Part shown: piece by piece, positions 1 through 64,000 of the stretch
How the letters are laid out: each line of letters opens with the position of its first letter
Position numbering within the stretch: the first letter of the stretch is position 1
NCBI GenBank assembly: GCA_000004695.1
Contig: CM000150.2
Coordinates: 2,560,001 to 2,624,000, forward strand
Length of the DNA: 64,000 bases
Direction: 5' to 3'
Source of the DNA: Dictyostelium discoideum
Lineage: Eukaryota
Program-made: the position numbers and the translations under genes
Notes under the pieces: model-generated
Told to the model about the DNA's origin: nothing
Databases searched by the model: none
Seen by the model: the letters and a program-made list of their open reading frames with translations, nothing else

Positions 1-147
1 AAGTAGAAAAAAAGCCCACACTTCAACCCTCAACGATATGTGCAGACACTGGGGTGTATTCAGAGTCAAATTTTACCAAAACCATCCAAAGATAAATGAA
101 CTTCCAGACTGTATAAGAAACGACAATGACGAACCACTAAAACTGAA

Positions 148-219
<72 letters not shown>

Positions 220-500
220 ACTACTTAAATTGGAAGAGGGTTCGGAGCTGCTGGGGTTTGCCAGGCTTTGTTGAATTTGTATTTGTGAAGATCTTGATTG
301 GTGTTTTTTAGTATTGCTTCGTCGTGTTCGATTTTCTTTAGTGTGATGAATTTTTCAGTTTCGATGAGATTTGGTTATTCTGTTTCTATGACCTTTTGCT
401 CGAATTTTGGCTCTGGTTTGCTTTCATCAGTGTTGATTTCAATTACTATTACAAATAAAGTGGCTGAGATTGGGTCACCTTGTTTTATATAAAAACATAA
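1..500 (-). mobile_element. Possible 3' fragment of a poly(A)-terminated non-LTR retroelement (TRE-like) lying immediately downstream of tRNA-Lys; alternatively an unannotated ncRNA or UTR
   Basis: GC-normal, non-AT-rich sequence (1-152 and 218-500) with no convincing ORF on either strand, interrupted by a 64-nt pure T run (an A64 tail on the minus strand). The block ends 6 bp from the 3' end of the minus-strand tRNA. Dictyostelium TRE elements are known to target tRNA flanks and to end in oligo(A). No family-level match can be made from memory. Confidence 0.2.
153..216. repeat. T64 homopolymer (A64 on the minus strand)
   Basis: Uninterrupted run of 64 T read directly from the sequence. Confidence 0.95.
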
Positions 501-505
501 AAAAT

Positions 506-578
506 CGCCCAACGGGGGGCTCGAACCCCCGACCACCAGATTAAGAGTCTGGCGCTCTACCGACTGAGCTAGCCGGGC
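506..578 (-). tRNA. tRNA-Lys (anticodon CUU)
   Basis: The reverse complement reads GCCCGGCTAGCTCAGTCGGTAGAGCGCCAGACTCTTAATCTGGTGGTCGGGGGTTCGAGCCCCCCGTTGGGCG. It has a 7-bp acceptor stem (two G-U pairs), the D-loop AGTCGGTAGA, anticodon loop CTCTTAA (CTT at positions 34-36), T-loop GGTTCGAGCC, discriminator G, and no encoded CCA. It is near-identical to eukaryotic tRNA-Lys(CUU). Confidence 0.9.
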
Positions 579-861
579 ATTTTTATATTTATAAAAAAAT
601 TATAGCATCTATTTAGCTTCAATTTTTTGTTTAAATGATGATATTTTTCCCTCACGAACATCATATTTTTTAAATGAAAATGATGTTAATACAACAATCA
701 AAAAAATCAGAAATATTAATATTAACAATAAATTTGGAAAAATTTTCCAAAAAAAAAAATTTTATTTTTGAATTCAAAATTTTGAATTTTTTTTTTTTTT
801 TTTTTTTATTTTTTTTATTTTTTTTATTTTTTTAATTTGTCATTCTCTGTAATACAACAAA

Positions 862-1113
862 ATGTTAAGAAATTTAATTCAAGGTCTCAATAAGATCAAA
901 GTAGCTTCAACTGCTTCACCATCATCAATCATTAATAAAAGTAATTCACCATTTTTACAACAATTTTTAAACACTCAACCACAAGTTCAATTACCAATCA
1001 ACCATGAAGAATCAAATGATTTAGAATGTATGATGAATAAAACTTCAAGAAAAACTTTAAAAAAACATAGAAAAAGGATCAATGGTAAAAAATCAAATAT
1101 GAGAAGAAATTAA
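862..1113 (+). CDS. Hypothetical small (83 aa) basic protein with a presequence-like N-terminus
   Basis: Single ATG..TAA ORF. The N-terminus MLRNLIQGLNKIKVASTASPSS resembles a mitochondrial targeting sequence and the C-terminus is very basic (KTSRKTLKKHRKRINGKKSNMRRN). It shows less poly-N low-complexity than chance ORFs in this DNA. No domain recognised. Confidence 0.3.
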   Translation: MLRNLIQGLNKIKVASTASPSSIINKSNSPFLQQFLNTQPQVQLPINHEESNDLECMMNKTSRKTLKKHRKRINGKKSNMRRN

Positions 1114-1376
1114 ATATATAAAAATAAATTGGAAAAAAAAAAAAAATCAAAAAAGCTTTTACCCATTTACCCACAACCAATAATCAATTAAAACAATCAA
1201 AAGAAAAATAATATTATTCTTTTTTTTTTTCTACTATTTTTTTTTTTAATTAAAATATAAAAAATTAAAAATCAATAAATATAATCAAAATAATAATCAA
1301 AATTTTGATAAACATTGTTATTAAATAAGAGATTAATTTTTTCGTTTATTTTCATACTTAAATTTTATTTTATTTT

Positions 1377-1418
<42 letters not shown>

Positions 1419-1560
1419 CGTCAAACGAGTGATTAAATTTTTTTCGTTTTTTTTTTATTTTTTTTTTTTTTTTATTTTTTAATTTATCATTACAAATAAA
1501 TATCAAAAAAAAAAAAAAACAAGATATTTATTTATTCTATTTGGGTGAAAAAAATAAAAA

Positions 1561-2240
1561 ATGACCAGTTTTTTAACAAGTAGATTTGGTGGATTAGCAT
1601 TAAGAAATGTTATGAATAATAAAAATGGAATCAATTCATTTGGATTAAGATGTTTTTCAACAAATTCAGTGAGTGGATTAAGAAATATTGGTATTTCAGC
1701 ACATATTGATTCAGGTAAAACCACATTAACTGAACGTATTCTTTATTATACAGGTAGAATTAAGGAAATTCATGAAGTTAGAGGTAAGGATGGTGTTGGT
1801 GCTAAAATGGATTCAATGGATTTAGAAAGAGAAAAAGGTATTACAATTCAATCAGCTGCCACCTATTGTAAATGGGGTGAAAATCATATCAATATCATCG
1901 ATACACCAGGTCACGTAGATTTTACAATTGAAGTAGAGAGAGCATTACGTGTTCTTGATGGTGCTGTTTTAGTTATGTGTGGTGTAAGTGGTGTACAAAG
2001 TCAAACCATCACTGTAGATCGTCAAATGAGAAGATACAATGTTCCACGTGTTGTTTTCATTAATAAATTAGATAGAACTGGTGCTAATCCATGGAATGTT
2101 ATTGAACAATTAAGAAAGAAATTAAATTTAAATGCTATTGCACTTCAAGTACCAATTGGTAAAGAATCAAATCTTGAAGGTGTTATTGATTTAGTTACTG
2201 AAAAAGCTATGATTTTTGGTGAAAAAGGGTATTATTATTA

Positions 2241-2284
<44 letters not shown>

Positions 2285-2316
2285 AAAAAAATATATTTAT
2301 ACATATAAATACTAAC

Positions 2317-2353
<37 letters not shown>

Positions 2354-3899
2354 TTATTTTAGTACTGCACCAATTATTGAAGAAATACCATCAAATTTTG
2401 TAGAATTTGTTAAAGAAAAAAAAATGGAATTAGTTGAAACAATTGCAAATGTTGATGATGAATTAGGTGAATGGATGATTGAAAATGATTTTCCAAATAA
2501 TATGCCAGATGAAAAAACTTTAACAGCAGCAATTCGTAGAACAACAATTGCACGTAAAGTTGTACCAGTTATGATGGGATCAGCATTTAAAAATACAGGT
2601 GTTCAACCATTATTAGATGGTGTTATTAAATATTTACCATCACCAAATGAAAAGAAAATCATTGCATTGGATACATCAGTTAAAGATAAAGAGACAGAGG
2701 TTGAATTGGAATCAGATCCAAAGAAACCATTTGTTGGTTTGGCATTTAAATTGGAAGAGGGTCGTTTCGGTCAATTAACATATATGAGAGTTTATCAAGG
2801 TACCTTAAAGAGAGGTGATACCATTAAGAATGTAAATTTGGGTAAAACCATTAAAGTACCACGTTTAGTTAAAATGCATGCCTCTGAAATGGAGGAAGTA
2901 TCAGAGGTTGGTCCAGGTGAAATTTGTGCAATGTTTGGTGTTGATTGTTACTCTGGTAACACATTTACCCATCAAAATTGTTCATACACCATGACTTCAA
3001 TGCATGTTCCAGAGCCAGTTATGTCACTTTCCATTCAACCAAAATCAAAGGATGGTCAAGCCAATTTCTCAAAAGCACTTTCTAAATTCCAAAAGGAAGA
3101 TCCAACCTTTAGAGTTAAATCTGATCAAGAATCTGGTCAAATCATTATCTCTGGTATGGGTGAACTTCATTTGGAGATTTACGTCGAACGTATGAAGAGA
3201 GAATATAACGTTGAAACCGTCACTGGTAAACCATTGGTAGCCTATCGTGAAACCATTCAACAAAGAGGTGATTACAATTTCACTCATAGAAAACAATCTG
3301 GTGGTCAAGGTCAATATGCCAAGATGATTGGTTTCGCTGAACAATCTGAAAATGGTATGGAAAATGAATTTGTAAATGATGTCATTGGTACTGCCATTCC
3401 ACCTACATTTATTGAAGCAATTAAAAAGGGTTTCAAAGATTGTATTGAAAAAGGTCCATTAATTGGTCATCCAGTTGTTGGTGTTAAATTTGTTGTTTCC
3501 GATGGTAATACTCACAGTGTAGATTCAAGTGAGTTGGCTTTCAGAATTGCAACTGCTGGTGCTTTCAAAGAAGCTTTCGAAGATGGTGAACCAACCATTC
3601 TCGAACCAATCATGAAAGTTGAAATTTCACTTCCACAAGAATTCCAAGGTACAGTAATTAGTGGTGTAAATCGTAGAAAAGGTGCTATCGTTAATACTAC
3701 TACTCAAGGTGAATCTTTAACCTTTGAATGTGAAGTACCATTAAATAATATGTTTGGTTATTCAACTGAATTACGTTCAATGACTCAAGGTAAAGGTGAA
3801 TTCTCTATGGAATATTTAAAACATACAAATGTTTCTCGTGAATTATATAATCAACTTTTAGAAGAATATAAAAAGAAAAGAACTGAAGAAAATAAATAA
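1561..3899 (+). CDS. Mitochondrial translation elongation factor G (EF-G1); exons 1561-2228 and 2363-3899 (734 aa)
   Basis: The N-terminal presequence is followed by the GTPase motifs AHIDSGKTT (G1), DTPGHVDF (G3) and NKLDR (G4), then EF-G domains II-V through ...[12 protein letters not shown]. The intron (GTATTA..TTTTAG, phase 2, (ATT)n plus A-run) joins ...GEKG|[37 protein letters not shown] in frame. Confidence 0.9.
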
Positions 3900-4022
3900 A
3901 ATAAATTAAAATAATAAAAAAAAAAAAAAATAATAATAATTAAACAAATATTAAAATTGTGTTTTTAAAAAAAAAAAAAAGAAAAAAAAAAAATTTTATT
4001 ATAAATAATGTAATAATAACTT

Positions 4023-4157
4023 TTAGTCTGGTGGTAAATTAAATAATAAACTATCTATATTATTACTATTGTTATTATTACTATTATTATTATTGTTATT
4101 ATTAAATGTAATATTATTATTAATATTATTATTATTATTATTATTAAAATTATTTTG

Positions 4158-4244
<87 letters not shown>

Positions 4245-4999
4245 TTGTTGATTTTGTAAACCATTTAAATTATTATTTAAATTATTAATATTATCTTGAT
4301 TAACTACACTCATTGGTAATGAGATTGAAACGGCTTGTTTTACAAAATTTTTTAAGTATCTAACTTTATCTTTCATTAATTGATTTTCTTCAGTTAAGTG
4401 AGACACTTTGGAGAGTGCAGTTGTATTGGAAGCCTCAAGACTAGAGGCTTTTGATTCTAAACTATTTATATATTCTTTTTGACGTTGTCTAAATAGTTGA
4501 GCGGCTTCTCTGTTTTTTAATAATCTACGATTTTTCCTATCACCACCACCTGGAAAATCACCATTTTCATTATCACCATTTTCAAAATCTTCTTCATCAC
4601 TATCTGATTCTTCTGAATTATCAGCTAAATTAAATTTTAAAATTAAAATTAAAATAATAATAATAATAATAATAATAAAAGGGTTAATAATAATGATGAT
4701 AATAATAATAAAATTAATTATCATTTTAAATTTAAAAACTCATACAATAATCTAAAAGTTCTTGATTTTTTCTTTTCTTTGTATCTAGTACAGCTGTAGT
4801 GAAAGCAGATGAAGTATTTGTAGTTGATAAAGTTGGTGAAGTTGGTTGAGAGGCAGCATTTTTTGCACTCTTTTTTGCAGGTGGTTTCTTTTTAACAGCT
4901 GCTGTTGGTTTCTTTGATAATTCCACATCAATACCTAATTCTGCTAACTTATCTTTTTGTTTTTTATATTTTCTTGTTGGAAATTTTTGATTTGGTGCT

Positions 5000-5094
<95 letters not shown>

Positions 5095-5305
5095 TGTTGT
5101 TGTTGTTGTTGTATTTATAATATTTGTATCATTGTTTAAATTTGCCGCTATTGAATTATTTTGTGAAGTTATATTGAATGCCGTTTCATTATTATTATTA
5201 TTATTACTATTATTATTATTATTATTATTATTATTTACAGGTATTTGAAAATTTTGAGGAGTTAATTGAAAATTCTGTTGTTGTAATTGTTGTTGTTGCT
5301 GTTGC

Positions 5306-5336
<31 letters not shown>

Positions 5337-5400
5337 GCTGTTGTTGTAATAACATATGCAATTGTTGAATTTGTTGAATTGTTAATTGTTGATCATCCAT
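4023..5400 (-). CDS. bZIP transcription factor with poly-Q/poly-N tracts; exons 5400-4746 and 4624-4023
   Basis: Exon 2 encodes a basic region-leucine zipper, DRKNRRLLKNREAAQLFRQRQKEYINSLESKASSLEASNTTALSKVSHLTEENQLMKDKVRYLKNF. Exon 1 (MDDQQLTIQQIQQLHMLLQ, Q21 run, N-runs, KKRK NLS-like) ends ..LLDY with donor GTATGAG. The 121-nt intron has acceptor TTTAATTTAG, phase 1, giving ..DY|SDNSEESDSDEEDF. Confidence 0.8.
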
Positions 5401-5963
5401 TTTCTAAAAAAAAAAAAAAAACCATGAAATAATCTTTTTTTTTTTTTTTTTTTTTTTTTAATATTGTATTAAAGTATTAAAGAACGGAAAAGAATTTAAA
5501 AAATTTTGTTTATAGTCAAGATATAAATATCTTTTTTTTTTTGGTTTTATTGAAATAGTTATTTTGAAAAAAAAAAAAAAAAAAAAAAAAAAATTAAATT
5601 AAATTAAAAATAAAATAAAATAAAATAAAATTAAAAAAAAAAAAAAAAAAAAAATTAAAATTTAAAAAAAAAAATAAAAAAACTGCGACAATATTACGTG
5701 TGAGTGGTTAAAAATTTGATATTCCGACTTTAATTAAAAATTGTCTCGTGTGTAAAATCATTCAAAGAAAATCAAAAAAAAAAATTTCAGATTTTATATT
5801 ATTATTTTATTTTTTATTTTTTTAAAAAAAAAATAAAAAAAAAAAAAAGATCAAAACTCAAATTGAAAAAAAAAAATAAAAAATCAATTTCACAAAAAAA
5901 AAAAAAATAGAAAATAATCTTTTAAAATAAATTATATATATTTATATTTTATTATTAATAAAT

Positions 5964-6797
5964 ATGGAAAAAGAACAAGTTTGGTATATTACAGGTTGTA
6001 CAAGTGGATGTGGATTAGCATTGGTTGAGAAATTATTAAAGATTAAGGGTACAAAAGTTGCAGGAACAACAAGGGATTTAAAAAAGATTGAACAATTATC
6101 AATTTATAAGGATCAAAATTTTTTAGCATTACAAGTTGACTTGGTAAATAGTAAATCAGTTGAAGAATCAATTGAAAAAACAATTAAACATTTTGGAAGT
6201 ATTACTCATGTTGTAAATAATGCAGGCTTTGCTTTAATGGGTACTGTTGAAGAGGCAAGTGATAAAGAGCAAAGAGAGCAAATGGACGTTTGCTATTTCG
6301 CTCCATTAAATGTAATTAGATCAGTGTTACCACACTTTCGTTCAAAATCACATGGTTATATCTTTAATATTGGCTCTGGTGCTGGGTTTAGAGGTATAGC
6401 TAATTTGGGTGCTTATTCCGGTTCAAAATTCGCAATCACTGGTATTACCGAGGCATTACATGAAGAGGTTAAACAATTCTCTATTAATGTATCAACTATT
6501 GTTTTAGGCTATATTGAAACAGATTTCCATGAAGCAATTCCAGTGGCTAAAAATTTAATTGATTGTTATTCTACCCAAGCTTTTAGTGAACAGCGTAAAG
6601 AAAATTTAAAGAAAATTATTGGTGGTGATCCACAAAAAGTTGCTGATGTTTTAATTGATTATTCATACAAATCAAATTTACCTTTTAATATTTTCGTTGG
6701 TCCAACTAATCATTTCAATAATATTGAAACAAGAGCTAAAGAATTATTAAATCAAATTCAATTACAAAGAGAAAAAAATAATGTTCAAAAATCTTAA
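5964..6797 (+). CDS. Short-chain dehydrogenase/reductase (classical SDR), 277 aa, single exon
   Basis: ITGCTSGCGLAL (TGxxxGxG NAD(P)-binding), NNAG, and the catalytic S..YSGSK (YxxxK) motifs are all present. Confidence 0.85.
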   Translation: MEKEQVWYITGCTSGCGLALVEKLLKIKGTKVAGTTRDLKKIEQLSIYKDQNFLALQVDLVNSKSVEESIEKTIKHFGSITHVVNNAGFALMGTVEEASDKEQREQMDVCYFAPLNVIRSVLPHFRSKSHGYIFNIGSGAGFRGIANLGAYSGSKFAITGITEALHEEVKQFSINVSTIVLGYIETDFHEAIPVAKNLIDCYSTQAFSEQRKENLKKIIGGDPQKVADVLIDYSYKSNLPFNIFVGPTNHFNNIETRAKELLNQIQLQREKNNVQKS

Positions 6798-7415
6798 TTA
6801 TTAAAAAATAATAAATAAATAAAAAAAAATAAAAAAATAAAAAAAAATAATAATAATAAAATTTTGAAATGTATATATCTATTTTTTAATTCTTTTTTTT
6901 TTTTTTTTTAAAAACTTCTAGGTTTTTTTAAACAAGTTTTTTATTTTTATTTTTTTTGGTTTGTTCAAACAAATATTTTTATATATTAAAAAAATAAAAA
7001 GTAGATATATACATTGTCAAAATAAAATAAATAATAAATAAATAATTAAATTTTAAAATATATTAAATAAAAATGGTTAAAAAAAAAAAAAAAAAAAATT
7101 CATAAAAAAGAATGATTACATTCATTTTTTTTTATACATTATATCATTGTGTATGTATTTATTTATACTAATTTCATATTAAAATTAAATCATTGATATA
7201 AGTAAAAATAAAATGGAAAATAAAAATTTTAGTTTTTTTTTTTTTTTTTTTTTTTTTGTCATTTTTGGTTCTTGTTTTTGCCAATATTTTTTTCAATTTT
7301 TTTTTTTTTTTTTTTTTTAATTTTTTTTTAATTTTTTTTAATTTTTTTTTTTTTTATTTTTTTTTATTTTTTTTTTTTTCTTTTCTCAAATCAAAATACA
7401 TATAAAATACACACA

Positions 7416-7916
7416 ATGACAAAAACAGATGATATCCCAATTGTTTTCATTGAAAAGAAAAACATTCAAGAAAAGATTCTTGAAATTGATGTAGATAAAA
7501 AACATAAAGAAAGAATTGCAAAATCTTACGAATATATTGTTAATGCAGATAAAACATGTAAAGAACACCTTTTACTTCAAGAAATTTTGGTATGTTTATT
7601 TAATCAATCAGAAATTAATCATAGTAATAAATAAATAATAATAATAAACAATAATAATAAATAATAGTAATAAGTAATAAATAATAAATAATAAGTAATA
7701 ATAACTATATAAAAATAGTGATTTAAATAGTGATATTATTAAATCAATATCAAATTATCTTTGTTTATTAATTATTAATATCATCATCTTTTTTTTTATC
7801 AAATTTTTAAGGATCAATGCTTTTTCAAACAAAAACAATCATATATGAAGAATTGTAGACCAATTGTTATGGAATATTTAGATAAAATTTCAAAGATGGA
7901 CGAATCTCGTTTTTAA
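7416..7916 (+). CDS. Hypothetical small protein (92 aa); exons 7416-7589 and 7812-7916
   Basis: ORF MTKTDDIPIVFIEKKNIQEKILEIDVDKKHKERIAKSYEYIVNADKTCKEHLLLQEIL, then donor GTATGT at 7590. The 222-nt AT-rich intron ends TTTTTAAG at 7811. Exon 2 DQCFFKQKQSYMKNCRPIVMEYLDKISKMDESRF* is in frame and stop-free. No domain recognised. Confidence 0.35.
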
Positions 7917-8155
7917 AAAAAAAATAAATCAACAAAATGAAAAATATAATATATAATTTAAAATAAACAAAAAAACAAATTAAAAAAAAATAAAAAAAAA
8001 AAAGAATTAAAAGAATATAGTTGTAATGCAAAACAAGTTTAAAAAAAAAAAAAATACAGAATTATTTGATATTACACAACACATATATTTTATTATTTGT
8101 TTTTTTTTTTTTTATTTGTTTATTTTTTTTTTTTTTTGATATTTTTAATATTTTT

Positions 8156-9534
8156 TTAATTTTGTGGAGGATTTAAAGAGAAAACTAAAGAAACTTTATC
8201 ATCAGAAGCAGTTACAACTTTACCATCTAAAGTGATATCAAAATCTAAAATAGCATCTTGATGACCAGTGAATTGTTTAATTAATTGACCATTTCTTTCA
8301 TCCCAAACACCAATACTCTTATCAACACTACTACTAAATAATAATGGTTCATGTGGATGTGATTTTAATTTAGTTATTGATGATTTATGTTTAAATGTTG
8401 ATCTTTGTTGTAAAGTATTCATATCCCAAACTCTAATTGAACCATCTAATGAACCTGTATGACAAAAACTATTATAAAATAAATTTAAATTTAAAATTAA
8501 TAATTATAACTATTATTTAAAAAAAAAAAATATATTTATATTTATATATACCTTTGATTATGATTACTCATTGAAACAGCAACGATTGAATCAGTATGAC
8601 CATGAAGTTTACCAATAACTTTACCAGTATTTATATTTGAAAGTACAGCATAATGATCATCACCACCAGATAAAACTAATGTATTATCATTTTTAATATC
8701 TAAACAAGTGATAATTTTTTCATGGAATCCATGACCACTAAATGACATTATATTTGAAGAATCTTTTGGATTCCAAACTTTAATTGAACAATCTTCTGAA
8801 CCTGTAATAACTTTCTTACCATCTGGTGTAAACATACCACATGTAACTGGACCACTATGTCCTGCAAATGTACCCAAAATATCACCTTTTAATGTTGACC
8901 ACATAAATCCTAAACAATCTGATGAACCTGCTAATAAAATATTACCTTTTGAATGCCATTGAATCCACTATTTTAAATAAATATATATTAGTAATTTATT
9001 TATTTTATTTTATTTTATTTTATTTGTATTTTTTTTGAAAAAACAAATTAAATTACAAACCTCAACTGATTCAGTTGGACCTTCTAAATTTATAAGTAAA
9101 TTACCAGTTTGAACATCCCAAACTTTAACAATACCATCCATACCACCAGTTGCAACTAATTTACCATCATAATTGAATTCAATTGAACTAATTGAATCTG
9201 AATGACCTTTAAGTTGATGAACTTTTTCACCACTATTTAAATCCCAAAGGTAAGCTACATCATCACCACCACCTGTTGCAATAATATCTGGAAAAGTTTT
9301 ATTAATTGAAACACAATATACTGAATCTGTATGTTCAAAGAAACCTTGAACTGATTCATCAACTAAATCTTCTTCCTCTTCTTGTGGTTCGTCTTCATGC
9401 TCTTCATGATCTTGTTCATCCATCATTTCATCATCTTGATCTAATTGACCACCTTCAATTGCATATTCACCTGCTTCATCATTTGGATCATAATATTCAG
9501 CATCTTCTTCTAAATTACCATTTGGATCTTCCAT
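8156..9534 (-). CDS. WD40-repeat protein with acidic N-terminus, AAMP (angio-associated migratory cell protein)-like; exons 9534-9061, 8967-8552, 8468-8156
   Basis: An acidic N-terminus (DEAGEYAIEGGQLDQDDEMMDEQDHEEHEDEPQEEEED) is followed by about 7 WD repeats (..GHSDSISSIEF..VKVWD.., ..GHSGPVTCGMF..IKVWN.., ..GHTDSIVAVSMS.., ..GHQDAILDFDI..). Introns: GTTTGT..AAAATAG (93 nt, phase 0) and GTATATAT..ATAATAG (83 nt, phase 2). The junction peptides WIQWHSKGNILLAGSSDCLGFMWS and NHNQ|SFCHTGSLDGSIRVWD are themselves WD-repeat sequence. Confidence 0.85.
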
Positions 9535-9785
9535 TCTTTATTATATATTATTATTATTATTTATTAAGATTTATAATTAAAATTTTTGAAAAAAAAAAAA
9601 AAAAAAAAAGTTTTTGTTTGTCGGAATTTTTTCGTTCGTTATTTAAATTGAAAAAAAAAAAATAAAAAAATAAAAAAAAAATTATTTTTAAAAATAAAAA
9701 AAAAAAAAAAAAATTAATATTCTTTTTTTAAGAAAAGAATGATTGGATTTTACTCTCGATCAGGTCTAAATTTTAAAACATAATT

Positions 9786-9908
9786 ATGACAAATAAAAAA
9801 TTAATTTTTTTTTATTTTTTAATTTTTATTTTAAATATTGTGAAATCAATATCAATAAATATTAATAATAATAATAATAACAATAATTTATTAATAAATA
9901 ATTTTGAA

Positions 9909-10004
<96 letters not shown>

Positions 10005-10613
10005 TATGTTTTATTTAAACCATATGGTACAGATTCAAAATGTTTAAATGAAACTATGGGTGGATTAGGATTTATAATTCTTGGTAATAAATCATGTATT
10101 GCAAATAATGGTATAAGTTTAACAGTTAATATAAATGAACAACAAAAGAATTCAGTTGAAATTTGTAAATACTATAGTAATAATTGTAAAAATTTAATTG
10201 CATGTCAAATATTTATTGGAAATGGTGAACAGTGTTATGATCCATTCTCAAGTTCATTTTTTTATAATTCACCAATACCAGCATCATATACAAAAATGTA
10301 TATTTTAATAAATAATAGTATTATTAATAATAATTATTTTTCAAATGAAACAATATTTGGATATAATTTTAAACAATATTCACAATCATTAAGTCAATGT
10401 GAACCAGATTTAGAATTTCAATATAGTTTATTTATTACAAATAATTATATTTTACCAAATTTAAATTATCCATCATTAACACAAACTTTTAAATGTAATG
10501 AACAATTAAATATACCACAATTATTAATTGGTGAATCAATTATAAATATTAATCAAACTTGTACAAATTCAAATAATTTAAATAATATTTATAATTATAA
10601 AATTACATGTTAA
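9786..10613 (+). CDS. Secreted cysteine-rich protein of unknown function (275 aa)
   Basis: Signal peptide MTNKKLIFFYFLIFILNIVKS, then a coding (AAT)n poly-N tract and about 12 Cys in the mature part (CLNETMGG..CIANNG..CKYYSNNCKNLIACQIFIGNGEQC..). Several N-x-S/T sites. Single exon. Confidence 0.5.
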
Positions 10614-10682
10614 TGGAATAATAAATTTTATATATAATAATAATTTTTAAAATTAATTTTTTATTTTTTATTTTTTTATTTT

Positions 10683-12593
10683 TTAAACTTCTTCTTGTTT
10701 ATTTTCTTTATCTTTATTTTCTTTATCTTTATTTTCTTTATCTTTATTTTCTTTTCTAATAATTCTTTTAATATTATTTGGATTTAATGGATCTAAATGT
10801 GGATTATATTGACCAGGTTGATATTTCTTTTGAGGTACCCATTTAATATCTCTTTCTCTTGGTTTAAAATCAATATAATTTGAAGATTTTAATAATTTTT
10901 GACGACGTTCAATTAATTGGTCATCGGTTAAAGTTGGATCACGTAATGAAGAGATGAAAGCTATATTTTTAGTTGATGGAATTCTAAGAGTTTCTTTAAT
11001 GACATTGAAACCACATTCATTTGAAACCTTTTCAATATAATTTAAATAACAAGAATATTTACCAATACGAGTATCATTCTCTTTAAAACGAGAATTAAAA
11101 TTATAGAAACAACATGGTAATAAAAAGAATCTTTGATTTGGTAATTTCGAAGTTATATAAGGTACCCATGGTGTTAGCTCATCGGAATGATTACCAATGA
11201 TCCAATCATATTGTTCAAAAGTTGTATCTTTTGGTAAGATTGCTTCTTCAATTAAATTCTTTTGAACTTGGTCATCGTATTTTGCCCAAATCTTTCTTGA
11301 ACGTAAATCAATACCAATTCCATCATAACCTTCTTTATTTAAAATATGAACCAATAACCCATTGCCACAACCTATATCAATGAATCTTTGAGTTGGTTTA
11401 TTTGGTGATTTACCATTTTCTTGATTCTCTTTTCTCCAAATACAAATTAAATAAGCAGCGATTGCAACATCCTCATAAATGAATTTCTGTGGATCAGTTT
11501 GTGTCACCTCTTTCCAACCCTCTTCCATAGTTTTATAACGTTGTTTCATCTCTTCATACATTGATAAAAATACATTCTTTGGTACAATTTGATCAAGATT
11601 TGCTTTCTTTTTATAACCAATCTCATAATTGACACCCCAACGATTTAATTTCTCTAAAATTTGTTTTGATGTTTTATCGAATTTTGGTTGAAATTCTTTA
11701 AAATAAATTACTTGAATTTTTAAAATTCCTTTAAAATTAATAATTTCTTCTTCTTGTTGTTCTTCTTTTTTTTTTTCTTTGTTTGGGTTTGATTTATTTT
11801 TTTTTTGTTTTTGTTTTTGTTTTTTTTGTTTCTCAATTTCATCATTTATTTCTTTTTCTAATAATTGATTAATTAAATCTTTATCTTTAATTGAATCTAA
11901 TTGTTGATAGATTATATTAAATCCTAATACTTTTGGATAAAAGAATGGTAGTAATCTTGCATTATCAATAACATTTAACATTGGTATGAATTGACATTGA
12001 TTGCTTGATTTACGATGATACACTAATTCATCAATTGATGGATCTCTATTCAATAATCTTGGTATTAAATGTCTTTTATAAATGATTGTTTCAACTTTAT
12101 CATCTAAATATTCAATTGCTAATTCACTTTCATTTATATCCTTTGTATTTATATCCTTTTCAATACTACCATCTTGTTTAAATATATTTTCATTTTCATC
12201 TTCATCTTCATCATTTTCACAACCATGATGTTTATGTTTTTGTTTTTTTAATTTATTTTCATTTTCATCATTTTCATCTTCTTTTTCTTTTTCTTTTTCT
12301 TCTTTTTCATAATTTTCTTTTTCTTTTTCTTCATTTTCATTTAAAAATATACCAGATAAATTCTTTTTAAAAATATAATTTGATAATTGTTGATTGTTTT
12401 TATCATAGGTTGATTTATTTGTTAAACTAAATTTCTTTGCACTTTTATTCATACATTGTGGATTTAATGACCATTTCTCCATTGTATACCAAAATGATTC
12501 TAATGTCATTCTAGTTGGTAATGAATAAACATCTTCCCATTTTCCAAGTTTAATTAAAATTTCATTTTCCTCAATGTAATTAGTTTCGTTCAT
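10683..12593 (-). CDS. Probable tRNA (uracil-2'-O)-methyltransferase, TRM44 family (636 aa), with long acidic/lysine low-complexity inserts
   Basis: The motif FIDIGCGNGLLVHILNKEGYDGIGIDLRSRKIW resembles the TRM44 SAM-binding signature (DxGCGNGLL..EGY.G.G.D). Single ORF with ATG and stop. The family assignment is from memory of the motif and has not been searched. Confidence 0.55.
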   Translation of the reverse strand: MNETNYIEENEILIKLGKWEDVYSLPTRMTLESFWYTMEKWSLNPQCMNKSAKKFSLTNKSTYDKNNQQLSNYIFKKNLSGIFLNENEEKEKENYEKEEKEKEKEDENDENENKLKKQKHKHHGCENDEDEDENENIFKQDGSIEKDINTKDINESELAIEYLDDKVETIIYKRHLIPRLLNRDPSIDELVYHRKSSNQCQFIPMLNVIDNARLLPFFYPKVLGFNIIYQQLDSIKDKDLINQLLEKEINDEIEKQKKQKQKQKKNKSNPNKEKKKEEQQEEEIINFKGILKIQVIYFKEFQPKFDKTSKQILEKLNRWGVNYEIGYKKKANLDQIVPKNVFLSMYEEMKQRYKTMEEGWKEVTQTDPQKFIYEDVAIAAYLICIWRKENQENGKSPNKPTQRFIDIGCGNGLLVHILNKEGYDGIGIDLRSRKIWAKYDDQVQKNLIEEAILPKDTTFEQYDWIIGNHSDELTPWVPYITSKLPNQRFFLLPCCFYNFNSRFKENDTRIGKYSCYLNYIEKVSNECGFNVIKETLRIPSTKNIAFISSLRDPTLTDDQLIERRQKLLKSSNYIDFKPRERDIKWVPQKKYQPGQYNPHLDPLNPNNIKRIIRKENKDKENKDKENKDKENKQEEV

Positions 12594-12944
12594 TTTTAAC
12601 CGTAAAAAATAAAAAAAAAAATGAAATTGAAAAAAAAAAAAAAAAATCTCTTTCTTGTGTTTTTCAAAAAAATAAAAAAATAAAAATAATAATAAAAATA
12701 ATAATAAAAATAAAAATAATTTTTTAATAATTTCCTAATAATATCACTAGTGTTTAATTTTATATTTATTTTCAATATTTTTATTTTTATTTTATTATTA
12801 TTTTTGTTATTATTAATTATAATTCAAAATTATTTATTTATTATTTTTATTTTTACTTTTATTATTTTTATTTTTTATTTTTTATTTTCTATTTTATTTT
12901 CTATTTTATTCTTTTTCCAAAATGAAAGACCCTGGGAATAAATA

Positions 12945-13711
12945 TCAAAAATTTTTATCATTTAGTGAATTATCAATAGTATAAATAATTTCATCTAAAA
13001 ATGGTTTTGATATATTTTGATTATATAGATTTTCTTTAAGGTAAATTGAATATTCAATAAAAGGATCAGTTGGTGGATCGTCTGGAATAACATGAAAAAG
13101 AATATTATATTTCATAGCGATTTCTTGGATAGTTGAATGGGAATTACTATAGAATTCAGAAGTATATAAAACCGAATTTTCTTTAATGAAACCACTTTTA
13201 AAAACTTCTTCAAAATATTCCACAATTAATTCTGGTCTAGATCTTGATTCTTCTTTTTTTATTTTATAAATGCATACATTTAAATTAAGAATAAAAATTC
13301 CTTCATAATTTTCAGATTCTCCAGATTGATTCTTAACATAACTTAATTTTGATTTATCCAATCCTAAAAATTTCCACGCCAACAAATAAAAAAAAATAAA
13401 AAATAAAAAAATAAAAATGATTAGAAAATGAATTTTTTTTTGATAATAAAAAATAAAATAGTTACTTGATGAATTAAAGTTTATTTGATGAGCAAAATAA
13501 ACATTTTCCCAATTTGAATTGTAAACAATGTCATTAAAAAAATGAAAATCCCAATAATTTTCAACTTCAAATTTAGTTATCTTTTAAAAAAAATTAATTA
13601 ATAAATAAATATTTTATTTTATTTTTTATTTGTTTATTTATTTATTTATTTTTTTTTATTTTTTTTTTTTAAAAAAAAAAGAAAATTACAAACATTTTTA
13701 TTATTAGACAT
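12945..13711 (-). CDS. Hypothetical protein; proposed exons 13711-13694, 13580-13466, 13363-12945 (about 186 aa)
   Basis: The main exon (the track ORF begins at an in-frame TTG, not ATG) must be preceded by an acceptor TTTTTAG at 13365-13364. Upstream, the stop-free exon ITKFEVENYWDFHFFNDIVYNSNWENVYFAHQINFNSS ends with donor GTAACT (phase 1) and starts after acceptor AAAAG. ATGTCTAATAATAAAAAT + GTTTGT is a possible first micro-exon. Exon 3 is solid; exons 1-2 are tentative, and only about 140 bp separate this start from the subtilase stop. Confidence 0.4.
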
Positions 13712-13852
13712 TGAATCTACAAAAAATGACCTATCATTTTATCTTGGCAATTAATTAGATAAAAATTAAATAGATAATTTAAATTATAAAAAAAAAAAAA
13801 AAAGATTTGGATAGTAGATATATTACACGTGTGTTATTACACTATTATAAAT

Positions 13853-15961
13853 TTATTTATTAATTTCGTCAAGTTTTAAATTATTTTGATTTTTTCTTTT
13901 TGATAAATTTCTATTTTTTAAAATGATTAAAGTTAAAGAAATTGATAATAAAAGGAAACCACCAATTCCAACAGTTAAACCAATTATTAATTTATTTCTA
14001 TGGGAAATATTATTATTTTCATCATCATAATCTTGATTATTATTATTATTAGAACTATCAACAAATCTTTGATTATCTAGTATACATTGACTTTCATTAC
14101 CACCACATAAACCACATTTATTGAAACTAGCATTGGTGCAAATTGGACAAATATCTCTTGGATCATATGATGAAATAATATTATTATTATTATCTTTATA
14201 ATCAATACAAATGAATGATTGATTGAATTTATCAATTTGACATTTACCACCTCTATTATTACACTGAGCAAAAGTACATCCAATTTTTTCATATTGGCAA
14301 TACTCACCATAATGTGTTACTGCACAGGTGCAAATGTCATTACAACAACCACCATACCCAGAACAACCTTTAGTTGAACAATTATTATTATCATTATTAA
14401 AACTATTATTAAATTTATAATTAAATGCATTAAATGCATTAAAAATACCATAACCATAATAAATATTTGGATTTAAATAATTTGAAGAAGTTTTTAATAA
14501 TGCTTCTTGAATTTGAATTGGTGACCAATTTGGATGAGCTTGCATTAATAATGCAATACCTGATGCAACCAAAGGACATGAAAAACTAGTACCACTACCA
14601 ATTGCATAACTTGAATAACCAGTTGGAGATGCATAATAATTTTTAACACCTAGTCCCATAACATCAGGTTTCACTCTACCATCAGATGAAGGGCCAATAG
14701 ATGAGAATGGAGCAACATTTCCATTTTGATCTATTGCACCAACTGATATTACATATTTACCATCTGCAGGTGAGCCAATACCTTTTGCACCATCATTACC
14801 AGCACTGTTGACAATTAGCATACCTTTCTCTGTTGCAATATCGGCTATTTTAGCCAACCTAGTGGTACCATCCATTTGATAGAATTTGTACCAATCTGTG
14901 TAACCTAGACTTGAGGACACCAAAGTTGCACCCAACCTCTCACCCCACTCAATTGCAGCTATCCAATCATCTTCTTCAACTTGTGTTTCACTTCTAACAT
15001 CTTCAGTTTTTCCCAATAATACTGAACTACCATATGCAGCACCCACCATAACACCAGGATTATATGCTGCCAATAATGATAATGTTGCTGTACCATGTGC
15101 TGTACTTGATTCATAACCTTGATAGTTATTTGATGTATCAACTATATTATCAACGAAATTATATTCATCAATTATATTCAAATGTTGAAATACTTGATGA
15201 GATTTATAAAATCCTGAATCTAATATCAATATAATTATACCACTACCATTATATCCTAATTCTTGAATTTTATTAATATTTAATTGATTAATACCTAAAT
15301 ATGTTTTACCATAAAAATTTTCATCATAAATTACATTATTTGTTGTTTTTAAATTTTTATAATTTTCTTTTTCTTCTTCTTCATTATTTTTTAAATTTTG
15401 TTTAAGATTGGTATTTCTTTTATATTTTAAAACTAAATCAATTGATTTTACAAATGAATAATTTGTAATACATGTTATTATTTCATCATTTCTATTTATA
15501 ATTGATGGTGAAATTTTGATTGAAATTGAATTTAACCAATTTGATTTATGATTCAATTCAATTATATTTTTATTATTTGAACAATTTAAAATTTTATTAA
15601 TGTAACCATTTGAAACTTTTAAATCATTTTCATCAATAAAATTTAAATTTGATTTTAAAGATGAAGATCTATTTATTCTTCTTTTAGTTGATTCTTTACT
15701 AATTTTTAATAAATTTGATTTTTTAGTTTCTTTTGAATTGAAAAATATCCAAATTTTTGATTCATCTTTATTATTATTATTAATATTAAAATTATTATTT
15801 AAATTGGCAGTAGTATTATCTTTATTATTATTAAAATTATATTCAAAATGGAAATTTAAATTTTTTGATATTTTTAAATTTATATTTTCATTATTTACAT
15901 TAATACCATTACAGGTAAAAATCAATAGATAAAAAACAAATAATGAAACAAATCTATTCAT
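13853..15961 (-). CDS. Membrane-anchored subtilisin-like serine protease (peptidase S8) with an EGF-like Cys-rich stalk (702 aa)
   Basis: Signal peptide and N-rich propeptide. Catalytic triad motifs ILDSGF (Asp), HGTATLS (His) and GTSFSCPLVASG (Ser). Then a Cys-rich EGF-like segment (CSTKGCSGYGGCCNDICTCAVTHYGEYCQYEKIGCTFAQCNNRGGKCQ..CPICTNASFNKCGLCGG), the TM segment LIIGLTVGIGGFLLLSISLTLIIL and a short basic tail. Confidence 0.9.
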   Translation of the reverse strand: MNRFVSLFVFYLLIFTCNGINVNNENINLKISKNLNFHFEYNFNNNKDNTTANLNNNFNINNNNKDESKIWIFFNSKETKKSNLLKISKESTKRRINRSSSLKSNLNFIDENDLKVSNGYINKILNCSNNKNIIELNHKSNWLNSISIKISPSIINRNDEIITCITNYSFVKSIDLVLKYKRNTNLKQNLKNNEEEEKENYKNLKTTNNVIYDENFYGKTYLGINQLNINKIQELGYNGSGIIILILDSGFYKSHQVFQHLNIIDEYNFVDNIVDTSNNYQGYESSTAHGTATLSLLAAYNPGVMVGAAYGSSVLLGKTEDVRSETQVEEDDWIAAIEWGERLGATLVSSSLGYTDWYKFYQMDGTTRLAKIADIATEKGMLIVNSAGNDGAKGIGSPADGKYVISVGAIDQNGNVAPFSSIGPSSDGRVKPDVMGLGVKNYYASPTGYSSYAIGSGTSFSCPLVASGIALLMQAHPNWSPIQIQEALLKTSSNYLNPNIYYGYGIFNAFNAFNYKFNNSFNNDNNNCSTKGCSGYGGCCNDICTCAVTHYGEYCQYEKIGCTFAQCNNRGGKCQIDKFNQSFICIDYKDNNNNIISSYDPRDICPICTNASFNKCGLCGGNESQCILDNQRFVDSSNNNNNQDYDDENNNISHRNKLIIGLTVGIGGFLLLSISLTLIILKNRNLSKRKNQNNLKLDEINK

Positions 15962-16334
15962 TTTGTTAAAAAAAAAAAAAAAAAAAAAAGATATTTTGTG
16001 TGGGAATAAAAAAAAACTGAAAAAAAAAAAAAATCAAATGCTTGTGTCAATGTGAAAAGTTATAAAAAGCCAACTGTTTTTTTTTTTTTTTAATCTGAAA
16101 GCTATTTGTATTAAAATGAGTTTACTAAATATATAAAAAAATAGTTTTTCATAGGTGTATGACAGATATAGATAATTTCCAAAATTAATGAAAGTATTAA
16201 TTGTAATGCTTCCTTAATGTTTTATTTAATAATAATAATAATTATAATAATAATCATCATTATAGTAATTTAAATTAATTAATTATATGTTTATTATTAT
16301 TTTTTTTTTTTATTATTATTTTTATAAAATTATT

Positions 16335-17074
16335 TTATTCGGCATTATAATGATCGTTGTTATTATAAAATGGATCTTTTGAATTTAATAAATTTCTTGT
16401 GGTTTCGTACATTAAGAAATTTACAGCGCTAGTTGGAAAAGCTCTTAAAATGGTAGCACTAAAACCACGAAAGAATACTGATATTCCTTCCTCTCTATAG
16501 ATTTTAGTGATAGTTTGTAAAACACTTGTATATTGTGGTGGTAAATGATCAGGTTGAGTTTGAATTCTAGTTTTAACTACATCCATTGGATAAATTGACA
16601 TCCAAAATGACATACCAGCACAACCACCAGCACCAATGGCAACCCATGCTGGTACACCTGCTTTTGGTGATGAATTATCATTATTATCATTATTATTATT
16701 ATTGTTATTGTTGTTTTTTGAAAGAGCTAATAATTTTCTTTTCATAAATTCATAAACTACAAAATAAACAGCATCACCTGGAATATCACGACAAAAAGTT
16801 GATCTTATACCTTTAAACATTCCTTTAATTCCATCCCTTTTAATCGTTTGTCTAATTACATCGATTGGTCCTTTATATTGAAGAGAAACATTGGTCGATC
16901 CAAATGGTCTACATTGAACCTGTAATTTCGATTTCACTAAATCTCTTGGTGTAATTAATAATGATATAACCCCACCTGCTATCGCTCCTGCCGCTGCAGC
17001 TCTATTTTTATAAAAAAAAAATAAATAAATAAATAAAAACAAACTATTAAATTCCATAATATCATTTTTTTTTG

Positions 17075-17105
<31 letters not shown>

Positions 17106-17600
17106 TATTTCCTACTTACTTATGATATGGTATTAAAATATCTTCACCATTTTCATCTTTACAAGGTGGATGAAAATAACTTTGACAAAAGTTATTTGTT
17201 GCAAAGAAAACTGAATTTGTAAATGAAACACTAAAAAGTGGAACTGATAATCCCCTATATATTCCTTTAATCTAAAATTTTAAAATAAACACACACACAC
17301 CACACACCACACAACTACAATTAATAAAGTTTAAAAAAAAAAATAAAAAAGTTTGGATTATAAAAATATATAATTATTATTTACTCCATCAACTTTCATA
17401 ATATATTTTAAAGCTTGGAAACCATTTTTAAATTTTGGTAAATTTCCTGAAGCATCTTGCAACATAACTTTAATGGTATCAAATGGATGACCTGCCATAA
17501 TCGAAGACATTCCACCAACTGAACCTGCTACAAAGTCTTTACCAACTGAATTTAAAATTCCAGCTGCCGCCCATTTATTATTTGTTTTGGTTGAGTCCAT
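16335..17600 (-). CDS. Mitochondrial substrate carrier family protein; exons 17600-17385, 17271-17120, 17001-16335
   Basis: Exon 1 has the carrier signature PFDTIKVMLQ (Px[DE]xx[KR]). Introns: GTAAAT..TTTTAG (113 nt, phase 0) and GTAAGT..AAAATAG (118 nt, phase 2). Exon 2 is IKGIYRGLSVPLFSVSFTNSVFFATNNF... Exon 3 holds the 2nd and 3rd repeats (PRDLVKSKLQ, PMDVVKTRIQ) with an N-rich loop. Confidence 0.85.
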
Positions 17601-18521
17601 GGAAATTTATCATAACTGATTTTTATATTATCTCTTTTTTTTTTATTTTTTTTTTTTTTATTTTCTTTTTTTTCTATAAAATAATTAAATGTTTAAATGT
17701 GTGTATATATATTTATGTATAATAAAACCTATATTTATACTACTATTAAATTTATTTAAGTTTTTTTGGGTATTTTTTTATTTTTTATTTTTTTATAAAT
17801 AATTATTATAACAAATTTAATTTAAAAGGTTATTATATAATTTAGAAAAAAAAAAAATATAATGATAATAATAATATTTAATGTGTTGATTATTTTAATT
17901 TTTATTCTTATAATTATTATTACACAAAAATGTATAAATAAAGTTTGAAACTAATATAAAATTTTTAAAAAAAAAAAAAAAACAAAAAAAAAAAAAAAAA
18001 CAAGATTTGTTGTGCGTATGTAAATATGAATTACTTTATTTGATGCAAACGAGTCAAAAAAAAAAAATTTTAAAAAAAAAAAAAAAAAAAAAAAATAAAA
18101 TAAAAAAAAAAAAAAAAAAAATTAAAAAAAATTCTTTTTTTTATTTTTATTTTATTTTTAATTTATTATTTCTTTTTTTATTTTTTTTTAAATCTCAAAC
18201 AATTGTTATTTTATCTCAATTAATTGTTTTTTTTTTAATTTTTTTAATTTTATTTTTTTTTTATTTTTTTTTTTAGTAAAATTAATTTTGTATAAAAAAT
18301 TTAAAAATTAAAAAAAAAATATTTGGTGATTAGTTTGAAGCTTCAATGAATTTTTAAAAATATCTTTTAATATTTTTTTTTTTACTTTTTTTTATTTTTA
18401 TTTTTTTATTTTTGAGAAAAAAAAATGAAATCTTTTTATTTTTTTTTGATCAAAAAAAATGTTTTTTTATTTATTTTTTTATTTACTTTTCTTTTTTGGT
18501 CCAACCCACACTGTTTAAAAA

Positions 18522-21449
18522 ATGAATAAAAAAACAATATTATTTTTATTTTTATTTTTATTTTTATTTTTAATAAAAACTGGAAATTCTAAAAATAATG
18601 ATGGTGGAAGTGGAAGTAGAGGAGATGATGAAACTATGACACTTTTAGGAGTTGAAGATGCAGTAGCTTCAGGTTTATCAACAACTACACGAACATCAGG
18701 ACCAGTTACAGTGCCTCCAGAAGTAACCTTAAGTCCAAATGTAATTTCTACACTTTCCAGATTTGCATTTCCTTTTGATATAAAAAATTACTTTCAAGTT
18801 TTTAGTGATAAATCACTTAAATTCACAGACTATATTTTATCAGTATCAATTCAAGATCCAGTAACTACTAATTTTCAACAATTATTGTGTTCTCCATTAG
18901 ATTACGAAGCCACATGTTTATTGGATATTGGTAAAACTGCATACCTTGATAGAAATATAATTGTAACTTTAAATTCAACATTTGCAACGCACACATTCCC
19001 AATATCAATGTTTAATGTTGACTCAATTACTCAAGTTAGAGACACAATTGTAGCAAATGGAAATGGATTTGATAAAATTAGTTTAATATTTTGTTATTTT
19101 GTCATTCAAGCTACTAGTGGTCAATACTCGTATAATCCAACATTAATTTCCTCAACAATTTTATCAATTCCAATTATTGATGCATACAAGTATGAAATGA
19201 ATGGAACTGTTTCATTCAAGTATTCTGCTGATATAGTTTATCAAGAAACACTTGCACCATTTGTACCATTCATTAGTAGTGTTTCACCACCATTAGTCAA
19301 ATTAGATACAATTGTTACAGTTACTGGTGTATTCTTTTTCCAAAAAACAATAGGGTCATTGGTATTCAATGGTTCATATTATAGTGAACAAAATATGGAC
19401 CTGTATTCACTTGACTTTTCAAATGAGTCGATAATGTATATTAATGGTACAGCACTTTCATTTTATTTTCAAGGAGATGCCTCTTTCACCTTTAAAAGAA
19501 ATCAAGAATCTTTACCATTTAGCGATACTAGATCAAATTTAGTGAATTTGAAAATTGTACAACCAAAAATCATTGATATTTCCTATGATATTTCTCAAGA
19601 TTTATTAAATATTAGAGGAAATTTCTTAGACCCCGCTGTATATGAAATTAGTTTAAATGGTTTAATTTTTAATACTGATAGTATTTTACCAGATCCTTCA
19701 TTATCTACTAAAACTAATCTTTATTTTAAAAATCCACAACTTTACTATAGTTCTGCATATTTGGTTTGTTTGGGTACAAGTTCAGCTGGTTATTCACAAT
19801 TTAAAAGTCAATTAATACCAAAATTAGTAATTTTAGATAGGCTTGTTAAAAGAGGCGATAGAACAATTTATTTATCAGGTTCGTACTTATTACCAAATGA
19901 TAGGGTTAATAATCCAATTTATTCAATTAATATCTCAAGTAGTGGTAGTAGTAGTTCAAATCCAATTCAATGTTATAATATAAAAGTTTTAAAATATTTA
20001 TCATTTAAACAATTATATAATATTTCATGCCAAGTTGATAATTCATTAGAAAATGCAAATAGAATTCAATTTAATATGGTTGATACATCAGTTCCTCCAA
20101 TAACTTTTAGCTTTTCTTATCAACCACCAACTATTACATCAGTTTCTTCAACAATTTATAAAAAGCCAGGTGTTGTTACAATTAAAGGTAGTTCATTTTG
20201 TTCACAACCAACTATTACAATTGGTGATGATTCATGCTCACAACCTATACTTTCAGTTGGTAATGATTATGATAGTTTAACTTGTAATTTCCAATCAAAT
20301 GCTGGTCTATCAAATTCAACATTACTAGTTTCAATCATATGTGATACCATTCAAAATACCTCATCTCAATCATTTGTTTATATAAGAGATGATCCATGTC
20401 CATCATCAAGTACAGGTGTTTGTTCAGGTCCAACTAATGGTAAATGTAATGAAGATCAAAGACAATGTGAATGTAATACTGGTTATTCTGGATTTTCATG
20501 TTCAAATAAAGTAGATACTCAAGTTAAACCACCAATACCAATTATAAATGATACTAAAACTGTCATTGAAACTGGTATTGAAACTGGTGTTCAATTTGAA
20601 ATTGGTATTATTCAAATTAGAGAGATTCAAAGTTTTAATAATGATAAAGTTGTAAAATATATAAATTTAAAGAATGAGAAATGGAATTTAATTACAAAGT
20701 CAACTGATTTAAATGATATTGTAATTTATACATATGGTTTAATTGTTAATAATAATAAAACCAAAATCAATGTTCAAATTATGATAAACTCTGGTAATTC
20801 AACATCTTATGATTTTCTAGGTGACACTTTTACATTGTTACCAAATTCAGTTAAATATCAAGTTGAAATTATTGAATGGGATTTTGGAGCAACATTAAAT
20901 TCTTTACAAGTTTTATTTGAATCAAAAATTACTGCTACCAATAATAATAATAATTGTGATAATGATAATCAAGATCAAGAAATTTCTAAAAATATTTTAA
21001 TGAATGGTCAATCAATTAGAACAATTGAAATGAAGAGTATTAATGGTGATATTCTAGTTGGAACATTTTCAAATCGTTTAAAAATTGATGAAAGAGTAGT
21101 TGTTAGTTCAATTGAAATTTTATCACAAGATTCTTTATTATCAAGTAATATTTCAACAACACAAAATCAATCAGTAATTCAAGCTATAACTATAAACTAT
21201 TTTAAAACAAATGCTATTATCGATCCAAATTTTGGTGTACTTTTATCAAATGATCAAAATACTCCATCTCCAAATGGTTGTAATGAAAATACTAATTCAT
21301 CAAATAAATTTGCATCTTGGAAAATCGCTGTAATTGTAGTTTGTTCAGTTGTTGGTATTTCATTAATTGTAGTTTCAACCTCAATAATTTATAGAAAGAT
21401 TAGAAATAAATCTTTAATTTTAGAAATAAGATTAAAATTATCAAAATAA
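18522..21449 (+). CDS. Type I membrane glycoprotein with IPT/TIG-like domains and an EGF-like module (Tgr-family-like), 975 aa
   Basis: Signal peptide and S/T-rich region. Several IPT/TIG-like segments (PFISSVSPPLVKLDTIVTVTGVFF, PKIIDISYDISQDLLNIRGNFL, PTITSVSSTIYKKPGVVTIKGSSFCSQPTITIG). EGF-like CPSSSTGVCSGPTNGKCNEDQRQCECNTGYSGFSCS. TM IAVIVVCSVVGISLIVVSTSIIY plus a short basic tail. Single exon. Confidence 0.8.
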   Translation: MNKKTILFLFLFLFLFLIKTGNSKNNDGGSGSRGDDETMTLLGVEDAVASGLSTTTRTSGPVTVPPEVTLSPNVISTLSRFAFPFDIKNYFQVFSDKSLKFTDYILSVSIQDPVTTNFQQLLCSPLDYEATCLLDIGKTAYLDRNIIVTLNSTFATHTFPISMFNVDSITQVRDTIVANGNGFDKISLIFCYFVIQATSGQYSYNPTLISSTILSIPIIDAYKYEMNGTVSFKYSADIVYQETLAPFVPFISSVSPPLVKLDTIVTVTGVFFFQKTIGSLVFNGSYYSEQNMDLYSLDFSNESIMYINGTALSFYFQGDASFTFKRNQESLPFSDTRSNLVNLKIVQPKIIDISYDISQDLLNIRGNFLDPAVYEISLNGLIFNTDSILPDPSLSTKTNLYFKNPQLYYSSAYLVCLGTSSAGYSQFKSQLIPKLVILDRLVKRGDRTIYLSGSYLLPNDRVNNPIYSINISSSGSSSSNPIQCYNIKVLKYLSFKQLYNISCQVDNSLENANRIQFNMVDTSVPPITFSFSYQPPTITSVSSTIYKKPGVVTIKGSSFCSQPTITIGDDSCSQPILSVGNDYDSLTCNFQSNAGLSNSTLLVSIICDTIQNTSSQSFVYIRDDPCPSSSTGVCSGPTNGKCNEDQRQCECNTGYSGFSCSNKVDTQVKPPIPIINDTKTVIETGIETGVQFEIGIIQIREIQSFNNDKVVKYINLKNEKWNLITKSTDLNDIVIYTYGLIVNNNKTKINVQIMINSGNSTSYDFLGDTFTLLPNSVKYQVEIIEWDFGATLNSLQVLFESKITATNNNNNCDNDNQDQEISKNILMNGQSIRTIEMKSINGDILVGTFSNRLKIDERVVVSSIEILSQDSLLSSNISTTQNQSVIQAITINYFKTNAIIDPNFGVLLSNDQNTPSPNGCNENTNSSNKFASWKIAVIVVCSVVGISLIVVSTSIIYRKIRNKSLILEIRLKLSK

Positions 21450-21653
21450 ATTTTTTGTAACATTAATAATAATAATAATAATAAAAAAAATTAAAGAATT
21501 AAACACACCCTCCTTATTTTTCAGATGTAAAATAAAAAAAAAAAAAATGTCTTAAGTCAAATTTAATTTTGACATTTTTAAAACCCAAAAACATGGGGGT
21601 TAACCTAAAAAATTATTCTATTTTATTTTGTTTTTTATTCTGTTTTATTTTAT

Positions 21654-22156
21654 TTAAATGACTTTTAATGGATCAGTATCTAATTTTGAAACTATGACTT
21701 TAATACGACCATTAAATAATTTTTCTAAATTTGGTTTTAAAATTTGTGGAAGGTAATCTCTTTCAGAATTTGAATGATCACAAACAATGACATAACTTCC
21801 TTTAGCACAAGCATCTAAAATTGCATGATGAGTTAATTCACCAGTTAAATAGAGATCAGCTTTTGCATTGAAAACTACAGAACCACCACTACCTGCACAT
21901 AAAGAGATAGTTTTAATCTTTTTAGATTCACCACTTAATGGTCTACCAATTCTAACATATTCAATATTGAATAATTCTTTAACTCCTTTTACAATTACAT
22001 CAATATCAATTCCATCATCATCTAATGTAACTAATTTACCTGAACCATTATTTAATGATAATACTTTTTCTTGATTTATAATATCCCAATTTTTAATTTC
22101 CTGTAAAAAAAAAAAAATATGTTAATAAAAGTTACAAATAATTAAATAATTAAATA

Positions 22157-22237
<81 letters not shown>

Positions 22238-22918
22238 TACATTTGAAAATGATTTAATTAAATTAATTAAAATTAATAATTGTTGTTGATCACAAGATAA
22301 TTCAATTTTATCAGTTGAATAGAATTGAAAATTTGAATTTAATTCTAATTGTTTTAAGATTTCAGCTGTGAGTGGTTGATTGGTATGTAAATAGATTGAA
22401 ATCTTTTGAGTGGATTTCAATGATTCTTGATAAGGTGTAATTGGTTTTGATCTACCTTTACCAGAGTTTAATTTAATTAAAGCATTTGAAATCCAATCGT
22501 TTAAACCACCATCACAAGAATCTAAGGCGGAATGTGGTGAATAAATTGGTATTCTATTCTCAATTGATTTAATTGCAATTCTTTGTGAAATTGATTTTTG
22601 GTTAACAGTTTTAAATTGGTTGAATAATGGTGGATGATATGATATTATGAAACTTGCTTTCTCATTGATAGCCTCTTGTAAAACTGGTTCTGTTAAATCA
22701 TTAGTAAGAAATATTCTTTCGATATCCATTGAATCTGTATTACTTGGTTCAACTAATAATCCGACATTATCCCATTTCTCTGCTAAATTTAATGGTATTA
22801 ATTCTCCTAATTTCTTTAAAACTTCTTTTCCTTTAACTGAGTTTGTTGTACTTGACATTCTTTTAATTATTTTAAATTGTTGTTGTTGTAATTTAAAAGT
22901 TTTTGTTAAATTAAACAT
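21654..22918 (-). CDS. NIF3 (NGG1p-interacting factor 3 / YbgI) family protein; exons 22918-22241 and 22100-21654
   Basis: Exon 1 has the N-terminal NIF3 motif EKWDNVGLLVE and ISYHPPLF. A 140-nt intron (GTAATT..TTTTTTACAG, phase 0) consists almost entirely of (ATT)n. Exon 2 encodes the C-terminal NIF3 half (..ISLCAGSGGSVVFNAKADLYLTGELTHHAILDACAKGSYVIVCDHSNSERDYL..). Confidence 0.85.
22160..22236. repeat. (AAT)n microsatellite (about 25 units) forming the NIF3 intron
   Basis: Seen directly. It translates as the poly-I artefact at the end of the 22142..22918 track ORF. Confidence 0.9.
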
Positions 22919-22933
22919 TGAAATTTAAAATTT

Positions 22934-23020
<87 letters not shown>

Positions 23021-23247
23021 TTAAAAAAAAAAAAAAAAAAAAAACATTGAGCAAATTGAAGTTCTCCGCATCTCAGTAACTAATTTTATATGGGTAAAAA
23101 TTTCCGTTTTTTTTTTTTTTTGACAATCAATTTTATTTATTTTTTAATATGGATTTATTATAGATAAATAGAACACCCAAAAATACACAAAATGATATAA
23201 AATATAAAAAAAAAAATAAATATAAAAATTCTTTTTTTTGAATTTTT

Positions 23248-23560
23248 CTAAGGTTGGCAGGCTAAAAGTGGTGAAAAGTAATTTTATGTGGAATCTTTTT
23301 TTTTTTACTTTTGTTTTCTGTGCAGCTCCCTTGAACATTTGAGTGCACAAAAAATGATATAAAGTGAATGTAAACATTCTTTTTTTTTTCTAAGGTTGGC
23401 CAGATATAAAAATTTCAGCGCATGTGAAAAGTTAATTAATTTTATGTGGCGCTGGTCGGTTGTTTTACAAATCTTTTTTTTTTTTTTATATTTTTATTTT
23501 TTAATTTTTTTTTATTTTTTTTTTCTGTGCATCCACCCCTTAAACTTTTGGGTGTTATTT
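23248..23560 (+). repeat. Diverged tandem duplication of a GC-richer promoter module (copy A about 23248-23350, copy B about 23389-23560); a partial third copy lies at about 23060-23105
   Basis: Both copies begin TCTAAGGTTGGC, contain GTGAAAAGT(T)AATT..TTTTATGTGG and end with TTTTCTGTGCA[GT]C..CTT[GA]AAC[AT]TTTG[AG]GTG, with T-runs between blocks. The core TAATTTTAT[GA]TGG occurs at about 23082, 23278 and 23436. The module lies 16 bp upstream of the SDR ATG (23576), between the divergently transcribed NIF3 and SDR genes. Confidence 0.55.
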
Positions 23561-23575
23561 TGAAAGATTTATAAA

Positions 23576-24480
23576 ATGTTTAAAAATTCTATTAAAAGAT
23601 TATTTGAATTAAAAGGTAAAAATGCAATAGTAACTGGTGGAACAAGAGGTATTGGATATCAGATTGCACTTGATTTAGCCAATAAAGGTGCAAATGTTTT
23701 CGTTTGGAGTAGAAATAAAGAAGTAAATGAAAAAGCAGTTAAATCATTACCAATAATACATAACGATCAAAAACATACAGGTATAGTATGTGATCTTTCA
23801 AAAACCAATAAATTAGATGAAACAATAAATGAAATTAAAAAACAAGTTTCATCATTCAATAATGGTGATAATAAAATTGGAATTTTAGTACATTCAGCTG
23901 GTATTACACATAGTGAATTATTATTTAAAAAATCATCAAATGATAATAATAACTATAATAATAACTATAATTCAATAAATGATAATAGTAATGAAATTAT
24001 GACAACAAATTTATTATCACCAATATTAATAACACAATCATTTTTAAAAGATATGATGAGATTAAAATATGGTCGTATCATATTCATTGGTAGTGTTGTC
24101 TCTGAAATGGGTAATAGAGGTCAAACAATTTATTCAAGTTCTAAAGGTGGTTTAAATGGTTTTTCAAAATCACTCTCCAAAGAGATTGGTCAATTCAATT
24201 GTACTTCAAATGTAATTTCACCTGGTTTCATTGATACTGATATGTCACAACAATATATAAATAATGAATTAATTAATTCAATACCATTAAAAAGAATTGG
24301 TAATACAAAGGTAATTAATAATAATTAATAATTAATAATTAATAAAATAATAATAAAAAAAAAAAACTAAAATTATTAATTATTATATTTATTTAGGATA
24401 TTTCAAAAACAGCATTATTTTTAATCGAATCAGACTATATTACTGGTCAAAATATTCGTGTTGATGGTGGATTATATTAA
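23576..24480 (+). CDS. Short-chain dehydrogenase/reductase (FabG-like, 3-oxoacyl reductase family); exons 23576-24310 and 24397-24480
   Basis: GKNAIVTGGTRGIGYQIAL (TGxxxGIG), HSAG, and S..YSSSKGG (YxxxK) are present. Intron GTAATT..ATTTAG (86 nt, phase 0). Exon 2 encodes the typical SDR C-terminus DISKTALFLIESDYITGQNIRVDGGLY*. Confidence 0.85.
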
Positions 24481-24508
24481 ATAAACAACAAACCCCCTCC
24501 CTATGGTT

Positions 24509-24543
<35 letters not shown>

Positions 24544-24565
24544 CCACCTATTATTTATTATAAAC

Positions 24566-25605
24566 CTATGAATCAATTTCCATTGATTTTAAAGATATTA
24601 ATTTTAATATTGAATCAATTGTAATCATTGATAAAGGTTTTCCTTCATTATCAACTACCCATAATCTATGAACTCTTGTGGCAACTAATTTATAAATTGT
24701 ATTCTCTAATGTATCTTCAAAAGTACTAGTTAATGGAAACAATGACTAATTTTTGAAGTAAATAATTAATAATTAATAATAATTTAAAAAATAAAATTAT
24801 ATAATTTTATATATCTTACAATTTCATTTATAGATGTAACATATTTTTTTTCTTTAATTTTTTGATATTCTAAAAAGTCTTTAACAGGTAACATAAGTTC
24901 ATCGAAATCATGATGAAGAGTTCTAATATTTGATACTGAAAAGTTTGCAATTAATTTATTTCTATCATCAACTATTGGAGCGGCGATGAAATTTTCACCA
25001 AGGAAATCTTTAATGATGATTATGACTCTTTCATCCTTTCTATAACAACGTTTGAATGGGATTGCAACACCCAATTCCCCGATTTTTCTCTTCCCAACCG
25101 CACCCAAGTAATGGATGTTTTGGGCAACCATTGAGAGTATATCAATTGGTGATACTAAATTAATGATTTCATTTCGTTTATCCAATATAAATACTTTTGA
25201 TACTACACTATTGTACGCTTGGATAACGTCATAGCAAGAGGTGTTCTCTCTGCATGCTACTAGTTTCTCGGGTTTTAAATTTGCTCCTAACACAGTCTGA
25301 ATAGTTGATTGGGAGAATAGTTCACCACTATTTCTTAAAATGTTACTAAATTCTTTTGGTGATTGTTTTAATCTTTCTAAAGTTTGTGGATTCTTTAATC
25401 CAAGAAATTCAATTATATATCCAACAATATCTAATAAATCTAAAACTGTATTTACTTTTCCATCTTCACCTAAAACTGGTGCTGAAAAAACTTTTCTTTC
25501 TAACATTAATTTCATTGCATCTATATATTTACTACTAGTTTTAATTATTACCATTTCTTTTGGTTTAACAATATCACCAATTTCTTGATTTTTTAAAAAG
25601 TATTG

Positions 25606-25608
<3 letters not shown>
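24566..25608 (-). CDS. CBS-domain (Bateman) protein with tandem CBS pairs; exons 25608-24820 and 24745-24566 (about 322 aa)
   Basis: The most plausible start is MQYFLKNQEIGDIV (ATG 25608). The track ORF starts further upstream by reading through a 5' A-run as poly-K. CBS-like segments include ..KVFSAPVLGEDGKVNTVLDLLDIVGYI.., ..SKVFILDKRNEIINLVSPIDILS.., ..NFIAAPIVDDRNKLIANFSVSNI... A 74-nt intron (GTAAGA..AAAATTAG, phase 0) joins ..SINEI|SLFPLTSTFEDTLENTIYKLVATRVHRLWVVDNEGKPLSMITIDSILKLI... Confidence 0.8.
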
Positions 25609-25640
<32 letters not shown>

Positions 25641-25970
25641 CCTTAAATATATAATTATTAAAATAAAAGTATGTAATATAATTAAATGAAAGTATGTGTG
25701 TGAAATTCAAAAAATAAAAAAAAAAATAAAAATTAAAAAATGTAAAAATTAATTTTTTTTTTTTTTTGTTTTTTTTTTTTTGTTTTTTTTTGTGGTGTTT
25801 ATCTATTTTATTAATTTTTATAAAAAAAATGAAATTTCATAAAAATCTCAAAATATCTGTAGCTGTTTTAAGAAAATTTAAAAAGATCTCAAAATATCTT
25901 CATTTTCATTTCAAAGAAGTAAAGTTATTTTTAATTATAGTGTTTGTTTTTTTTTTTTTTTTTTTTTTAT

Positions 25971-26242
25971 TTAATTTCTTTTTATATGTTTTGCTTGTTG
26001 TTCAGATATATTTTCAAAAATATATTGAGTTTGATGTGATTGTTGTTGTAATTGATGTAAATGTTTCATTGAAGTTGTTTTAATTAATGGTGGAGTTGTT
26101 GATGTTGATGGTTGTTGTTCATCATATGATATATATTGAAATTGTTGTTTCAAATTACCACTACTTCCATGTTTTGGTAAAATGTGAACCTGTTTTTTAG
26201 TGGTTGTATTTGTAGTGGTAGTCGTTGTAGTTGATGTTGGCC

Positions 26243-26315
<73 letters not shown>

Positions 26316-26453
26316 TAAATTTGTATTATGAATTTCATTTGATTTATTTAATTTAACTAAACCATTTATACTACTATCCAAATTATTTTCGTAATCCAAT
26401 ATTAAATTATTTGAACTCCTTGATACAGGAATTTTTATTTTACTAGAATTTAA

Positions 26454-26492
<39 letters not shown>

Positions 26493-26728
26493 TTCAGAAT
26501 CGGAATCATTTAATGGTGAAGATGTATTACTTTTTTCATAAATTAATAAAAGATCATAAATTGAATTTGCCATTTTTCTTTTGAAACTATTATGTTCAGT
26601 TTTAAAAAACTCCAATTTTTGTTCTAAACTTTTTATATATTCAGTTTGTTCTAATATTGTTTTTCGTTGACTATGAACTATACCTTGTAAATCATTATTA
26701 TCAATGATCGGACTATTTGGATATGATA

Positions 26729-26792
<64 letters not shown>

Positions 26793-27022
26793 ATTATTAA
26801 TATTATTGATATTATTATTATTTGATTTTGAATCCAAATCAAGACTTCTTTTCTTTTTTAAAGGTGGTTCATTTGACCATTCATTCTCATTATTATATTG
26901 TTGTTGTTGTTGTTGTTGTTGTTGCTGTTGTTGGTATTGCTGTACATGTAGATTATTAGATGAGGCGTTTCTTGAATAACTACGAACACCACCACCACTG
27001 TTATTACCATTATTATTATTAA

Positions 27023-27077
<55 letters not shown>

Positions 27078-27127
27078 GTTATTATTAAATGATTGTGGAG
27101 GAGAATCATCATTTGAAAGTTCATCAA

Positions 27128-27164
<37 letters not shown>

Positions 27165-27750
27165 ATTATTATTATTATTATTATTATTGTTATTATTATT
27201 ATTATTATTATTAATATAATCTCTACTTAATTTTTTATTTGGTGTTGAATGAGAAGGTGAAGAAATATTTCCAGATAAAGATAATTCATTATTTCCATTT
27301 TGTAAACTATGTAATTTTGAATTTGTTGGTGGCGTTGAATTTGTTGATGGAGGCGATGATGGTGATGATCTATTGCCATTTGACGGTTGGGATTGAGATG
27401 ATGATGATAATGAACTATTAGTTGAGTTTGATGTTGTTGATGAAGATGATGAAGTGGTTGTGGTTGTAGTTGTTGTTGTTGATGATGAAGGTGAAGATGA
27501 AGATGCAGTGGATGTTGCACCTTGAACATTTGAAATGAATTTATTTAAATCTGAAAATATTTTATTTTGTGATAATTGAGAGATATGACTACTTAATTGA
27601 TCAAATGTTGATGAAAAATTATTATTATTATTATTATTATTATCATTATTTAAAATATCATCAACAATCAATGGTAATTCCTTTCTATTATTAATTGGTT
27701 TTGATGGTTTATTTTGTTGTTGTTGTTGATGATGGTGTTGTTGTTGATAG

Positions 27751-27783
<33 letters not shown>

Positions 27784-27983
27784 AGATATTTTGAAGAAAG
27801 TACAGGTGAAGATTCTGGTGAAATTAATGAGGTAACATTTTGAATACTATTACAAGATGAAGATAGAGAAGAAGAAGATGTAGAATTCTTTAAATTATTT
27901 TTTTTATTATTATTATTATTATTTCCTGGTAAATGAAATAAATTACCATTAATTGAATGATGAGATGAAGCGAATTCTTCCAT
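25971..27983 (-). CDS. Low-complexity (poly-N/Q/S/T-rich) protein with a short coiled-coil segment, 670 aa, unknown function
   Basis: Single long ORF MEEFASSHHSING.. with multiple N20-30 runs, a Q-run, H/Q tracts and S/T tracts. One non-repetitive predicted helical stretch, KTILEQTEYIKSLEQKLEFFKTEHNSFKRKMANSIYDLLLIYEKS. Coding (AAT)n / (CAA)n repeats are typical of Dictyostelium proteins. Confidence 0.55.
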
Positions 27984-29348
27984 TTCTTTTTTTTATTTTT
28001 ATTTTTATTATTAAAAATAATTTTATTTATTTATTATTATTAATTTATTTATTATTTATTTATTTATTTAATTGTTTATTTATTATTTACAATATATTTT
28101 ACAAAGTAATTTTTTTTTTTTTTTTTTTTTTTTATAAGATTTGTTTAGGAAATGTTGAATAAAAAAAATAATAATAATAAATAAAAAAAAAAAAAAAATT
28201 TAACAAAACAAATAACACATTAAGGTTTTTTTTTTTTTTTATTTGGATTCTATTTTTTAATTTTTATTTTATTAATTAAAATAATATTAAAAACAATACA
28301 AAAAAAGTTTGCACCAAATCAAACAAAATGAGTGGGTGGTGGGAATTTATTTAAAAAAAAAAATAATAATAATAATTAAAAATAATTAAAAAAATATATA
28401 AATAAATATAAATAAAAAAAATCAAAACACCCATATGGTAAAAAATTTAAATTTTTTTATGTAAATTTTAAAAAAAAAGGATAACTTGTTGGAAATCAAA
28501 AGAACACAAACCAAGATTATTTTAATTTTATTAATTTAATTTTTTTTTTTTTTTTTTAAATTTTTTTTTATTATTATTTTTAAATTTTGATTAATCACTT
28601 TAATTGGAAATAAAACTGTTAATACAAAAAGAACATATGAAATGTGTTATTGTGAGTGTGGGTCTAATTGAATATACACAAAAAACTTTTTATTTAAAGA
28701 TTTAAATTCCTTTTCAAAATTTTTTTTTTTTTTTTTAATTTTTTTTTTTTTTTTAATATGTAAAATAATAAAAAATGATAGAAAAGGTCATGTTTACACA
28801 CCCTATATCCATATTTGGATTTTTTATAAAACAAAGATGATTATTATTATTATTATTTTTTTTGATTTGTTTTTTAAAAAACATTAATAAAAAAAAAAAA
28901 AAAAAATTTTTTTTAATATTTTTTTTTTTTTTTTTTTTTGGTGTGTTGTTGGTATATATCTTATGATCAAGCAATTATTTGAAAAAAGTTCAAAAGAAAT
29001 AAATTACCATTTTATCATTATTTGATTAAACAAATGAACAGATTTATTAGTTTATCATTATCTTTATTACATAAGTGAGAGAATAAACTTTTTTTTATTT
29101 ATTTTTTTTTTTATTTAATCATTTTCATTATTATTTTTTTTTTTTTTTTCAAAACTTTGAAAATGTAATAAATCTACTTTATTAAATTGGTTAAATAATT
29201 TCAAGAAATTTCAAAAAAAAAAAAAAAATATGGTTAAATAAAAAAAATTAAAGTTTTGAAAATATTGACTAAAAAAAAATAAAATAAAAAAAAAAAAAAA
29301 AACTTTTTTTTATTGAAATGTTTTTTTTTTTTTTTTTTAAATAAAAAG

Positions 29349-29356
29349 ACCCATAA
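29349..29356 (+). promoter_or_regulatory. DUSE (Dictyostelium upstream sequence element) ncRNA-promoter motif ACCCATAA
   Basis: Exact match to the consensus [AT]CCCA[CT]AA, inside a 3.2-kb AT-rich intergenic region. A GC-richer island begins about 60 nt downstream, the spacing reported for Dictyostelium ncRNA genes. Confidence 0.45.
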
Positions 29357-29415
29357 CTGATCAGTATAATTCTCTTAAAATTTAAAAAAATATTAATCAT
29401 AATTATTCTTTACGA

Positions 29416-29565
29416 AACTGACCATTAAGAGTACTCCTTCGAAACAATTTTGAGTGGTTGTTAGTAAGGCTTTTTCTGGCAAAAAGAGAAATTAGAGAGA
29501 GATCTTTAAACAACTGGGTTTAGAAATTCTATGATCATTTCGGTTGTGCCAAGATCTCACATTTT
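29416..29565 (+). ncRNA. Candidate small ncRNA (about 150 nt) downstream of the DUSE; possibly H/ACA-like (ends ..CTCACATTTT)
   Basis: A GC-normal island in AT-rich DNA. Internal hairpin CTTTTTCTGGCAAAAAGAG. Terminal inverted repeat GAGATCT(29495-29501)/AGATCTC(29552-29558). It ends ACA followed by 3 nt and then a T-run, consistent with an H/ACA 3' end plus Pol III terminator. Exact ends are not determinable from sequence alone. Confidence 0.3.
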
Positions 29566-31242
29566 ATTAATAAACTTTAAAATATTATTAAATTATAAAT
29601 TTAATAAAAAAAAAAAAATAAAAAAAAAAAAAAATAAAAAAAAAAAAAGCTTATTATAAACAAATAAAATTTTAACCTTTTTAGAAAAAAAAGTAATAAT
29701 AGTTAATAACTTTTTTAAATCTATTAAAATTAATTTAATTTTTTTCAAATATTAATTCTTTGAAGAGTTTATTTATATTTTAAAAGTGAAAAAAAAAATA
29801 AAATAAAAGTTACTTTTATACATAAAATATTAATAAATTACATAAATTATATTCCCTATATTCAAATTTTTCTATTCATTGATTATAATTGTTTAAAAAT
29901 TTTTTTTTTTTTTTTTTTTTTTTACTATTTACAATTTTTATTAAAAATTTATTTTCTTTAATTGATATTAGATTTAGTAAACATTAATTATTATTCTTAT
30001 TTTGTTTTGTTTTTTTAATGTTTTTTTTTTTTTTTTTTAATCATTTTTTGTGATTAAATCGGAAAAAAATAATAATATTAATAACCACACTACATAAAAT
30101 TATATGTAAATAGATAATAGATTCAATTCAATTAAAAGAAAATAATTTTTTTTTTTTAAAAAAAAAAAAAAGAAACAAATAAAAATAATAATAACAACTA
30201 ATAATAATAATTTGTTCCCAAAAAAGAACCATATTTTTTTTTTTTATTGTTTTTTTACATTTAAATTTTTTTAAAAATTAATATGCCTCTTCATTTAAAT
30301 AATAGAAATAGAAAATAATTTTATATTACATTTTTTCCAATTAAAAGAAGGATTTGAAAAAGTAAAAAAAAAGAAAAAATAATAGTATATTCATTGTCAA
30401 TTTTTTAATCATGATATATATATTTTTTTTTTTAATTAAAAAAAAGATTACTATTTTTGTGTGTTGTTTATTATTTTTAAAAAAAAAAAAAATTATGAGT
30501 GGTGTTTATTACTATTTTAATGATTATTTAATATTCACATATATTAAACTATTAATACTCTATTTTTATATTTTTTTTCTATTTTGGATTAAAATAATCA
30601 TTTTTAGTAAGAAATTAAAAAACAATCTAAAATTTCTTTAAAAAAAAAAAAAAGAGATTGTTTTGGTATTAATTAATTTTTTTTAAATTAAAAACTGTTT
30701 TTTTTTTTTTTTATTTTATTTCTATTTTATTTATATTATTATTTTATTTTACCTCTATTTTTTTTTTTTTTTATTTTAACTTACTATTTTGAAAATTGTG
30801 TTGAAATTTATTTTTTATTTTAAAAATATCTCCGGTGTTCATTGGTATACTTTAATTTATTGATCATTCCAGTGCAAATGTAATTCCATTGGTCCAAAAA
30901 AAAAAAATTAAAAAATAAAAATAAAAAAAATTAAAATTGTTTATATTTTGACATTTAAAAGAATGGATCTAAATTTAGGTTAGGCATAGTAATTGTTATA
31001 AAATTATAATAAAAAAAAATGTGTATGGCGGATTTTTTTTTTTGTTTTTTTTAATTTAATTTTTTTTAATTTAATTTTTTTATTTTATTTTATTTTATTT
31101 TATTTTTTTTTTTTTTTTTTTTTTTTATAGTCGAATTATTATATCAACAAAAATACAAATAAAATAATAAAATAAAATAATAAAATAAAGTAATATTACG
31201 ATTTTATATATATATATATATATATTCAATTAAAAAGTAGAA

Positions 31243-33154
31243 ATGTGGATTATACCTCGACCCAATTATTCAGCATCTCCACTTTGGACGATTATCTTTG
31301 AAAACCAATTTTTTCAACTTTTAAAAACCAAACCTAATGACTCCCTCTTAGGTAAACTTGCAAATCTTGCAGTAGTTGCAAGTGATCAACACCCATTAAC
31401 TTTTAGAATTATTTATAAATCAAAACCACAACAAATTATTGCAGTTTCAAATAGTTTTGATATTATTAAAGTATTATTAAAAAAAAAAAAATAAAAAAAA
31501 AATAAAAAAAAAGAAAATTTACCCTAACTTCTCACTATCCACACACACACACACACATTATATTATATTTCTTTCATTCTATATATCCCCACCAACAACA
31601 ATAGGATCATTGGAATTTTTTAATTCAAGAAATTATTCCAAAAATTTTACAATGTGATGACGTTAGAGATCAATTTGTTATAACCAAAATATCAGGTATG
31701 GCAAGTTGCGGTGTTGAAGAAGAAGAAGATCAAAATGATCAATATTCATTAAAAGAATTTAAAACTCAATTTGATATAGATGAAAAATTAGTTACATGTA
31801 TGTATATATATTTATATTTATATTAATATTTATATATATTAATTGTTTGTTTGTTTTTTATTATTTTTATATATATACATAGGTTTTATTTGTACATTAC
31901 CAACTAGTATAAATGTTTTAAAACCAACACCTGGTAAAATGTTTATTACAGAGGATAAAATTTGTTTTTATACATCTAATCCACCAACTAGAATTATGAT
32001 ACCATTTTCAAATGTAAATTCAATAACTAAAGAGAATACATTAGGATTTATACCAAGTGCAATAAAAATTAAAGCATGTATTGGACCTGATGAAAAGACA
32101 GTATCAGAATTTTCATTTCATTTCATTGTTCGTGATCAAGCATTCGATATGTTAGAACAACTTTGGCAATATGCAATGGATCAATTATATGAAGCAACAA
32201 ATAATGATAATAATAATAATATATCATCACCAACAATTGGTAGATCATCATCTTATTCTTCATTACTACCATCTTCATCTTCTTTTAATGATTTACAATC
32301 TATTGATTCAACAAATAGTAATAATAATAATAATAATAATATTAATTCACCAATTTTAAAACCAAAAACAAAACAATTTTTAAATATTGAGAAAAAGAAT
32401 AAAGATTTTCAAAGGGTATTTAAATTACCAATGGATGAAGAGTTGATACAAGTTCATGCATGTTGGATTGTGAGAAATAAGAATTCATTATTAGGTGAAC
32501 TTTATATATCACCAAACTTTTTCTGTATAAAATATAAAGAGAGATTCACTGCAAAGAAATTTACAACAGTTATACATGTATCACAAGTTGAATCTGTAAA
32601 TAAGTCAAAACCATTCCTTGGAATTTCAGTATTAACAGATTCGTTTGTAATTACTGTTATATCAGGTAGATCAATAACATTAAGATTATTTCATTGTGAT
32701 GAAGCTTTAGATACAATGAGAAAGTATTGTTCAAATTTACAACATTTAAAACAGCAACAGCAACAAGATGAAGAATATCATCCAAATTTAATGCAACAGC
32801 AACAACAACAACAACAACCATCATCACCAAATTTTAGAGAGAAATTAAGATTAGAAACTATTGGTACAAATTTATATGCTCAAGAACCAACGATTATATT
32901 AGAGGATGAGAAAATTGAAAAAAGGAAATTTGAAATGTGGGATAATTATTTTAAAAAGAATGGTATGGATACAACAATGTCAATAACTAGAAGATTAACT
33001 TATTTAACTCATCTTGGTATACCTGAATTCTTTAGAGGTCATATTTGGTCATTCACAAGTGGTGCTTGTTTCATGTGGGAAAAAGAAAGAGGTTATTATG
33101 ATAATTTAGTTAAAATTAATGAAGATGAAATTGATAATTCTATAAATTTAAGTG

Positions 33155-33195
<41 letters not shown>

Positions 33196-33999
33196 TTATT
33201 AATTGATTCAGAAAAGATTACACAAGCAATTGAAGATATTGAAAAAGATGTTCGTAGGACATTTTCACATCATCCATATTTTAGAGATAATGGTGCTGGT
33301 GTTGACTCTTTAAGAAGAATTTTAATTGCTTATAGTAGACGTAATCCTACGATTGGGTATTGTCAAGGTATGAATAATGTTGCAGGTATAATGTTATTGT
33401 ATATGAAAGAGGAGGCTGCATTTTGGGTACTTTGTAAAGTGGTGGAACTATATCTTTGTGATTATTATAGCAAGGAGATGATTGGTTCAATAGTTGATCA
33501 AAATATTTTCGAAGATCTTTGTAAAGAGTATTTACCAGAGGTGTTTAATCATTTGGAGAGAATTGGATTACCCGTTAAAATTTTATCTACACCTTGGTTC
33601 ATCTGTTTATTTGTATCTTATATTCCATTTTATGTTGCAACTCGTGTGATAGATTGTTTGTTTTTGGATGGCACAACTGTGCTTTTTCAAGTGGGTTTGG
33701 CAATTTTGAAAATCAATAAAAATGCAATCATTGCCGAAAGAGAATCTGAAGTTGTCATTGAATTGGTTAGAAATAAAAAATATGACATTGATGAATTAAT
33801 TGATGTCACTTTCCAAGATTTTAATGGTTTGGACGAAAGAATTAAAAATTTAAGAAATTCTCATAAATTTTCAGAAATTAGAAAAAATCATAGAAATAAA
33901 ATGAAATCAAATTCTTTTATAAATCAAAATAATAATAGTGAAACAAATTCTCCAATAACCCCAAATACAACAACAACAACAACCACTACAACTTCATAA
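31243..33999 (+). CDS. TBC-domain Rab GTPase-activating protein with two GRAM domains (TBC1D8/9-like); exons about 31243-31470(?), about 31605-31797(?), 31883-33999
   Basis: Main exon: GRAM2 (QRVFKLPMDEELIQVHACWIVRNK..LYISPNFFCIKYKERF) and a TBC domain with Arg finger IEKDVRRTF and Gln finger YCQGMN. The upstream exon encodes GRAM1 (..EFKTQFDIDEKLVT|C|FICTLPTSINVLKPTPGKMFITEDKICFYTSN), joined by GTATGT(31798)..CATAG(31882), phase 1, checked. The first exon MWIIPRPNY..FRIIYKSKPQQIIAV resembles the TBC1D9 N-terminus, but I could not find a phase-consistent canonical exon1/exon2 junction. Confidence 0.75.
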
Positions 34000-34080
34000 T
34001 AAAATTTTATAATATTTTTTAATGTTTTAATTTATTTATTTTTTTTATTTTTTTTTATTTTTTTTTTTTTGTGTTCCAAA

Positions 34081-34220
34081 GTAATTATGTTCTCTTTCAA
34101 GATTCTACGTAGAATCCAATGATTTTTCTGGCAAAAAGTTTTTTTTTTTTGGCAGTTATAACTGAAATCGTGGCTAATTTGTTTTTTTGAGACTCGGACA
34201 GAAATTTCTGTTCCCAATTC
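34081..34220. other. GC-richer intergenic island with two perfect palindromes and a hairpin shared with the 29.4-kb ncRNA candidate
   Basis: ATTCTACGTAGAAT (34102-34115) and CAGAAATTTCTG (34199-34210) are perfect palindromes. TTTTTCTGGCAAAAAG (34123-34138) is identical to 29471-29486. The 61-aa minus-strand ORF here looks spurious. Confidence 0.3.
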
Positions 34221-34623
34221 AAAAAAAAAAAATAAAAAAAAAAAAAAAAATAAAAATAAAAAATAAAAATAAAATAAAAATAAAAAAAAATAGAGGGAAA
34301 AAAAAAAAAAAAAATAAAAATAAATAAATAAATAATATAGTTATAGAATATTTTTAATAATAATAAATTTTAAAATTTGATAATAAAATTTTTAATTGTT
34401 TTAAAAAATTTTATTATTTCCCTGGGCAGATATTTTACAAAAATAAAATAAATTAAATTAAATTTAAAAAATTAAATTAAAATGAGGTTGTACAATTTTA
34501 GTAATGAAAAAATGAAGTTTTAAAAAAAAAAAAATAAAAAAAAAATAAAAAAAAATAAAAAATAAAAATAAAAAATCTTAAAAAATTTTTTTTTTTATTT
34601 TTTTTTTTTTTCTTCGTCAAATT

Positions 34624-34670
<47 letters not shown>

Positions 34671-35517
34671 CAAAATATTTATAAAAAACTTTACTACAAA
34701 TATATATATATATATTCTGATTTATATATATAATTTTTTTTCAAATAAAAAATGAAGCAAAGGTATGTTGGAATGATCATTCATACAATATTCTTAATTT
34801 TATTATTATTATTTTTACAATTATTATTATTATTATTTTTTTGTCAATGCATATTTCTTTTGCCTATATACCCATTTTCAATGTGTTTTTAGCCATCAAA
34901 TAACAAATAACAAATAACACTTAACAATTATATAAAAGTTCCATTGTGTTTTATAAAAAAAAAAAAAAAAAAAACCCCACGCACCACTTCGCACTCAAAA
35001 AAAAAAAAAAACCACAAAATAAAAAAATAATATAAAAAAAAAAAAAAAAAAAATGCGATTTAACGTTTGTGTTGGATCTCTAATTCAAATGGAACACCAC
35101 TATCATTTAAAAAAATAAAAATAACAACAAAAAAAAAACAATAATAATGAAAAAAAAAAAAACAAAAATAATAAAAAAAAAAAACAATAATAATGAAAAA
35201 AAAAAAAAAATAAAAAAAAAAAAATAAAGACAAATAATAACTGCACTGTTTTGGATTAAATTAAAAAAATAAAAATAAAAAAATAAAAAAATAAAAAAAT
35301 AAAAAAAAATAAAAAAAACGTTCACGCAATTGTATAAAATTAAAAAAAATTTTCAAAAGAAAAATCTTTTTTTTTTTTTTTTTTTTGTTATCTTAAAAAT
35401 ATCTTCTTTCATTTTCAATCTTGCCCAATATTTTAAAAAATAACAACATTATTACAATTATAAAATTACTAATACTATTATTATTTAATGTATAATATTT
35501 AAAAAAACAAAACAAAA

Positions 35518-46541
<11,024 letters not shown>

Positions 46542-47005
46542 ATATTAAAAAATTAGAAAAATAAAAATTAAATAAAAAAAAAAAGTATATAAAAAATTAA
46601 ATAAAAAAAAAAATATAATTAAATAAATAAAAATCTTAAAAAAAAAGATATTCATTTTTTTCGAGCATAAACTTTATTTTATTTATAAATTTCAACCAGG
46701 AAAATTTTATTACCATTTCTTGAAAATTTGGTCACTGTTCCGAAAATTTAAACCCACATTTTTTCGTTTTTTCACTTTTTTTTTTTTTTAAAATTTTTTT
46801 TTTTTTTTCTATAAATAAAAAAAAAAAAATTCGATACCACAAAAATTAAAATCCGATCAAATAAAATATTAATATTCAATACTAATTGGATAATAAAAAA
46901 AAAATAAAAAAAATAGTAAAAAAAAATTAAAATAAAAATAAAAAAAAATAAATAAAAAAAAAAAAAAATAAATAATTAAATAATTATATAAAAAATAAAT
47001 AAAAA

Positions 47006-47609
47006 ATGAAAATGGAGGAATACACATTCATAAAAAGGGGTGATGGATATACATTAGACTCTAAATTTCCAAATCAATTAAATGGTGTTATTACACATCA
47101 AGAATTTAATAGTATTATACAAGAATTTCACTCAACAGTAAATAGACTCCCAACACTTCTTTATTTAGTTTTACCAGTTTTAGCCATTCTTATTTTTCTC
47201 GTAAAATTTTTAGGTTTAAGTTTCTTACATTTTTTGGTTGTAATGGGAATTATTTTAGCATTTGATTTAGGAATATTAATTTTTATCATAGTATTTTATA
47301 TAGTTGTAAGTATTATTTTATTTTGGTTTTATTTTGTTTTATTAATATTGAATTGTTTTATAATACTAATTAATTTAATTTTTATTTTTTTTATTTTTTT
47401 TTTCTAATAATAAGAATAAAGTTAAATTTGGTGATCTTATAAAATCATTAAATCAACAATATCAACATAGATCAATATCATTTTCTTCTGCATCTTTTTT
47501 CCTTTTCAAAATTAAAATGCATTATAATATCATAGGTGTAGCCAATGATACTCCATTTGGTCCAACCTCTGAAACTTCACCACTCATCGCATCCGTACAT
47601 AATGTTTAG
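47006..47609 (+). CDS. Hypothetical small membrane protein; exons 47006-47305 and 47415-47609 (164 aa)
   Basis: Exon 1 MKMEEYTFIKRGDGYTLDSKFPNQLNGVITHQEFNSIIQEFHSTVNRLPT is followed by two hydrophobic segments, then donor GTAAGT at 47306. The 109-nt intron has acceptor AATAAG. Exon 2 NKVKFGDLIKSLNQQYQHRSISFSSASFFLFKIKMHYNIIGVANDTPFGPTSETSPLIASVHNV* is in frame (phase 0). Confidence 0.4.
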
Positions 47610-47972
47610 GATATTTTTTTTTTTTTTTTATAGATTTAAATTAAAACTATAATGCAAAATAAAAATAAAAATAAAAATAAAAATAAAAATAAAAACGTAT
47701 ACATTTGGTAAATTTATTTTTTTATTATTTCTTTTTTTTTTTGCACTGTTTTTAAAAAAAAAGTGGAAGTCAATTAAAAAAATAAAAATGCATTTAATGA
47801 AATTAAAAAAAATGAAAATAAATTTTTATTTTTTTTTTTTTTTATTATTTTTTTAATTTTTTTTTTTATTTTTAATAAATCCATACCATAAAAAAAAGGG
47901 TTTGGCTCCAAAATTTTTTAATTAATTTTTTTTTATTTTTAATAAATCCATACAATAAAAAAAAAAAAAAAA

Positions 47973-49167
47973 ATGAAGATTATAAGACAATCATCACTTG
48001 GAAATATTCAAGTGCTTTCATTTCTTTTATTTAGTGTCACAATCATTGGCACTTTAATCAGTAATTATTTTTTTAATATAGATTATTGTGCAAGAGAAAG
48101 GATTTATGAAAGTAAAAAAGTATCGACACAATTTTTTCACCACTTTCATTTGATAACTTCATTTGCATGTGTAATATTAATTGGCCTTCAATTGGCATTT
48201 TGGAATCCTCTAAAATTAAATTCACAAAGAATTGGTGGTAGAGTAAGTAAATAATAATAAAAAAATAAAAAAACAAATAAAATAAATAAAAATAAAAATA
48301 AAAATAAAAATTAATATTTTATTTACAGTTTAGATTTAATGACAGATCAGTATTTTTATTATTATTTACATTATTATGGTATGGTTCAACCTATTGTTTA
48401 TGTTATTTATTAAAAAGAATATTAGATGATAAAACATGTAATAGGACACACAATAGCGTTTCAGGACATTTCTTATTTCATTCTTTTTATTTCATAGCAA
48501 TACCTTATTGGGTTTTAACTATTGGTAGATTACATAATAAACAAATGAAAGAAATGAAAGAATCTGAAAAATTACCATCATCATCATCATCGTCATCAAA
48601 AAATCAAAAATCACCAAAATTAAAAAATTCAAAAGAAAGAATACCAACAATGGAACCAAGACATGAACTAAGATTGATTAAAAGATTATTCACCGAAAAT
48701 ATAACATCCTTATTAATTATTATATTTTATGGTTTATACATTTACTCTAGTTATGTTAATTTGGATAAAACTTGGGTAGATGGTTTTCATTCATTAAGAC
48801 AAATTTTATATGGTTTAATTTTATCATTCCTTTCATTATATCTTTTATTATTTGTTACTTCAAAATGTATGTATTTATTATATATATTGGTTTTAATCAT
48901 AGTTATTTACTAATCTAAATTATTATTTTTTAAAAAAAAATATATATAGGTAATAATTTAGATAAGAAATCATCTTGTCTTAAATTAGTATTATCATTAG
49001 GTGGATTTTGGATTATTTCAATTTTATTATTAAATTATTTCAATACTCGTATTCCCTTTAAATTGTTTGAAAAAGTTTTATTCTCTTTTTGTTATTTATT
49101 CTTAATTTACTTTTCAATTTATAGATCAAAGAATCTGGTTGAATCTAAAAAGATTAAAAAAGATTAA
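47973..49167 (+). CDS. Multi-pass membrane protein, unknown function (about 341 aa); exons 47973-48242, 48329-48866, 48950-49167
   Basis: Introns GTAAGT..TTTACAG (86 nt, phase 0) and GTATGT..TATATAG (83 nt, phase 1). All three exons are stop-free and joined in frame. Six or more hydrophobic segments. The middle exon contains KRILDDKTCNRTHNSVSGHF, faintly reminiscent of PAP2 (K..RP / SGH) motifs. An S-rich loop (SSSSSSSKNQKSPKLKNSKE) is present. Confidence 0.55.
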
Positions 49168-49296
49168 ATAAACTAAAAAAAAAAAAAAAAATTTATATAT
49201 TAAATATATCAAAATTTAATAAAATTATAATTTAAAAAATAAAGAAAAACTATTATTATTATTATTAATTTTTTTTTTTAATAAATAAAATTTAAA

Positions 49297-50806
49297 TTAT
49301 TTCTTTTTTGAATCTTTATTATTTTTCTTTTCTTTTGATTCCCATTCTTCACTCCAATCAGAGATTAAATCATTTATTAATTCACCTTGTGGTGTTTTGA
49401 AAATGTAAGGTTTTGTTTCAAATTTTTTATCTTGACCAATTTTAAATTTGATTGTAAAAGAGTTTGAAGTACTATCCCAAGCAATGATATCACGATAGCT
49501 ATAGGAGACCATTTTCATTTCCTTTGGATCTATGATATGGAAACCATTACCATTGATACCTATTGAAACTTTACCTTGAAATTCTTGTGTGAAAAATGAA
49601 GTATTGGCAGGAATATATTTAGCTTTGAAAAATGTTGAACCATAGTATGCCCATCTTTGGCAAGTTTCAAGGTATGCACGTTTCAATTGAAGTGAATCGG
49701 ATCCACGTAACAATGAATGTTGTGGTATCACTAGCTGTTCCCATTCCTCTGCCTTACGTTTACTCAATAGATGTGATGGTATATAACGTGAAATCGATTC
49801 TTTAAAGTGATCTTGATGTTCCATTTTTTGGTCACCTACCAATACTTGTAATTGAATAGACGCCAATTTCAATGCTACATCCTCTTCACATGGATAATTA
49901 CTATTGATTACATTATGAATGGCTTGAATGTAGAATAAATGTGTTGCTTCGGCTGTATTGATCGATCTTTCTAATTCTAAAGGTAGTACACTTGTTGGTC
50001 TATAAACTAATCTAAATTGTCCTTCCTCTCCAAGTGTTGGGAATGATGATCTTAATTTAGATGCATGTTCACTTGCAATCGTTGTTGAAAGTGATGATGA
50101 TTGTGATTGTAATTGTGGTGATTGAGCTTTATTCTTTCTACCTAATGTTAAAAATCCTGATAATCCACCTTTTGGACTATTTGGTGTTGATGTTCCACTT
50201 CCACTTCCACTACCACTACCACTACCACTACCACTACCACTACCATCATTCGCATTTGATGTTGAACTTGCATTACTCTTTTTACCTCTAATACTTGATA
50301 ATCCACTTAAAATTGGTGATGATGTTGACGATGATGGCGAATTTTCCTCTGTATTACAATATCTTTTTTTTAAAATTCCCCAATTTTTAATAACTTCTGA
50401 TATATTTTGGTGATTAAATAATAACCATTCTAAAATTAAAAATATTGGATTTTAGTAATCTTTTTTTTTTTTTGTAAAAAAAAAACCTTAATAATAACAT
50501 ACCAATTTCATCATTTTGAGCCCAAACAAAAAAACATTCTGAATCTCTATTATTTATACCTAATTTCTCTGAAACCATTTCCCATAATTGATCACCAGTT
50601 GTATTATTTGGGTCAATCGATAGTGTTTTGTGTGTGTCATCAATAAAGTAAATACGAATTAAAACTTGGTTTGATCCAAGTCTACTAGTTGATGTTATAG
50701 TGCTTGACGAAGATAATGATGGTGATCCTTGTGATTGTGTAGGTATTAATTCTATATCATCCCTATTTTCATTTAAACTTTTTGATGCTTCAAATGATGA
50801 TTCCAT
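49297..50806 (-). CDS. FERM-domain protein (about 478 aa); exons 50806-50503 and 50429-49297
   Basis: Exon 1 is a ubiquitin-like F1 lobe (..NQVLIRIYFIDDTHKTLSIDPNNTTGDQLWEMVSEKLGI..). A 73-nt intron (GTATGT..TTTTAATTTTAG, phase 1) follows. Exon 2 has an S-rich linker with (GS)6 encoded by (AGTGGT)n, then the F2 lobe (EATHLFYIQAIHNVINSNYPCEEDVALKLASIQLQVLVGD) and F3 lobe (..LKRAYLETCQRWAYYGSTFF..). The frame was checked against both track ORFs. Confidence 0.8.
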
Positions 50807-51058
50807 ATTTTAATTGTATGTATAAATTTTAAATAATAAAAAAAAAAAAAAAAAAATTGGTAATAAGGAAATAGTAAAAAAAATTATAAGGATGATTTAA
50901 AAATACAAAATTGTGGGTGTGTGGTTTATTATTATTATTATTATTTAATTATTATTATTATTTTTTATTTTATTTTTTTTTTTTTTTTTTTATTAAAAAA
51001 TTATTATATTTAAAAATATGAAACTATGGTACAAAAATAAACTAAAAGATATTATTAA

Positions 51059-51090
<32 letters not shown>

Positions 51091-51132
51091 AAGGGTGGCG
51101 TTTATTTTTGTTTTAAAAAATAAAATTAAAAA

Positions 51133-51163
<31 letters not shown>

Positions 51164-51407
51164 AATAAAAAAAAACTTTTTTTGAGAGATCTCGATTATC
51201 GCCAACAATTGGTTTTTTTTTTTTTTTTTTTTTTTTTTAGAAAAATGTGATGTTTAATTATTATTATTTTATAAATATTCATTGGTTTTCATTTTATAAA
51301 ATTTGGTAATTTTAAACATATTGGGAAAAATAGTGTATAAAAAAAAAAAGAACACATAAAAGTAAAATTAATTTTTTTTTTTTTTTTTTTTTTTTTATAA
51401 GAATGCC

Positions 51408-52236
51408 TTAGAGAGAAAGGTTATCTCTACTGTTTATTAACCAATCAGGTGATTTTGAAACAACTAAACATAATGAAGATTTCGATAGAGTTTCATCTGT
51501 GATTGATTCAACATTAAAACCACACAATTCATAAAACATTTTATTTTCAAAAATCTGTTTAAATAAAAGAATAAAAAGTCAGTAAAAGTTTTTTAAATTT
51601 TAATAATTTAAACAAAAAATATTAATTACTCACATTATTTGAATTCCATCTAACAATTTCATTTTCAATAAATGATTCTTCTATTTTAGATTGTTGTATT
51701 TGTTGTTTTTGATAATAAAAAGTTAAGAAAGGAGAAGATGGTTTTAATAATACAGAGATTTTATTAAATTTTTTAAGGTTTGAATTTGAAAGAGAGGATT
51801 GATTATTGACTGATGAGTTACTTGATTCATCAATTGCTATGATGGCATCAAATTTTGATTTCTCTTTCAAGTCATTAAAATGTTCAATCTCTGAATATTC
51901 AATTGAAAATAAATTGACTTTTAAGTTTTCATTATTGATATTATTGTAAATGTATTTTGCTGTTCTTTTTACAACATCAATTGGTATATTTAAACTATAG
52001 GTAATGATTATATTGATCACTTTATTATTATTATTATTATTATCATTATTACTATTTTCATTAATTTTATTTATAATATGAGTTTGAATTGATTTTTTAT
52101 AAAAATTTTCTTGTTTCCATTCATCAGATTGTTTATAATAATTTGTTAAATAATAACCTAATCCAACTGCACATCCTAATATTGATGTTGTTAATATTAA
52201 GCTTTGTTTACTTTGATTTATAATAAAATTTGTCAT
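51408..52236 (-). CDS. Hypothetical N-terminally membrane-anchored protein; exons 52236-51634 and 51554-51408 (249 aa)
   Basis: An N-terminal hydrophobic segment SLILTTSILGCAVGLGYYL. Donor GTGAGT immediately after ..VRWNSNN. A 79-nt intron ends TTTAAACAG. Exon 2 IFENKMFYELCGFNVESITDETLSKSSLCLVVSKSPDWLINSRDNLSL* is in frame. The gene lies 245 bp downstream of the PKS on the same strand. Confidence 0.5.
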
Positions 52237-52481
52237 TGTAATTTATTTTATTTTATTTTTTGAAGAGTCATGAAAATAATAAAAAAAAAACAAAAAAAAT
52301 AAAAAAAAAAAAAAAATAAAAATCTAAAAAACTTTTTTTGTCCTTTTTTTTTTTTTTTTTTTTTTTACAACCAGACAAATATTTTTTTATTATTTATTTA
52401 TTTTTTTTTTTAAATAATCAGACGAATAATTTTTTTTATAAATATTTTTATTTATTTATTTATTTTTTTTTTTTTTTTTGT

Positions 52482-55400
52482 TTAGACAACATTTTTTAAG
52501 AAACAACCTTCAAAAGCTAAACCAGGACCAAAGGCTAAAGAGATTGAATAAGTTGGTAATGATTTTGATTTTCTTGCATGATCCATTACAAAGATAACGG
52601 AAGCACTTGACATATTGCCATATGCATGATATACATCCCAAGTGTTTTTAGTTTGTTTTGGATCAATACCTAAACTATTTTCGATATTCATTAAAATTGA
52701 TTTACCACCAGTATGAATTAAAAATTCACAATCTTTTGCTGAAATAGCAGTGGAGGTTTGTAATTTAGCTTTGTCCAATAGGGTATCTACGAAAGCTTCA
52801 ATACCTGAACCGATTACAATTGGAATGGAAGCATCTAAACCTAAATTCCAACCTTCTTTTTCAAGGTCCCAAACCATAGCATTTTCAGTGTTTGGAAAGG
52901 AACGATTGATTGAACACATTACTTCATAGAGTGGTGTTTCTTCAATTCTTGGATTACAACCAATGATATAAGCGGCAGAACCATCTGCAAAGATTGAACT
53001 TGCAACCATTTGATCACCACCATCAGTATTTGAGAAATGTAATGAACAAACTTCAGTACAAACCACCAAGATACGATTACGTGGTGATGCTTTTGCCAAT
53101 GAAGCAGCGGTTCTTAAACTTGAAAGACCAGCGAGACAGCCCATTAAATTTAAACTTACTCTTTCTACATCTTTATTTAAACCTAAAAGGTCGATTAACT
53201 TGAAATTAACATCTGGTATGATAATACCAGTTGATGTAACAGATACGATGTGAGTGATATCACCTTTGTCACCACCCCAATCTTTGAGGGCACGTAAACA
53301 TGCTTGTTGAGCTAGATCTGGTACAACTTTCTTGAATTGATTATTTACATCGGTTATTGTTTCCAAATGACGGAATTTGATAGAGTTTTCTGGTTTTGTA
53401 TAATCTCTAACCAAATGACGGGTTTTAATTTGTGATTGTTCAAAGATTCTCTTAACTTTTTCATTGGTCTCAGCTTTGTCAGAGAAATCATTCGATATGG
53501 AGTCTTTCAATGATTGTTGAGAAATTGGTTCACCTGGTACTGATATACCAATACCCAAAACGAATGAATTATTATTGGATTTATATGAGAGTCTTGATAA
53601 TGGTTGTTGTTGTTGTTGAATTACTTGAACTTTTTGTTGTTGTTTTTGATGTTGTTGTACACTTTGAATTGGTGGTGTGTTAATTAATGATGAATTCTTT
53701 GTATTGTTTAAACTTTTAATTGGTGGAGTTTTCAATACATCTGATTGTGATAGTGATGGTGTCGAAGGGGTAATTATTGATTCTGTAATTTGATTAAACT
53801 TATTAAGAATTGGAGTTCTAATTAAACTTTCACGTTTTGGCTTATTAATTCTAATATCTGGTGAAATTATAATATGTTGATGTTCTTTTAATAATAATGG
53901 TTGTTGATCTTTATCTAAAGTAACAATTTCTTCTTTTACTATTGATGGTGATGATTTAACATTACTATTATTATTATTATTATTATTAGTTGATAAACCA
54001 TTAACTTTTTCAAGGAAAGAATTAATTGAAATAGTTGCTAATTGAATATGGGTGAATAAATTCTTTTCAAATTCTTTGTCAATCCATGATTTAAATTGAA
54101 CGGTTAATAATGAATCAAGACCATAATGTTTTAAAGGATGATCAAAATTAATTTTAGAGATTGGAATTGATAATAAATCAGAAACTTTTGAAGTAATTTT
54201 ATCTTGTAATGATATGTTTGAACTTGCTTTGGTTGAATCATTTATAATTGATGATTGTTGTTTTGAAATTGTTGGTTGAAGATGTAATAATTTTGGACGC
54301 ATAGTTGAAAATGATTCAATATAAGTTTTAAAATCAATTGGAGAGCAAATTAATTGACTTGGAATTACATGATTTGATGGGTTATTAATAACAACTTCTA
54401 ATAAACCAAATAATTTATTCAAAGATAATGATGGTAAACCACGACTTTTGAATAGTTTTTTAATGGATTTATTGGTTGAAACTTTACCTTCATCCTTCAT
54501 TGGACCTAAATTAATAGAGAATGATGGTAATCCCATGAATCTACGGAAATTTGAAAGTGCATCTAAAATACTATTGGCTGAATTGTAAATTGATTGATCG
54601 GGATAACCAGTGATGGCAGTAATTGAACTAAATAATACGAAATGATTTAATTTCCAACCAAATGAAACACTAATTCTATGAAGATTAACAGCGCCCAATA
54701 CCTTTGGATTATGAACTGATTCAACGGTTGACATTGTAACTTGATCCATTGGTACATCATTATAAATTGCAGCTAAATGGAAAACCGATGTAATTGGTGG
54801 TAAATCGGATGGTAATTGCTTGATTGCCTCCGATAAGGCATCGTAGTTTGAAATATCAACTTGAACATAGTTAAAGTGAATACCAAATCCTGATACGAAA
54901 TGACTTATCATGGTTTGTAATTTCCATTTCATTGTTGATTTTGAAATGATTACAACATTCTTAACATTACCACCAGATTTACTTAATAACCAATTCAATA
55001 ATGGGATTGATAAACCACTTTGACCAGTAATCAATAAAGTTGAATTTAAATTTAATTGATAGTTTGGTTTTGGTAATCTCATTGAAAAGTTTGTAATTAC
55101 ATCACCAACTGGATTACATTTTGAAATATCTGTACAATCTACAACAACCTTACCAATATGTGATCTCTTTGATAGGAGTTCGATTGCATCTTTAGTTTCA
55201 GTAGATGGGAAAATTGTAATTGGAATCTTTTCAAGGCTACCATTTACAATGGAATTGGTAATTCTTTGAAGAATTGATTGAAGAAGTTTTGGTTTCTCAT
55301 CAATTAATCTCTCTAAATCGACTGCTGAATAAAGATGATCAAATTTAAAGTTACCTAAACCAATTTGTTGATTTGCATAAACATGAGTTGCTGATAAATC

Positions 55401-58400
55401 AATGAGTCTTCCAAAAGATCTTAAAGATTTGAAATTTGATTCAACAAATTCACCTGATAAGGTATTTAAAATAACATCAATCTTTGATTCTAATTGATTT
55501 GAATATTCTTTATCTCTTGTACTAAAAATATTTTCACCATCTTCTTTGAAAAGATTATTAAAATTATCAATTAAAAATTTCTTCTTTTCATTTGATCCAA
55601 CTGTTGCGTAAACATTTGTTAATGGTTGTTGTTGTTGATTTTTCATTTTCAATAGATTTAATGATGCTAAACCAACACCACCAGTTGCTGAATGAATTAA
55701 AATGCTTTCTTCATTTGATAATTGACCAATGTTGAATAAACTATACCATGCAGTACAATAAACTACCGGAATTGAGGCAGCTTCAGAGAAAGAGATTGTA
55801 TCAGGTTTTAAGATTACAAGATCCTTGTTGGTAACAACATGTGAACCTAAACTATGACGAGCAAATCCAAAAACATTTTGACCAACTGAATATTCAGTAA
55901 CATTTGAACCGATTCTAGTGATAACACCACTACATTCTAAACCATATGGTGGATTATAGATATCACCCATTCTAAAGATTTCTTGTGGTAATAAACCTTT
56001 GTAAAATAGATTATCTTTGAAATTAATACCAACGCATTCTACTTTAATTTCAATTTGATTTTCAGTTAGCATTGATTGTTTAATTGCATATTTATATGAT
56101 AAATCTGATGATGCTTTACAATATAAATTTGAAGAATCAGTTTCAAATGCATTTGAACTCTCTAATAATTGTTTATTCTTGAAAATTCTAGAAACAAACA
56201 TTAATCCCTTCTTAAAGATGAATTCATTATCAGAGAATTTACTATTTGAAAATATTGGTTTCAATAATGATTGGAGTGAATAATCATTTGTATCCAAATC
56301 AATTGATGTAATTGATAAATTTGGATATTCATTCATTGATGTTCTTGAAATACCAATTAAAGATCTAGAATAGAATGATCTAGAAATTCTTTCACTTTGT
56401 TTTGTAATTAATAATACCTTTGGTGGTTTTTTATCATTTGATGATGATGCTGTTGTTGAAATCAAATTTAATAATTTAACATATTCAAATGATTGTTCTT
56501 GATAATTATTTTCTAATAAATCATATCCTAATAAACAAAATACTAATAAAGATTTTTGAATTTTCTCTAAAACTGAATTTGTAGAATTTAAAACATCCTT
56601 TGAATCAATAATTTCGATGGTTTTACAAAGTGATGTTGCCTCTTGAATATATTCAATAACCTTTGGGTATGATTTCATATTAGTTAATTGTTGACTATTT
56701 AAAACAATTACAATTGAACCAGATGATAAACCATTATTAATTGTAGTTGCTAATTTCATTTGTGAAATTGATTCTTTTTGACAATGTAAAATAAATGAAT
56801 GAGAATCTACATCTTTTTCACCACCAATAAATGATACATTTGAAAATCCACCATAACAATTTGATGATGATGATGATTCATTATTTAAAGATTGATTTAA
56901 TAATAATTGGTTCCATTGTGATTCTGATAATGAACAATGAGTAGTTCTAATATCATCATAGTAATTCCACCATTGATTGAAACAACCAAAAACTAAATCA
57001 CTAAAGACAACATTTGATTTAGGTTCAATACATAATAACCAACCTCTTGGTGATAATAATTTATAAAGTTGTTCAATACTGAATTTAATATTTGAAACTG
57101 CATGAATTACATAAGCCATTAAAACAATATCATAATCACCCATTAAGAAATCTGAACTATTGATGATTTCTTTTTCTAAATCCAACACAGAGAATTTAAA
57201 TGTAACATTTGGATAAAGGTTACACATTGTCTCTTGAATTTCACCAATGATAAAGTTTGCTGAAATATCTGTAAATGTATATTCGATTATTATATTATAA
57301 CCGCTACCACCATTACTATTTAATGTTGATAAGTAAGTATTTAATTTTGTTAAAACAACATTTGAAAGTGAACCAGTACCAGCACCAATTTCTAAAATTC
57401 TAAAAACTCTTTTCTCTCTAACTATTGGTCTAATTGATTCTAACACCATTTCAGAGACCCTTTCCAAGTAGAAACGAGTTGAATTTGAATTTGAATAGAA
57501 TCTAGTTAATAGATTATCTTGAAACAATGTCATTGATGATTGTTTATCATTTTCAAATAACAATTTTGGAATAATCATTGAAACTTTTTCAATTACTTCA
57601 AATTCTAAAAGTTGAACTTCACTTGGATACTTTAATTCAATGATTTCTTTTAATTCTTTTAATTCCTTTTCATTCAATATCTTTGGATATTGTTTAATGA
57701 TTGAAATAATTCTTGTAAAGAATCTAAGATATTCTTTTGAAATTGATAATGATTCCATAAGTTGGTCATCATTTAAATGATTCTCCAATGAATTGATATC
57801 GAATGATTGTTGATTTTTATATTTTTCATGATTAATTAATTCTTTATGAATTATTGAAGAACAATATTGTTCAAATTGAATGTCCTTAAGAATGGTTGAT
57901 CTAATGAACGATGGATTTGAATTTAATGGTGATTGTTGTTGAATTTGTTGTGGTGTTGGAATTGGTGAATCTTTTGATTGCCATTCAATTGAAAATGTTT
58001 CATCCAATGGAGATTCAATTGTTTCATTTGTTTTTGTTGATTTTGGATTAGTTGATTTAATTATAAATTTACCAATTGATAAAATTAAACTACCATCTTT
58101 TGTAAATAATTTACATGTACCTTCTGATGAGAATGAAGTTGCCTTTGAAATTGTAGTATAAAGGTAGAATTGAACATTACCAACTGATGTTTGATTAAAT
58201 GAACCAATATTTTCGAGATAGATTGAAACTGATGAAATACTTTCAACAACAAATGAACCTTTTTCATTAATTAAAGTTAATAAACCATGGAAACAATTAT
58301 CTAAAAGGCATGGATTTAAAATTGTTGTAAATAAAGTATCCTCTGGTAATGAAAGTGTTGCAAATGAACAATCTTTACCAGTTTCAATGGTATCAACCAC

Positions 58401-61400
58401 TTGGAAGAGTGAATTATATTGTAATCCAAGATTCTTTGAAATCTTATCATACAATTCAAATTTGTCAAGTTTTGAAATGTCACAACGATTTCTAAGTATT
58501 TGTAAATCTTGTTTCTTTGATAAAGTTAATGTTGATGATGGTGATGGTTGTTGTTGTTCTAATGAAATGGTTGCTTTACAAGTATTTGTCCAAGTTTCAT
58601 CACTCATTGATTTAACTTTTGATTGATCTTCAACAGTATCCTTTATGAAAAAGTTTACAGAGAATGCTGACTTTTTAGTAACAATTGGTTCAAATGATGA
58701 TTGTAGAGTTTGTAATTTATTCTCAGTTAAATGAATTGGGTTTAAGAATTGAATTTTATCAACATTGATTATATATGAGTTTGAACTATCTGATGAATTC
58801 AATTGTTGTTTTTGATAATCAAAGAATTCAATTATTATATCTAAATAACCAGCACCTGGGAATACTGGTTTACCATTTACTAAATGATCTAATAAATATT
58901 TGTAATTATCTGATTGTAAATCTAAAACACTTTGAAATACTGGGAATGAATAAATGATTCTGTGACCAAGCAATGAAGTTGTTGGACCCTCTAATCTATT
59001 CTTTCTTGAAATTAATGGTTCACTCCAATATTCATCTTGTTCCCATTGATATCTTGGTAAAGAATTTGTTGTCTCTTTAAATGAATTTTGTTTAACATTA
59101 TTCAAATGATGATCATTATTAACATTGTCACAAATTGAATTTAATTGAAAATTGAAATCAACATTTACACCATTGAAGTATAATTGAGAAACAAATTTTT
59201 TATATGAATTGTTTGAATTCTCTTTTCTATTCAATGGGCAAAGTACTGATGAAGAATTCTTGTTTGATGATGGAATTGATTTTTTAATTAAACTAAATAA
59301 AGTTGGATGTGGAGCAATTTCAACATAAATGACCTTTTGATTGGATGGATAATGTGATTTGATATATGATGTTATACTTTCGATTGTTTTTTGAAATAAA
59401 ACTGGTTCTCTAACATTATCATAGATATGTTGGGCTGTAACATGACCACTCAAGACTTGTCTACCAGTTACTGTTGAGAATAATGGAATTTCAGTTTCAC
59501 CAGTTGATTGTAAATTTGAAAGTTCTTCAAACATTGAACCTTTGATAACTTCTTGGTGACTACTATGGAATGAACATGGTGATCTTAAGAATGTATTAAA
59601 GATTTGATTCGATTCATCGGATAACTTAATTGACAATTCTTTTAATCTTTCTTCATTACCTGTGACAACGATTGAATCTGGTGCATTGTAACAAGCGATT
59701 TCGATATCTGACCATTCGGCGCTAAATTGATCATTCCATTGTTTAAAACCCATTGAAACCACTAACATTTTACCTGATCCCATTGTTTTATTTTGATTTG
59801 AACTTCTTACATATACTATTTTACAAGCGGTCTCTAAACTAATAATACCCGATAAATAGTAAGATGATACTTCACCAAAACTATGACCAACTGAAATTGA
59901 TGGATAAATACCCCAATATTTGAATAATTCAACTAAACCAATTTGTAATAAAAACAATGATGGTTGTGCAACAATTGGATGATTAATTGAATCATCATTA
60001 TCATCAATCTTTGATAATACATTTAAAATTGAATAACCAAAGTATTTATATAAAATTGAATCTACATGATCAACTGTATTCTTGAATACATTTTCGCTAT
60101 TATATAATGTTTTAATCATTCCATTCCATTGTGGTCCTTGTCCACAAAATACAAATACTAATAATGGTTCAATATCATTTATAGTTGATGTAGTAGTTGT
60201 ATTGATTTGATTTGCGCTATCAATACCGCGATTACTACTACTACTACCACCTTCGCCATCTTTACTTTCGATTAAATTATGAAACTCATTTGATCCCTTT
60301 ATAAAGGAATTCCAATCGTTTGCAATTGTAGTCATTCTATTTGATAAATTATATTGTTTAGATTTAATTTGAAATTTTACAAAATCATCAAATGAAATAT
60401 CTTTATGATAATTTGAATTCGTCTTTATCAAAATTAAATATTTATCTAATGATTTTTTAGTTTTACTTGAAATTGGTATTAAATAATCTATATTATTATT
60501 ATTATTATTATTGTTATTACTAAAAAATAAATAATGTTAATGGTTGAACTTTTAAATATAACTTTTTTTTAAAATTTTAAAAAATTACTTACCAAATTGT
60601 TGAATTATTTTTAAAATTATTATTATATTCTTGAATTATTAAATGACAGTTTGAACCTCCAAATCCAAAACTATTAATTCCAATATTTACCAATTTATCG
60701 GTTGGAAATTGTCTAATTTCTCTAATTACAGAGATATTATATTGATCGAATGGAATTGATGGATTTAAATTTGAACAATTAATTGATGGAACTAACATAC
60801 GATTTTTAAGCATTAAACAACATTTAATTAATGATGCAATTCCAGCAGCTGATTCTAAATGACCAATATTTGATTTAAATGATCCAATTAATAATGGTTC
60901 TGGTGAGGTATTATCGTCATCGTCGTCGTCGTTGTCGTTACCATCAGTGGAAAAATTATTTAATTGATTATTGTTTGAATTGCTAAATATTTTTGATAAA
61001 GCTTTAACTTCAATTGGATCACCAACTGGTGTACCTGTACCATGAGCCTCAATGTAATATATATCGGATGGTGACAAGGACGCTTTCTCCATTGCTTTTG
61101 AGATATTAATTGATTGAGCTTCACAAGATGGAGTAGTTAAACTATTCTTATCACCATTGGAAGCGCCGTCTTCATTGGAAGAAACTCCTTTAATTACGCC
61201 ATATATTCTATCACCGTCGAGTTTAGCTTGTTCCAATGATTTCAAAACAACAACACCGGCACCTTCTGAACGTACATAACCCGAAGCTTGATCAGAGAAT
61301 GAATTGCAACGGCCATTTTCACTTAATACACCTAATTTACTGAATGCCACACTTGTTGATGGATCAAAGAGTGCATTTACACCACCGCAAATTGCAATTT

Positions 61401-62117
61401 TACACTCACCCATTTGAATCGATTGAACACCTAAATTTACCGAAACTAATGAAGATGAGCATGCTGTATCAACGGTTATTGAAGGTCCACGGAAATCGAA
61501 ACAGTATGAAATACGATTTGAATTTAATGATGAATTTGAACCCGTCATTGTGTAAGGTGATATTGAATAGTTATCTTGAAAACCTAACTTTGTATAATCA
61601 TTATTAGAAACACCAATAAAAACACCAGTATTTGAACCACGTAATTCATCTGGACGAATATATGCATCTTCTAATGATTCCCAAACAATTGATAATAATA
61701 ACCTTTGTTGTGGATCAATAAATGGTGCTTCTCTTTTTTTTTTTTTTTTTTTTTTTTTATAAATTTTAAAATAATAAGTTGGAAAAATAAAAAAATAAAA
61801 AAAAATTAATATTTTAACCCAATAAAAAAATAAAAAAAAAAAATGACTTACTTTGGACCAATTCCAAAAAATAAAGGATCAAAATTTTTCCATTCTGAAT
61901 CTTTTAAAAAACCACCAAATTTATTTTTGATTAATCCCATTTCTCTAAAAGATGTAGCCCATCTCTCTTTTGGAACTTGAGTAATAGCATCAAAGCCATC
62001 TAATAAATTATTCCATAATGACTCTGGATCGTTTGAGTTACCTGGAAATCTAAAACCAACTCCAATTACTGCTACATCTGAAGAGTTTGGTGATTGGATT
62101 TTTGAATTTTTATTCAT
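52482..62117 (-). CDS. stlA: Steely-type hybrid polyketide synthase, KS-AT-DH-cMT-ER-KR-ACP fused to a C-terminal type III (chalcone-synthase-like) PKS; exons 62117-61852, 61732-60593, 60519-52482 (3147 codons); probably Steely1
   Basis: KS: DTACSSSL, plus the junction FFGIGPK|EAPFIDPQQRLLL. Intron 1 GTAAGT..AAAAAG (119 nt, phase 2); intron 2 GTAAGT..TTTTTTAG (73 nt, phase 2). AT GHSFGEVSS; DH HLVNGKPVFPGAGYLD; MT ILEIGAGTGSLS; ER LIHSATGGVGLAS; KR LLITGQSGLSIPLLNWLL; ACP LKHYGLDSLL. C-terminal type III PKS with active-site Cys in MGCLAGLSSL, plus HTGGKS, YGNMSSASV and AFGPGLAFEG. The spliced length of 3147 aa matches my recollection of Steely1 (StlA) rather than Steely2, but the paralogue assignment is unverified. 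Confidence 0.88.
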
Positions 62118-62138
62118 TTTTTTAATTTAAAAAAGAAT

Positions 62139-62142
<4 letters not shown>

Positions 62143-62192
<50 letters not shown>
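62143..62192. repeat. T50 homopolymer (A50 on the coding strand) 26 bp upstream of the PKS ATG
   Basis: Seen directly. Long A/T homopolymers flank many genes here. Confidence 0.9.
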
Positions 62193-62197
<5 letters not shown>

Positions 62198-62382
62198 TTG
62201 TTTAAATAAACGTTTTAAAAATATAAAAACAAAAAATAAAATGATAAACGATTTATATAAATGATGGAAATATGAAAAAAATTGTAATTTAAATTAAATA
62301 AACAAAACAAAAATTTTGAAGTTTTGTTTTTTTTTTTTTTTTTAATTTATTTAATTAAATTATTATTAAATTATTATTATTA

Positions 62383-62419
<37 letters not shown>

Positions 62420-63018
62420 ATAATTAACAAATAAAAAAAAGTTGATAAAAATTAAAAAGACACACTTATTTAATACAATATTTACAAATTTTAGAAGGTA
62501 TTATACAAAAAACAAAAAAAAAAAATACAATTTTTACTATTGGTAATAATTTCTAAGTTGGTTAATTTATGTGCTATGGACGATGGAAAATAATATTTAA
62601 TTTTAAACTAAAAAAAGAAATTATAAAAATAAATATATAAAAAAATAATAATAAATAAAAATATAAAAAAAGAAAATAAAGATAATATATAAAGGGTGGT
62701 GTGTGTTTAAATGGAAATTTAAAAAAACAATAAAAGATAAAAATAAGATTTATCTAAACAAATAATATTTTGATATTGACGCGTTATTTAGTATTACAAA
62801 TTTAATATTATATTATATTAATTTTTTTTTTTTATTTTTTTATTTTTTTATTTTTTTTTTAATTATAAAAAAAATTATATATGGTATGAATTATAATTAT
62901 AATTTGGAACGAAATAAAAAATAAATTAAAATAAATATTAAATTTATATTATATAAAAAAAAAAAAAAATTTTTGTGTTTTATATAAATAATTTAAAAAT
63001 TAATTAAATCTAATGATA

Positions 63019-63057
<39 letters not shown>

Positions 63058-63292
63058 GTACAGTTGTGTAATGGTAGAAGTGATAATATTATAATATTAT
63101 AAATATAACTATATTTATTATTATTATTATTTTTTTTTTTTTTTATTTTTTTTTTGGAATTAAATAATTTTTTTTTTTTTTTTAATTTATAGTAAATGAA
63201 AAAAAATTATTTTATTAAAAAAAAAAAATTTTTTACTTTATGATTATTATTTTTACAATGAATCTTAAAATTTTTTTTTTTTTGAGGAATGA

Positions 63293-63323
<31 letters not shown>

Positions 63324-64000
63324 GGATATTTATACCCAAAAAATTAAATCAAATTTAATAAAAAAAAAAAAAAAGAAAAAAAATTAAAAAATAAAAAAAA
63401 AAAAAAGAAAAAAAAACAATTTAACTAAAAAAATGAATGGAGTACAAAATTATGCAAAAGGTTTTGGTTGATAGTTTTGCAAAGGCCAGAAGAGTAAATT
63501 CCAAATAAAGAAAAAGGGAAATAAAAATAAAAAAAAAATAAAAAAAAAATTAAAAAAAAATATATTAATAATAAAAACCAAAAAATTAATATATAAAAAA
63601 AAAATCTGATTAGTAGGTAACTCAACCTATCTACTGTTGGTGTTGGCACACGCACCACAAAATAAAGGAATATTTTTTTTCACAAAAGTAGTGCCTAACC
63701 TCACCAAACCATTAAATAAAAAAAAAATTAAAAAAAAAAAATAAAAAAAATGAAAAAAAAAAAAAAAAAAAAAAAAAGTAAAATGTGAATGGAAGTGGTT
63801 ACTAAAAAAAATGTTGGTATTGATTGGGCGAGATATTTTTTTTTGACGTGAAAAGACTAAACTTGTATTGATCTTGGTTCAGAATACGTTAATTTTTGAA
63901 AAAACACATTAAAGGAAAAAAAAATAATTATTTTAAATTAAAAAAAAAAAATTAAAAAAAAATATAAAAATTAAAAAATAAAATTAAAAAAATAATCTGC

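Follow-up and report, generated by a model that had tools for sequence, protein, structure and literature searches.

An inverted insertion and a tandem duplication in the shared promoter of divergent NIF3-like and SDR genes of Dictyostelium discoideum

Results

A shared promoter between divergent NIF3-like and SDR genes

The window analysed here, a 64-kb stretch of D. discoideum chromosome 1, is strongly AT-rich and contains a 657-bp intergenic region (22919-23575), the shared promoter of the divergent genes DDB_G0270854 (minus strand) and DDB_G0269356 (plus strand). The Pfam domains of both products agree with a preliminary description, made from the DNA alone, that had placed a repeat array between divergent NIF3 and SDR genes. 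D. citrinum, D. firmibasis and D. purpureum have the two genes in the same divergent arrangement. A literature search by gene identifier found no paper naming DDB_G0269356. The main features of the locus are:

22142-22918, minus strand, 5' exon of the gene for NIF3-like protein 1, DDB_G0270854 (Pfam DUF34_NIF3, E = 5e-35)
22941-23044, minus strand, poly(dA) tract of 104 nt (Tandem Repeats Finder)
23576-24480, plus strand, FabG-like SDR gene DDB_G0269356 (Pfam adh_short, E = 3e-43; orthologues)
23576-24310, exon 1 of DDB_G0269356
24311-24396, intron of DDB_G0269356 (86 nt; splice sites read)
24397-24480, exon 2 of DDB_G0269356

The poly(dA) tract is a T-run on the sense strand of DDB_G0270854; it occupies the NIF3 side of the promoter and lies outside the duplication described below. 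Proteins encoded in the window are identical to products of AX4 chromosome 1; the 277-aa SDR at 5964-6797, for instance, is 100% identical to an AX4 protein.

Two tandem units precede the SDR start codon

Between the poly(dA) tract and the SDR start codon lie a distal block, termed a0, two tandem units, and a short leader that is present once. Their limits and internal blocks are:

23046-23100, plus strand, ancestral distal block a0 (CATTGAGCAAATTGAAG...TAATTTTATATGGGTAAAAA), co-linear with CAAATTGGAG...GGGGGTAAAATTTT of D. cf. discoideum (L001) and with loci L006 and L011
23081-23093, plus strand, upstream core variant TAATTTTATATGG inside a0, a 12/13 match to TAATTTTATGTGG
23185-23346, plus strand, tandem unit copy 1, 162 bp
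23185-23247, copy 1 x block, which is the 3' part of the inserted segment INS (see below)
23247-23258, copy 1 junction block TCTAAGGTTGGC
23271-23291, copy 1 GTGAAAAGTAATT and the TAATTTTATGTGG core
23292-23317, copy 1 short T-run, 20 T in 26 nt
23314-23326, copy 1 TTTTCTGTGCAGC
23330-23345, copy 1 CTTGAACATTTGAGTG
23347-23555, plus strand, tandem unit copy 2, 209 bp
23347-23388, copy 2 x block
23389-23400, copy 2 TCTAAGGTTGGC
23424-23449, copy 2 GTGAAAAGTTAATT and core
23450-23473, copy 2 CGCTGGTCGGTTGTTTTACAAATC
23474-23524, copy 2 long T-run with TATA-like ATATTTTTA
23521-23533, copy 2 TTTTCTGTGCATC
23539-23554, copy 2 CTTAAACTTTTGGGTG
23556-23575, plus strand, unduplicated leader TTATTTTGAAAGATTTATAAA, abutting the ATG at 23576 and conserved throughout the D. 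discoideum complex

All of the blocks previously listed were located, twice and in the order given: TCTAAGGTTGGC at 23247 and 23389, GTGAAAAGT(T)AATT at 23271 and 23424, TAATTTTATGTGG at 23279 and 23437, and TTTTCTGTGCA[GT]C at 23314 and 23521. The copies had been described as roughly 100-170 bp long; the duplication is real, but the units measure 162 and 209 bp and start earlier, at ACA(C/A)AAAATGATATAAA. The additional 5' sequence is paired in the repeat search, which matched 23185-23201 with 23347-23363, 23213-23239 with 23361-23387, and 23243-23267 with 23385-23409. The array had also been said to end 16 bp before the SDR ATG; the distance from its last block to the ATG at 23576 is 21 bp.

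The two copies were compared by local alignment with a composition-weighted matrix and affine gaps (23170-23346 versus 23335-23566). The score of 72.3 compares with 18.7 +/- 3.3 for dinucleotide shuffles (z = 16, equalled by 0 of 300 shuffles), and the narrower limits of the preliminary description gave z = 15.7, so that the similarity stands well above background when gaps are scored. Ungapped identity is 88.7%, and the gaps, which make up 38% of alignment columns, fall mostly in runs of A or T. An nhmmer profile of the unit matched the window at 23186-23346 and 23347-23574, and a co-linear four-way alignment (A1) is likewise in accord with tandem duplication, as the preliminary description had proposed, rather than simple-sequence slippage. 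A period of 142-220 bp is absent from the Tandem Repeats Finder output; this is because the indels are too large, and it is not evidence against duplication. A blastn search of the window at word size 7 was swamped by low-complexity A/T matches and was replaced by composition-weighted alignment and nhmmer. Both units are base-for-base the same in an independent D. discoideum assembly, ACTFIT (L005), so the array does not stem from an error of assembly. The two assemblies differ only in the length of their poly(A) tract; some of the comparison assemblies, ACTFIT among them, may be Nanopore-based, in which case homopolymer lengths are unreliable.

Copy number varies between close lineages

Orthologous loci were taken from nine other assemblies by means of the SDR, NIF3 and ComC-like proteins, and units were counted with the nhmmer profile of the tandem unit, the sequences also being read. 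Two units occur in the window and in ACTFIT, that is, in AX4-type genomes, with intergenic lengths of 657 and 637 bp. A single unit is present in 'D. discoideum' ACTFIW (L006; 383 bp) and ACTFIR (L011; about 390 bp) and in D. cf. discoideum ACTFIY (L001; 318 bp). One-unit isolates include those of assemblies GCA_054859355 and GCA_054859385. The profile found no unit in two D. citrinum strains (intergenic length 245 bp), D. firmibasis (201 bp), D. purpureum (215 bp) or D. dimigraforme, and it gave no match in loci L002, L003, L004, L007, L010 and L012; in the last of these, from D. dimigraforme, no SDR gene was called beside NIF3 and no unit homology was seen.

In a recent study of D. discoideum strains, nucleotide diversity was reported to average only ~0.003 over genes, and cryptic species closer to D. 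discoideum than D. citrinum is were described; the assemblies of that study were made from Nanopore reads (10.1101/2025.10.22.684067, preprint). Given that level of gene diversity, lineages that have diverged by 3-5% are distinct.

In D. cf. discoideum, CAAATTGGAG..GGGGGTAAAATTTTAAGTGACGCTGGTGTTTGTTTTAAAAAGC is followed by a T-run and then TTTTCTGTGCACAGCCAACCCTTTAACTTTTGGGAGTTACTTTAAAAGATTTATAAAATG, the left end being co-linear with window 23056-23100 and the right end with 23437-23578. In a global alignment, ~340 bp of the window, lying between the orthologues of L001 GGGGGTAAAATTTT and AAGTGACGCTGG, have no counterpart in D. cf. discoideum. ACTFIW and ACTFIR show the order distal block, insertion, a single ATAAGGTTGGCCAGATATAAAAATTTCAGC, then directly a T-run and the proximal block. 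The TAATTTTATGTGG core beside the T-run and the CGCTGG stretch are deleted in these two lineages, and the core is changed to TAAAATTTTAAGTGA in D. cf. discoideum. Copy 2 is the orthologue of the single unit of the sister lineages, with 94.7% identity to ACTFIW/ACTFIR and 92.2% to L001; copy 1 aligns poorly to the ACTFIW/ACTFIR unit (75%).

The 5' part of the units derives from a segment 16 kb away

When the 5' parts of the two units were scanned against the window, the best non-self match for both was 7094-7159 on the minus strand. Extension of this match defined an inserted segment, here INS, and its counterpart:

23101-23247, plus strand, INS, ~147 bp, an inverted copy of window 7094-7219 (local alignment, nhmmer and alignment A2)
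7094-7219, minus strand, donor copy of INS, between the SDR gene at 5964-6797 (plus strand) and a small gene starting at 7416 (plus strand)

Alignment of 23101-23247 with 7219-7094 scored 59.1, compared with 41.9 for the best unrelated place, and a leave-one-out nhmmer search with a profile built from the two unit copies only recovered the donor site at E = 1e-6. The 7-kb copy has a counterpart at the orthologous site of two other lineages: ACTFIW, at L009 3296-3447 (E = 1e-10), and D. cf. discoideum, at L008 3277-3411, where E is 6e-4, or 2e-9 when the profile is built from two sequences. In L006 and L011 the promoter carries INS less a 39-nt deletion; the D. cf. discoideum promoter (L001) has no INS. 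Since D. cf. discoideum carries the 7-kb copy and lacks INS in its promoter, that copy must be the source and INS the derivative. In a five-way alignment (A2), INS retains states that the AX4 donor has lost and that the D. cf. discoideum donor has kept, which fits a copying event older than the split between the AX4 and ACTFIW/ACTFIR lineages. The last ~65 nt of INS form the first third of unit 1 and, with deletions, of unit 2; with the 3' part of INS inside both units, the tandem duplication is later than the insertion.

A ~147-bp segment that makes up the first third of each unit and has an inverted second copy 16 kb away might be taken for part of a dispersed repeat, or of a small mobile element (MITE-like, or a transposon fragment), inserted in the promoter. 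The preliminary description had itself raised a common dispersed repeat as the reading to guard against, and to the extent that the 5' third of the unit was copied from 16 kb away the concern was apt; yet in 153 kb of Dictyostelium DNA compared INS has one extra copy only, the donor, and the originally listed blocks have no other copy. The second copy sits at a fixed orthologous position in three lineages, and INS has no coding capacity, lacks terminal inverted repeats (matches at 9-11 of 30 terminal positions) and is not bordered by a target-site duplication. The flanks are unrelated, being TTATATGGGTAAAAA / CTAAGGTTGGCAGGC in the promoter and AACTAAAATTTTTAT / TTTTTTTTTTTTTTT at the donor. 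A mobile origin is thus very unlikely. The strings TTT(T) and CATTC are possible microhomologies at the junctions, although such short strings are expected by chance at ~80% A+T.

The blocks are probably recent copies and show no sign of added constraint

The preliminary description had argued from ordered multi-block conservation to function. Several features of the array would fit a functional double promoter or a cluster of transcription-factor sites under selection, with binding at the three TAATTTTATRTGG cores and at the paired blocks, and with their multiplication favoured for its effect on SDR/NIF3 expression in the AX4 lineage. Within 370 bp there are three near-identical 13-mers, out of four sites with at most one mismatch in the window, leaving one in the rest of it; the G+C-containing blocks are the best-kept parts of both copies; and the two-unit allele is found in two independent D. 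discoideum assemblies. Comparison with the relatives points the other way. The core is deleted in ACTFIW/ACTFIR and changed in D. cf. discoideum, and there is no alignable sequence in D. citrinum, D. firmibasis or D. purpureum. Promoter identity is 92% to D. cf. discoideum (92.2% for copy 2) and 93-95% to ACTFIW/ACTFIR; neighbouring introns and intergenic DNA give 95-97% and, for ACTFIW, 93-97%. Conservation of the promoter is no higher than that of neighbouring non-coding DNA, and the promoter changes at least as fast. Preservation of the blocks is, moreover, what is expected when indels gather in A/T runs.

Recurrence of the blocks in other promoters, which had been suggested as a check, was not seen above chance in the 64-kb window, where the listed blocks occur at or below shuffle expectation outside the array. 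The match noted upstream of the subtilase gene (TGTGAAAAGTTA, at 16051) is at chance level, with 2 matches against 2.3 expected. A third partial copy had been placed ~190 bp upstream; its 13-mer core is there (12/13), but the flanks do not extend the likeness, 23054-23096 scoring 18.8 against copy 2 and 21.2 at the best unrelated place. The step from block order to function is accordingly not supported: the copies are recent, the core is lost in relatives, and constraint is not raised. Block order and likeness follow from recent common descent, given two units in AX4-type genomes only, one in lineages that have diverged by 3-5% and none in more distant species. The suggestion of a duplicated promoter fares better, since the segment does include the proximal promoter region of the SDR gene. 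We regard a selected site cluster as quite improbable; a modest regulatory effect of the array on SDR or NIF3 could still exist.

The age of the two-unit state

Copies 1 and 2 differ by 11.3%, about twice the difference between copy 2 and the ACTFIW/ACTFIR unit (5.3%), an excess that is not significant (Fisher p = 0.08). The excess hints that the duplication may predate the split of AX4 from ACTFIW/ACTFIR and have later collapsed there. Two histories therefore come into question: a gain in the AX4 lineage with faster decay of copy 1, or an older duplication followed by collapses.

In the second of these, the insertion and the two-unit state would be older than the split of the D. discoideum complex, and the short promoters would be collapses by unequal crossing-over between direct repeats. 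The divergence between the copies (11%) exceeds that between lineages (3-6%). The left side of the ACTFIW/ACTFIR unit (GAATTTTT) resembles copy 1 and its right side (CCAGATATAAAAATTTCAGC) copy 2; in D. cf. discoideum the left side of the unit corresponds to a0 and the right side to copy 2. Such mosaics are just what would remain after recombination between repeats. The ACTFIW/ACTFIR mosaic is, however, equally expected if these lineages keep the pre-duplication state, and the non-significant excess of divergence can be explained by relaxed constraint on copy 1. Two independent collapses would be needed, and the outgroup promoters are short. We consider this older origin possible but rather unlikely.

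The units do not resemble known small RNA genes

[quoted passage not shown] Tandem small non-coding RNA genes, whether for Class I RNAs or DUSE-driven snRNA-like transcripts, were considered here in view of the minus-strand CCACATAA and CCCATATAA, which resemble the DUSE, and of the T-run in each unit, which could terminate Pol III. Like DUSE-dependent genes, the array is intergenic and has a C-containing octamer in AT-rich DNA with T-runs downstream. The motif is nevertheless unlike the DUSE: the units carry CCACATAA, which lacks three Cs, and these occur only in the a0 variant CCCATATAA, where ~60 nt downstream there is just a homopolymer run and no such RNA follows. Class I termini and stem are lacking. 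Covariance-model searches against Rfam gave no match at gathering thresholds at the array and nothing credible at E <= 10 across 22850-23650. Folding of either unit or of INS, on both strands, was no better than that of shuffles (z -1.3 to +0.8), and the units are absent or truncated in sister lineages. Such genes are hardly credible at this locus. The sole Rfam match in the whole window is a tRNA-Lys at 506-578.

Two other identities were tried and rejected. By eye, the unit might be taken for the SDR leader and first codons in decayed form, but alignment of either copy to 23556-23800 was at background (z = -1.0 and 0.1), and the SDR start was not among the top matches of the x-block scan. 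The CTAAGGTTGGC junction block as an inverted form of the proximal GCCAACCCTTTAAC block reached p ~0.03 against L001 only and was not significant against the other versions.

Copy 2 probably contains the working SDR promoter

In the T-rich run of copy 2, which includes ATATTTTTA and lies 52 nt before the ATG, 46 of 55 nt are T; the run of copy 1 has been reduced to the 20 T in 26 nt listed above. The proximal layout of copy 2, with TATA-like ATATTTTTA in the T-run, the non-AT block CTGTGCATCCACCCCTTAAACTTTTGGGTG, a 21-nt leader and the ATG, is common to every member of the D. discoideum complex, and for this reason copy 2 is the probable SDR promoter. A TATA-like element was not found in copy 1, and four upstream ATGs lie between its CTGTGCA and the SDR start codon, all of which a transcript begun at that CTGTGCA would include. 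With its T-run halved, no TATA-like element and these ATGs, copy 1 is most simply read as a decaying duplicate, a by-product of the rearrangement.

INS might alternatively be a portable cis-regulatory module, taken from the promoter of the gene at 7416 and later amplified in part with the SDR core promoter. It has the same orientation to NIF3 as to its original gene, at 183 bp from the NIF3 ATG versus 197 bp, a likeness of orientation and distance that is probably coincidental. We judge such a module highly improbable. If it were one, AX4-type D. discoideum would have gained a new, selectable expression pattern of NIF3 or the FabG-like reductase, and the locus would offer a datable case in which templated copying rewired a promoter inside one species complex.

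Discussion

In our view the array is likely to be a structural variant, restricted to some lineages, of a bidirectional promoter and not a conserved regulatory array. In this account the ancestor of the complex had a single unit, consisting of the distal block, a T-run, the TTTTCTGTGCA..CCCTTAAACTTTTGGG block, the leader and the ATG, a form that D. cf. discoideum retains. In the common ancestor of AX4 and ACTFIW/ACTFIR, ~147 bp from 16 kb upstream were then inserted in inverted orientation, the ~35-nt junction block CTAAGGTTGGCCAGATATAAAAATTTCAGC arriving with the insertion. The absence of transposon hallmarks suggests that the insertion was templated during replication or repair. In the AX4-type lineage, a segment of 160-210 bp that took in the final third of the insertion, the junction block, the TAATTTTATGTGG core and T-run, and the proximal block of the promoter would subsequently have been duplicated head to tail; two units are what AX4-type genomes have today, and the timing given here is the probable one. 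The likeness of the blocks would be the remainder after ~11% substitution and many indels in A/T runs, the G+C-containing stretches being merely the parts that can still be recognised.

Each of these steps has known counterparts. As in tandem segmental duplications by unequal crossing-over or replication slippage, the copies are adjacent, head to tail, 160-210 bp long and in one block order, their number varies between close lineages, and indels are concentrated in homopolymer runs. The array differs in being layered, in part a templated insertion, and in including a putative core promoter. Templated insertions and complex rearrangements can arise from replication template switching, in FoSTeS/MMBIR-type events. 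INS resembles these in its size (~147 bp), its inverted orientation, its origin 16 kb away on the same chromosome, its intact donor, its extra junction sequence and its lack of transposon hallmarks. Events of this sort, in which a tandem duplication follows a templated insertion, are already known, and no new kind of element is involved.

In the canonical Dictyostelium Pol II promoter the start site is directly preceded by an oligo(dT) run, which itself follows a TATA-like element. Similarly, copy 2 and its orthologues have a T-rich run of 40-55 nt with ATATTTTTA, then a non-AT block and a short leader, and the NIF3 side has its 104-nt T-run on its own sense strand; the copy 1 version is shortened. 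Homotypic clusters of transcription-factor sites would likewise present something like the three 13-mer copies within 370 bp, but the copies here come from segmental duplication and are not retained in sister lineages.

The locus carries a caution for very AT-rich genomes, where ordered G+C-containing blocks may mimic a regulatory grammar and be the legible remains of a recent duplication. It also provides a small, well-resolved series of promoter states in close lineages, namely none, insertion, and insertion with tandem duplication. This series could serve as a natural experiment on start-site choice and on the expression of a divergent gene pair.

Donor segment and junction block of the promoter insertion

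The insertion (INS) in the promoter shared by the NIF3-like and SDR genes is an inverted copy of a donor segment about 7 kb into the window, and a junction block adjoins its 3' end:

Window 7094-7219 (-); L008 3277-3411, the D. cf. discoideum donor locus; L009 3296-3447, the ACTFIW donor locus: donor segment of INS
Window 23248-23262 and 23390-23420; L006 2866-2899, the ACTFIW SDR promoter locus: junction block CTAAGGTTGGCCAGATATAAAAATTTCAGC

The donor segment is fast-evolving across AX4, ACTFIW and D. cf. discoideum; the five-way alignment of INS and donor copies (A2) shows numerous indels in it. A small gene begins at 7416, with the donor segment ~200 bp upstream of its start; the gene product is without a recorded Pfam match. 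The junction block arrived along with the INS insertion; its source was not detected in the donor locus, the D. cf. discoideum promoter or the rest of the 153 kb of Dictyostelium DNA searched.

The x block, the INS-derived 5' part of each of the two tandem promoter units, was found to contain a short inverted repeat, directly followed by a T-run:

Window 23367-23388 (unit 2); 7-kb copy near 7105-7125 (-): hairpin with a 5-bp stem, GAATG-TAAA-CATTC

The stem is present in the 7-kb copy (GAATGTAATCATTC) and gone from unit 1.

Poly(dA) tract on the NIF3 side

On the NIF3 side, the promoter carries a long homopolymer:

Window 22941-23044: nearly pure poly(dA) tract of 104 nt, seen as a T-run in the NIF3 sense direction

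The version in ACTFIT, a second D. discoideum assembly, is 19-20 nt shorter, and the D. cf. discoideum counterpart is broken by C residues. Homopolymer sequencing error may lie behind part of the length differences.

Gene calls and coding repeats

Within the 64-kb window, the sole Rfam or ARAGORN match was a tRNA-Lys(CTT) at 505-579 (-). In D. firmibasis, a single gene model with a 452-aa EF-Tu/eEF1A-like product covers the entire 8.9-kb locus (L003 1-8893), several other genes included, which suggests either faulty annotation or an extremely long intron. In D. dimigraforme, no SDR gene call adjoins NIF3 on its upstream side (L012 1560-2500), the next gene call (154-aa product) being ~870 bp from NIF3; the divergent pair may be broken there, or the SDR may be present but unannotated.

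A long poly-Ile stretch, (ATT/AAT)n, precedes the stop codon of the NIF3 ORF at window 22142-22240 (-). Since annotated NIF3 proteins are 354-374 aa, the mechanical ORF list has most likely read through a trinucleotide-repeat intron here. The Rossmann-fold SDR carries an internal repeat:

Window 23930-23990, SDR codons ~120-138: Asn-rich insert NDNNNYNNNYNSINDNSNE

Its length and sequence differ among D. discoideum, D. cf. discoideum, D. citrinum and D. firmibasis, a variation typical of the coding-repeat expansion of Dictyostelium.

Follow-up and report, generated by a model that had tools for sequence, protein, structure and literature searches.

Does an exact copy of the DUSE promoter element in a long, AT-rich spacer of Dictyostelium discoideum chromosome 1 mark a small RNA gene, and to which RNA class would such a gene belong? 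The spacer lies at positions 27984-31242 (3.3 kb) of the window (the whole 64-kb stretch of DNA analyzed), near DDB_G0269358, and is bordered by a poly-N gene with a 670-amino acid open reading frame (25971-27983, minus strand) and by a GRAM/TBC RabGAP gene starting at ~31235 on the plus strand. The annotations of the assemblies contain no gene calls within 27984-31242. The poly-N product occurs in identical form only on contig JBTAPE010000039.1 (GCA_054883475.1), and the neighboring CBS-domain protein has the same sequence as AX4 DDB_G0269358, which is on the 4.92-Mb chromosome 1. A tRNA gene at 506-578 (minus strand; Rfam, 66.9 bits) is the sole match to an Rfam family in the 64-kb window, and no paralogue of the candidate RNA was found in that same stretch.

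We propose that the spacer probably encodes an independently transcribed box H/ACA small RNA of ~151 nt, present in Group-4 dictyostelids (a snoRNA, possibly a scaRNA), and that the gene is most likely previously uncatalogued. Larsson reportedly screened the D. discoideum genome in 2008 for GC islands with a DUSE, so that an earlier prediction of this locus is possible, as it is in the candidate lists said to have been given by Aspegren in 2004 and Hinas in 2006.

Putative promoter element and GC island

The DUSE described by the sequence-only reading is present, with ACCCATAA at 29349-29356 on the plus strand matching [AT]CCCA[CT]AA exactly, and this is a putative promoter element. The GC island that was said to stand out from AT-rich DNA is likewise evident, with a GC fraction of 0.33 to 0.35 at ~29400-29550 and of 0.07 to 0.14 in the flanks; it starts 60 to 65 nt downstream of the DUSE within a surrounding spacer of ~10% GC, and the composition around the element runs from 0.11 upstream through 0.15 in the gap to 0.35 at +60 to +210 and 0.09 beyond. 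Taken alone, the 8-mer occurs at chance frequency, with nine copies of [AT]CCCA[CT]AA observed in the window and 11.4 +/- 3.0 expected, and hence no enrichment. The setting of the copy at 29349 is, however, unique among the nine, being the only one in AT-rich spacer with a GC island ~60 to 70 nt downstream; the other eight are in coding DNA or have no island.

A DUSE at ~60 nt is a known signature of dictyostelid noncoding RNA promoters (PMC7919456, PMC3188802), and here it is found about 60 nt before the predicted start. We infer a mature RNA of ~151 nt at 29412/14-29564 on the plus strand from the rule that transcripts begin at DUSE +60-63 (PMC7919456, PMC3188802), from the onset of conservation at CTTTAYGAAACTG, and from an end at ACA plus 3 nt. 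The 8-mer is part of a wider block, AAAGACCCATAAC, that is identical across all of the D. discoideum-clade genomes; seven of the genomes have an exact DUSE, and the D. purpureum version, TCCCATAG, differs at one position and lies at the equivalent distance. The interval from DUSE to first stem is 65 nt in D. purpureum and 68 to 69 nt in the other genomes, and such a fixed spacing of 65 to 69 nt in all taxa is unlikely to arise by chance because a C-rich 8-mer is rare in DNA of 10% GC. [quoted passage not shown] In the mechanism that we envisage, the DUSE at about -63, perhaps with an A/T block near -30, would recruit the snRNA-type transcription machinery.

The locus thus far resembles the DUSE-driven noncoding RNA genes of dictyostelids (Class I RNAs and snRNAs), with which it shares the DUSE ~60 to 65 nt upstream, the intergenic location, a GC-richer body in AT-rich spacer, and retention of the DUSE in D. 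purpureum. It departs from them in being about three times as long, in having neither the Class I 11-nt motif nor the Class I terminal stem, and, relative to the snRNAs, in having neither a family match nor a conserved Sm site.

A conserved two-hairpin unit in Group-4 dictyostelids

Orthologous loci were retrieved through the flanking proteins, and the gene order NIF3, SDR, CBS, poly-N gene, spacer, and TBC was compared. Synteny is present in another D. discoideum strain, two D. cf. discoideum genomes, D. citrinum, D. dimigraforme, D. firmibasis, and D. purpureum; in P. violaceum it was seen on the left side. The position and orientation of the candidate RNA do not differ among the Group-4 genomes compared, all of which have it, and the ~150-nt plus-strand candidate said to follow the DUSE is borne out as one conserved unit in eight syntenic genomes representing six Group-4 taxa. 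Within the D. discoideum clade the entire spacer aligns at 72 to 90% identity, and the 3' half of the candidate is one of several peaks at which 0.85 to 0.90 of the columns are identical in all four comparisons, the spacer median being 0.47. In D. purpureum only three short BLAST HSPs match the 3.3-kb spacer, one of which is the 3' hairpin (nhmmer E = 2.7e-6); D. purpureum keeps the TCCCATAG element, an unchanged UUUAAACAACUG and UUCGGUUGUGCCAA, and both terminal stems with other sequences, and its GGUUGU segment ends 11 nt before the ACA. Conservation ends at the ACA and the flanks diverge, as is expected if this is the 3' end of an H/ACA RNA. Searches of the syntenic P. violaceum spacer and of the C. 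fasciculata locus with nhmmer, covariance model R1, and Rfam found no homologue.

Folding of the plus strand yields a hairpin (RNA positions 6-68), a 17-nt A-rich hinge, a second hairpin (86-145), and then ACAUUUU, and the D. purpureum sequence folded alone also gives hairpin, hinge, hairpin, and ACA. The layout thus emerges from the folding check that the sequence-only reading had proposed, but the energy does not exceed that of shuffled sequences (-34.4 kcal/mol; z = -1.26), and the stability as such is not significant. The minus strand folds at -22.6 kcal/mol (z = +0.35), and the plus strand is the one favored because of its many G-U pairs.

The 5' hairpin (63 nt; 29419-29481, plus strand), as delimited by folding and comparison, follows a short 5' leader. 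A small hairpin proposed here, CTTTTTC-TGGCA-GAAAAAG, was mis-transcribed, since the sequence is CTTTTTCTGGCAAAAAG, with a CTTTTT/AAAAAG stem and a CTGGC loop, and the comparative data show that it is not the conserved structure; the UGGCA segment pairs instead with the 5' UGACCA and makes up the lower stem of the 5' hairpin. Both D. firmibasis and D. purpureum have C-G in place of an A-U pair of this lower stem (UG-CCA/UGGCA), a compensatory change; the D. purpureum stem is CUGUUCC/GGGACAG and that of D. discoideum CUG-CCA/UGGCA. The middle stem changes from A-U to G-C in D. dimigraforme. Five inner pairs of the apical stem (AACAAUU/GGUUGUU) are invariant. The 3' strand of the hairpin is conserved, and the 5' strand is variable and re-pairs in shifted registers. 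We note that position 29439 is T here (CCUUCG) and A in the seven other genomes (CCUACG), which shifts the pairing register of the 5' hairpin. This hairpin showed neither a conserved open guide pocket nor a fit to the 14- to 16-nt rule, and it appears to be structural.

The hinge (29482-29491, plus strand) has candidates for an H box of the form ANANNA in AAAAGA at 29482-29487 and, as an alternative, AGAGAA at 29486-29491. Immediately after the 5' hairpin, genomes of the D. discoideum clade have AAA[A/U]GA and D. purpureum has AUAAAA, a match of low information in a hinge this rich in A. The 3' hairpin (60 nt; 29499-29558, plus strand) consists of the lower stem GAGAUCU/AGAUCUC, the invariant strands UUUAAACAACUG and UUCGGUUGUGCCAA, and a variable apex, and its lower stem corresponds to the 7-nt inverted repeat noticed earlier, which is correctly placed with GAGATCT at 29499-29505 and AGATCTC at 29552-29558. 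In D. purpureum the lower stem is AGACUUU/AAAGUCU, with two compensatory pair changes in a register-corrected reading, the MAFFT alignment having placed the D. purpureum 3'-stem strand one column off; on the uncorrected alignment, RNAalifold finds two pairs, at other columns, in which both bases have changed, and it treats two pairs as broken.

The ACA box (29559-29561, plus strand) is invariant in all eight genomes and lies 0 to 1 nt after the 7- to 8-bp lower stem in every species. The 3' end was described as CTCACATTTT, with ACA at 29559-29561 followed by TTTT at 29562-29565 (plus strand), and these letters are as given, but their interpretation as a Pol III terminator does not hold. Most D. 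discoideum-clade genomes have TTTT after the ACA, D. dimigraforme has only TTT, and D. purpureum has no T-run there (ACAAATAAAAA), and a Pol III type-3 terminator (four T or more) is rejected as a conserved feature. Because the sequences diverge right after the ACA (TTT in D. dimigraforme and AAAUAAAAA in D. purpureum), the T-run is not a conserved terminator; it probably supplies the last three nucleotides of the RNA and is not needed as a Pol III terminator.

Could the conservation instead reflect a cis-regulatory DNA module of a flanking gene, with a DUSE-like 8-mer nearby by chance? The chance frequency of the 8-mer alone is compatible with this, as are other blocks in the spacer (28284-28343, 28584-28673, and 28974-29063) that are equally conserved in the D. 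discoideum clade. DNA elements, however, do not require compensatory substitutions within stems, and the strand asymmetry arising from G-U pairs favors RNA, so that we regard a module of this kind as highly improbable.

The spacer contains further conserved sequence at 28280-29090, in blocks at 28284-28345, 28425-28520, 28584-28673, 28764-28823, and 28945-29075 that are 85 to 95% identical among all five D. discoideum-clade genomes (the value being the share of alignment columns that are identical throughout the four comparison genomes; spacer median, 47%). These could belong to the promoters or 5'-untranslated regions of the flanking genes, or they could represent a small exon or RNA that is not annotated. 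The 28945-29075 block is 130 nt long and AT-rich, with two short ATG-initiated open reading frames, and its end (...CATAA, then GTGAGAG) resembles a splice donor. A DUSE-like ACCCATAT with one mismatch is at 28429-28436, inside conserved AACACCCATATGGTAA, and conserved GGATAACTTGTTGGAAATCAAAAGAACACAAACCAAGATTA (28479-28520) lies ~50 nt downstream of it; the distance from this DUSE-like sequence to a start is not fixed because a poly-A run widens the spacing in D. firmibasis. The sequence AAATGTG at 28641-28647, that of the TGTG box of Class I RNA promoters, is also within a conserved block and is followed by a (TG)n-like GTGAGTGTGGG; it has neither a DUSE ~60 nt upstream nor a Class I-like RNA downstream.

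Class membership of the candidate RNA

The candidate shares with eukaryotic box H/ACA snoRNAs a length of ~150 nt, the succession of hairpin, ANANNA hinge, hairpin, and ACA plus a predicted 3 nt, a lower stem of 7 to 8 bp directly before the ACA, and conserved strands around a variable apical stem, together with, in the open-pocket model, 14 to 15 nt from pocket to ACA and a plausible 6 + 4 bp rRNA target around an unpaired UN. It differs from them in several respects: the arms of the pocket are in part complementary to each other and are paired in the predicted free RNA, no pocket is recognizable in the 5' hairpin, the target is a candidate one, and no Rfam family matches. With the conserved unit, the invariant ACA, the lack of an Rfam match, and the distinction from sno18 (see below), the sequence-only view of an undescribed small RNA with an H/ACA layout stands, less its Pol III terminator.

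D. discoideum must pseudouridylate its rRNA, and it has dyskerin, Nop10, Nhp2, and Gar1. The transcript would fold into hairpin, H-box hinge, hairpin, and ACA, an arrangement supported by the compensatory changes, and by analogy with the family it would assemble with dyskerin/Cbf5, Nop10, Nhp2, and Gar1 and be trimmed to ACA plus 3 nt. A single box H/ACA snoRNA, sno18/DdR-18, has been reported from D. discoideum (PMC6912284, PMC8817022), and it has the organism and the proposed class in common with the candidate. Both published sno18 primers are absent from the window even with three mismatches allowed, and the candidate is therefore not sno18/DdR-18.

The absence of a known snRNA, as claimed from the sequence, agrees with Rfam, in which the D. 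discoideum locus has no match at a cutoff of E <= 10 and the D. purpureum orthologue matches nothing beyond noise (E > 3). A spliceosomal or Sm-class snRNA is rejected on this ground and on the variation of the Sm-like AAUUUUGA in close relatives. Box C/D is rejected as well, as the boxes are in the wrong order, with CUGA at the 5' end and an AUGAUCA-like sequence close to the 3' end, and as CUGA occurs in the 3' hairpin only in D. purpureum. If the candidate were instead a structured, DUSE-driven small RNA from another class or a new one, for instance a regulatory RNA specific to the lineage or the RNA component of an Sm/Lsm-type RNP, the ACA and the two hairpins would be coincidental and the invariant ACAACUG/CGGUUGU helix would be a protein-binding site. 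We think this unlikely, notwithstanding that the pocket is closed in the minimum-free-energy fold, that the inner helix is invariant on both strands without covariation, and that an AACAA...GGUUGU helix motif is present in both hairpins; the nonsignificant rRNA target match, the lack of an Rfam H/ACA match, the restriction of the RNA to Group 4 among the loci searched, and the complementarity of 29458-29469 to the Class I motif CCUUACAGCAA also fit it. Against it, the Sm-like AAUUUUGA is not conserved (close relatives have AAUAUUGA, AAAUUUAA, and AAUAUUAA), the Class I complementarity is missing in D. purpureum, and an ACA 0 to 1 nt past a 7- to 8-bp stem, with conservation stopping there, is what an H/ACA 3' end predicts. 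To our knowledge, no other RNA class predicts this combination.

The Class I RNAs themselves are 42 to 65 nt long with a terminal stem and the 11-nt CCUUACAGCAA beside the 5' stem; the candidate is ~151 nt and, as had been stated, contains no CCUUACAGCAA, and a Class I assignment is rejected. We note that UUGUUAGUAAGG, a conserved segment of the 5' hairpin (29458-29469), can form an 11-bp duplex with CCUUACAGCAA that includes one G-U pair and one bulge (-10.2 kcal/mol), that 39 of 1,000 shuffles do as well (p ~0.04), and that the complementarity is absent in the D. purpureum orthologue, for which reason the match is probably due to chance. No binding partner is known for the unpaired Class I 11-nt motif. 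A Group-4-specific, DUSE-driven RNA that uses the H/ACA scaffold for something other than guiding, either as a processing or assembly factor acting through its invariant helix and loop or by pairing of UUGUUAGUAAGG with the Class I 11-nt motif, is conceivable and seems doubtful to us.

An H/ACA-type RNA that is not a guide could also be a processing chaperone like U17/snR30, a Cajal-body RNA, or the H/ACA domain of telomerase RNA, readings that we jointly hold to be rather improbable. The candidate does share with U17/snR30 the confinement of conservation to the internal strands of the 3' hairpin, the loop 7 nt upstream of the ACA, and the variable 5' hairpin, and UGAG/UAAG in the apical loop of the 5' hairpin is CAB-box-like. 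The conserved strands UUUAAACAACUG and GGUUGUGCCAA nonetheless differ from the U17/snR30 motifs m1 (AUAUUCCUA) and m2 (AAACCAU) that Atzorn et al. reportedly described in 2004, and U17/snR30 is rejected because the loop strands UUUAAACAAC and GUUGUGCCAA are without m1 and m2 and no Rfam family, SNORA73 and snR30 included, matches. A search of seven diverse rDNAs for an snR30-type arrangement of complementary sites found none, nor any matching pair of 18S sites. As for telomerase RNA, the candidate has no conserved template, there being no conserved C-rich template for an A(G)n telomere repeat and the sole C-rich stretch, CUCCUUC, varying in close relatives; it too is rejected.

Predicted guide pocket and rRNA target

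If the RNA is a box H/ACA guide, as we favor, its functional unit would be the 3' hairpin, whose two invariant strands would form a guide pocket 14 to 15 nt upstream of the ACA. The proposed arms are UUUAAACA at 29505-29512, of which AACA would pair with rRNA UGUU, and UGUGCCA at 29545-29551, of which UGUGCC would pair with rRNA GGCACA (both plus strand). Both pocket strands are invariant, and the apical region and the lower stem change. The top of the pocket is 14 to 15 nt upstream of the ACA if the upper stem closes at A-U/C-G/U-G/G-C, the canonical value being 14 to 16. The minimum-free-energy fold has four pairs (ACAA/UUGU) across the pocket, and what remains is an internal loop of 3 to 4 nt that is 11 nt from the ACA; the pocket would exist only if the ACAA/UUGU pairs open. 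The ability of the arms to pair with one another would be explained by a local palindrome, ACA-UC-UGU, in the predicted target.

Targets were scanned in 15 near-complete eukaryotic rDNA units, contaminants in bacterial assemblies that served as a proxy for D. discoideum rRNA. The large-subunit (LSU) sequence 5'-GGCACA[UC]UGUU-3' (6 + 4 Watson-Crick pairs) is the top target in 14 of the 15 units, and shuffled pocket arms equal its score in 10 to 12% of cases when a single rDNA is scanned and in 7% when seven diverse rDNAs are, so that the match is not significant. The pocket fit to GGCACA[U]CUGUU, scored as it was on the rRNA of other eukaryotes, is only suggestive. The site is just 3' of the P-loop GGGGCGG, CACAUCUGU is present in 74 of 104 LSU copies, and the D. 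discoideum 26S P-loop context, GCUGGGGCGGC at Gm2952, matches. The predicted target is the U in LSU rRNA 5'-GGCACA[U]CUGUU-3', which would be ~26S U2962 if the sequence there is as in most eukaryotes, within a predicted D. discoideum stretch of GGCACAUCUGUU at ~26S 2956-2967. No pseudouridine is known at the equivalent position, U2629, in the yeast modification map.

A metagenome scan with the D. discoideum 26S motif matched two contigs, neither of them dictyostelid. A 21-nt eukaryotic LSU motif matched at least 120 GTDB bacterial and archaeal contigs, none of which is dictyostelid and many of which carry near-complete 18S-5.8S-28S units; with this many contigs matching, contamination by eukaryotic rDNA is widespread in the GTDB collection.

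If the candidate is confirmed as a second H/ACA member, the DUSE may drive this class of RNA too, and the candidate could act as a seed for covariance-model searches for the missing dictyostelid H/ACA repertoire. It would also make a putative modification site beside the ribosomal P-loop testable by knockout. More broadly, GC islands downstream of a DUSE, in combination with synteny, can still reveal unannotated RNA genes in this model genome.

Follow-up and report, generated by a model that had tools for sequence, protein, structure and literature searches.

A three-exon gene on the minus strand

The window analysed here, a stretch of 64,000 nucleotides of Dictyostelium discoideum DNA, is strongly AT-rich, with a GC content of 14-36% in 2-kb bins. 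Three open reading frames of its minus strand, taken from the list of ORFs and located at 61848-62117 (89 aa), 60589-61548 (319 aa) and 52482-60431 (2649 aa), had been assigned in a preliminary description of the same DNA to a single gene interrupted by two introns. When the segments 62117-61852, 61732-60593 and 60519-52482 are joined, a coding sequence of 9444 nt is obtained, comprising 3147 codons and a terminal stop, which is the spliced length that had been claimed, and translation of the joined exons revealed no internal stop codons in these 9444 nt. The product of the joined exons equals the database protein XP_645909.1, confirming that the three ORFs belong to one gene. The coordinates of exons, introns and domains are collected in Table 1. 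The 5' flank around the A tract listed there consists of very AT-rich DNA.

Table 1. Features of the gene and of its predicted product (window coordinates; residue and motif positions refer to the spliced protein)
Feature	Coordinates	Strand	Remarks
Exon 1 of stlA	61852..62117	(-)	ATG at 62117-62115; codons 1-88 and 2 nt of codon 89
Intron 1 of stlA	61733..61851	(-)	119 nt, GTAAGT..AG, 8% GC
Exon 2 of stlA	60593..61732	(-)	remainder of the ketosynthase; KS Cys180 at 61459-61461
Intron 2 of stlA	60520..60592	(-)	73 nt, GTAAGT..AG, 12% GC
Exon 3 of stlA	52482..60519	(-)	single open frame, from the KS-AT linker to the stop codon at 52482-52484
A tract	62142..62192	(-)	51 nt, about 25 nt upstream of the start codon
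Ketosynthase (KS) domain, aa 13-511	60393..62081	(-)	both introns inside; DTACSSS 177 (Cys180), EAHGTGT 317, NIGHLE 377
Acyltransferase (AT) domain, aa 590-908	59202..60158	(-)	GHSFGE 680 (Ser682), SFHS 785
Dehydratase (DH) domain, aa 996-1290	58056..58940	(-)	HxxxGxxxxP at 1014, reads HLVNGKPVFP
C-methyltransferase (cMT) domain, aa 1504-1682	56880..57416	(-)	SAM motif EIGAGTG 1512-1518; G1516 at 57378-57380
Enoylreductase (ER) domain, aa 1955-2262	55140..56063	(-)	HSATGGVG 2078
Ketoreductase (KR) domain, aa 2296-2478	54492..55040	(-)	YNSAN 2447
Acyl carrier protein (ACP) domain, aa 2566-2654	53964..54230	(-)	GLDSL 2602; Ser2605 at 54111-54113
ACP-type III linker, aa 2655-2780	53586..53963	(-)	126 residues, low-complexity, Q/S/I/K/P-rich, in frame without stop
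Type III PKS domain, aa 2781-3146	52488..53585	(-)	chalcone-synthase-like; 100% identical to PDB 2H84

Both introns display the canonical GTAAGT..AG borders that had been attributed to them. Read on the minus strand, the donor of intron 1 is AA/GTAAGT at 61851 and its acceptor AG ends at 61733, while the donor of intron 2 is TG/GTAAGT at 60592 and its acceptor AG ends at 60520; if intron 2 is left unspliced, an in-frame TAA follows immediately. Enumeration of the GT..AG pairs that keep the reading frame returned 16 alternatives for intron 1 and nine for intron 2, and only two of the alternatives for each intron use a GTAAGT donor, the chosen model being the one with the nearer acceptor of the two. 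The remaining splice models, which either lack a GTAAGT donor or rely on a more distal acceptor, and which do not produce the database protein, were rejected.

At the protein level, the first junction reads FFGIGPK followed by EAPFIDPQQRLLL, and the second reads NNSTI-C-NNNN. The ketosynthase is matched by Pfam in three pieces, an N-terminal one (residues 13-258, profile positions 2-252 of 252), which bridges junction 1 without a break, a C-terminal one that starts at residue 266, and a C-terminal extension (PF16197, residues 412-511), which spans junction 2. The proposal that the junction peptides restore the ketosynthase sequence and the KS-AT linker is supported by these Pfam KS matches. 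Likewise, the orthologue of Dictyostelium purpureum, itself a predicted model, aligns free of gaps at junction 1; at junction 2, small gaps fall within the poly-N stretch. The two predicted introns are thus indirectly supported, by the exact match of the spliced product to a curated protein and by conservation across the junctions.

Identity of the gene

A look-up in a collection of 15 billion proteins found the spliced protein to be identical, from end to end, to EAL72032.1 / XP_645909.1 / UniRef100_Q55E72, an entry described as "Probable polyketide synthase 1", DDB_G0269364, of D. discoideum AX4. The corresponding 90% cluster also contains entries of other D. discoideum assemblies, 3147 and 3146 aa long, together with the 374-aa chain of PDB 2H84, "Steely1". 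When the last 377 residues were compared with the PDB sequences, all 372 aligned residues were identical to those of 2H84 (E = 1e-250), and the next matches were plant chalcone synthases, with E = 1e-59 and weaker. When the type III domain was used as query in a word-indexed protein search, no D. discoideum protein and no dictyostelid orthologue were returned, but only stand-alone type III polyketide synthases and one ACP-CHS fragment of 575 aa; the choice between stlA and stlB was therefore made from the exact look-up and the PDB comparison. The comparison of the full 3147-aa protein, which had been proposed as a check on the preliminary description, met the reference StlA exactly, and not an ordinary pks lacking a type III domain.

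Due to this residue-for-residue match to XP_645909.1 / Q55E72 and to 2H84, the gene is assigned to stlA and not to stlB, in agreement with the paralogue that had been favored earlier. We conclude with near certainty that the region corresponds to stlA (pks1, DDB_G0269364; SteelyA / Steely1 / "DiPKS") on chromosome 1 of D. discoideum AX4, and that its three exons encode one polypeptide of 3147 residues; no evidence contrary to this identification was found in the analysis. SteelyA / StlA (Q55E72; 2H84) shares the sequence, the type III domain and the domain order of the window gene and differs from it in nothing, that is, the feature is already known and the gene in the window is the reference gene itself, not a relative.

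Two other identities were weighed against stlA. The gene might have been stlB (Steely2, pks37), which encodes the synthase of the phlorocaprophenone scaffold of DIF-1, since the overall hybrid architecture of both proteins is alike and the preliminary description had left this option open. In fact, SteelyB (Steely2, StlB) is also a hybrid of a type I FAS/PKS and a type III PKS, for which the same hand-over of a hexanoyl chain is proposed (PMC9489281). Going by its description rather than by an alignment, StlB nevertheless has a gene of its own, and its product is an acylphloroglucinol (THPH) from which DIF-1 and the CDFs derive, whereas here all 3147 residues match Q55E72, 372 residues match the crystallised Steely1 domain, and a cMT domain is present, which fits a C-methylated product; we regard an assignment to stlB as having practically no chance of being correct. 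Nothing was found to favor a pseudogene, whether a decayed copy of stlA or one specific to a strain: the locus has no frameshifts and no internal stops, all catalytic motifs are intact, the product does not differ from the reference protein at any residue, and 90% clustering groups it with proteins of equal length from other D. discoideum assemblies, making this possibility just as negligible.

The reading of the locus from sequence alone had thus recovered the correct structure of a three-exon Dictyostelium gene of 9.6 kb and chosen the right paralogue. The gene has been in the literature since 2006; the structure of its type III domain was solved by crystallography, phenotypes of knockouts have been described, and its product, MPBD, is known.

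Domain architecture and proposed route to MPBD

In Steely enzymes, an iterative type I PKS/FAS and a type III PKS are fused (PMC4164351), and a hybrid of this type had been recognized in the preliminary description. A per-domain profile search, suggested there and run here as a Pfam scan, recovered all expected domains, every one above its curated cut-off, in the order KS-AT-DH-cMT-ER-KR-ACP-linker-type III PKS. The DH was matched by PS-DH, the cMT by Methyltransf_12 / _23 and the ER by ADH_N and ADH_zinc_N_2, and in the type III half Chal_sti_synt_N (PF00195) covers residues 2781-2992 and Chal_sti_synt_C (PF02797) residues 3002-3146. A motif scan of the spliced protein found intact catalytic motifs in every domain; the nucleotide-binding motif of the KR, TGQSGLS, deviates from the usual GxGxxG. 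The type III motifs are GCLAG at 2929, HTGG at 3071, GNMSSA at 3103 and AFGPG at 3131, and the Cys-His-Asn triad is formed by Cys2930 (53136-53138), His3071 (52713-52715) and Asn3104 (52614-52616). Of the chalcone-synthase signature announced earlier, the Cys, His and Asn motifs are consequently present, while the last motif reads AFGPG and not GFGPG.

Taken together, a reducing type I module with a cMT and a type III domain carrying the Cys-His-Asn triad are found in a single predicted polypeptide, which places the product among the Steely enzymes, and the triad along with both Chal_sti_synt domains points to membership of the chalcone synthase superfamily. The fold family and the triad are common to StlA and to stand-alone type III PKSs, such as chalcone synthase, stilbene synthase, alkylresorcinol synthases and PKS18 of Mycobacterium. 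However, the latter are free proteins of about 360-400 aa that use CoA-linked starters, whereas the StlA domain follows an ACP to which it is covalently linked and from which it receives the starter.

The fusion could in principle be an artefact of stitching ORFs together, the chalcone-synthase-like region being a separate gene that adjoins an ordinary type I pks. The ACP and the type III domain are indeed separated by a long low-complexity linker, and an internal start site is possible judging from the sequence alone. Nevertheless, exon 3 (8038 nt) encodes AT, DH, cMT, ER, KR, ACP, linker and type III PKS without a stop, so that the region from the AT to the type III domain needs no splicing and the fusion is independent of either intron. 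Moreover, colinear fusions are found in other organisms: XP_003290798.1, the orthologue from D. purpureum, follows StlA colinearly from residue 4 to residue 3147 with 61.6% identity and has the same domain order, cMT included, the orthologue of Cavenderia fasciculata is colinear over its full length with 45.5% identity, and a protein of Willaertia magna, described below, is likewise a colinear fusion. The literature also treats Steely as one polypeptide (PMC4164351, PMC9489281). Two adjoining genes are hence very improbable, and we retain a single fused gene.

In vivo, SteelyA yields 4-methyl-5-pentylbenzene-1,3-diol (MPBD, methyl-olivetol), a compound required for normal cAMP-relay aggregation and spore maturation; stlA null strains display late aggregation, small territories and a defect in spore maturation that is rescued by MPBD (PMC4164351; PMC12625978). 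According to the model put forward for Steely enzymes (PMC9489281), the type I FAS-like half would assemble malonyl units on its own ACP into a fully reduced hexanoyl chain; the type III domain fused to it would then take over this chain on its active-site cysteine, extend it with malonyl-CoA and cyclise it to a resorcinol. In yeast, expressed "DiPKS" forms methyl-olivetol directly from malonyl-CoA, and a G1516R substitution abolishes methylation, while G1516D/G1518A leads to a mixture, in agreement with the earlier claim that the cMT is intact and relevant to the methylated product (PMC9963667). These two glycines are residues 5 and 7 of the SAM motif. By established motif rules, acyltransferases with the motif GHS-F-G and an xxFH motif like HAFH load malonyl rather than methylmalonyl units. 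Based on its motifs, GHSFGE and an SFHS that resembles HAFH, the AT of StlA probably loads malonyl. With malonyl rather than methylmalonyl as the loaded unit, SAM would be the source of the ring methyl, transferred by the cMT domain, and such an origin agrees with the loss of methylation in G1516 mutants.

Probable Steely-like fusions outside dictyostelids

Fusions of this kind have been stated to be known only from cellular slime moulds (PMC4164351, 2014; PMC9489281, 2022), and the preliminary description had similarly confined them to dictyostelids. This claim is contradicted by colinear fusions from Heterolobosea in the sequence databases. The StlA type III domain was used as query in an exhaustive phmmer search of 1.84 billion representatives; together with the cluster look-ups and Pfam scans that followed, this brought up long proteins of other lineages whose C-terminal end is a closely related type III domain. 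All of them are database predictions except for two transcripts (Percolomonas and Physarum). In W. magna, KAL9644327.1 (2626 aa, KS-AT-DH-ER-KR-ACP-CHS) is encoded on a contig of 1.0 Mb. XP_044550103.1 of Naegleria lovaniensis (1591 aa, DH-ER-KR-ACP-CHS) is probably a truncated model. The Percolomonas cosmopolitus transcript, marked complete, encodes 2570 aa with the arrangement AMP-binding (FAAL)-ACP-KS-AT-cMT-ACP-CHS, and that of Physarum polycephalum 1117 aa with AMP-binding (FAAL)-ACP-CHS. Several metagenome proteins of 2467-2482 aa have the full reducing architecture. A literature search combining Naegleria and type III polyketide synthase returned unrelated papers only. On an ENA metagenome contig with 36% GC, another Steely-like gene without a cMT was observed, split by a prokaryotic gene caller.

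Willaertia and Percolomonas belong to the Heterolobosea, in Discoba. Residues 9-1315 and 1772-3145 of StlA align colinearly, with 29-31% identity, to the W. magna protein, which lacks only the cMT segment; its type III half conserves GC(A)AG, H(P)GG, GNMSS and FGPG, and thus the catalytic Cys, His and Asn are kept. It differs from StlA in lacking the cMT and in coming from a discoban amoeba rather than from a dictyostelid, and it is an uncharacterised protein predicted from a genome. Based on these comparisons, the Steely architecture, in which a type III PKS is attached through an ACP to a reducing type I FAS/PKS, is likely not restricted to dictyostelids.

"DiPKS" is already used in yeast to obtain olivetol and methyl-olivetol for cannabinoid production, and the heterolobosean and Physarum fusions offer more one-protein routes to alkylresorcinols. 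Fusions in heterolobosean amoebae and in Physarum would, furthermore, call for a revision of the common view that only cellular slime moulds possess Steely enzymes. If they are genuine single genes, the ACP-tethered type III PKS would be a wider protist theme, spread through common ancestry or through the transfer of genes among soil amoebae.

Surroundings of stlA

Read on the minus strand, an unbroken run of 51 A residues is located about 25 nt 5' of the stlA start codon, and the GC content of the 2 kb upstream of the gene is just 13.7%. On the opposite side, 246 nt 3' of the stop codon, a 204-aa ORF displaying poly-N runs and a hydrophobic stretch at the N-terminus is found in the same orientation as stlA, and no Pfam match was obtained for it. 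Further away, an ORF of 3202 codons lies in a block of 34-37% GC, compared with about 14-30% elsewhere in the window, and its only Pfam matches are weak ones to laminin-type EGF domains, at 1290-1328 and 3035-3068. Based on its C-terminal sequence, in which apparent Cys-rich EGF repeats are followed by a hydrophobic segment and an acidic tail, this ORF probably encodes a large protein that is either extracellular or a type I membrane protein. Among the remaining features, the ORF with FERM domains evidently represents a single exon within a larger gene, and the tRNA-Lys is the sole tRNA found within the 64 kb.

Features of the stlA window and of metagenome contig L001
Feature	Position	Strand	Remark
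tRNA-Lys	505-579	-	anticodon CTT
GRAM plus RabGAP-TBC protein	31843-33999	+	neighbouring gene
3202-codon ORF	36933-46541	+	single, uninterrupted
FERM ORF	49297-49872	-	central and C-lobe domains, neighbouring gene
204-aa ORF	51622-52236	-	
A tract	62142-62192	-	
Steely-like gene	L001:1269-9128		ENA ERZ26165376, contig ctg337835, 36% GC

Searches with the type III domain

When the type III domain of StlA was used as query, a word-indexed homology search missed the D. discoideum protein itself and all of its dictyostelid orthologues; in an exhaustive search of representatives, D. purpureum and C. fasciculata ranked top. A negative outcome of the word-indexed search is not to be taken for absence.

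A 4818-aa protein model of Cymbomonas tetramitiformis (KAK3233920.1) contains 12 separate chalcone-synthase-like stretches, and may represent either a tandem array fused in one gene model or a real multi-CHS protein.

Steely-like fusions and their distribution

The Steely-like gene of metagenome contig L001 is colinear with residues 15-1217 and 1777-3146 of StlA (27-43% identity), and lacks the cMT segment found in the latter. The prokaryotic gene caller cut this gene into five pieces, which suggests the presence of introns. ABC-transporter fragments are found downstream of it.

Fusions of type I and type III enzymes have been described as unreported outside slime moulds (PMC4164351, PMC9489281). 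A KS-AT-DH-ER-KR-ACP-CHS architecture is displayed by a 2626-aa protein of Willaertia magna and, in a partial model, by a protein of the same type in Naegleria lovaniensis, while transcripts of Percolomonas cosmopolitus and Physarum polycephalum encode FAAL-ACP-KS-AT-cMT-ACP-CHS and FAAL-ACP-CHS, respectively. Several metagenomic proteins also exhibit these Steely-like architectures. Judging from these predicted domain orders, Dictyostelia are not the sole carriers of Steely-like fusions.
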